DNA of 64,000 nt from Zootoca vivipara. Its lineage: Eukaryota. Location: contig NC_083277.1 in the NCBI RefSeq assembly GCF_963506605.1, positions 56,854,001-56,918,000 of the forward strand. Direction: 5' to 3'. The notes under the pieces are model-generated. The model searched no databases. It saw only the letters and a list, made by a program, of their open reading frames with translations, and was not told the DNA's origin. Below are positions 1-64,000 of this stretch, one piece after another; position 1 is the stretch's first letter; the number at the start of each line of letters is the position of its first letter. A program made the position numbers and the translations under genes.

Positions 1-284
1 AATTCCTTCTTAATCTCAGCACTTGATTAGTGTAATGTGATCTACATAGGTTGCCTAAGTCACAGCTGGTGCAGAATGTGGCAGCCCATTGCTTAATGGA
101 CGGGGTTCTGGGAGCACAGTATATCACCAGCAGCAATCTGTAGCCTGCCCTCTCCAACATCCTAAGCAAGCATGGGTCCAATATTGCTTTTTAAGGTAGC
201 TTCCTTCGTCAGTTCCACCCATGCATCAGCCTATCCTACAGGGTTGTGGTGAAGATGAATGAAATCAAGGAGTATTATGTGCAC

Positions 285-393
285 TGTTGTGTTGTTGTTT
301 AGTCATTTAGTCGTGTCCGACTCTTTGTGACCCCATAGACCAGAGCATGCCAGGCACTCCTGTCTTCCACTGCCTCCCGCAGTTTGGTCAAAC
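285..393 (-). mobile_element. Bov-B (RTE) LINE 3' end fragment
   Basis: gttgttgtttagtcatttagtcgtgtccgactctttgtgacccc...tgtcttccactgcctccc matches the reverse complement of the Bov-B 3' tail with its (CAA)n end; recognised from memory of the family. Confidence 0.7.
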
Positions 394-804
394 AAAGTAC
401 CGGGCCTTAAATGGGCTAGCAACATGACTAAAATAATAAATCAAGGCTAAGTCAGATGGTTTTGGAGAAAGCAGTCTCAGACTCAGGGTTGCTTAGAGGT
501 TACAAAATTTGCACTTTGACTGCAGTGGGGGACTGGGGAAGAAGGCTAGAAAGCAGTAGTTTTGGTGGAGAAAAGAAACAAACCAAAGAAATAAAATAAC
601 GCACCAGAGAATTTTGGGACCATATAATATAACCACAAGCCTTAGGAGAGTGAGCTTTATGAAAAACTGAATCTAGATACTTAGACAATGTTTTTGTTTG
701 TTTGTTTACTGTCTGAACAATTAGAATAATAGAATTGTTGAGCTGCAAAAGACCCAAAGGGTCATCTAGTCCCGCCCCCTGAAATACAGGCAAGAACTGA
801 ACTT

Positions 805-970
805 AAAGGTAAAGGAAAGGGACCCCTGACTGTTAGGTCCAGTTGCGGACGACTCTGGGGTTGCGGCGCTCATCTCGCTTTACTGGCCAAGGGAACCGGC
901 GTACAGCTTCCAGGTCATGTGGCCAGCATGACAAAGCCGCTTCTGGCGAACCAGAGCAGCGCACGGAACT
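805..970 (-). mobile_element. Sauria SINE, partial
   Basis: Starts with aaaggtaaagg (reverse of the ACCTTT tail) and contains the core ggtcatgtggccagcatgac; near-identical to the copy at 1791-2030. Confidence 0.8.
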
Positions 971-1790
971 TACTTTGCCACAAATCATCAGTGACATAGT
1001 TAATTGATGCCAACCCTAGGTTATCTGTTAACAAAGTTGTTTCCAGCTCAATAATTACACAGTACTTGCCTCACCATGGGGCTAAACACACAGAACATTA
1101 AGATAATTATTGTAGCCATGACATATCATAAATCGCATTCTTCAAAATATAAAGTATTATAATTACACATGTGGAAAATATAGGCATAGCTCTGTATTGT
1201 TTAGGGTTTGCGTTTTAAAGATTACAAGCCGTACGAAGACTCCAGAAATCCAATGAAAACTCCCAGAATACTGGTGGTTTTATTTGCTCTTCTGCAGTAA
1301 CAAGTGGAACCTTCAACAAAATTGTGCAGTATTTCCTCCTTCCTAAGCAGAGTGTTCCTATTGTGGGTTACAGGCAGCCATTCTCTCCAAGCAGGGCATT
1401 TTGCTACACTGCACCAACACACACCCCACCACTTTCCATTTCCTGGCATTAATGACTACAGAGCATGCTCAGTCCTTATTTGGCAGGGGGGTTTTTTGGC
1501 AGAGGGAGACAGTTGATACCTTTTGGTGGTGGTTGTGTTTTTTTTAAAATGGTTTTGTACTTCTGTAAATTTCAGGGTTCTTCTGAGCATGGGGAACACT
1601 CTCTTGTTTTGCCATGACTCCATATTGACTCTGGTCCTGATTTCTGATTTCACTGTTTGAGGGAGTGAAGATTTCAGTTTTCATTGCAGAAATGACAGAG
1701 AAAACAATACTATGCATTATATTTCTCCAGAATTACTCGGGGGGCGTGGCGTTAACTGTTTGGTTTGGTTTTCTTTTTACATTGATCTTG

Positions 1791-2030
1791 TAAGGGTAAA
1801 GGGACCCCTGACCATTAGGTCCAGTCATGACCAACTCTGGGGTTGCAGCGCTCATCTCGCGTTTATTGGCCCAGGGAGCCAGCGTACAGCTTCCGGGTCA
1901 TGTGGCCAGCATGACAAAGCCGCTTCTGGCGAACCAGAGCAGCGCACGGAAACACCGTTTACCTTCCCACTGGAGCGGTACCTATTTATCTACTTGCACT
2001 TTGACGTGCTTTCGAACTGCTAGGTTGGCA
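1791..2030 (-). mobile_element. Sauria SINE, partial
   Basis: gggtaaagggacccctgaccattaggtccagtc...gtggccagcatgac...gagcggtacctatttatctacttgcac...gctttcgaactgctaggttggca; second copy of the 805-970 element. Confidence 0.8.
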
Positions 2031-2809
2031 TTTATCTTGTAGGGGATCCTAATTCAGCCAAAGCAACTTGACCTCTAAAGCACCACATCTCCATTTGAAA
2101 CACACACAGCTTTTTTTTCAGCTGGAACTTGCCAAAACTCAGTTCTGGCACTTCTCAGGTAGGCGCCATTGTTGTTATAAAAGAACAAGCGTTCATGGTG
2201 AATTCCGGCACCTCTTTTTCTAGAAAAATAGCACTGCAACACACATACGGGCTTTCCTCTGAAAATCTATGTGAAAATGCTGGCCTAATTTTATTATCTT
2301 TTAGGTTTTTTGCTCTGCTTCCTCATACAGGTTTAGAACCGTTTTAGTTTTTATTTTAAATAAACGATCACCATCCCCCAAGGCAGGGGCTGGGATTTAA
2401 ACTGTCTCCTTTGATTACTGAGCATCACCACCAGTACCCTTAGCAGATGAATGTTAAGCAGAAGAGGTGGGAATTTTGTACTAACAACCGCCAGAGGTGC
2501 ACCTAGGTGCCCTTGGAAAGAGCTGCACCCCTTTTGCCTTGGCAAGGAGATATATTGGCATCTCTGAAGCTGCAAGAGACCATGGACAAAAAACTCAAAA
2601 AGTTTGCTTTTCATAGCTTTTGGGTTCCGCCAGTGACTTCCTGCCTTCCTGTGGGATCGTGTAGTCAGGCGGACTCCTAGCCACTCTAAGCCAGAGTGGA
2701 GAGGTGCTATTTTTGTGACCACCAAGGCCTGTGCCCTGACAACAACAGAGCAAAACATACGGAATCAGAAAGAAGAAGAAATTTGCTGAATATAGGGGTG
2801 TGGCTAATA

Positions 2810-2905
2810 ATAGCTCCGCCCACCTGATTGTCAACCTCAAATTCCACATTCTCGAATGGGCATTCCTTGCTTTACTCTAGGAGCCATTAAGGCAGTGACG
2901 TTGGA
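2810..2905 (+). promoter_or_regulatory. Candidate promoter of the C2-domain gene
   Basis: GC box CTCCGCCCAC (2814-2823) and CRE half-site GTGACGT (~2895) immediately upstream of the predicted ATG at 2925. Confidence 0.35.
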
Positions 2906-2924
2906 TGTCAGTTGAATTGGCTAC

Positions 2925-5900
2925 ATGGAGCTGGATGCAAACCAGGGGGGAACAAAGTCCTTGTCGGAGATCGGGTAAAGAGTTGTTCCATCTCGCTAGA
3001 TAGCTAAATGTTGACTCAGTCCCAACTCAGCCTAAGACGACCAGCTAATATTATGTTTGTAACCTCACCCTCAAATACTTTCAGGGCAGCTCCAATGGAG
3101 TTTCCCCAGGTTAACCTCACAGTAACCCTGCAATTTAGATTAGGAAAGGAGATTTGGATGGGGAGAGAGCTGGGTTCAAAGCTCTGCTGCAACCGGAAGC
3201 GCACTGGGTGAACTTGGAGAACTGGGCCAAAACTAGCGAAATGAATTCCAATAGGGACTAATGGAAGGTTCTGCACTTAGGGAGGAATAACCAGCTGCGC
3301 AAATATAAGAGGGGGCACATCTGGATTGCCAGTAGTACAAATGAATAGGGTCTTTGTAGATCACAAGCTCAACATGTGATGCAGCGGCAAAAAAGTGAAT
3401 ACTATTATAGGCAATATCAACAGAGGTATAGTGTCTAGATCAAGGGAACTAAGAGCACTGCTCGGTTCTGCCTTGGTCAGACCACATCTGGAATACTACT
3501 GTGTCCATTTCTGGGTGCCACAATTTAAGAAGGATATTGACAAGCTGGGATGTGTGTGGAGGAGGGCAACCAAGAAGATCAGGGGTCTGGAAACCAAGCC
3601 TTATGAGGAACAGTTGAGGGAGTTGGGTATGTTTAGCCTGGAAAAGAGGCAACTGAGAGGAGATATGATACCCATCTGCAAATATCTCAAGGGTTGTCAC
3701 ATGGGGGATAGAGCAGGCTTGTTTTCTCCTGCTCTGGAGGGTAGGACTCAGCCAATGGATTCAAGTTACAAGAAAGGAGATTCTGACTAAGCATCAGGAA
3801 GAACTTTCTGCCAGTAAGAGCTGTTAAGACAGTGGAACGGATTCCCTCGGGAGGTTGTGGACTCTCCTTCCTTGGAGGTTTTTAAACAGAGGTGGATGGC
3901 CATCTGTCATGGATGCTTGAGATGAGATTCTTGCATTGCAGGGGGTTGGACTAGGTGACCCTCAGGTCTCTTCCAACTTTACAATTATACGATTCTGTTA
4001 TTCTATGACTTTCTTCACAGCCACTAACTAATAAAAGGATTTGTCTTTGCAGGGTGGATGAGGAGACAGAAAAGGAGCCTGCCTGGCACCCTACCCACCT
4101 GCAGCTGACTGTCTTGCGTGCCTGCTCTCTACGCTCCAAGGGCGCCACTGGCACCAGCAACCCTTACGTTGTGATTCAGCTACAGAAGCAAAAGTTCAGG
4201 ACATCCGTAGCCCTACACAGCCTGAGTCCCGAATGGCATGAAGAGTGTACATTGCAGCTGCCCAGTGTGCTGGATGACTCAGAAGAGAATGGCCTCATCC
4301 TTACCGTCATGCACCAGTCCTTGCATCATTTCAACCAGTTCCTGGGCAGAGTCTGCTTGCCTCTTGCCCAACTTTTTCAGGACAAAACGAAGAGAAGAAA
4401 TGAGTGAGCATCACCTGCCAGCCCTGCGTCTATCTCGCAAAGTCAAGCTGGGGATAGCCAACACAGTGTCCTCCTGGTGCAATTTCCATCAGCCATAGCC
4501 AGTTTGGCCAGTGGTCAAGATTGATGGCAGTTGTAGTCTAGAGGACACCATGCTGGTTAATCCACATTTTTGAACCATGGGGTGGCATCAGGCAAGATGT
4601 GTAGGAAGATATAGTTTGGAGCAGTGGCGGAGCTTCATGCTCCGGCACCGGGGGGCGGAGAGCAGGGGGGACTGGTGTGTGTCCTGGGGGCACGGCGTGC
4701 CGCCGGATGGTGTGGCACACTGCGTGAGGGGGTGTGGCGCCCAGCACGGAGGGGGGGGGCAGCTGCGATGGCACCCCACTGGGATCGCGCTGCCGGGGGC
4801 GGTGCGCTCCCCCCGCACTCCTCTTCCTCTGCCAGTGGTTTGGAGGTGATGGCCCTTAAGAAAGTGTTCAGCGCCATAAGCAGCAAAAATGTGGCAAAGC
4901 CTTTTAAGAGGTGCATCATTGCCCAGCCGAGGTAGCAATGCAAATGTCATGCACACACAAACACATGCACACAATAAGAGACTGGACGAAAACTGGCTGC
5001 AAACTAACCAACCCATAGCTTCCATAAAAATGCACATATTGAAGGGCTATGTAAAAGTGCCTAATTTTAGCTGGGATTGTAATATTAGTAAGTACTTGGG
5101 AGGAAAGGAGAGGGCCTGGCCTTTTCCATTGGGGCTCCCCACTTGTTGAATGCTTTCCTGCTGAAGTCCACCTGGTACCATAATTAACGTCCTTCTGGCT
5201 CCAGTTAGAAACTTATCACTTCCCAGGCATTTGATAGCAAAATTGTAATAATCTATTTATTGATGGTGTGCTTTTGCTGCTCTTTTATTGGTTGTTTTAT
5301 TATATGGCTTTTTTGTAATACATCCTCCCCCCCCTTTTTGTGCCATGCTTTAGGCTTTTAACATTTTGTAAATCACTCATAGGCTCCTTTTGTAGCAAGT
5401 TATTAATTAATAGCTGACTGGAGAAGCAAGAGGGAGGATTCTGTCTTCTTCAGAGCTGGTAGGGAAGTTTAGCATATGGATGACATTTAATACACTTCTC
5501 CAGTCACACTCTTTGAAATGCCCAGTTGCAGAATCTGGCAGGCTCCACCTTCAGCAAACCACCCAGGCGCACCATGTTTAACATCTCCAGTATAGAATAG
5601 GGCAATTCACATTTTCCAAAATGTAAGTTGCAGCAATTAGCCTGTAAGCAAACAGGAAACTGGTAGGCCGAAAGATCCAGCCAAGTGCTGAGGTCACTGC
5701 AACACACACCCAAATTGGAAATTTAGGGGAGTTGCAAACTTCTCATCAGCTGCCACCAGTTTACAAAATGGTTACATTCACACTGTGGCAAGTTACAACT
5801 TGGTCAATATTCAACCGCAGTATATGACAGGGGAAACCAACAGTGCCCTCCAGATGTTGTGTCGCACGAATCCCATCACCCTCAGCCAGCACAACCAAAG

Positions 5901-7251
5901 GTCAAGAATCATGAGTGTAGTCCAGCAACATCTGCAGGGCGCTGTGTTGGCTACCCCTGCTCTAGAGCATCCTTCTGAAACCCAGCACCCTCTAGATGTG
6001 TACTGCAACTCTCTTTAGCCCAGGGTTTCCCAAACTTGGGTCTCCAGCTGTTTTTGGACTACAGCTCCCATCATCCCCGACCACTGGTCCTGCTAGCTAG
6101 GCATGATGGGAGTTGTAATCCAAAAAACAGCAGGAGACCCAAGTTTGAGAAACACTGCTTTAGCCCAAGTCAGTCACTGTAGTACAGGGTTGTGCAAAAC
6201 ATCCGGAGGACACCAGGCTGAGGAAGGTTGCCCTATTGTGTTACCACATAGGTCCCAAGAAACAACCTGGTGGCTATATTCTGCCTCTTCTAACCTAGAC
6301 AGTACGCCTCTGAATACCAGTGGCTGAGAATCACAAGTGGAGAGAGCGCTATTTGGCTCTGCTCCTGCTTTTGTGCATCTCATAAGCATCTGGTTGGTGT
6401 GAGAACAGGATGCTGGATTAGATGAGCCTTTGTCCTGGTACTGCAGTGGTAACCCATAGAGCCAGGGTAGACTGTGTGCAACTCTTCAGATTTTTCAGGC
6501 TACAATTTGAGTCACCCCTGCTCAGTAGCCAAACTGACTGGGTCTGATGGGACTTGTGCTCCACAACACCATGTTGCCTCTCAGCAGTAGAAGAGTGGCA
6601 AGTTAAGACACCTGCCATAGAGACCATTGCCTTCTCTCTCTGCAGGTGGTTTGTGCTGCAATCTCGACCTGGCAAGAAGGAGAAGACAAGAGGACAGCTG
6701 CAGCTGGACATTCAGTTCTTACAGATCTCACCACAAGCCAGTGAGCCAGCGTTAAACTCTCGTGGGCCCTGGGCTTTCTTCTCCAGATTCTATGGGAGCA
6801 GGAAGGGCAGGCGGTACAAGGTGTACAAAGAAGCTCCATCTCAGTCACCTAGCTTGGTATGTGAAGCAGGACAGAACCTGTCCCAGTTATTGAGTTCTCT
6901 TCTGCAAGGGGTGCAGGCACTTTCCTTTTTCAGCCAGTAGAAGCTGAAGGCATTTGGGCCAGAAACTCCACTTTTTAAGTAGTTCTGTACACAACTTGCA
7001 TAACTGGCAAAGTGTTCCTAAAATACAAAGGCAACCCTGTTGGCCCACAACTATCATTCAGAGGGCCTTCTTGGTGGTGGCATCTGCCCTCCCACCAGAT
7101 GTCAAGGAAATAAACAACTACCTGACTTTCAGAAGACATCCGAAGGCAGCCCTGTTTAGGGAAGTTTTTAATGTTTGACGATTTATTCGGTTTAATATTC
7201 TGTTGGGAACCGCCCAGAGTGGCTGGGGAAACCCAGCCAGATGGGTGGGCT

Positions 7252-7290
<39 letters not shown>

Positions 7291-9742
7291 CACATTAGGG
7301 TAATCCTGTCATGTGGCCAATCAATATGTCAAAAAATGGTGTGCAAGCTTTTCTGTTCTCCAGAACTCTTCATCAGGCAGATAGTAAGCAGAGCAAATGG
7401 TGGGTGGGAGGAGGTGGCAGCTGGTGGTGAAGTCATCACTGTATGAGTCTTTAGATGGAGTGAGATATGAGACCACAGACGTTCAAATGAGGTTACATTA
7501 GGTATTACGGAGGCATCAGTTTGCACTGTGGCCTCTTGGGAAGCAGAAAACCCTCTTGGTCTACTGCCTTAGGCTACAGTCCTATATACCCACTGACTAG
7601 TGGTTAAGCATCCCTGGACTCAGGTGTGCTGTCAGCCAAATAATCCTGTTCCTCAAATAGAATAATACCGAGCAAGGCTTCCTGAATAGTGACTAACCGC
7701 CAAGGCCCATTTTGTTTCCATTCCTTGCAAATGGTGACAGACTTCCCTTCCCTTTTTGTTGGTTAAAAAAAAATCCAAGCATTTCTCTAATAGGGATAAG
7801 AACATTGGGAAGAGAGGAAGCCTAGCCAACCAAGTCCTAGTTCTCTTTATCAAGCATATCACTATAAGCATCATTTCTGGCGGGGGATGGTAGGCAGTGA
7901 CCCTAGTTGGGCACATTTGAATAGTGGTGGAGTTAGCTTCAGAGCTGCTGCCTTAACTCTGTATGCTTCCCTATTATACAGACAAACGACGAGGATTCAT
8001 CTTCCTCCAGTATGACCACTGAGCTAGAGGCCTCATCAATGAAGTCTGCATCCAAGTGTGGCAGCTCCTTGCACATGGTAGCAGGTGACTACAGAGAGGA
8101 GGAAGTGCCCAAGCTGTATAAGGCAGCACTGTGAACACCTTACCAACTGGAGGGTGTTACCTCCATGTAGGGGTTGCCAATGTAGTACCTTCCAGATGTT
8201 GTGGACTACAGATCCCACCATCCCTGGCCACCGACCATGCTTGTTGGGAGTAGGCATCCAATATCTGGAAGGCACTAGACTGCAGAAGGATGCCCTGTGA
8301 GATCGCTTATCACAGGCATGCACTAGTTCCAACCTTGCTTTAGAAAAGGAGCATGTGCTAAACCTTTAAGACCTGCAGTACAAACTGACCTGAAGCATAG
8401 CTGGCCCTCTTTCTCCAGGGAAGCAGACCCAAACTATCGCTTAGCTGATCAAACAATTGCTAAGCTGTGTTATCAGTGGTAAGCCCCTGTTTATTTCATA
8501 AATGAGACAGCACCCCATCTTCAGCAACTTCCTATTACTGTCGGCAGTGCATCTTCCATTACTTGTAGTGTCAAAGTGCATCATCAGAGAACTAATGGGG
8601 ACAACATTCTCAATTCTCGATCAACTTCCACCATTAGCTCCCAGCAACTGCTATAGTAGCTTCACATTGCTGAAAAGTGACACCAGGGATGTCAATATGA
8701 GAGGGATGGGTCTCAGAAAAAGTATTGCTCTACTTCCTTTGTGTTAAGGGAAGGATTCAGATGACAGTACGCATGAGGGGCCATGTGGGATAGCCCCACT
8801 CACACTGCTGGCCACATTCAGCAACGGTGAGAGGGTCTCCAAGTCAGTGCCAACTCTGTCACATATCTCTGCCTGCCACAGATGCTCCATGCTAATCTAT
8901 GCATCTGCCTCACATGTGCTTTCACATGAGGGTTTGCTCATTCAGATCAGTACCTACTTCTTGGTGGTCACCCTCCAAGTCTGAGAGGACAGACTGACAA
9001 GCCAAGAGTTCCACTGTGCACTCTCCAATTTTGCCCTGGTGCACTGTGGATTGTCTGCAAAATCTGGAAGATTTAGGCAAGGACTAGATTAGGGGGAAAC
9101 AGCAAAGCAGTCAGCACATATAGAAGCCTAGAAGTCAAGGGAAGTTGCTAAAAGTGCAACACCGCTGGCTGAAAGTCAATCTTGATTTCCATGTACCCAG
9201 CGGCAAGCAATTAATGAAAAGTTTTGTTAAGTGGGAACTGCTTTTGGGGTGTAGAAAATCACAATTCTGTAACCCCTTTGGCTCTACCCTCACCCCTTAC
9301 AGCAACTTCGGCTGGCAAAAAATCTACCTCCAAAACTCAGCTGCAGAAGCTTATTTCGTGCAACTACAAAGAACTCACCCCTGATGCTAAGAACCTGGCA
9401 GCCAATTCAAGTCAGTCTGAGCATCCAAGTACCCTTGAACAGTTCAGCAGCATATTTACTCAACAGCTCAAGAAAAAATCTAAGCCTCTGAAAGAGGAGA
9501 GGAACCTGGAGGCGGCAGGCATTTCTATGGAGGCTTGGCAAACATCTCTCCCACCTCTCCATGTTGCAGGGCCCAGTGACATCCCTCCACGAGCACAGAC
9601 CCTTCACCTGTCGACAGTGAGCCTCCAGCAGACAGCCAGCACTGCTACAGCCAGCTCTGTGACCAGGCACTTCCACAGATGCCGCATGCACCTGAGTAGG
9701 AGCTATCAGTTCTTTCGCAGGTGTTTTGGCCTGGTTCCCTGA
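2925..9742 (+). CDS. Class I Rab11-FIP-like C2-domain protein (~384 aa), no Rab11-binding domain seen
   Basis: Phase-compatible GT-AG exons 2925-2974, 4053-4403, 6646-6856, 7982-8084, 9303-9742 (1155 nt). Exons 2-3 encode WHPTHLQLTVLRA...GTSNPYVVIQLQKQKFRTSV...PEWHEECTLQLP...LTVMHQSL...FLGRV...E|WFVLQSRPGKKEKTRGQLQLDIQF, matching the RAB11FIP1/2/5 C2 domain. Exons 2-3 are strong; exons 1, 4 and 5 are inferred from splice signals and frame only. Confidence 0.7.
3210..4008 (+). mobile_element. CR1 LINE 3' fragment, degenerate
   Basis: ORF 3395-3790 reads [27 protein letters not shown]...[18 protein letters not shown] (CR1 ORF2 C-terminus); ends in ATTCTRTG-type tail repeats near 4000. Confidence 0.9.
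4622..4837. mobile_element. GC-rich non-autonomous hAT element
   Basis: Imperfect terminal inverted repeats CAGTGGCGGAG...CTCTGCCAGTG and a perfect 8-bp TSD GTTTGGAG (4614-4621 and 4838-4845). Confidence 0.75.
6021..6157. mobile_element. Palindromic hAT (Charlie-like) MITE
   Basis: CAGGGTTTCCCAAACTTGGG...CCCAAGTTTGAGAAACACTG long inverted repeat; perfect 8-bp TSD CTTTAGCC. Confidence 0.85.
7030..7288 (+). mobile_element. L2-type LINE 3' end followed by a (CA)n microsatellite
   Basis: gccttcttggtggtggca...ttcagaagacatccgaaggcagccctgtttagggaagtttt...cgcccagagtggctggggaaacccagccagatggg, then (CA)n at ~7255-7288. Confidence 0.6.
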
Positions 9743-9968
9743 TGCTGGGGGTCCGTCTCTTGTTCTCTTGGTGAAGGAGATTTATTGGAATAGTCATATT
9801 GTACAAATGCATCATATTCAGACAATATATCTCTTTACTTGTGTGGCTAGTTTTTTTAATTTTAAGGCGTGCCTTCAGGGATCTGAAGAATGGGTTTGGA
9901 TGAGGGTTCTGGATTAGAAAGTTTAATGGGCCAGAAAAGTGAGAAGGTGCAAATCAAAATGCCAGATA

Positions 9969-10199
9969 CAGTGGAACCTCGTGCTACGTAGCGCCCTCCT
10001 TGCAAACGCTTCGGGTTACGAGCTCCGCTAACCCGGAAGTAGATGCTTCCAGTTGCGAACTTTGCCCCGGGATGTGAGCGGAAGTCACGCGGCAGCAGTG
10101 GGAGGCGCCATTAGCGAAAGCACACCTCATTTTATGAGTGGTTTTGGCTTAAGAACAGACCCCCGTAAAGAATTAAGTTCGTAACCAGAGGTACCACTG
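9969..10199. mobile_element. Tigger/pogo-like MITE
   Basis: TIRs CAGTGGAACCTC...GAGGTACCACTG flanked by TA on both sides. Confidence 0.8.
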
Positions 10200-10286
10200 T
10201 ACTACTTACAGCAATGCCTATGTGTGTGCGTGCACACACACACACACACACACGATTTCCTTTCATGAGGCACTCGCCTTAATGGC

Positions 10287-10292
10287 TTTATT
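10287..10292 (-). terminator. Candidate polyadenylation signal of B4GALT7
   Basis: AATAAA on the - strand, ~670 nt after the stop codon. Confidence 0.45.
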
Positions 10293-10961
10293 GAAGCAAG
10301 CCAACAGCTTTCACAGTCCCAAAGACCCCAATAACAAGACCCTTTACCATAATGGGTTTAGGTCTGGTGGTTAGTGACAATGCTCTCTGAGCCAGAGCAC
10401 AAGTGTCCACTTAGGAGGAGACCTCATAAGAAGAGATGGGGTGCACAAGAGCTTCACAGCAAGTCTCTATACATATTTTGAAATAGGAGAGCAGCAAACT
10501 TCCAATAAGTTTACCTGATAGTGATTCTGTAAAGTCCTTTAAGCAACAGCCTGGGCAACAAGTCTATAGGTCCCACTGCCTTGTTATCACATAGTGTTGG
10601 AGTACTGGCTGATATAGGCAGGATGATTCAGTCACTGACCTGCCTCTTAGTCTCAGATTTTCTTCCATATGTTGAGGTGTAGGTTGCCAAGTCAACATCC
10701 TTCTGAACAGGCGCTCAGCCCATTTAATCTTGCCAGTGTCTCTGCATTCACTGCCACTTTGCCTGCATCCACACGGAGGCCATGCTCTGCATCTGACCTG
10801 TCAACTGATGTGGATCCTCGGACCTTTTGTTGCAACCATTGGACCCACAGGCATCCATGCCCTGTTGCTGGCTCCTGCAGAAGGATCTGCCTTTGGAGAG
10901 TCCAGACACAATTCTGGTAACCAGCTGCTGCAGCAATGCAAGAGTCTATGCAGGAGTCGGC

Positions 10962-16535
<5,574 letters not shown>

Positions 16536-16539
16536 AGTA

Positions 16540-16750
16540 GACTTGCGCCGGGATGGGAACATCCTACTGCCTTGCCGGCAGGACTCCCCACCCAACCCAG
16601 CCGGGACACGTTGGCGAGGACACCAGGTCCGTCGACTAGAGCGGTCCTCTAGAAACGTGCTCCCCATTGGCTGTTCCGCCTAACACTCGTTCCTACACGA
16701 GGACAGCTACTCAGAGGAACCGCAGATTCGCCGGTTTCCCGGCAGAGGTG
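16540..16750 (-). promoter_or_regulatory. B4GALT7 CpG-rich promoter / 5' UTR
   Basis: CpG enrichment and a CCAAT box (cagccaatgg on the - strand, ~16665) upstream of the ATG at 16535. Confidence 0.6.
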
Positions 16751-29600: not shown

Positions 29601-32174
29601 GCATTCAACGTAGTACCCCAGCCAACTTACTGTCAGACGTCCCCGGGAGTAACGGATAGCCAAAAAAGTGTCATGGTTCCGATTACGAAGGTCAGCTGTG
29701 CAGCCTGCCAGCTCTGTCCAGCGACCATCTTTGCTATGGTCGTATGTCAGGGATCCATTGTTCACCATGGCAGAGATGTATGGAAACACACGCTGCACAA
29801 TAAAAGTAGCATGGTTTTAAATCTTCTGCATGTAGCTCTTACCCCAAATACTTGTGAAGCAAACATATATGCATATGGAAGCACCACCTGTCTGTGAGAC
29901 AATTCCAGACAGTTACAGTGGAACCTCGGGTTACATACCGTCCTCCTTACGAATGCTTCAGCTAATGAGCTCCGCTAACCCGGAATTAGATGCCCCTAGT
30001 TGTGAACTTATGCTGCAAACCCAGAAGTTTGTGAACGTTCTTTGGAACCCAAACGTCCGACGTAGTTTCTGATTGGCTGCAGGAGCTTCCTGCAGCCAAT
30101 TGGAAACCATGCCTTGGTTTCCGAACGTTTTGGAAGTCAAACTTCCGAGGTACGACTGTGCTTGGGTTGCAAGTACAAGCAACCCTCAAAGCCAGTGTGT
30201 TTCATCACTTACCTCTGTAGCTTCATCATTTGGGTAAGTGTCCAGAAAAATGGCCAATCCATGGAAGTTATCTTTGCTGCCATAAACAGGGCCTGAGCAG
30301 GACAAAGCAAAGTATGGTGACTAGATCTGCATCTTTGCACCATTGAACAACATAATCCAGCCAGGCAGAACTCTACAGATTAATCTGTAGAGCATCATTA
30401 TTTCCATACAGTTTGAAGCACTTGAATGTTGCCAGCAAACATTGTAAGAAAGGTTGTATTATTTTCAAACATTCTGCGCAAAGAATATAACTATGACGAA
30501 TGTTCTCCAACTTCTCGAACAGCAGCTTTTCTACTATGGCACATGCATTATCTCCTATAGAAACATGTCAAGTAGGTAAGAATTTAGATCTAGTTGTGAA
30601 ACAACAATAAAGCATTTACACACACATTCTCGAGCAACAATGAGCTGATATGTAATTAGGAACTCCCAGAAGACTATGCAGCAGTGCTCACCCAAAATTC
30701 TTAACAGCTTACTATGAAGGCCTAGTTCTCGCTGAGATGGCAAACCTGTCTGGGCTGTGCCACTACAGACTGCAGGTAGGAGCTCACATGACTGAATGTT
30801 TCTCCATTTAAAAACATCCCTCTACACAAATATATATGGGAATAGGCATAAGGCTGTAATTCCATATAATATAATAATAAAAAATATCATTGAACTCAGA
30901 AGGACTTGCTGCACATTACAATGCTATGCTAGTTTAAGCAACTTAGCTCAGAAACTATCCACTCATAACTGCATTTGGGGGCCCAGAATTCATCACAGTG
31001 GGATACCACCCTGACTATTCAACCCACTTCAGTACCTGCAGTAAGGCGCTCCCGAGTATACCACAGAGCAAAACCATCTCCATGCAGATTTTTCTTGCCA
31101 ATTCCATGGATCTTGAAATGGACATGGAGCTCCCAATCCTTTAGGAAGCAGGGCTAGAAGACAGAATATAGTAGCCCTAAGCACTTTTTAGAATGATTCA
31201 AAAGTTCCTTTAACATTCCTTTCACACAAACACACACTTTGGTTATTGTTAAGTAGGCATGATCACTGCTAGTCTCATCCCACTACCACTTTTCCATGCA
31301 GAAAACACACTCACCACTCGGTTCCAGATTGAACCCTCCTTACTGCGCTCATCAGGGGTCAATCGAACGTACTGGCTGGTCAGCATTGTACTCCCCTGGA
31401 AGTCCCAGAGGGGCATTGAACTGGAGCCAACCCCTAAAACAAAGAAGATACCATGGAAACCAGAAGTTACAGACTAGGCACAAAACCACCACCTCACAAA
31501 AATGATGGGAACTGTGTTCACTTGTTCTCCCCATTCTTTGGCTACCAATCAGCAGAAACTGATTATTCATGGCAACTTGATGAACGTGACTCCATTAATT
31601 TGTAATTTATTATTTACCAGGCAACTAAGGCTTTCCTCTGGATCTGTAAGATCTGCGTATTACACAAACCACAGCCTCCAATCGACCCCCCGCCCGACCT
31701 CTCAGGGCCTTCAGATTGAAGGGGCTGTCCTGGGCACAGAAAGGTCCCGCCTGGTTATTTATGAGGGTCCTTCGAGAATGTGTGCAAAACGAATAATACT
31801 GTCTCCGCGGCCCTTTGGTTTTCCTCTCTACTTCCTGAAGTGTCAAAACCAAGTCTTCCCCTTGGCCCAACGCGACCTGAACGTTAACCAGGGGCAGTCA
31901 GGATGGAGAAAGGCTCGAGAAAGGCGGGCGAGAAGGAAGGGGCGGAAGAGTCGGGGGGCAGCAGCCCCTGCCCACCCCACGCACCCTGGTAAGGCTTGAT
32001 GAGCGAGTGCTCTCTTTTCAGGTGCTCGCTGTTGCCATCTGTGAGCTCCGCAGCCCCTCGAGGCACCGACACGGCCAGGAGGAGCTGGAGGAAGAGCAGG
32101 GGCTGCAGCGCCATGGCGGCCGCCGACCCCCGCAGGCACCGCGCAGATCCACCGCCTCCCAGACCCACGACCAT
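26604..32174 (-). CDS. LMAN2: Vesicular integral-membrane protein VIP36 (L-type lectin), 354 aa
   Basis: Eight exons: 32174-31985, 31433-31315, 31153-31036, 30292-30213, 29792-29631, 29095-28981, 28734-28615, 26764-26604 (1065 nt). TDGNSEHLKREHSLIKPYQGVG, NLHGDGFALWY, FLDTYPND, YFFGASAGTGDLSDNHD, TM segment, C-terminal RNKRFY. Confidence 0.96.
29916..30158. mobile_element. Tigger/pogo-like MITE in an LMAN2 intron
   Basis: TA-CAGTGGAACCTCGG...CCGAGGTACGACTG termini; internal gagctccgctaacccggaa shared with the 9969 copy. Confidence 0.75.
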
Positions 32175-32199
32175 CCTACTCCCTCCTGCCCTTCTTCTT

Positions 32200-32490
32200 C
32201 CTCCTTCCGGTCGACCCTTCGCCCGGAGGTAAAAAGGAAAGGGAACCAAGGCAACCGAAACCATCGACGTCGGTAACTCTATTGTCCCCCGTCCGATCTC
32301 TGTAGGCCGGAACTCCGCCCCCCCAAGCGACTGTAGAGATAGGAAAAGTGAAGAGTGAAACGTGCTCTCCTGCTACCGCCTTCCGGGGTTCTGAGAGCGC
32401 AACGTGTCTGCGTGCGAGTGGTTGGAGCGGAGCAGATAGAAGTCGCGCCTCCTCCTCTGCTGCCCCCACCCCGGAAATTGCGGACGCTGC
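32200..32490 (-). promoter_or_regulatory. LMAN2 CpG-island promoter
   Basis: CpG-rich; GC box CTCCGCCCCC ~32313; several CCGGAA ETS cores. Confidence 0.6.
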
Positions 32491-33343
32491 AAGGTTTTCG
32501 TGAACTGCTCGTTCTCAGCCTCAGCAGCACCCGCCCTCTAATCTGCAATATGGGGGTTGTTAGCAATGGACTACCTAGCAAGGTTGTTGTGAGCTGTTTC
32601 TCGGCCGACTTCTTCCCTCCGCTTCCCTCCTGGTTGAGTAAGGGAATAATAATAACACTGAATTGAGGAGTGGGTGGTTCCTGCTTAGAGCTCCAGGGCA
32701 ATCCTCAGGGATGCCCCCACCTGCAGCTTCATTTCCCAGCACAGCTGTTCACGAGGGCAACCAAAGCAACTTCCAGTCCCCCAGCCCAGCGAGAAGCCGT
32801 GAAAGGGTCTTGGGAATCCCTATCACTCAATAACTCGTGTCTTCTCTAACACCTTGCTCAACTTTAAACTGGACTCTCTGTCTTTTTGGGTTGTTGTTTT
32901 TTTAGGAGAGGCCCTTTTAAGGCAGGAGGGGCTGTCCTTAAGGAAGCATTTACCGTAACATCTTTCAAACAAGACAGCTCCCCTCTCAAAGATATGTGTC
33001 AAAACTACAGGGGAGGGGGCTCGCATCTTGTCAGAATCCTAGATCTAGTCACAATCCTCTCCAAAGGAGCAAACTCTTAGAGGCTGTGGGAGCTTCGGCC
33101 CCCACAATAAAATACTTGTGGGCCCCCTGATCCTCTCAGTAACTGAATGTGGCATCTAGATCCAAAGGAATACAAGTGACTTCATCCGCAAAGTGGAGGA
33201 CAGGCTGAGTCCTCCTAATTTGGTTTGCTCTTTTTTCACAACTTTGATTTGGCTAACCATCCAAACAACATTACTTTTTGCATCCGGCACTGAGCTACAT
33301 GTGACTGTGCCTCTTTCGTTGTTTCAATAGGATTCTTATGTAT

Positions 33344-33872
33344 TGCTGCATGCCACCCGAATCTCCGAGAGCTGCGAGATTCCAGGGGTTCCAGGCGCTT
33401 ACCCAGGATTCGTGTTTCATTTTGGGAATGAGGCAGAATGGAGACTGTGGTGCCTTTAGGATATACAGTTTATTTACACATATATACAACCTGAGCCTAC
33501 AAAGGAGGGGTTCACAGCATTAACACCCCAAAAGGGTCTTGTTTCTCCCATAGCCACAGCCTTGGAGTTTACAGACATCCAACATTGCTCTGTCTCTCTG
33601 TCTTCTCCCAGCTTGCTGCTTTACTCTCTAGCTCACATCACTGCAACTCAACTCTAAACTCTGGCTTCATCCTTTTAACTAACCACAAGCTTTGGGGGGG
33701 GGGGGTTGCCATCTCGCACAGAGCCCCTTCCTTTGTTTCCCTTAATGTCCCATCACCCAGGCTATTACCTCAGCCAGGAAGCCAGCTTGGCTTATATTTT
33801 AACACTTGCTGGATCCAAGGGATAGAAAGATCTCACATACAGTCTACTTCCTCCCCCACCAAACTCATAACA
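33344..33872 (-). mobile_element. Candidate solo LTR (529 bp)
   Basis: TG...CA termini with a 4-bp direct repeat GTAT on both sides (33340-33343, 33873-33876); on the - strand a TATA-like TTAAAAG (~33675) precedes AATAAA (33469-33474). Confidence 0.55.
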
Positions 33873-34045
33873 GTATGTATCTATGTACCTTTCCCTTGGG
33901 TAGTTTTGAACTGTTCTCAGTTCATTGACTTTTCAGCTAGAAGTTGATTCCACACTAGTGCTACCAAGGCATTACTTAACTACAGTCAGCTGGAAGAGCA
34001 GAAATAAAAATTATGGTTCCACACAGCACTTGACATAGTGCTATG

Positions 34046-34289
34046 CAGTCATACCTCGGGTTGCGATCGCTGCGGGTTGCGCGTTTTCAGGTTATAGACG
34101 CACCGAACCCAGAAGTACTGAAACGGGTTACTTCCGGGTTTCGGCACTTGCGCATGCGCAGAAGCACTAATTCATGCTTTGCACATGCGCAGAAGCGCCA
34201 AATTGCGTCATGCACGTGCGCAGACGCGGCGCTGCGGGTTGCGAAAATGCCTCCCGCACGGATCACGTTCACAACCCAAGATTCCACTG
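34046..34289. mobile_element. Tigger/pogo-like MITE, CpG-rich
   Basis: CAGTCATACCTCGGGTTG...CAACCCAAGATTCCACTG-TA termini. Confidence 0.75.
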
Positions 34290-35754
34290 TATTGTCCATA
34301 AAAATCTGGCAAAATCCTGTTGTCTCTTCACTTTGAGGGAAGTTCCCCTGCAACTGTACCTTTAATGAATAGGTTCCTCCTTGCCCCTTTCTTTTAAAAT
34401 AGCCAATTAGTTGCTTCTTGTTCTCTAGTAGCAAGGGCCCAGAGAACTGACCCTTTATTAGATCCCGTTCCTTTAAATGGCTTTAATTGATTTCCTTTTT
34501 TGCAGCCACAGCAATTTCTTCTTCTAATTATTGGTGCAATTACAATAGCAGAATAAAAAAGTAAAATGTAACGAGCTATTGCTTGGACAGCAATTAAAGC
34601 TTCTCTCCAGGAAACAAGAACTGACTAATTAAGGGCTAACAACACAATCATAATCATGTCTACAAAGAAATATGTCCTATTGAATTCAGTGTGGTTTACT
34701 TCCAGGAATTCCTTGGCCAGGAGTGAGCAACAGCAACTAGCCATTTTCAAATGAGCAAGGAGTAATCTAGTTCCACTAGTGCAGGTCAGAACTGTATTTT
34801 GAGACAAAAAATATCACTACAAACCAGGAATGGAAAAAGATGGAACACAGAAAACCCTGATGTGCAATGGGTTGGCACTAGTGGTAGATAACACCATAAA
34901 AACAGAGTTTGTTTGATGTACAATCAAAGAAAATGGCTAGTGTGGAAACAACCAGAGTCCCCCTCATTTGATCTGTGTATCCTGGTATTGAAGACAAACA
35001 AGTCCAATATAGCAGTGAGAAAGATGTCCTGGTTAACCCATCTTTTGATCCACCAATTCAGAAATTACCAGCCTAGAGGCTACAGGGCACTTCACTGAAA
35101 CGAAATTGCCCCTGTTATGGCTCCACCTCTGGACAGGGTCTGATGGGAGTTCCTAAATGAGCAGGAAGATATTCAGGTTTAGGGTGTGCAATCTTTCCTC
35201 CTGCTTTCCCCTACAAAGATCTTCATGGGTAGATAAAACTTTGGCATGGTGGAGCTTTTGTTTTCCAGTCCAGAAAGTGGACAGTCCCATTTTTCTCTGT
35301 CTTTTGTAGGAGACTCAGGAATCGCACACAGTTCCACCCCACAATTTTCAGGGATTTGGGTGTATCTAGTACATTAGTAAGGTGAGCTTATCATACCAGG
35401 TTGTTTGCAGAGTCAATAGTCAGTATCTGTCCAGTGAAAATATAAGATATTTTGCTTTAAGTTTTATTTTCGTCATTTTGTGACATGATCACAATTATAG
35501 TTCCAGGATGATTTTCGAAAATCTAGCATTGCATCCCTTATTACGGTATGCTTGCAGGAGGAGATTTACTCATTAGGTCAGATATTTCAGAAAACTCAGG
35601 AAATCATTTCAGTTCAACATCCTTTCTCATCTTTGACTCTTGGGCCAGGTCCTGATGGTACCTTCTGCTATGAACTTTTGTGCACCACTAGGACTGAGGC
35701 TGTGGCCTCTGGGGATTCTGTAGATAAGAAAATCCATTCCTGTGCTCAGCATTT

Positions 35755-38700
35755 TCATTTTTTCCGACTTGTGATCTCGCTGCAAATCCAGTTCATCCCA
35801 TCCTAGATAGATAAAAGAGAGACTGTGGTTGGCAGTACTTTCTGGGCTCTGATTCCAGCCATGAGCACCTCCCTTTCCCATTCCCTACAGAACTTCACAT
35901 TATCTCACAGACACAACACAAACCTTCATACCTGAATGCCTTCACCAGATAGGGCTGAGCAAGCTTGGATTTGCCATGGCCGGTCTCGGTATGTGTGCAG
36001 GTTGAGCCCTTCAGCAATCTCTGCTGCAGGGGATGCTGTTGCTAGATCCTGCTTGTTAGCAAACACCAACAATGGGACACCCGTGAGATTCTCATCTTCC
36101 ACTAGTTCGGACAACTCCTGCCAAAGATAAAAGAGAACGCAGTGGATTCTGAACAGGCTCATCGTATGAAGTTACATCAAGACCCACCCAGAGGAGGTTA
36201 TATTGCTAGCTGTGGCATTCAGACACAAATTGTCATCACCTTTACCTAGAACTAGTGCTTGTAATGTACTCTGTTTCACAAAATTCCTTTTTTGAATGGT
36301 AAACCCAGAGGAGTAGGGCCTTGTCATTCAAGGGATGTGTCATAGCTGTTCCTTGTTAAATGCTATGAGCACAGGGGAGCTGCCTGATGGTGGTGGTGGT
36401 CATAATACAGTTGATGCTCCCATGATCCATACCTTCTGAACCCGCTAAGCTAAAGGAGGTAGGGAGAAGGAGATGTGAGGTTAAGACACCAAGCAAGCAT
36501 TCTGAACACTGGGTTCTACTTCTAGACTCTGCTATTATTTGACAATATTTTCACCCTTCACAACACTCATTCCCAGGTGCGCAGTTCTCCACAGTCCAGA
36601 TTACCAAATTCCTGCCATAGGTAGAATTATGGGATTGGAGGAGGTAAACTGTCTATCCTACCTGCCCAGTCTCCTCAAAGCGTTTCTGGTCAGCACTGTC
36701 AATAACATAGATCTGCAACGAGGAAAAGAAGGAAATCATCTACAGCCCACCATTATTCCTCTGGTCCCAGCTCCTCTTACCAGCTCCTAAAGCTTTTTGG
36801 TTCTTTTAAGGCAGCCCCAAGACATCTTTCTTTCTAAGGTATGAAATCCAAGTGGTGCCCTGCCCATCCCCCTCCACACATTGTGGCTGTGGAAGTATAA
36901 TAATATAAGTAAATAAAATAACAGGCAGTTTGATGTCCTCTGATAATACCTTCTAAATTCTGCAGTCTGAGGCCGGTCAGCTGGCACTGCCTAAGAGGCC
37001 TTCCAGATTGGTGGTTCCATTGCATGTGCAACATGTCATTGATACAACAGTAGCACATGAGAGGTGGGTTTATGCTTGGGCATCCACACATCATTCCACT
37101 TTATTAGTCGTTCTGTGGTGCTTGCTCAGTGCTACCACACTATTTCCACCTGGAGATGAATGTTTGCACTATAACGGAACAAAAGTAGGGCCAAAAAAAC
37201 CCACCCCAAATCCGGAACATTTGTAGCATGAAAAGTTAAAGGCTTTCAGCTATGGGACATGTATCGATTGGAAACAAAGCAGTATATCCACCCAAAAACT
37301 TTTGCAGATGTAACAGTATTGAACATGGGATTGTGTGAAGCCGTTCCCTGTCCCCATACCATGATGAACACAAGCTGTCATGAATGTACAGTGAAAAGGC
37401 TGTATGGAGGACCCTGGATATTAGGGCTTGCCTTGCCCTAGATTTGGTAACTTGTGTGGTTCCAGCAGACAAATTTCTACAAAGGCAGTTTTAGGGGCTG
37501 AGCCCCACACTCACCAGAAGGTCTGTGCTGCCCAGGTACTTCTTCCAATAGGCCCGGATCGCCCGCTGCCCTCCTATATCCCAGACATTGAGCTTGAAGC
37601 CATGAGAGTGGACACTTTTAATGTTGAATCCCTTCACAAAAGGAATCGGAAGAGGTGGGTAGGAGAGAGGCATAAGCAGGAACCGTGTGCTTCCTATGCT
37701 GAAGAATCCCCCCCCCCCCGGTTGCTCTGCTGCAAACTACACAGAATTTGCATGTGGCCCAGTTGGTGATGAGAACTCAGAAGATGGGCAACCTTTTCAT
37801 CAAATATGCCCATATATTAGAAACAAAAAAGCAATTCCTCCTCCCTCGTCCCAATGCAATGTCTTAGCCGCAAGGCTTGCCTGAAAAGCTCTGAGAGAGC
37901 CAAGGTGCTATTGCTGGTGTGTCTGAGCTCCACACTGTGGGGATGAGAGAGGAGCGTAACAGCAGGGGGTTGGTTAAGGTCTTGACTGCCGATCTGTTCC
38001 ATTGACTTTATGTAACTGGTTATCCAATTCCTCCTTGCCGCACACTCCATCCCAATCCCTCAGTGCTGATCTCCTTTGCCGCTGTGCTTACCTGTGTGGG
38101 GGTAATTGTGCTGACTTCTTCCGATGCCAGGCTCTTGAGCAAAGTAGTCTTTCCGGCATTGTCCAGCCCGAGGAGGACAATTCGCAACTCCTGCTCTTCA
38201 GAGCCTTTAAGCTTCTGGATGACTGAGAGAAGGCCCTAGGGCGCAAAAGCAGCATTTACTGGCTGGGATCTTTATTCTAGCTGCTGCCTCCTAGAGAGGG
38301 CCCGCCATGTTTTTAGAGCTTTCATCCTTAGACAGTCACTTGATTTTACCCACCAGCCTTCAGAGCTGACAATGGGGCCATTTTACCAGCTTCAGAGAAA
38401 CATCTCAAAGTTCAGCTCTCTCAGTTTGTGATGATGGTTATGTAATGTTTTATTATGTTTTTATGTATGTTGCTCGAGAATGTGTGGGCAACCCAGTCAG
38501 ATGGATGGGGAACAAATAAAATAACAACAAAAACAATTTATATACCATTCACAACAACAACAATTTATATACCATTCACGACAACAATTTGTATACCGGT
38601 ACCAGTATATACTGACAGACAGCCCAATAATAAAATAGTCATCATAATAACAGTCCACTCCCCCACAGTTTCACAGGCCTTAGATTATTTACCGTAATAG

Positions 38701-39285
38701 CCATGTTTCGACCACCCTCATTTCCCCTGCTCCTCTCACACATGAATGGTCCCACCAGCCTCCACCATGGGCACCAGGGTTGCATTCTGCAGCTTCTGGT
38801 TACCATTCCATTTGTGTTGTGTTGAGAGGTTGAGTGCTGTTGCTCATGTAGCCAAAATGGTGCCATCCATGAACAAGAGGGAGATTATTGGCAGGAACCT
38901 CAAGGTTTACAGAAGTACCAGAAATATTTCGGTGGTGGTGATGGAGATCCCCAGAACGGCCCAGTGAGGACAGATCGTGCAGCAGGCACAGAATTCTGGC
39001 TGACTTTCAATAGGGAGGAAAAAACAGGCAACAGAGGAACAGAAGGGAATATTGCCGTGGAAGGCATGGTTGAACAGCCACAACACATGGTTGCAGCCCC
39101 CATGTTGCAGATATTAAGTGTAGATAGTAATCATGGCGGGTCTTTAGAACCAGTTCTGGGGAGCAGACTAGTAGCAAGTCCTGCCACAGAGTAGATGCTG
39201 AAAGAGTCACTCTGTGAATACTACCTCCCCCATCCCAGTATTTGTTACAGGATCAGAATTCACTCACCTTTTGCACTTCACCCAT
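35755..39285 (-). CDS. ADP-ribosylation factor-like GTPase, ARL3-like paralogue (187 aa)
   Basis: Six phase-0 exons: 39285-39268, 38235-38092, 37631-37515, 36712-36662, 36117-35932, 35802-35755 (564 nt). MGEVQK|[31 protein letters not shown] (P-loop), TPTQGFNIKSV, WDIGGQ, FANKQD, QACSA. Confidence 0.92.
38524..38598 (+). repeat. ~27-bp tandem repeat (about 3 copies) at a LINE tail
   Basis: acaacaa(a/c)aacaatttatataccattc repeated, directly after an L2-type 3' end (cccagtcagatggatgggg). Confidence 0.7.
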
Positions 39286-39964
39286 GGTCAGGCTCTCGAC
39301 ATCCTCTGCAGAGCCAGCCGTGGAAGCAGTCTAGGCTGCTAGCTGGGTCCTCACTGCGTGACTGACATGCCTCACTCCAGCTGGGGGAAGGAAGAGGATT
39401 AGGACTCCAGAATTAGCTTGTGTTTCTCAATTTACCCAGGGTGTTTAGTAATACCCTAGGTAAATCCCCCTACTGCCAGCTGTCGCCCTGGCTTGACCCA
39501 GTCCACTCCTGAAGTTCCAGGCGAAAGATGCCTGTCTGCCCAACCAGATTTAAACATGTAACAAGGTGCCTGAGTATTTTTGGTTAGCATCTTATCTAGC
39601 GCAGTTCAAGGTGGAAATTTCCTCTATTTGGGTGACTTGATGGTCTGACCAGGTTGCTCAGGGTCCTGTCCCGTCCCCCCATCCCAAATGAATGGTAGGC
39701 CCAGCAGTGGAAGAAAACGTGGTGTGGAATCTAAGGCTGCAAACTCCACCATACATTATTTAATGCATATTTAAAGCACATGACATCCCCTAAAGAATCT
39801 TGGGAACTGTAGTTTGATGAGGGTGTTAGGAGTTGAAGCTCTGTGAGGAATAAACTACAGTTCCCATGATTCTTTGGAGGAAGCTGTATGGTGTATATGC
39901 ACCCTTGGTTCAATTACTATATATAGGATTTTCTGCAGCCCTTTCCTCATCTTGCTTGAAAAAA

Positions 39965-40366
39965 CCACTCTTGCTGCAGCCTGTGTTTTGTTAGCTCAAA
40001 AATGGAAAACGAGTGAAGTCCCAACTAAAGAAGAATGGCAACTTAAGCTGACAGAATATGCACAGCTTGCAGATTTAACATATAGAATAAGAAATTAAGA
40101 ACATACATTTAGAGAAGATTGGAAAACGTTTATTGAATACATGGGGGGAAAATGTGTTCACTTGAAAACATTGGCAACATTAAGATATATTCAAAAAAGT
40201 GTAAATAAGTTTTGATGGATGTAATAATGGTTTAGTTTTTGTAAAATATGCAGGGATTTATGATATGCAAAATGAACCATGGAAAGAGAAGGGAAGTCAT
40301 TGACATTTTAAGGATGTTTAAATGAGTATTTTAAATTGTAAAACAGAAAATTTAATAATACATACA

Positions 40367-40400
<34 letters not shown>
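39965..40400 (+). mobile_element. L1-type LINE 3' end with a (TACA)n tail
   Basis: Frame reads AACVLLAQKWKTSEVPTKEEWQLKLTEYAQLADLTYRIR, typical of a non-mammalian L1 ORF2 C-terminus; AT-rich 3' UTR; (TACA)n at ~40359-40397. Confidence 0.65.
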
Positions 40401-40401
<1 letters not shown>

Positions 40402-40516
40402 GGGGAAAAGGAAAAAGAAGGGGGGGGAACCACTCGTTTACATTTTCTAATGCTAACCAGAGCCATTTAAAGGTTTTTGGAGCTGCTTTTCTTGGAAGGG
40501 GCACTCTTCATAGATA

Positions 40517-40698
40517 CTGTATATTCCGGTGTATAAGACGACTGGGCATATAAAACAACCCCCAACTTTTCCAGTTAAAATATAGAGTTTGGGATATACT
40601 CGCCGTATAAGAAATACGACCCGGCGTATAAGACGACCCCTAACTTTTGAGAAGATTTTCCTGGGTTAAAAAGTAATCTTATACGCAGGAATATACAG
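40517..40698. mobile_element. Tc1/mariner-pogo MITE
   Basis: TA-CTGTATATTCCGGTGTATAAGAC...TCTTATACGCAGGAATATACAG-TA with internal GTATAAGA subrepeats. Confidence 0.8.
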
Positions 40699-41059
40699 TA
40701 TATTGTAATACTAATTACTGTGGGACCACTGAACATAGTAAAAAAACCAAGGAGCAGGATTACCACAAGACCCACCAGAAGAAAATGTAGGGCATTCCAC
40801 TTTTCCTCAAAATAATTTTTTTGTCACACGTAATTTTATGTTCCAGCCTTCCACAGCCAACCACCCTCCATGTACCGTATACTGTATCTGAATTCATGTA
40901 ATTGCATGAAAGGCAATTTGATCCCGCTTTCATTTGAATAGATTCACTGGGCTCTCTGAACTTCTAGGCCCATTGTAGGAGAATTCCAACCAACAGGGAT
41001 GCAATGGCTGCTTGGCATTGTTCTTTGATTTAAGAAACAGTTTCAAGACAAATCTGGTG

Positions 41060-41760
41060 CCAACTGATTTTCTGGATCTACTTCAGTCACCCTGATGGAT
41101 GACTTATGCCAGGAGAAAGGAGGACTGCTGCCTTGTTTATTCTTCTCGAACTCTCAGTCTGGGTAGACCGTCTGGACTGAGAATTAGAGGCACAATTTTA
41201 CAATGGTTCCACTGCTACCTGGATAGCTTCTGTCAGAATGTAGTGCTTGAGCATTTGCGCTACGGGTTTCGGTCTTGTTCCTTGTGCTTTTCAACTACCC
41301 GAAATGACTGAGTGATGTCATCCAGAGATTTGCCACCAGGAGTCATCAATAAGCGGATAACCCTCAGGTCCAGTTCTCTTTGACAGGTGAGGCAGGAAGC
41401 CCAATTCATCTAAATCCATCTGCTTTGAGGAAGTGCTGAACAAGAGCTTCTTCAGCACAGTCATGGACTGGATGTGAGCCAAGAAACTGAGGCTCAATCC
41501 AGATAAGACTGAGTCACTCTTGGCGAGTGGCTTGTCTGCCAAGGGGAGGGGTATTCATCCCATTTTTAATGGGGTTGCATTCCCTCTGAAGGAACAGGTT
41601 TATTGTTTCAGGGTGCTCCTTGAACCATATTTTGTCACCAGAGGAACAAGTTTCCTCTGTGGCACAGAGCACTTTTTTAACAGCTTAGGCTGGTTAAGCA
41701 GCCCTGGCAGATATAGAGTGGCCTCAGCGATGCGTGCTTTCATACCCTCCAGGCTAGGGC
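41060..41760 (+). mobile_element. Degenerate L2-type LINE fragment
   Basis: tcatggactggatg...aaactgaggctcaatccagataagactgag (vestige of WM..NKL.LNPDKTE) and ggggttgcattccctctgaaggaacaggtt, shared with the 13350-14130 fragment. Confidence 0.55.
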
Positions 41761-43574
41761 TAAGCTAGATAGTACATTTGGACTTGTATGGCTGATTTTT
41801 TTTAAAAAATAAGGAATTAGGTGCAAAGGGGGATGTTGCCTCAGGAAGGTGAGCTAACACCCTTTGCTCATACTATGATCCTGATCCGAATTTCCCCTTC
41901 TCCAGCACCAGCCACGCACATTGAGAGGAAAGCTCTCATCAGTGCCCCTAAGAGATTTCCTTCCATTGTAAAAAGCAGGGATGGACTTACAGGATGCTGA
42001 CCAGAGTGATGGGTGGTGAGGGCTGAGGGTTAAAGCCCCTCTCCATGCTCCCTAGCTGCTCTACCCACTATGTGCCAGCAATGACACCCCAATAGCCACA
42101 CAAGGTCAAACCCTGTGACAAACATCTTGTCTAAACTGGAACTGTCAGAAGGTTAGAGTACTCTGGTGGGAAAACTTTGCTCAAAGTATGTGAGGATGGG
42201 TGGCAGATGCTTAGTGAAGAAAAGGCATGCCCTGCAACAGGGCTGAGGACCTGTGTTTGGACCCAACCCTCATCAGCCCCAGCCAGGGATGTTGGGAGTT
42301 GTAGTCCAATAGCATTTGGAAGGTAACATGTTCCCCATCCCTGCTCTACTTGCTCAAAGGATATTTACTACTAGAGAAGTTAAAAGAGGCTGGGGGGCAA
42401 GATGCACATATAGTATTAAATTGGCAGGGTGAAGGGATCAGGCGACATAGCGAACAGGACAAGCTTTTGGAGTAGAGTTCCCATTCTGCACAGCAACAGG
42501 AGTCCCTAAAGTTTGCAAGTCACTTGATGGTCTCAGTTACCTGCTTCCAAGCCCCAGAAGTTTGGATCTGTTGCAGCAACAAGAGAGCGTACAATTCATG
42601 AGTAGCGAGAACAGAAGAGTAAGTTTATTATACAGCTGTAGCACTGTCTGCAACACGCAGAACAACTGGACAAGAAATAAGGAAATCCCCTTTTCCATGA
42701 ATCTTTGAGGGGCAATACAAGGGAATTCAGCACTATAACAGTTAACAGAGATAGCATCCATTAGCAGTGCAGATGGATACTCTCATTGCAAGCATCATCT
42801 TGAGACTGGTGGTCAGCATCACTTGACCAGTTGGTTACCATGGGCACGTGATGTTTCTTGGTTCCTCTGCAATCAGCTCTGTTCTCAAAATAGTAAAAAT
42901 GGAAAAATCCCTGATAAGGAAATAGCACTGAAAGCCACAACGTAGCCCTCAAAAGTGGCATGTGGTTCCCAAAACAAGTATATGCTGATATTAATACAAC
43001 CGGACAGCAGAGCTGATGTCAGGGGGAAAGAACTCACTGCTTTGGCCTGTGTGCCTGTGAATGCCAACTTGGCATACCCACACAGGATGGCATTCTGGCA
43101 CAATAGATTGTTTTTCTTCTTGCACCACTGCCTAGCAACCAAGAGGGAACAAAAACAGGCTTCACAGAGAGAATTAGACTCCATTGTCCTAGAGCTTGTT
43201 CTGCTGCAAGCACAGGTTTTAGCTCTGGTTATCAAACTTTATATGCAGCCTAACTGGTGCATTCAGGTCTTCATAACAAGCATTAAGAGCAGCACCTGTG
43301 TCACTCACAGTGGGATGTGGCTATAGATCCAAGGTAGGGCATCTTCTTTGCATGCAAAAGGTCCCAGGTTCAGTCCCTTCCATCTCCACATATGGCTGGG
43401 AAAGGATCCAATCTGAGACCCCGGAAAGCCAATGTCAGTGTGCAATGCTGAGCTAGATGGGTACATGAAGCAGATTTCTGTGTTCCCCAGTAGGCATGTC
43501 CTACACATGCTAGGCGAATGTTTGCAAATAGATACGTAACAACATTAAGAAGAAAGCCACACAATTGTACAGAC

Positions 43575-43832
43575 AGAAGAAGAAGAAGAGGAAGAGTTTG
43601 GATTTGATATCCCGCTTTATCACTACCCGAAGGAGTCTCAAAGTGACTGACAATCTCCTATCCCTTCCTCCCCCACAACAAACACTCTGTGAGGTGGGTG
43701 GAGCTGAGAGACTTCAAAGAAGTGTGACTAGCCCAAGGTCACCCAGCAGCTGCATGTGGAGGAGCGGAGACGTGAACCCGGTTCCCCAGATTACGAGTCT
43801 ACCGCTCTTAACCACTACACCACACTGGCTCT
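43575..43832 (-). mobile_element. tRNA-derived squamate SINE (MIR/Squam3-like)
   Basis: The - strand begins gagagccagtgtggtgtagtggttaagagcggtagac (A box)...ccgggttcacg (B box) and ends in a (CTT)n tail. Confidence 0.75.
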
Positions 43833-44759
43833 CACAGAAGCAGTGTGGGAGTTTTAATTGCTCATCAACATTCTCATTGCCGGTAAGTAGGTGCCCCTAA
43901 CACGTGTATAATCACATTCCAGCAATAATCACAATAGTGGTGCATGTACTATCTGGGAGACAAAATTAATTTTCTCAGATTCAAAGCACGGCATGTACAG
44001 AACGGGGAATGTGGTGTTGCTGCAACTGAAGCACATACTGGAGGCGAAGATGTCTGGGCTCTGCCTAGCCAGTAGCTAACAGCTGCATGTTTACTGCACT
44101 AACAACTTTGATCATGTGTCCAGAAAAGAATTTCAATCAATATGCAATAGCGTTTACTGCTGTTTTTAATTTTTTAACCTTTCCTGGCTAGGCTGCATTA
44201 TTTCTTAGAATATGAGCGCAAATTGCTTACACAGAGATGACTCATTGACATGAAAGCTTCCTGCCACATTTCAGGATGGCTGGGGGCAGCTAATCACTGA
44301 CTGTGCCTGGTCTTTTGAAGTTCTTACATTCTGCCTTGAATGTGTAAGCTCAAATCTAATTTAAGTGCAGCAGGACATGGACATGGGCAGAGGACAGCAC
44401 CAAAGAAAGATCACAGTTAATTATCCACATTAGCTTATGTGTTCTTGGTCGGCAGAAGTTATTCTCATTGCAAATGTCATTTCACAGAATATGCTTGCAG
44501 GGACTGTGACGGCAGTAAAAGGGGAGGAAAGAGAGAGACAGAAGCAAGGACTATGGGGAGGGGACAGGAAGCACCAGAGCACAGAAGCCTCACCCTTGAC
44601 CACTGGAAGCCCCACCTAGCTGTTTCACTAGCTTCTGAGCATGCTGTCTTTTGAAGCTTTCCTGCACAACCGCAAAGGGTGGAAATGTGCTCTTTGTTAA
44701 AATGGAAGCTGGGAGTCTCAGAGTCTAGGTCCTGTGTAGCACCCAGCAGGAGAGTGAAG

Positions 44760-47700
44760 TCACCACCTGACCTGGGCCTCGAGCTGCTCCTCCGGGCGAT
44801 AGGCCTTCCACATGCACACTGTACCATCCAGAGAGACCGACACATACTGCAGGGAAGCAGAGAGGACAACACGTCAGGGTGCAACACCATCAGCATCCTG
44901 TATGGGGCTGGATTCAGTCTCTCCATGCAGTGCATCGGTCACCCATGGTCCTCATCCATTTAGGTCTTCAGACTGCATTGGTCTCCCATCCAACTGCATG
45001 GCAGACTACAGTGGGCGGCACCAGCCTGGCATCCACTATCAGTGCAAGCCAAGCTAGGATATCAGTACAGGATTTCCTCCTGCCACATTGCACCTTCCTG
45101 ATATGCATGTGGGTGTGTGGGTGTACTTCTCCACAACTGACAGATTTGCATTAAAGCAATCAGTAAAGAAGCTGCTTTTTTTTTTAAGAGTACGCTAAAA
45201 AAAAAGGTTAGTTGGCCAAAGACCCAAGTGGCATTTCGTCAGACACCCAGCATGATCCAAGGAACAATGCTATAGGCCACATATGTATTCTGCTTCTGGC
45301 ATGGCAAGTCTGTGCTCCAGAATCCTCAGCAATATCCTCAGGACTCTGAGAGGCACACTCATGGCTTAGGCCAGGCATCCCCAAACTTCGGCCCTCCAGA
45401 TGTTTTGGACTACAATTCCCATCTTCCCCGACCACTGGTCCCGTTAGCTAGGGATCATGGGAGTTGTAGGCCAAAACATCTGGAGGGCCGCAGTTTGGGG
45501 ATGCCTGGCTTAGGCAGTGAGCCAACTCACTGTGTGCACATCTGACTTCCCATGTTCAACTTAAGAACAGGGCCTGCTGGACCCAGACCAAAGGCCCATC
45601 TCACCTAGCATTCTGTTCTCACAGCTGTCAAGCAGATGCCTGTGGGAAATCCACAAGTAGGATCTGAGTATTTCCCATGTGAACAGAGAATACACTACAG
45701 AATCCTTGTAGCAATTTCTAAGGCATACTGTATTCTTAGCTTGTAGAGGCCGCCCTTGCCTGCCCCACAAAGGATGGCTATTGCTGGCCTAGATACAAGC
45801 TAGAGGGGGGCAGCCATGTTTGCTCCCTCAGTAGGATTCAGCTTATTGTCAGCCACTGTTAGTGAAGCTAGCCAGAAATAGAAAACAGATAATTATTTGT
45901 TCAGTCCACCCCGTGACTGGGCTATGATAGGTAAACATCTTATACAGTAAACTGCTTTGAATTCTAAAATAAAAAAAGGATACAATTCCCCTTCTCCATT
46001 AAGTACTAGTTTGTTTGTAGGAAGACTGGAAGTGCAATATAATACCCTATTTAAACAACAAGAATACAGCATGGGGACAACCTTTTTGGTAGTGCTGCCC
46101 AGCTCAAAAGTGGGCATGACCTCACTTAATGTCATCAACATGTGGCTGGCTCTCTGAATAGGATGCTGATAGATACAGATTAGGCACAGTACCACATGGC
46201 TCCAATATGCATCATCACAGTACTGTATAAGCATTGCTTTGTGCTGGTACATTAATGACTTAGACCTAAGAGTGGGAAAACTCCCATCCCTGGCTATCTG
46301 GAACTTTTCCCCTAGTGGGTGGTCCTTGTCTCTCCTACCTGCTCCATTTCTGGGACATGGATGAGTCCCTTGACGGAATCTTGGTGCCCTGTGTAACTTT
46401 GCACCTGCACTCCAGAATTTGGATCATAAACCCTGCAGGGAGAAAAGGGCAGAGCCATCAGCCTGTTCAAAGATGTGCTGCCTCTCATCCCCTTCCTTTC
46501 CACCGCCAGCCTCCTTATGCAGGGGCTACCTGATGGTATCATGGACCCCTGCAAGAATGCAGCCATTGACCTGGTCGATGCAGAGGCAAGTGATCCCTCT
46601 GGAGGCTCTCAGGTTCTGCACACAGCATCCACCATCTTCGCTCTGTGTGAACCATTCAAAAGAAAAATCCTATCATCCCTGCTGCTGGAGGAAGACTCTC
46701 TGGTCATTCCCCAGAAAATGTTTCTGCCTGATCCGTATAACTCCCCCAAAAACTTATTGGTCCAGAAATTCAACCAAGTTCTTCAGCAACTAGCCCAAAG
46801 TTTTCCTGCCTCCCTGCTAGTGAATATACCCAACGTATGAAAGTAACCACCTGATCAAGCGCTTACCCAGAGCCGAATGGAGCCATCTTCAGCACCGCTA
46901 ACCCACTTGTCCTCTAGTGGGTGCCAGACCAAGGCTACGACAGCGGCTTTGTGCCCACAGAGCTCAGCCAGGAGCACCAGATCAGCACAGTGAGGATTGA
47001 AAGCGCAGATAAAAACTCTGCCAGTGCTAGAAGAGAAAGCAAATTCCCTCCTGCCCAGTCCAGGAGGGTGTGGACTGTGGGTGCGGGGATGGCAAAAGAC
47101 ATGGCAAAATCAAATTAGTGGCCCTGGACCCAAAGATTAGGTTCCTGCAGGAGTGGCTTCATCCTTTTTATTACTGGGACCCCCACTTTTCAGCAATACA
47201 TCTCTCCTGCTTGGGAGGCCTCAAAGTGCTGTTTGAGAACATTCTGTGGCTCCCCCACCTTTCAAATAAGCAGGCAGGCAGAATCACCCACCTCTTTGGG
47301 GAATAGGCCATATCCAGGATGGGCCCGTTGTCCTCAGGTAGACTGGAAAAGGCATTTTGCAAAGAGCGGTTGTGCAGGTCCCAAAGACACAGCTTTCCAT
47401 CCCATCCCCCACTGAGCTACAATGAAATACAGCAAGGTGAAGTCCTGTTTTGCAATGCTGCCCCTCCCTTACCCCTCCTTGCAGTGTGTGTGTTCTCTCT
47501 CTCTCTCTCTGGCACTGTCACTCATCCACATCCCCTTTCCTCCCAATATGTGCCATGCAGGCTCTTCCTACAGCATCTTACTCTCTTCCACTCTCTCCCT
47601 GCTGCCCATCAACAGAGACTGGGCTGTCTCATACAATGCCACCCAAGTCCATTCTACGGTTCACTCACCAGGTAGGGGAAATACAGTCCAGCTTCGCCGG

Positions 47701-50700
47701 CTGCCACAGCAAGTGCCGTCACCATGCCTGTGTGCCCGCACAGCACCGTTCTGCAGGTGAAACCTATGTAAGACAGTACTGGCATGAGAGAGGCAGTAGC
47801 AGGACAGAGAAGAGGGGGGGGGAACCAGGGACCGGAATCTCTTACACACTCAGGAGGTGGCTTCCCCAAAACGAGCCTGCGGTGCTTTTTATCCCCAGCT
47901 TGACCCTACTCCAAAGCGAAGAAAGGAGGGGAGGCACCAGTACCAAATGAAAACAAAAGGGGGGGGGATGAAATAAACTAGAGAAACATTCAGTGCCCCA
48001 GCATGGTTTGAAGGGAGATTTCATCAGGGACACTTAGGTGGACAAGAAATGGACTCAGCCACTTTTTCGTTTGTCCTGTGTCCGGAAAGCACAGGTCTCA
48101 GTGGTTTTCCACTTGTTCAGTGAATTCTAGGCATGAGTCCAAATTATTTTGCCTGTCCCCTGCTGCTTTCCCCTGGAAAAGGCATGGAAAATTGGAACAA
48201 ACGACAATCCACAGAAAACCTGATAGCTGTTTGTTCTGATTCAGCGCTAAACCATGGGTTTTCCTGGGGGGAAGTGGCAGAGCAAGTGGAAGTGAGGATG
48301 ACCCCAGTGTCTTATACAGTGCTCTGATTCATTTGGTCATGGACCATGGTATACGTAGGTCTGCCAGGACAGGTGCCGTGTGTGGTGACTCCAGGTGGTA
48401 GTTTCTCAGTGAATGACTCCACCCACTCAGGCTGACTATTGGAACCTCCTAGACAGCAAAGAGTGTAAGGGGACTTTCTGGTCCAGTTGAGGCTTGCTTG
48501 AGCAATAAAGTCTTCCTGAGCTCTGGTGGGTTCCTGCAGCCTTGGCTGGTCTTTGGCCCTGACTTGCTTGCCACTCCTGATCTTCCTTCTAGACTCTGAC
48601 TCACAAGTTTTCATTTGGTTTTGGCTTACTCTTCAGTCCTAACTACTTGCTTGTCTCAGACTACCCTTGATCCAGCCCTGCCACACAGTGTTTTCCATCT
48701 AAGCTTGAAATCCTCACCTCACTTACTTGGGAATAAGCCCCACTGAATTCAATAGAATTTACTAGGCATGGTTAGGATTGGGCTGTGGACTTGTGGAAGG
48801 ATACATTCAAAGTGCATTGGGCCATTCAACATTTGCTTCTGTGCACCTTTGAAGCATCATCTCTTTTTCTTTCCCCTCTGAGTTTACTCCAAACCACTTT
48901 CTTCACCTGCTACACAACTGCTTGAAGTGCCCTGGGTCTTCTCATCTTGGACACAGCTTGATGCCAATGTTTCAGAATTTTGATCCAACACAGGTGGGCA
49001 TTGCTACAGCATGGGATGAAAACAGCAAACCATTAAGGGAACCTTTCTCTAGGAGAAATGCCACCCACTTCTTTTTTGTTTGTAATCCAAGGGAATTTCC
49101 TGAGCCAAAACCTGTGTTGCCATGTGGCTCCTAGTTGGCTCGGTTAAATAAATCTGGCTGGCTGGTGCATCTTTCTTATCTTGGAGGACGGAGGCCTTTC
49201 ACTTCCTGTGGCTTACCTGCAAGCACATGTCTTCTGTCTTCCATCCAAGAAGCAGAGGCTAGGACAGCGGTTTGCACTCACCTGGGCAGAAGGTTCAGCG
49301 CCTGGGATGAAGCTCTCAAACTCCCAGAGATAAATGTTCCCATCAGCTGCCGACACCACCAGGATATTCAACTCTTCAGCAAAGAGAGCCCTGGCAAAGG
49401 CCCAGAGCTTCGTTAGAAAGGCAGCAACTACCTTTAATCTGTGATTTCACAGCCAACATTACAGAAGCCAACTCTTTCTCCAAGATTAAATCATGCCCTG
49501 TTCTGGCCAGCTTGGTGACCACCATCCCTGACCATTAGTCATACCGTACTAGCAAGGGATGATGGGAGCATGACACCAACAATATCCAGCCCTGCTGCGA
49601 AGCAAATGGTGAAGGTCTGCCTGATCCCTAAGGAAGAAAGGGTCTCTTCAAGACAAATTATGCTGTTGCCTCTCTGCTGCAGTAGCACATACTCTTGGGC
49701 AGAGCACAATGACAGTTACCTAGTGAATCCTATGCTTCCTTTTCGCGTGTCTTTGGCTACTCTTCGGAACCTGGTGTAGCCACTCTGTTGCCCAGCTGAG
49801 GCCTTTCCTTGTTTTCGAGGGGAATCTGGACGAGGTTGTGGCTTCTCCTTGCCATCCTCCTCCCTCTGCTGTGCCAAGGGGCCTCTTCTTTCCAGATGGG
49901 CTTCACTTAGGTGGAACGACTCCCTGCTGAAAGAAACAGAGACACACAGGATGTGTGTGGAGGGGGGGGGAGTGTAGACCTGTGGCTGTGGACAGGGTTG
50001 TGGTTGAGGATGAGTGAGAAGGCTGGGAGCTCACAATGGCACAAGGAGCAGATGGCTGCATGACTGGAGCAGGCAGAGAATGGGCAGCTGCAGAGGGCAG
50101 GGAGCATGAGGGACTAGGGTGGGCAGGTCTCTGCTTGTCTGCAAGCATCTTGTCTTTGTACAGCAATACTAAGTATGACTCGGTTAGAGCCAGATGCTGG
50201 AGAAGAACAACTTTTTGAAACTCCACTACAGAGATGGGAAACTTGTGACCCTCCTGATGTTGCTGGACTCAAGTCCCACCAGTCCCAGCCAGGGTGGCTG
50301 ATTGACAGGGATGATGGGAGTTGTAGTCCAACACCCCCCTGACTTAGTGAGAGATGGCAAGGGAGACTCCTCCCAGATCATAGCATTCCTCCAACCACGT
50401 CTCTTCCAGAGGCTTGTGTTCTAGGCCAATGGCAGCTATTGACCAAGGGTAACACATTTAGTAGTTAAGCTCCACTATTATTCTGGAAACCAGTAGATAG
50501 CTTTTATCTGGTCACCAAATAGCACAGATCTGCTATACTACAGAGTCTGTTCTGCCAGGGGCTGTTCTTCTTCTCCTTACCAACAGAAATCTGCAGCTCT
50601 TAGGCTAGCTTCTGCTCACTGCCGTACCTTGTAATAGGGGCTTCCCCAACCCATGTCACACACCAGGGACTTCTTGGTCTGAGGGGATGAAACCTTACCT

Positions 50701-53700
50701 GTAGATGAAGGGAGAGATGTAGCTCTTCTCCCACTTCTGTAGCATCCCACTGCTGTCCCCACTGAAGAGCAAAACGGGCTCCTTTTTGGCTGGTGGAGAT
50801 ACATTCAGAAGGTCAAGCAGGGGCAGCAGGGGCTTTGGAAAACCAGACAACATTTTTATTGCTGGACACATAAAACTCAACCCCGGCCCTTGTCCCAGCC
50901 AGATAAGACTCTCCTAGCTTTGAACCTCACCTCACGGAGCTTGTACATCTGGGGCTGGAGCGGTTGCAGAGTTAGAGATATATATGGCTGCTTACCATAA
51001 GTTAGGCACTCTAGGGGGTGTTTGCAAGGCAGCACTGTCAGGCATCCCAACTCGCTGTAGCGCCAGACGAGTATTTGCTGCGGCTTTGCCGTGCCTGGAA
51101 GAAGGAAAAGTTCTGCGTTTCTTAAAATTACTTGGGTTATTCTAAAAAGCTCTTGCCATCCACTGAGCCTTCTAATATCTCTGAAGAAGCTGAGTGGGAA
51201 ATCGCCTTGTGTTAAATTAGAAAAGCATGCATAGATCTCACAACACCTGATTGCATGAAACTGGAATCTCTGGATATAAATCTGGGACCTGTGGTGGGAA
51301 CCAACAGGAATATAAAAAGAGCCTGCTGGATCAGGCAAAAAACTTCCCACAACAATTAACCAGATGCCCATGGGAACATATAAGAGAGAAGTCTGTCCCA
51401 AGTGCTATAACCACGCTGGGTCTGAATGCAATAAGCACATGAGCCTACCAAGGTCACCACCTGGTTCTGTGATGAAAGCCCTTTCTTTTGTACTAATTAA
51501 TCAATTTTTACTACATTTATATCATGCCTTTCCTCCAAGGAGTTCAGGGCAAAAGACATAGTTTACTCACCCCATGTTTTCCTCACAACAATCCAGTGGC
51601 ATTAAGCTAAACTGGGAGAGGGTGATTGGCCAAGGAGGCCCAGCAAGCTTTGTGGCTGAGTGGTGGAATGAACCTGGATATCTCCAATGCCAATTCAACG
51701 CTCTCACCACTGGGTGCCATACTGGTCTAGTATCTTCCCCTAAAGCTATTTTCTCCTAACTGCATGAAAGGACATGGCCTACAGATAAGAAGAGATGCTG
51801 AATCTAACATTGGCAGCTGAGAGACCAGGTGAGGCCTTGTATTGCAGATGTTGGGAGGGGGGCATCTGTACTCTACTGGAGAACTCACCTATCACATGCC
51901 TCGAGTCTGGCAGGCTGAGAAGCTGCTGAAGAGCAGGCCCATCTTTCTGTTGGCCTTGGAATGTGGATATGAACTGTGAAACCTGAAAGCAGATCAGCAC
52001 AAAGAATTCAGAACAGGCTGGCCATTAAATACCTGTTTCTCCTTATTCTTCCTATAAATGTGGAATGGTACACAGGAGCCATCTTTACTTAGGGGTCAAA
52101 GACCTATCAAAAAGAGCTGTGCTGGGGGCACTTGTTCAGTGGACTTTTGAACTTTGTTGAGCACATGACAGAACTTGGGGTCGAACTGTGAAATGCAGTT
52201 GGATCTGGTATTGAAAGCTACAAAGAAATGTAATCTTTGAGTATGTTTTTGGGGGAGTTTGCAGATCCAGGAATACAGTGTTAGAGGCACTAATGGCTTT
52301 TGAAGCATCCACCCAATGGAAATAGCAATTGAAAAACATGTTCAGGAAGAGGCCCTGAGAATGGGAGGATACAACAGCTAAGGAAATGAGAAGAGACAGG
52401 ATTTAATCTTCAGTATATCTGCCATCTGACATTTGGAAGAGGATCAGAGTAATTTGTCAGTATAAAACGGCTGTGTATAGTTTTTATGTCACCTGTATTA
52501 TGTCATTAATCAGGCAAAATGGGTCTGATCTGTCAGGGTAAGGCAGCTTGTTAAAAGAAACATGCTCCATCAAAGAGTGCTCTTTTTGACATGGGTAATT
52601 TTTCATAGGATAAAAACTAATCAATATGAGGAGCTGAGGCCAACTAAGGACAGGCAATTCTTCAAGGGAAAATCATCCCATAGAACAGCTCCCATAGGAA
52701 CAGGGGAACTTACGTATGTTGTTCCAGGTCAGTCTATTTATCTATCCAGCCCAGTATTTAATACTCTGAGTGGCAGCAGCTCCTTCGGGTCTCAGGAATT
52801 GATTGCTCCCATTATCTAGCTCATTTTAAGTGGAGATGCTAGGGACTGAACCAGGGGCCTTTTTTTGACATGCAAAGCTTACTATTGTACCCTCCCCTCA
52901 CAAGGCACTGGTCTCCAAGCATCTTTTGCTGTGAGTTGAGGATGGCACACTTGAATATGTCCCATGCAATTTTCACTCCTGCAGTCTGAAGTAGCAGCCC
53001 ATGAAAAGCCGCACCACAAAATTCTGCTTCATGTGTAACATGGGTGAGCAACAGGATCCTGGGCTTATCGGTCCCCATTTGCACAGCATGGTCAAACCCT
53101 TGGCAGCAATTGTTTACCACTAGGACTGTGGCCTTGCTGGAAGAAAACAAAAAAACTGGACAATCTAGCTTATATAGTCTTAATGCACATGCCTAATATA
53201 CTAAGACTGTGAGCAAGTGTGGGAGTTGATTGGCGCAGCCTGGCAGTGCATGTGGAGAGAGTCATCTGGCTTATCCTCTTGGCTGCAATTCACAAAGACA
53301 GAAAGGGAAAGAAAACACACCCTGGCCTTTTGTCCTCCCTATATATCCCTATGCTAGTTCAGGCGGATGCAATGGCAACCCATCACCAATAGAGGGCTCC
53401 TTATAATAACAAGTTCATTGATCTTTAGGCGAGGGGAAAAAGGAAATGCCACACTTAAGTCGCTCACTATTTCCCCAGACTGAGGCTCATAGAGGGTGGG
53501 CTGGGTTGTACCACTGGTGATCCAGACGATGCCAACAGATGCCACGTAGCAGAGTCCAGTAATGTTCCCGGTGAAGGGGCCAAGGCGCTGGATGAGCTTC
53601 CCATCCTGGGACCAGATGCCAACTGTCTGGTCAAAAGAACCTGACAGCACCCTGCAGAGGAGATGACAGACCAGAGGGAGGCTCAGGGAAGCAGGACTTT

Positions 53701-56700
53701 GGCAGCGGAGTGGAGGAGCAGGGCTGTGCTTGCATTCCCCAAGCAAAGACTTCACACCCTCTATATAAACCAAAGGCTCCCTTTCTAGTCAATCATTGAA
53801 AGCAGGATAAAATATTCCATCTCTCTCCCCCCCCCTTTTCTTTAAGCAAAGTGTTCTTATTTTACACTTCCCCAAGCGGAACACACTCAAAGCCTCTCCC
53901 TCCTGGCCAGAGGTTCGAGTAACATCCTGCGGCTTCCAGTTCCTCTTTGTGGTAAACGTCATCCTTCCAGAGCCCTCTGGCTCTAGATGTGCTACTTAGA
54001 GCACCAGCCTCTGCAACAGAAATCTATCCAGAGAAGGAGGCATCTCCTCCTGCTTCTCCTTTCCCCATCACCATGCTAACTTCTCCTGGAAGGAAGGAAG
54101 GAAGCTGCAAAGGGAGGGGGAGAGAAAGGAGGAGGGAGCAAAGCCCATATAGTATTCTTTTATTTTAAAAAATGGATAGGAAATATAACCTAGGAAACGT
54201 GAATCAGAGGGGACGGAAGCAGGAATTAAGGACTGTAAGGGAATGGAATTTCTGCAGAGTACATTATAAAAGGTGGTAGGTGTACACTCAGCGTACAGTG
54301 ATTCTCGCTTTCTATATGTGAAAGCGAATTTAGCTCATCCTTGCCCTTCAATTGTATGCTTCCATCCACACCACAGCAGATCTCTTTGGGCAGCAGGATT
54401 TGCCCTTTTGAAGTGACTAAAGAGGGAATCCTGCTTTGTCTCGTTTCCCTGTCCTTATGCCAGAATGAGGAACCGTTTTCAGCCCGAGTGACAGGCCACA
54501 TTCCCTTCCTGGGGCCTCAATGGGCAGAGTCATTGGTATGACTCCTACCTTTCCTACAGTAAAAGCCAGAGGTTTCTACACATGCCCACAGCATGCCCAC
54601 ATCCAGGCAAACAAGAGGCATTATCACAGCTCAACAGCATATTCTTGCCATGCAAAAGCACTTGAGGGGGATGCAGAGCAGGGTCAGTGAAGGGCACAGC
54701 TTGTGGATGGAGGTGGGTGGCCTGGGACAAGTCCCAGGAGTCATTCAGAGAGGCCTGGAGGTCCACCTCTGGCCCTGGTTCTGAGGTTTCCCACCCCTGT
54801 TCTACATAAGAATTGTGGCACCAGGAAGCTGCCATGCAGGTACAACCTAAGACTATCTGTGAGGGACAAGGGATACAGGGAAGTCCCTCCCATCTTAAGT
54901 TCCAGCCCATCCCCAAGCGCTGGAGAGAGTAAGGAGAGCTCTGCCTCCAGCGGAGAGTCAGGAAGTGGTGTCCGAGGCTCAGGCAAGGTTGTGGAGCCCA
55001 TGCCTCAGGTGGGACAGGAAGTTGGACGCACGGGGGGGAGGCCAATCCCCCCAACTCCCGAATTGCGACGCAAACGTAGGGGGAAGAGGTTGGGTCTGCC
55101 AAAGCTTTGGTGCTGGAAGAAAACGCGCCAATCGCCATTCGGAGGTTCTGACACCTCACCTTAAGGATGCATTTTTACTGCTCTGAACACTGTAAATAAT
55201 CAGCACTTAATAAAAGCCTTAAAAGACCATGCTGGAGTCGTTACTCTAGAGTAGCCATATCAGGCCCTCTGACAGCAACCTCCGAATCTTTTTTTGGCTA
55301 CTTTGGAGTGCAGCGATGAGCGCTCAAGAGGCTGAGCAGTGGAGGCTGGAGGCCGAAGCAGCGAAGCAGGAGCTACGGAACCTCACAGCACAGGCACAGC
55401 AGCAATTGCATGCCGCTCAGGAGGAAGCGCGAGGGGCGCAGGAGGAGCTGAACAAGCTGGTGGACCAGGTGAGGACAAAAGAGGAGACTGAGAAACAGCT
55501 AAGGGTGATGGTATTGGACCTGCAGAAAAAGTTGGAAGAGGAGAAAGCCGCTAGAGGTGGGGGGGCGCCCCAGCCGCAGCTAGTCCAAGTGAGAAGGGGA
55601 CAGAGCCTAGTCACCAAGTTTAGCGGCGACCCTAGGGAATACCTAGGATTCGAGACAGAAATAAATTATGCGCTGGAATTGCATGCAGCAGAATTCCCAG
55701 ATGACGCGCACAGAGTCTCCTTTATCATAGAGCATTTGACGGGGGCCGCCCGGGAATGGGTAAGACCGCTCATCGCGCAAAAAAATCCTTGCATGAAGAA
55801 CGCAAAATTATTTCTAGAAGCTTTAAAAATAATGTACGCTAGTGACAGTGAAATGGAGGCCACTAAACAGGAGCTTCATAACTTAACACAAGGAAAATCG
55901 ACAGTGAGGGACTACTGGGCGAGATTCACCATGCTGGTGCACAAACTGGGGTGGGATCTGCAAAGTGAGCCAGTGAAATCAGCCTTCTACCTGGGTTTGC
56001 ATGCAGATGTTAAGGATGAGCTGGCAAGAGGTCCTAGACCGCGGACTATGGATGAGTTAAGCAAAGCGGCGCTAGCGGTGGGGGTGAGACAGGAATCCAG
56101 ATGGTATGACAAACAAGCGACGCGCGCAGCAAAACCTTGGTTCCCACGCTCCCAGGACAGACCACATCACCAAACCCCACCCCAGGGACCACCCCCAGAC
56201 CCGCCCAGACCAAGCCCAGAGCCAGAACCGATGGAGATCGGTGGAGCGCGCGCGCGGGCTTTTCAAACCCCGGCGGCGCCAAGACGCAAGGAGGGAAGGG
56301 GCGGGAATTGCTTTCTCTGCAACTCCCCCCGGCATCGCGTCAGAGACTGCCCTCATCGCAGAGAGTGGCAAGGAAAGGCGGGAACGGTTGTACCTTCCCC
56401 CACTGAAGCAGCACCACAGCAGGGAAACGAGACAGCCTGGCTGCAGGAGACAAGGGGCAGCAGCCAGGCACAGTCAGCAGACAACAGCCCCAGCCCGCCC
56501 ACCCGCACAGAGAGGAGCAGAGCCAGCCCACCCCTCCCAGAGCAGGAGTGGTTCTAGAAGTCACGCTAACGCTCCCAAATGGCTATCCCCTGACTGTCCT
56601 CGCCTTAATTGACAGTGGTGCCTCAGCCAACTTCTTCTCGAGAAACTTTGCAGAAGAGCACCAGATCCAGCTTCTGCAGCTGGATTTTCCCCTGCACGTA

Positions 56701-59700
56701 GCCACCATTGACGGCAGAGAGTTGCTGGGAGGGGCCATCACTCATCAACCCCCCCCCCCATGAGAATGACGGTGGGAAGGCACTCAGAGACACTGGCTTT
56801 CAACGTCACAACCATCTCAGACCCCCCCATCGTTTTGGGAATGAGCTGGCTGGCGCGCCACGACCCCTCCATAAGTTGGCACCAGAGATGCATCACGTTT
56901 GGGTCGGACTTTTGTCTGGAACATTGCATGCAGCACCAACCAGGGGAGGGGCCTCCAATAGCCACGGTGGCCACCATGCATGTCAAAGGGGGTGAGGCGA
57001 TACCCAAGCAGTACTGGGACCTGCAGGAGGTCTTCAGCGAAGCGGAGTCCGACCACCTACCCCCACACAGGTCTTTCGACTGCCAGATCAACCTGGTACC
57101 AGGGGCAACGATACCCCCAGCCAAGCTGTACGCCATGTCAGATCAGGAACTCGAGGATTTGCGTGCGTTCATAGACAAGAACCTCAAACGGGGGTTCATC
57201 AGAGAAAGCAAGGCAGCAGGAGGCAGCCCGGTCTTCTGGGTGGACAAGAAAGACACGCAACAGCGCCGTCTTGTGGTGGATTTCAGACGGCTCAACTCAG
57301 TGACAGAGCCAGTGGCTTTCCCCATGCCCAGAGTGGACGATCTCCTGACAGCGGCACGCAGGGGCAAGATTTTCACCAAGCTAGACCTGAGGGGGGCGTA
57401 CAACTTGATCAGGATCCGGGAAGGCGATGAGTGGAAAACCACGATGTTCACGCCTCTGGGCTCTTTTGAATATCTGGTGATGCCCTTCGGGTTGCAAGGG
57501 GGCTCAGCATGCTTCCAGGCCTTCATGCACCACGTCCTGGGGTCCCTTCTCTTCAAGAACTGCCTGGTCTTCCTGGATGACATCCTTATCTATTCCGCTG
57601 ACCCAGTGCAACATGTGAAGGATGTCAGGGAGGTGTTGCAACGCCTGAAGGAGAACCACCTGTATGTGAAGCTGGAGAAGTGCAAGTTCCACCCCAGGGA
57701 AGTGGACTTCCTGGGCTACAAGCTGTCAGACAAGGGGCTGGCGATGGACAAGGACAAGGTGCAGGCCATCCTGGACTGGCACAGCCCCAGGACGCGCAAA
57801 GATGCCCAACGCCTCCTAGGATTCGCCAACTTCTACAGGAAATTCATCAAGAACTTCTCGCGGGTTACGGCTCCCATCACGGATTGCCTGAGAGGCAAGC
57901 AGAAGTTCAGGTGGACGCCAGAGGCGCAAGCAGCGTTCGAAAGCCTCAAAAGGGTGTTCGCGTCCGACCAGAACCTGTTCCACGTAGTGCAGGATGCGCC
58001 CCTACGCATTGAGACCGATGCTTCGGACCGGGCTTTGGGAGCGATCCTGTTGCAACTGGACGCCAACAGAGAGTGGAGACCTTGTGCCTTCTTCTCCAGG
58101 AAGCTGACACAGCCTGAACGCAACTACACGGTGTTTGATAGGGAACTTCTTGCGATCCACGCTGCTTTCCAGCACTGGCGACACTTCCTGGTGGGCGCCA
58201 AGCACCCCATCCAGGTGTGCACAGACCACAAGAACCTGGAGTTCTGGAGAACGGCCAGGGTGCTCAACCAGCGACAGATACGGTGGGCAGAGTTCTTCTC
58301 GAACTTCAACTTCTCCATCCACTACATCCCGGGGGAGCAGAATGTCAGGGCGGATGCCCTCTCCCGCAAACCAGAGTACATGGAGCAGGAGTTGCCACCA
58401 GCGCCCAGGCACATTTTCCCCCCATCAGCATGGTCCTGCGGAGCAGCAGTGGTGAGCGAGGCAGAACTCACCGCACTGACGGCAGCAGATGAGTTTGCCT
58501 CCCGCATCTTCAGAGAGCTGCGAGGGGGGAGGGAGCAGGCTAAAGACTTTGAGGAAAGGAGGGGTTTGCTTTTTTACAGGGGAGCCCTGTACCTGCCCAC
58601 CAAACAGCTGAGAGGTAAGGTCCTCAAGCAGATGCACGACAACCCAATGGCGGGTCATTTCGGAAGGGACAAAACCACTCACCTAGTTATGAGACACTTC
58701 TGGTGGCCAGGGGTGCGGGAGGATGTGAGGGATTATGTAAGGGGCTGTGACACCTGCCAGCGAGCAAAGGTGGTCAGAGCGCCACCAGCAGGTTTGCTGG
58801 AGCCCTTAGCCACACCGCACAGGCCGTGGGAAGTAGTGTCCATGGACTTCATCACAGACCTGCCGTCGTCCAGGGGCAAGACCGCAGTGTTGGTGGTGGT
58901 GGACCTCATGTCCAAAATGTGCCACTTTATACCGTGTGCCAGGGCGGTCTCGGCAGAAGAGACGGCCAAACTGTTTGTTGACCACGTATTCAGACTGCAT
59001 GGATTGCCTTTAAGAGTTATTTCGGATCGTGGCCGCCAATTTGTTTCCAGGTTCTGGCGGCAGCTAATGAACCTCCTGCAGGTGGAGGTCAGTTTGTCTA
59101 CGGCTCGGCACCCGCAGACCAATGGACAGGCGGAGCGGGTCAACGCCATTCTGCAGCAGTACCTGAGATGTTACGTCAGCCAGAGGCAAACGGACTGGGT
59201 GGATCGCCTGCCACTGGCAGAATTTGCCTACAACAATGCGGTGCACGTCTCCACAGGGGTGTCGCCCTTTAAGGCCAACTACGGGCGCGACCTCAGATCT
59301 TTCCCGGAGAGGGAGGGGGAGGAGGAGGAAGAGGGCCCACAGGCAGAGGATTGGGCAGAGGACCTGGAGACGGTGCACCAGCAGCTCAGAGAACACTTGG
59401 AGAGGGCCAAGGAAGCGTACAAGAAGGGGGCAGATCGCCACAGGCGACCGGGAGAGGTCATCAGGGTGGGGGACAAGGTTTGGTTATCCTCGGAAGGTCT
59501 TCCCACCAGGGGGCGATGCAAGAAGTTAGCACCCAGGAGGCTGGGCCCCTTCACGGTCACGCAACAGGTCAACCCGGTAGCCTTCAGGCTAGCACTGCCT
59601 GAGGACATGAGAGTGCACCCAGTGTTTCATAGATCACTGCTGTCGCCGTACAGAGAAAGTACTAGGTTCAGGGACAGCGATCAGCCTCCAGAGGGAGGGG

Positions 59701-62700
59701 GGGAGACGGGAAACGCCCGTCAGCTCAATGAGGCAACTGAGATTTTAGACTCAAGGAGAGGGGTGAGAGGGCTGGAGTACCTGATAGCATGGGAGGACAC
59801 TCCGCCGTCCCACAATGAGTGGATACCAGCCACGGAAGTACCTGAGGAATTTTTAGTAGAAGAGTTCCACGCCCTGTTCCCCCACAGGCCCAAGCCCTGG
59901 CACATGGAAAGGGAGGAAGAGGGGGAGGGGCAGGAGGAAGGGATCGCAGGCAGCAGCTCTCCATGGAGATGGGAAGCGGAATTTGAGGATACGGAAGAAG
60001 AGGTGTGGGTTTCACCGAGGTCGACGACGTCAGAGGCAGGAGAGGACTGGCAGAACATTTTTACTCCCACCAGCTCTGACGCCACTGACTTCTTGGGATT
60101 CCCGTCTTCTCAGGGGGAGGGGGAAAGATCGCCGGATTGGGGGAAAAATTTTACACCCACAGGCTCGGATGCCACAGACTTCTTGGGGTTTCACTCGTCC
60201 CCAGCAAGCAGAGAGCCCCTAGGGAGGGGGGGGGAGGAGCCTGGGAGGGGGGTGGATGTGAGGGACAAGGGATACAGGGAAGTCCCTCCCATCTTAAGTT
60301 CCAGCCCATCCCCAAGCGCTGGAGAGAGTAAGGAGAGCTCTGCCTCCAGCGGAGAGTCAGGAAGTGGTGTCCGAGGCTCAGGCAAGGTTGTGGAGCCCAT
60401 GCCTCAGGTGGGACAGGAAGTTGGACGCACGGGGGGGAGGCCAATCCCCCCAACTCCCGAATTGCGACGCAAACGTAGGGGGAAGAGGTTGGGTCTGCCA
60501 AAGCTTTGGTGCTGGAAGAAAACGCGCCAATCGCCATTCAGAGGTTCTGACACCTCACCTTAAGGATGCATTTTTACTGCTCTGAACACTGTAAATAATC
60601 AGCACTTAATAAAAGCCTTAAAAGACCATGCTGGAGTCGTTACTCTAGAGTAGCCATATCAGGCCCTCTGACACTATCCTTCAGCATAAAAGTCTCCCCT
60701 CAATCCACTGCTGCTAGTATCTATTTGGCTACTCTTGCCTAGTACCTTCCTGTTTGGGGGGAAGGAGAGTCAATTAGACACTGACAGGTCATGGCACGTA
60801 GCAGGAGAGCACCTCTTGACAAATGTCTTCACACACAACCCATTCTCTAGATCCCACGGCCTAGGTGGCCTGCCCTTTGCACTGAGCTCGTACCTTGTGG
60901 TTTCTTGCTGCCGTACCAGCAGCAGGTGAGTGATGGCTGCACGATGGGCACGTGGGATGCAGTGCTTGGTTGTCAGGCCCTTCTTGCCTGGAGTTTGATA
61001 GGTGTCAAAGATCAGCAGCTTCTTGTCATACCTGGGAAGGGAAGGGAACGTTGAATCTACTGAATCTGGACTCTGAGGCTGACGTGGCTTAAACCTCCCC
61101 GTGGTGGGAGAGGGAGCTTTGGTTTCAAAGCAGAGCCGCAGATCCCCTCCTTGGGAAAATGTGTATGACTCACTGCTTTGTCCTTCGCAGTCATCCAGAA
61201 ACCACATTATTACTGTCACCTTGTTGGAGACCATCTCACTGCCTTCCACCAGGGCCTGTTTGATAAGGTTCTGCATGACACGATGAGTAGCATATGATAG
61301 AAGCATTTCACAAAGCAGTAAGTATCACAGAGGGTCTGTACTTTGAACCCATCTGCAGACGGAGCCCATTCTTCATTCCCGCAACTCCCAACTTACCCTG
61401 CTGTGTATATTTGGTTGTCCAGGCAGGCGATGCAGGACACAATGTCTGTGTGTGTGTGCTCGGAAAAGCCCCGGGCCATGTGGACCACGTGGCCAGATTC
61501 TCTCCTTTCATCCAAAGGGAAAGCCATCAGGCGTCCCTTGCTGCCACAAAGCAGAAGATGCCGAGCCAGGCTGATGGACAAGGTGAAGATAGGGTACCCT
61601 AGCTGGAGGGGGGGAAAGCGGGGACTGGCTTGAGTGCAGGAAGACTGTGCACAAAATAATAGGCTCTAAGGCAGGCATCCCCAAACTTCGGCCCTCCAGA
61701 TGTTTTGGACTACAATTCCTATCTTCCCTGACCACTGGTCCTGTTAGCTAGGGATCATGGGAGTTGTAGGCCAAAACATCTGGAGGGCCTGCTCTAGGGA
61801 CTCAGGGAGGCAATACTACCTAGTTCTCGCCCTGCAAGACTTTCTGGAAGGGCCTGGTCTTACATAGATTTTATTGGAGTTAGACCATCAGGGCACTCGA
61901 GGCCCAGAAGACAGCAAAATCTAATCCTGATTTCAGTGCTTTTTAAAAAGAAATAAAAGGTGCCGGTACTCACCATGAAGTTGTTACAGTGTCACACTTT
62001 TAACATTTGGTGTTTGGCGGCGGGGGTGGTGGTGGTGGTGGTGTTGGTGTTGGCACAGAAAACCCTTGATTACCCCCCAGAATAAAGCATTGCCTATTTT
62101 TCAGAATGAACATTACACTTCAAGGGCTCAAATATTTTATTTCTTACATTTCTCTACGGCCCTTCATCCGAAGATGGTTTACAAAATAAAAACACAAAAA
62201 TGTACAGCATACTAACAAAAACAATACCCCACCCCCAGTTGAGAAGGCCATAGATTGTTTAGTTAGTCAAATAATATTTAGGAAGCTGTCTTCTACCTCA
62301 GGGACAGGAACCTGCAGCTCTCCATATGCTGTTGGACTACAACCCCCATTATCCCTGAGGCTTGGCTGGGGCTGATGGGAGTTCTGGAAGGCCACAGCTT
62401 AGGCACTCCGGGTCTGCATTGACTGGGAGCAGCTTTCCAGGGTGTCAGACAGATGTCCTTTCCAGCGCTACCTGGAGAAGCCGGGAATTGAGCCTGGGGC
62501 TTCCTGTATGCAATGCATGTGCTCTGCTCCTGAGTTGCAGCCTTTCGTGGGAATACTGGTTGGGGCAAGTTCTCCTTTATCCTCAGAAGCCTCAGTTAGT
62601 AGGTGCAGAAAGTGAGATCTCTACCTAAACTGCAGATGTAGCATCCCAGGAATCCCCAGAATTCCTTGAGCAATAAGAGCTTAGCACAATCACTCTCTGA

Positions 62701-63659
62701 CAGGGTTTCCCAGACTTGGGTCTCCAGCTGTTTTTGGACTACAATTCCCATCATCCCTAGCTAGCAGGACCAGTGTTCAGGGGTGATGGGAATTGCAGTC
62801 CAAAAACAGCTGGAGACTCAAGTTTGGTAAACCCTGTTCTATGATATCTGGTCAATTCCATGCAATGACTTACAAACTTCAGAAAAGCAACTGTGTCATT
62901 ACTCTTGGCCTGCCCTGACCCCAGGATGTAATACGGTGTGGTTCTTACCAGGATGCGGTCAAGCACAGTGCCACCTACAGCCCACACGAGCACGGAGCCA
63001 TCATTGGAAGAAGAGAAGAGGAGTCGTGCCTGCGCCCAGGACTGGAAGTGGGTGACTCGGCCAGCATGCTCCTTGGCGCAGAGGGACATGTGCCCATTCT
63101 CCGCGTCCCACCATTTGATCACTCCATCTATCAGGGCAAGAAGGGTAACAATATATGGCTTGTTTAGCTAGGGGCTCATTTTGGGAGGAACGTCTCCAGC
63201 TCATTTGGAGAGAGATGCCTTAAGGAAAAACCTGATGGGTTTTGAATGAGGGCACTGTGCTAGCATGGCATTCCCTGATGAGAACTCAAGCATAAATTCA
63301 GAGGTCATATAGGGACATGGGGACATGTGCTGAAAGCATGTAGATGAGACAGAAAGCAGACTCTTGGTGCAGGTGAAAGATATACTGCGTTTTGGGCTGT
63401 ACTCTTGTTGTGGGGATGGAAATGGGGGTCTATTATGTGATGTAACTGTCCAAGATTTGGGCATGTTATACGAAGCAGGCATGGAAGTTGGGTAGAATTT
63501 AATGCTGTAATGCTCACAAAGAACTGGGAAAATGTACCTCTCTAGCTAGGACTCACCTTCAAAGCCGGTGAGGCACTCCCGTCGGGCTGAATGGTAGCCA
63601 AGAGCTGTTATGGGACGGCGATGACGTTCTTTCACCTTCAGATGCTCTTGCATAGCCAT
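44760..63659 (-). CDS. Uncharacterised WD40-repeat protein (~749 aa, probable double beta-propeller)
   Basis: Phase-compatible exons 63659-63557, 63127-62949, 61602-61397, 61031-60894, 53651-53468, 51982-51889, 51094-50996, 50789-50699, 49926-49720, 49390-49282, 47905-47669 (internal structure uncertain), 47416-47292, 47050-46867, 46642-46530, 46432-46339, 44846-44760 (2250 nt). Many WD signatures: GFEDGVIKWWD, SSSNDGSVLVW, SGSFDQTVGIW, LCGH...LSGGWDGKLCLWD, LCGH...VSGAEDGSIRLW, YTGH...VSVSLDGTVCMW. An acceptor precedes the ATG, so upstream exons may lie outside the window. Confidence 0.85.
45372..45507. mobile_element. Palindromic hAT MITE, young
   Basis: CAGGCATCCCCAAACT...AGTTTGGGGATGCCTG TIRs; perfect 8-bp TSD GCTTAGGC. 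Confidence 0.9.
54858..55274 (+). repeat. 5' LTR
   Basis: TGTGAGGG...CCCTCTGACA; AATAAA at 55209-55214; identical to the 3' LTR except G55141 vs A60540. Confidence 0.97.
55277..55287 (+). promoter_or_regulatory. Self-priming primer-binding site
   Basis: AACCTCCGAAT, 2 nt after the 5' LTR, is the exact reverse complement of ATTCGGAGGTT at 55137-55147; there is no TGG tRNA-type PBS. Confidence 0.8.
55316..56557 (+). CDS. gag: Retrotransposon Gag (413 aa)
   Basis: N-terminal coiled coil, capsid-like region (KFSGDP...FIIEHLTGAAREW...LTQGKSTVRDYWARF), EPMEIG motif, zinc knuckle CFLCNSPRHRVRDC (CX2CX4HX4C). Confidence 0.93.
   Translation: MSAQEAEQWRLEAEAAKQELRNLTAQAQQQLHAAQEEARGAQEELNKLVDQVRTKEETEKQLRVMVLDLQKKLEEEKAARGGGAPQPQLVQVRRGQSLVTKFSGDPREYLGFETEINYALELHAAEFPDDAHRVSFIIEHLTGAAREWVRPLIAQKNPCMKNAKLFLEALKIMYASDSEMEATKQELHNLTQGKSTVRDYWARFTMLVHKLGWDLQSEPVKSAFYLGLHADVKDELARGPRPRTMDELSKAALAVGVRQESRWYDKQATRAAKPWFPRSQDRPHHQTPPQGPPPDPPRPSPEPEPMEIGGARARAFQTPAAPRRKEGRGGNCFLCNSPRHRVRDCPHRREWQGKAGTVVPSPTEAAPQQGNETAWLQETRGSSQAQSADNSPSPPTRTERSRASPPLPEQEWF
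56422..56491 (+). promoter_or_regulatory. Programmed -1 ribosomal frameshift signal
   Basis: G_GGA_AAC in the gag frame (56422-56428), 6-nt spacer, 10-bp stem GCCTGGCTGC/GCAGCCAGGC; the -1 frame stays open into the protease. Confidence 0.85.
56422..56763 (+). CDS. pol: Pol N-terminal part: aspartic protease (-1 frame), cut off at a C11 run
   Basis: VLALIDSGASANF active-site motif; the frame ends at TGA 56761-56763, just after the homopolymer at 56749-56759. Confidence 0.85.
   Translation, partial: GKRDSLAAGDKGQQPGTVSRQQPQPAHPHREEQSQPTPPRAGVVLEVTLTLPNGYPLTVLALIDSGASANFFSRNFAEEHQIQLLQLDFPLHVATIDGRELLGGAITHQPPPP
56760..60563 (+). CDS. pol: Pol: end of protease, reverse transcriptase, RNase H, integrase, chromodomain and long C-terminal tail (1267 aa open frame)
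   Basis: RT: KLDLRGAYNLIRI, MPFGL, FLDD. RNase H: ETDAS, RELLAI, TDHKNL, ADALSR. Integrase: HHCC, SMDFI / SDRG / QAERVN, GPF. Chromodomain: ILDSR...EYLIAW. Confidence 0.96.
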   Translation: MRMTVGRHSETLAFNVTTISDPPIVLGMSWLARHDPSISWHQRCITFGSDFCLEHCMQHQPGEGPPIATVATMHVKGGEAIPKQYWDLQEVFSEAESDHLPPHRSFDCQINLVPGATIPPAKLYAMSDQELEDLRAFIDKNLKRGFIRESKAAGGSPVFWVDKKDTQQRRLVVDFRRLNSVTEPVAFPMPRVDDLLTAARRGKIFTKLDLRGAYNLIRIREGDEWKTTMFTPLGSFEYLVMPFGLQGGSACFQAFMHHVLGSLLFKNCLVFLDDILIYSADPVQHVKDVREVLQRLKENHLYVKLEKCKFHPREVDFLGYKLSDKGLAMDKDKVQAILDWHSPRTRKDAQRLLGFANFYRKFIKNFSRVTAPITDCLRGKQKFRWTPEAQAAFESLKRVFASDQNLFHVVQDAPLRIETDASDRALGAILLQLDANREWRPCAFFSRKLTQPERNYTVFDRELLAIHAAFQHWRHFLVGAKHPIQVCTDHKNLEFWRTARVLNQRQIRWAEFFSNFNFSIHYIPGEQNVRADALSRKPEYMEQELPPAPRHIFPPSAWSCGAAVVSEAELTALTAADEFASRIFRELRGGREQAKDFEERRGLLFYRGALYLPTKQLRGKVLKQMHDNPMAGHFGRDKTTHLVMRHFWWPGVREDVRDYVRGCDTCQRAKVVRAPPAGLLEPLATPHRPWEVVSMDFITDLPSSRGKTAVLVVVDLMSKMCHFIPCARAVSAEETAKLFVDHVFRLHGLPLRVISDRGRQFVSRFWRQLMNLLQVEVSLSTARHPQTNGQAERVNAILQQYLRCYVSQRQTDWVDRLPLAEFAYNNAVHVSTGVSPFKANYGRDLRSFPEREGEEEEEGPQAEDWAEDLETVHQQLREHLERAKEAYKKGADRHRRPGEVIRVGDKVWLSSEGLPTRGRCKKLAPRRLGPFTVTQQVNPVAFRLALPEDMRVHPVFHRSLLSPYRESTRFRDSDQPPEGGGETGNARQLNEATEILDSRRGVRGLEYLIAWEDTPPSHNEWIPATEVPEEFLVEEFHALFPHRPKPWHMEREEEGEGQEEGIAGSSSPWRWEAEFEDTEEEVWVSPRSTTSEAGEDWQNIFTPTSSDATDFLGFPSSQGEGERSPDWGKNFTPTGSDATDFLGFHSSPASREPLGRGGEEPGRGVDVRDKGYREVPPILSSSPSPSAGESKESSASSGESGSGVRGSGKVVEPMPQVGQEVGRTGGRPIPPTPELRRKRRGKRLGLPKLWCWKKTRQSPFRGSDTSP
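60257..60673 (+). repeat. 3' LTR
   Basis: 417-bp copy of the 5' LTR; AATAAA at 60608-60613; followed by TSD CTATC. Confidence 0.97.
61672..61791. mobile_element. hAT MITE with a deletion in the right TIR
   Basis: Near-identical to the 45372 copy; flanks CTCTAAGG/CTCTAGGG. Confidence 0.8.
62701..62836. mobile_element. Palindromic hAT MITE
   Basis: CAGGGTTTCCCAGACTTGGG...CAAGTTTGGTAAACCCTG; same subfamily as 6021-6157. Confidence 0.8.
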
Positions 63660-64000
63660 GACTGAGATTAGGACCAGAGAACGTGGGGAAACACAGGGTC
63701 ATCCCTCTGGCAGATTTCCAAGTTCTTTGGGGAACGTTTGGGGCTTCTTTGGCGAGGACCTCCCAATCAACTGAAATTGTGTAACCTGAAGTTGCCGCTA
63801 TATCAGGCTGGAAGCAGCCTCAGTATAATGAGCCAGCCAGCTTGCTAATAGTTTCCTAGGGAATATTCTCTGGACCCATTAAAAAAAGAAGCAACCCAAG
63901 ACTTGCCCTATGAACTTTTACCTGCAAAAAGGGCACAATGAAGTTTTTCTTGACTGGGAGAGAAAAGTTGTACCATCTCAACTTTTCTCCTCTACCCTGT

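Follow-up and report, generated by a model that had tools for sequence, protein, structure and literature searches.

A young Ty3/gypsy chromovirus in Zootoca vivipara that likely self-primes through a covarying 11-nucleotide primer and primer-binding site

The window (the whole 64,000-nucleotide stretch of Zootoca vivipara DNA analysed here) contains an LTR element of 5.8 kb, located at 54858-60673 and flanked at both ends by the 5-bp target duplication CTATC. Both LTRs are 417 bp in length with TG...CA ends, and the sole difference between them is G55141 versus A60540, position +5 of an 11-mer that lies at the centre of what follows. Working from left to right, we see the following features:

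54853..54857, + strand: left target-site duplication (CTATC)
54858..55274, + strand: 5' LTR, 417 bp, TG...CA
55053..55068, + strand: conserved U3 motif, a 13/16 inverted repeat with 55132-55147
55137..55147, + strand: predicted self-primer, R nucleotides 1-11, in a GCCA+1TT initiator-like context (from complementarity and covariation, the start being placed by analogy)
55209..55214, + strand: AATAAA poly(A) signal, found in a similar place in most related elements
55244..55256, + strand: U5 strand of the second (U5-leader) helix
55275..55276, + strand: GC spacer between the end of the 5' LTR and the PBS (primer-binding site)
55277..55287, + strand: PBS, the complement of 55137-55147
55296..55308, + strand: leader strand of the U5-leader helix
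55316..56557, + strand: gag open reading frame (Retrotrans_gag, Ty3_capsid)
56554..60563, + strand: pol region, encoding protease, reverse transcriptase (RT), RNase H, integrase, a Tf2-1-like SH3 domain and a chromodomain
60243..60256, + strand: polypurine tract
60257..60673, + strand: 3' LTR
60536..60546, + strand: 3' copy of the primer, with a CpG transition at 60540
60674..60678, + strand: right target-site duplication (CTATC)

The pol frame of this copy is broken at a C homopolymer (~56750-56760), reflecting either a real lesion or an assembly error. Further along, the frame enters the 3' LTR for about 100 codons (60257-60563) and crosses the 3' primer copy before reaching its stop, so that the letters of the primer may also carry a coding constraint. 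The acidic tail behind the chromodomain contains two 66-nt copies of one sequence (60044-60199), 90 nt apart and 76% alike. With respect to its surroundings, the element appears to occupy, in antisense orientation, an intron of a minus-strand gene with WD40 repeats (~52800-63200), one flanking frame giving WD40-type matches that score below curated cut-offs. In a comparison that covered the right flank (60673-60900), a single contig from run X7 matches this flank and then runs on for 297 nt that do not resemble the LTR, as would fit a second individual in which the site is empty. Three short inverted-repeat elements (61690-61789, 62319-62383 and 62700-62837) lie downstream, which we take to resemble squamate SINE/MITE fragments.

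Pfam recognises the encoded domains in gypsy order: Retrotrans_gag, Ty3_capsid, protease, RT, RNase H, integrase zinc finger and core, SH3_Tf2-1 (66.7 bits) and a chromodomain (26.4 bits; cut-off 25.1), with the protease at or just below its cut-off. The set by which a Ty3/gypsy chromovirus is recognised—TG...CA LTRs, target duplication, polypurine tract, the order gag-PR-RT-RH-IN and a C-terminal chromodomain—is thus present in full. At 46-52% identity, the best RT/RNase H relatives include proteins of amphibians, fish and fungi, hosts that the reported range of the Tf1/sushi group also spans (bioRxiv 10.1101/2022.12.06.519325); a search of solved structures matched Ty3 and retroviral RTs only. 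Judged from these sequences, we are dealing with a Ty3/gypsy chromovirus, probably one of Tf1/sushi type. Across the 1.44 Gb genome, a pattern built on the surround of the primer finds 570 LTRs and one built on the surround of the PBS finds 376 sites. Among 110 two-LTR copies that were not picked for primer or PBS variants, 43 have no LTR-LTR substitution at all, and the family is therefore young.

Reverse-complementing the 11-mer ATTCGGAGGTT (55137-55147) gives exactly AACCTCCGAAT (55277-55287), the PBS, which starts two nucleotides (GC) past the end of the 5' LTR; an 11/11 match at +3 where self-priming elements are sought by at least 10 nt of complementarity between the PBS and the element's own LTR, 0-5 nt after the LTR. 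The spacer is GC in 125/125 two-LTR copies, many of which were picked by patterns fixing those letters, and is either GC or GT in distant families. An earlier note on this DNA had described the perfect complementarity, an AATAAA some 70 nt beyond the start of the 11-mer, a single LTR difference falling inside it and the lack of a TGG-type PBS, and on rechecking each of these holds: the pairing is exact, AATAAA begins at 55209 (72 nt past 55137), G55141/A60540 is the only difference in 417 bp and TGG does not occur within 5 nt of the LTR end. In a simulation of 200,000 LTRs, a perfect 11-nt complement to a site located 0-5 nt past the LTR turned up by chance 105 times (~5e-4). For the 11-bp duplex, the predicted energy comes to -16.3 kcal/mol when the 5' LTR supplies the primer and to -10.1 kcal/mol when the 3' LTR does.

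Pairing between primer and PBS is maintained across related families. A PBS pattern that excludes the main types finds 36 sites in the genome, 30 of which were examined; 17 proved to be elements and 13 chance matches. Fourteen of these elements carry a 10-11/11 complement to their PBS at 138-149 nt before the LTR end (their primers include ATTCCAGGGTT, ATTGCGAGGTT and ATTGCCGGGTT), the other three comprising one with 9/11, one with a displaced 9/11 and one with none; none of the 13 chance matches has a complement at that position, and their scores of 7-8 fall in scattered places. When 17 leaders are aligned, 96.8% of primer/PBS cells pair and five of the 11 pairs change on both sides, the covariation score being reached in 0 of 500 shuffles (strong evidence, though the rows are related and this is not to be read as a p-value) and slid registers pairing at 29-48%. 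The close-family pattern fixed the first and last three letters of the PBS, making the invariance of those pairs uninformative. The duplex is 11 bp in 17/17 of the aligned relatives, with no extra base possible at either side. Further afield, of 20 loci fetched by search with a fish RT, 10, at 53-61% RT identity, have a different 10-12 nt self-complement at the same position; in the remaining ten either a pair of LTRs is missing or the LTR end is poorly defined. Taken over the genome, the PBS site takes at least nine different sequences, each of which matches its own LTR. Loci L153-L165 (e.g. G000:C3:99277500-99286800) make up a second young group of self-complementary elements, with 59-61% RT identity; the identity between their LTRs reaches 100%, and their primer, of 11-12 nt, is a different one.

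Within the family itself two primer types coexist: type 1, that of the window copy, and type 2, with primer ATTCGGGAGTT and PBS AACTCCCGAAT. We fetched 140 loci from the first 100 matches listed for each primer or PBS pattern search, together with a search for the +5 variant, and left out the 16 that do not have two full LTRs; the 124 kept make up, with the window element, a set of 125 copies. Their primer letters at +7/+8 and the facing PBS letters are AG/CT in 75 copies, GA/TC in 48, GG/CC in one and discordant in one. The covariation between primer and PBS that the earlier note had proposed to look for is thus borne out, with 124/125 copies concordant at +7/+8 and the sister families covarying also; this agreement was not forced by our sampling, since in the search patterns one of the two, primer or PBS core, was free to vary.

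A tree built in quick mode from LTR and leader, with the primer and PBS removed and rooted on sister families (119 rows; 11 short copies left out and five outgroup rows added), places type 1 as ancestral and type 2 nested within young type 1. The single GG/CC copy, L113 (G000:C1:131903200-131909700), is sister to one type-2 clade (SH-aLRT 99), a second type-2 clade being unplaced. From its sequence L113 looks like an apparent intermediate between the type-1 and type-2 primers. It is a chimera: toward the 3' end its identity to the window element drops from ~97% to ~77%, its 3' LTR belongs to a sister family and its two target duplications do not agree. Only the 5' half is therefore informative. 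The discordant copy, L218 (G000:C10:67686140-67692080), has a type-2 primer over a type-1 PBS; here, a short type-2 patch (equivalent to 55107-55144) is confined to the 5' LTR, the 3' LTR is type 1 and the target duplication is intact, a likely case of gene conversion by LTR-LTR exchange. Primer changes inherited by more than one copy number two, both compensated, against 1.7 expected, and within the family selection against uncompensated primer changes is not significant on this count alone. One single copy, L100 (G000:C2:121855000-121861500), has a change at primer +4 in both LTRs with its PBS unchanged, which fits the logic of an inherited mismatch and fits an RT error too; the same primer change is present in L116 (G000:C1:19429852-19432870), a sister-family element, where it is matched in the PBS. 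As a separate observation, two of the 125 copies (L036 and L087) look like tandem elements with a common LTR, an arrangement that has been linked to integrase-independent insertion of Tf1 (PMC11042837).

A second helix can be drawn beside the first. U5 (55244-55256) pairs with the leader beyond the PBS (55296-55308) over 13 bp, the extended duplex having a predicted stability of -33.6 kcal/mol (z ~ -4); RNAalifold predicts this helix from the 17 rows, with 97.3% of cells paired and two double-changed pairs, and it is weak in the four distant rows tested. As the U5-leader helix crosses the primer helix, the two would form a potential pseudoknot, part of the ‘pretzel’ of Tf1, and it is owing to this crossing that the primer helix is not returned by RNAalifold. 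For the third duplex of Tf1, on the upstream side of the PBS and of U5-IR type, we find a candidate of just 3-4 bp, broken in 22 of 48 type-2 copies, which lacks conservation in the alignment and which RNAalifold does not predict from the 17 leaders; this third duplex is weak or absent.

What the sequence itself displays, then, is primer/PBS complementarity, compensatory changes, a potential U5-leader helix and proteins of Tf1/sushi type. We consider it highly probable that this young chromodomain Ty3/gypsy element, whose PBS both pairs perfectly and covaries with an 11-mer inside the element's LTR, self-primes in the manner of Tf1, and that its lone LTR mismatch is a CpG deamination that followed insertion. 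By analogy with Tf1, transcription would start at A55137, the 5' end of the RNA would anneal to the PBS, the element's RNase H (the domain is present) would cut between nucleotides 11 and 12, and the released 11-mer would prime minus-strand synthesis. The self-priming put forward in the earlier note accordingly gains support from covariation within the family and across sister families, with start and cut carried over from Tf1.

A different reading would take the pairing to be a structural or regulatory helix of the leader, with a role in packaging, dimerisation or translation, and would have a host tRNA, a tRNA fragment or some other small RNA act as primer. Covariation does demonstrate pairing rather than priming, and neither a start site nor a primer was observed in the RNA-seq data: three runs from the same species (~6% of each run being read) gave 17-283 reads over the 5' end, mostly multi-locus LTR reads, whose ends form no cluster at 55137 or 55148, the nearest being five molecules at 55155, in a library type that cannot map capped ends. 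The comparison with tRNAs covers 30 host genes of 10 types from 20 regions, an incomplete set drawn from 63 scored candidates; within it, the best match of the PBS to a tRNA 3' end is 8/18 and has no initial run, the best internal match is 8/11, and the site itself does not begin with TGG. Against a host primer stands the variety of the PBS: it varies with each family's own LTR and cannot be following one fixed host RNA, and the 11 bp of the duplex in all 17 close relatives, extendable at neither side, are as in Tf1. We therefore think a purely structural helix with a host-derived primer very unlikely, and continue with self-priming as the preferred reading.

The earlier note had attached special weight to the position of the LTR mismatch, and here our data lead elsewhere. 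G55141 is the G of a CpG and A60540 a CpG>CpA transition. The 110 unpicked copies show 147 substitutions between their LTRs, and 39 of these hit the 28 CpG positions, which amounts to a 5-fold rate (p 8e-14); 31 of these 39 are of deamination type, split 15 versus 16 between the two LTRs, and the primer holds three of the 147 mismatches where 3.9 are expected. The +5 variant with the same flanks occurs in five LTRs genome-wide (four 3' LTRs and one 5' LTR), in each case in one LTR of its copy only, and in both LTRs of none of the 125 copies. Nor did we find a compensated lineage for it among copies with a PBS changed at the partner base; of eight such copies seven were examined, six keeping G in the primer and one having no primer. 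We conclude that the lone mismatch is likely to be ordinary decay after insertion, and does not carry special meaning. Under self-priming, R positions 1-11 of both daughter LTRs would come from the 3' LTR of the parent, and A60540 would pass to daughters as a weakened duplex; an impairment of such daughters is plausible, given a duplex 6 kcal/mol weaker and the lack of the variant in both LTRs of any of the 125 copies.

Two other accounts of this position deserve weighing. One makes the mismatch mechanistic, with reverse transcription or selection leaving the 3' primer copy different as a built-in limit on daughters; it can draw on the prior of ~3.6% for a lone mismatch to fall in the primer and on the bias of the +5 variant to 3' LTRs (four of five). 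It runs counter to the deamination-type change, the even split of CpG changes between LTRs and the absence of any enrichment in the primer, as well as to the identical, perfectly matched primers found in both LTRs of 108/125 copies; reverse transcription, moreover, normally yields two identical LTRs. We give this account hardly any credence. The other holds A60540 to be an error of sequencing or assembly, the LTRs being in truth identical. All reads and contigs over 60540 in four other runs do show G, although they derive from hundreds of copies and from other individuals, and against an error count the independent finding of the same transition in four other LTRs and the standing of CpG transitions as the commonest LTR-LTR difference; an error is, in our estimation, improbable. 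Decay by CpG transition thus remains our favoured explanation.

Upstream of the primer lies a further element of complementarity. The type-2 primer is perfectly complementary to the first 11 nt of the U3 motif (55053-55068). Identity between PBS and motif is 7-8/11 in sister and older copies and climbs through 9/11 in the window copy and 10/11 in L113 to 11/11 in type 2. Where families differ in their primers the motif retains a core of its own and does not track the primer, for which reason it is probably a promoter element, and its convergence with the primer may be due to chance. That the motif instead acts together with the primer, either by pairing with the 3' R copy or as template-switch donor behind the change from type 1 to type 2, is suggested by the increase in primer-motif complementarity at each step of the switch (a rough post-hoc chance of 1-4%, by our own estimate). 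The constancy of the motif core where primers differ speaks against such a role, as do the stepwise look of the switch, of which L113 is the apparent intermediate and which is unlike one conversion event, and the flanking type-2 marker that L218 also bears, indicative of LTR-LTR exchange; we hold a joint action of motif and primer to be unlikely, and a one-step template switch from U3 in particular is weakened by L113 and L218 alike.

A bolder proposal is a stepwise switch of the self-primer (type 1 to intermediate to type 2), in which the PBS is rewritten by copying of the retained RNA primer and the U3 repeat steers the direction. In such a coupled switch the retained RNA primer would be copied into the PBS during plus-strand synthesis, and an inherited primer change would thereby rewrite its own site. 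About half of Tf1 cDNA is reported to keep the full PBS copied into single-stranded DNA (PMC11042837), and by analogy PBS-retaining cDNA of this kind offers a route for writing an inherited primer change into the PBS. Ordinary stepwise change via G-U pairs also explains the primer series, and we put the coupled switch forward as a speculative reading with a low chance of being right. Were it true, self-priming elements could drift into private primer/PBS pairs that separate subfamilies. Two related ideas were dropped. Errors piling up at the last PBS base, as a mark of the primer 5' end, are too few among ~370 sites (position 11 is changed in two copies, and in a third with an added change; position 12 in two; position 10 in none). 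The other idea took the C behind the PBS for a copy of the cap; that letter had been set by our search patterns, and in distant families it is A or C.

The mechanism to which these data are compared is that described for Tf1, where the 5' end of the transcript anneals to the PBS, RNase H cuts between nucleotides 11 and 12, and the 11-mer primes (PMC7175516). As far as the cited sources report, self-priming has been demonstrated for fission-yeast Tf1 and is otherwise predicted, vertebrate Tf1/sushi elements included; it is described as a shared trait of the Tf1/sushi group, whose members range from fungal to vertebrate elements (PMC4600332, PMC6317226, bioRxiv 10.1101/2022.12.06.519325), the last of these extending the ‘pretzel’ fold to the group and its vertebrate members, with general context in PMC3601003, PMC5371799 and PMC2864245. 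Among the papers listed by our literature searches, none describes compensated primers that form a series with an intermediate inside one genome, or primer/PBS covariation within a family of reptile elements; supplements to the preprint may show more primer alignments.

Like Tf1 and Tf2 of Schizosaccharomyces pombe and Tj1 of S. japonicus, the window element has an 11-nt PBS just past the 5' LTR that complements a segment of the LTR, no apparent tRNA site in the comparison with 30 host tRNA genes, a PBS-adjacent helix formed with LTR sequence downstream of the primer, and an integrase bearing a chromodomain and a Tf2-type SH3 domain. Unlike them, it resides in a vertebrate host, in hundreds of copies and with two primer types; compared with Tf1, two of the three ‘pretzel’ duplexes are clear, and the start site and cleavage that have been shown for Tf1 are here inferred. 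With the vertebrate Tf1/sushi elements (sushi-ichi and Amn-ichi/-ni/-san; the V-clade of GyDB; Butler et al. 2001 as cited) it shares, so far as those descriptions go, its probable group, the order of domains and a predicted self-priming ‘pretzel’. The plant Tcn1 (gypsy) and TAR (copia) lineages are predicted to self-prime on the basis of a complement to the LTR, 10 nt or longer, that starts 0-5 nt past the 5' LTR (PMC6317226), a property that the window element also has, although the hosts differ and TAR belongs to another superfamily. The element therefore adds a member to an already predicted self-priming group, and the known picture is unchanged. Its young family, in which several hundred copies are nearly identical, two primer types are each compensated and one copy appears intermediate, lends strong support by comparison from a vertebrate. 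It also contributes a clear natural record of primer switching and exact predictions from the Tf1 model: a capped end at +1 and a cut after +11.

Follow-up and report, generated by a model that had tools for sequence, protein, structure and literature searches.

Host proteins dock onto readers of active chromatin through TND-interacting motifs (TIMs), which a review defines as a short helix whose F/V/L/I side chains fill a first pocket, a flexible acidic linker of 8-16 residues that is rich in G/S/T and phosphorylated by CK2, and an optional FxGF that fills a second pocket (PMC9987994). FxGF is optional for most TNDs but is present in all known partners of LEDGF and HRP2 and is essential for their binding, and several partners carry two or three motifs in series (PMC9987994). 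Such IBD-binding motifs are found in KMT2A/MLL1, JPO2, POGZ, IWS1, ASK/DBF4 and MED1. The consensus has been given as D/E-x-E-x-F-x-G-F, and MLL1 uses F129 and F133 on a helix plus F148-L-G-F151 (PMC8022399). Drosophila JIL-1 binds the LEDGF domain of JASPer through D-F-x-G-F, in the context D-F-x-G-F-D-E (bioRxiv 10.1101/624023). Lentiviral integrase is tethered to the same H3K36me reader, LEDGF/p75, and integration is thereby directed into transcribed gene bodies (PMC9987994, PMC8022399). How LTR retrotransposons of vertebrates choose their insertion sites is largely unknown; known tethers come from yeasts, lentiviruses and gammaretroviruses. Here, we describe a young lizard gypsy element whose integrase tail carries two copies of a conserved peptide built like the host motifs, so that it may steer its insertions as HIV does, but by mimicry of host ligands.

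A young gypsy element with a duplicated peptide in its Pol tail

The window, a 64,000-nucleotide stretch of Zootoca vivipara DNA (GCF_963506605.1 NC_083277.1:56854001-56918000), contains a Ty3/gypsy chromovirus at 54858-60673 on the + strand. Its two LTRs (54858-55274 and 60257-60673) are identical at 416 of 417 positions (99.76% by blastn), begin with TG and end with CA, and are flanked by a 5-bp target-site duplication, CTATC, at 54853-54857 and 60674-60678. The insertion is therefore very recent. A gag open reading frame (ORF) at 55316-56557 (413 amino acids) matches the Pfam families Retrotrans_gag and Ty3_capsid. The Pol ORF, taken from its first ATG (56760-60563), matches reverse transcriptase, RNase H, integrase zinc finger, integrase core, a Tf2-type SH3 domain and, C-terminal to these, a chromodomain (amino acids 992-1037; E 6.6e-6; 26.4 bits against a cutoff of 25.1). 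In this copy the protease part (DSG at 56611-56625) lies in another frame, the break falling in a run of C near 56.75 kb where copies differ in length. The Pol ORF runs through a polypurine tract at about 60222-60256, translated as a Gly/Glu-rich stretch, and directly into the 3′ LTR, whose first 307 nt encode the last 102 residues of Pol. The peptide G-G-x-V-D-V-R occurs at this same polypurine tract/LTR junction in relatives. The LTR-encoded portion includes a basic, nuclear localization signal (NLS)-like patch followed by L-W-C-W-K-K (60459-60530), conserved as LLCWKR at the Pol C terminus of four related proteins (labeled P0002, P0009, P0036 and P0056 in our set).

After the chromodomain, the tail is acidic, with 27 D/E against 8 K/R in 120 residues, and S/T/G/P-rich. 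It contains two 22-codon units, at 60045-60110 and 60135-60200, with FLGF at 60090-60101 and 60180-60191. Each reads D-W-x3-F-T-P-T-x-S-D-A-T-D-F-L-G-F-x-S-S, the last two variable positions being S and P in unit 1. The 14-codon cores differ by 7 synonymous changes and 1 nonsynonymous change (Nei-Gojobori pS of 0.70, which is saturated, and pN of 0.031), and eight random substitutions would leave at most one residue changed with a probability of 1.4e-4. Over the whole unit, 12 of 17 differences fall at third codon positions. The original prediction's observation of tandem acidic FLGF motifs, and of a peptide rather than a DNA sequence being conserved, is thus confirmed, with one correction: it described a 90-nt duplication, and while the period is 90 nt, only 66 nt of each unit align, the 24-nt spacers being unrelated. 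DNA identity is about 74%, and Tandem Repeats Finder reported nothing, the duplication being too diverged at the DNA level. Together, these data fit an old duplication in which both copies are held by selection on the peptide in this reading frame. A further, degenerate unit upstream (59964-60014) retains W-x3-F and the acidic linker, but its F-x-G-F is replaced by other residues; we infer from the tail comparison that it aligns with the main motif of the Podarcis group A/P0056 lineage.

WD40-like coding pieces lie on the minus strand on both sides of the element, at 46858-47109 (WD40, E 3.4e-7) and 62760-63167 (beta-propeller families, E 1.8e-6). The element is antisense to these pieces and therefore probably lies in an intron; the claim that it does so is consistent with this arrangement, although it is not proven. 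This single insertion says nothing about targeting, because survival in introns is also what selection leaves behind. Reads and contigs show that the family is highly repeated in the source organism. A contig under a second organism label spans both units with 5 differences, one contig skips 59915-60156, and a related subfamily diverges at 59928. The two best-supported variant letters within the units fall at a spacer residue and at an x position of W-x3-F, but as most variants were not listed, this is weak evidence. RNA reads cover related subfamilies but barely cover this tail at 88% likeness or more, which neither shows nor excludes expression of this subfamily.

Conservation of the motif and its association with a degenerate chromodomain

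The original prediction had specified that it would fail if FLGF were not conserved in related elements, and the motif passed this test. Searches with the integrase-chromodomain-tail region and with a Pol profile returned many gypsy Pol proteins, the nearest of which are from the wall lizard Podarcis muralis (groups A and B), together with two fragments, P0036 (from ENA) and P0056 (from Logan). All of these carry the same arrangement in the tail, and every member of this well-supported lacertid gypsy clade with a known tail has it. Eight instances from five lineages have exactly W-x3-F-x9-F-x-G-F, including two in this element, one in P0036 (ending T-D-F-L-G-F), two in P0056 (D-F-V-G-F and S-F-R-G-F) and that of Podarcis group A (S-F-R-G-F). 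Podarcis group B is one residue shorter (W-x-F-T-P-T-...-F-Q-G-F). Across relatives the final motif is FRGF, FQGF, FVGF, FLGF or FEGF. Pol identity among these lineages is only 54-63%, and outside these roughly 20 residues the tails cannot be aligned. A conserved island in unalignable flanks is the usual signature of a functional linear motif.

A composite pattern (hydrophobic-x3-hydrophobic, an 8- to 9-residue linker with at least 5 D/E/S/T/G, then F-x-G-F) occurred only in squamate gypsy tails among 293 proteins and 332,772 residues, and was absent from about 270 other relatives. In a tree of the integrase region, built with a quick search and so only moderately reliable, the motif bearers form one clade of 16 rows (SH-aLRT 100) inside a squamate clade of 23 rows (99). 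An Anolis carolinensis lineage (P0265 and P0275), which has no chromodomain by Pfam, carries L-x3-F-x8-F-E-G-F. It groups elsewhere in the tree, on a long branch, so a second origin is possible but not established. A homology search with the tail alone (amino acids 1040-1170) found nothing, in part because its length window excluded shorter fragments such as P0036 and P0056. A PDB sequence search with the tail gave 0 matches at E up to 10, and an ESM Atlas feature search gave no usable hit.

AlphaFold2 predicts the chromodomain-like fold (59733-59897) with a pLDDT of 94 to 97 and leaves the tail at about 50 from the end of the chromodomain onward, as expected of a disordered region. At the three aromatic-cage columns this element reads N, W, T, retaining one of the three aromatic positions, where P0013 and 94 other relatives read Y, W, Y. 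None of 94 relatives with a full cage has a tail F-x-G-F, while all 12 F-x-G-F bearers have at most 2 of the 3 cage positions aromatic, and 11 of the 12 have 1 or none. Because the bearers are one clade plus Anolis, this association reflects essentially one or two evolutionary events and not 12 independent ones. It is still what a replacement of the targeting device would look like.

Candidate partners of the integrase tail motif

In light of these data, we regard a selected function of the peptide as near certain. The best explanation, in which we have moderate confidence, is that the two units are short linear motifs mimicking the LEDGF/HRP2 subclass of host TIMs. In this view, the integrase multimer would present several such motifs after nuclear entry, the motifs would bind the TFIIS-N-terminal-type domain (IBD) of the H3K36me2/3 readers LEDGF/PSIP1 or HRP2/HDGFL2, and the intasome would be held on transcribed gene bodies. 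CK2 phosphorylation of the linker would strengthen binding, the conserved LTR-encoded basic patch may supply nuclear import, and the motif may have taken over the targeting role of a chromodomain that has lost its methyl-lysine cage. What the analysis itself establishes is that the motif exists, is duplicated, is under strong purifying selection, is conserved with fixed spacing across a clade, lies in a predicted disordered region and fits the motif definition with the deviations given below; the binding itself, the identity of the partner, phosphoregulation and the targeting outcome are inferences. The original prediction's interpretation, LEDGF-type tethering of the intasome to gene bodies through a host-like motif, is accordingly supported only in part, although the match to host motifs is better than it had proposed, since an upstream aromatic pair and a 9-residue linker are also conserved.

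A possible but less likely alternative is that the peptide is a selected host-binding motif with a different partner. This could be another TND protein (IWS1, TFIIS, MED26, PPP1R10 or Elongin A) or an unrelated reader of acidic-aromatic peptides, such as a nuclear transport receptor or the TFIIH p62 PH domain, and the outcome would be nuclear import, coupling to the elongation complex or another form of targeting. Conservation and selection indicate only that the peptide matters and not what it binds, TIMs in general engage several TNDs (PMC9987994), and the conserved NLS-like patch shows that the tail has more than one functional island. However, the invariant F-x-G-F points to LEDGF and HRP2, given its role in their known partners, and no other motif class that we considered is known to need both W-x3-F and F-x-G-F at fixed spacing. 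Of the other classes, an LC3-interacting region (W-x-x-I) fits only unit 1 and is not conserved, the BET ET-binding motif needs a basic-hydrophobic pattern, and the spacing of a pS-x-x-F BRCT ligand is not conserved.

It is unlikely that the motif serves the element itself, as a protease processing site that trims the integrase tail, a contact for integrase multimerization or for Gag, or an intramolecular partner of the degenerate chromodomain. Retropepsin sites are hydrophobic or aromatic, and the motif co-occurs with a changed chromodomain. However, AlphaFold2 does not dock the tail on the chromodomain, the Anolis lineage has the motif without any chromodomain, and tandem copies, an acidic S/T-rich linker and a fixed 9-residue spacing are not expected of a cleavage site. 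A neutral low-complexity duplication with a chance FLGF match is very unlikely: although tails after the chromodomain are generally variable, and some copies differ here, this reading is contradicted by the 7:1 ratio of synonymous to nonsynonymous change, by conservation between unalignable flanks and by the absence of the pattern from other relatives.

A broader and more tentative reading is that squamate gypsy retrotransposons have evolved TIM mimics in the integrase tail possibly twice, once in the lacertid clade and once in the chromodomain-less Anolis lineage, and in doing so exchanged chromodomain-based heterochromatin targeting for tethering to H3K36me3 readers, a lentivirus-like gene-body strategy reached through linear-motif mimicry. 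Full-text searches, of an incomplete literature collection, found no paper describing such a motif in a retrotransposon integrase. If the motif binds LEDGF/HRP2, this would be the first retrotransposon found to copy the host's own TIM ligands, would show convergence with lentiviruses on the same chromatin reader through a different interface, and would give a natural case of a targeting device being swapped, from a degenerate chromodomain to a linear motif. It would also predict a measurable difference in insertion landscapes between two gypsy clades living in the same lizard genome.

Comparison with host motifs and other integrase tethers

Like the host motifs, the units described here sit in an acidic, predicted disordered region, occur in tandem, as host motifs often do, and have a hydrophobic pair spaced one helical turn apart, a D/E/S/T/G linker with CK2-type sites and then F-x-G-F. 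The upstream pair is W-x3-F in all lacertid lineages and L-x3-F in Anolis, paralleling F129/F133 of MLL1; a helical turn is called at Q-N-I of W-Q-N-I-F, but only in a low-confidence part of the model. The linker, at 9 residues, is at the short end of the published range, with 7 of 9 residues being D/E/S/T/G in both units here and 8 to 9 of 9 in the related proteins P0001, P0002, P0036 and P0056. In Podarcis group B it is 8 residues long, S/T-rich and nonacidic, the acidic and CK2-type sites lying after FxGF. The TxxD sites noted in the original prediction are present (TSSD and TGSD), and relatives have TSDD, SEDE and similar S/T-x-x-D/E sites. With respect to the consensus, both units read D-A-T-D-F-L-G-F, so that position −4 is acidic, as in 8 of 9 lineage instances, whereas position −2 is a phosphorylatable T and not E, and the match there would depend on phosphorylation. 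Position −2 is T/S/G/D in most instances; P0056 unit 1 matches E-x-E-x-F-x-G-F exactly, and group B has no acidic residues at these positions. The present motif also differs from the host motifs in being carried by a retrotransposon integrase, in its upstream anchor, W-x3-F, and in its fixed 9-residue linker.

Lentiviruses bind LEDGF/p75 through the folded catalytic-core dimer interface of integrase. That site overlaps the MLL1 IBM2 site on the IBD (PMC8022399). Here, the device would instead be a disordered linear motif that copies the host ligands. Linear targeting peptides are found in other integrase tails: the gammaretroviral tail recruits the BET ET domain, the Ty5 targeting domain recruits Sir4, in a phosphorylation-dependent manner, and Ty1 integrase recruits the Pol III subunit AC40 (see also PMC7459421). 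The lizard element would share with these a short C-terminal peptide that recruits a host chromatin or transcription protein, but the motif chemistry and the inferred partner differ, the ET-binding motif being basic-hydrophobic and not acidic-aromatic. Finally, the element belongs to the same backbone family as chromoviruses that target through their chromodomain, such as MAGGY, and the chromodomain fold is still predicted; however, two of three cage aromatics are lost in this clade, making methyl-lysine reading doubtful, and the tail motif is an addition not seen in the canonical chromoviruses examined.

Reading frames and LTR-encoded residues of Pol

Inspection of the Pol reading frame revealed that the protease part (frame of 56407-56757, with DSG at 56611-56625) and the RT-integrase part (frame of 56760) are in different frames in this copy. 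The break, at about 56745-56757, is in a run of C, and copies and RNA reads differ in length at 56750. At the other end of the protein, the last 102 residues of Pol are encoded by the U3 part of the 3' LTR (60257-60563). Within this stretch, at 60459-60530, a basic NLS-like patch followed by L-W-C-W-K-K is conserved as "LLCWKR" near the Pol C-terminus of four related gypsy Pol sequences (P0002, P0009, P0036, and P0056). The LTR start is therefore under protein-coding constraint as well.

Host gene context and gypsy integrase domains in a protein annotated as a receptor

WD40-repeat-like exon pieces of a host gene were found on both sides of the element, on the minus strand, at 46858-47109, 47174-47416, 53357-53788, and 62760-63167, and the element is antisense to them. 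In Podarcis muralis, an annotated "vomeronasal type-2 receptor 26-like" protein (P0011) carries integrase core and SH3 domains of this gypsy clade at its N terminus, which reflects either a chimeric gene model or an exonized insertion.

The chromodomain and tail in related lineages

The chromodomain (59733-59897) was predicted to fold with high confidence (pLDDT 94-97) but keeps only 1 of 3 aromatic-cage residues, and the same holds for the whole motif-bearing clade. A canonical-cage gypsy lineage without the motif (P0013) coexists in Podarcis. Directly after the chromodomain, at 59928, contigs of organism B and RNA reads of organism A diverge from this copy as loose ends with a shared consensus, indicating an expressed sister subfamily with a different tail. 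One contig also skips 59915-60156.

In the chromodomain-less lineage of Anolis carolinensis (P0265 and P0275), the FEGF motif lies after a "G-D-S-V-M" peptide. Because that peptide appears to mark the PPT/LTR junction in the canonical Anolis lineage (P0198), the motif may be LTR encoded in P0265 and P0275. At a similar place, P0198 has D-E-E-E-N-L-G-F.
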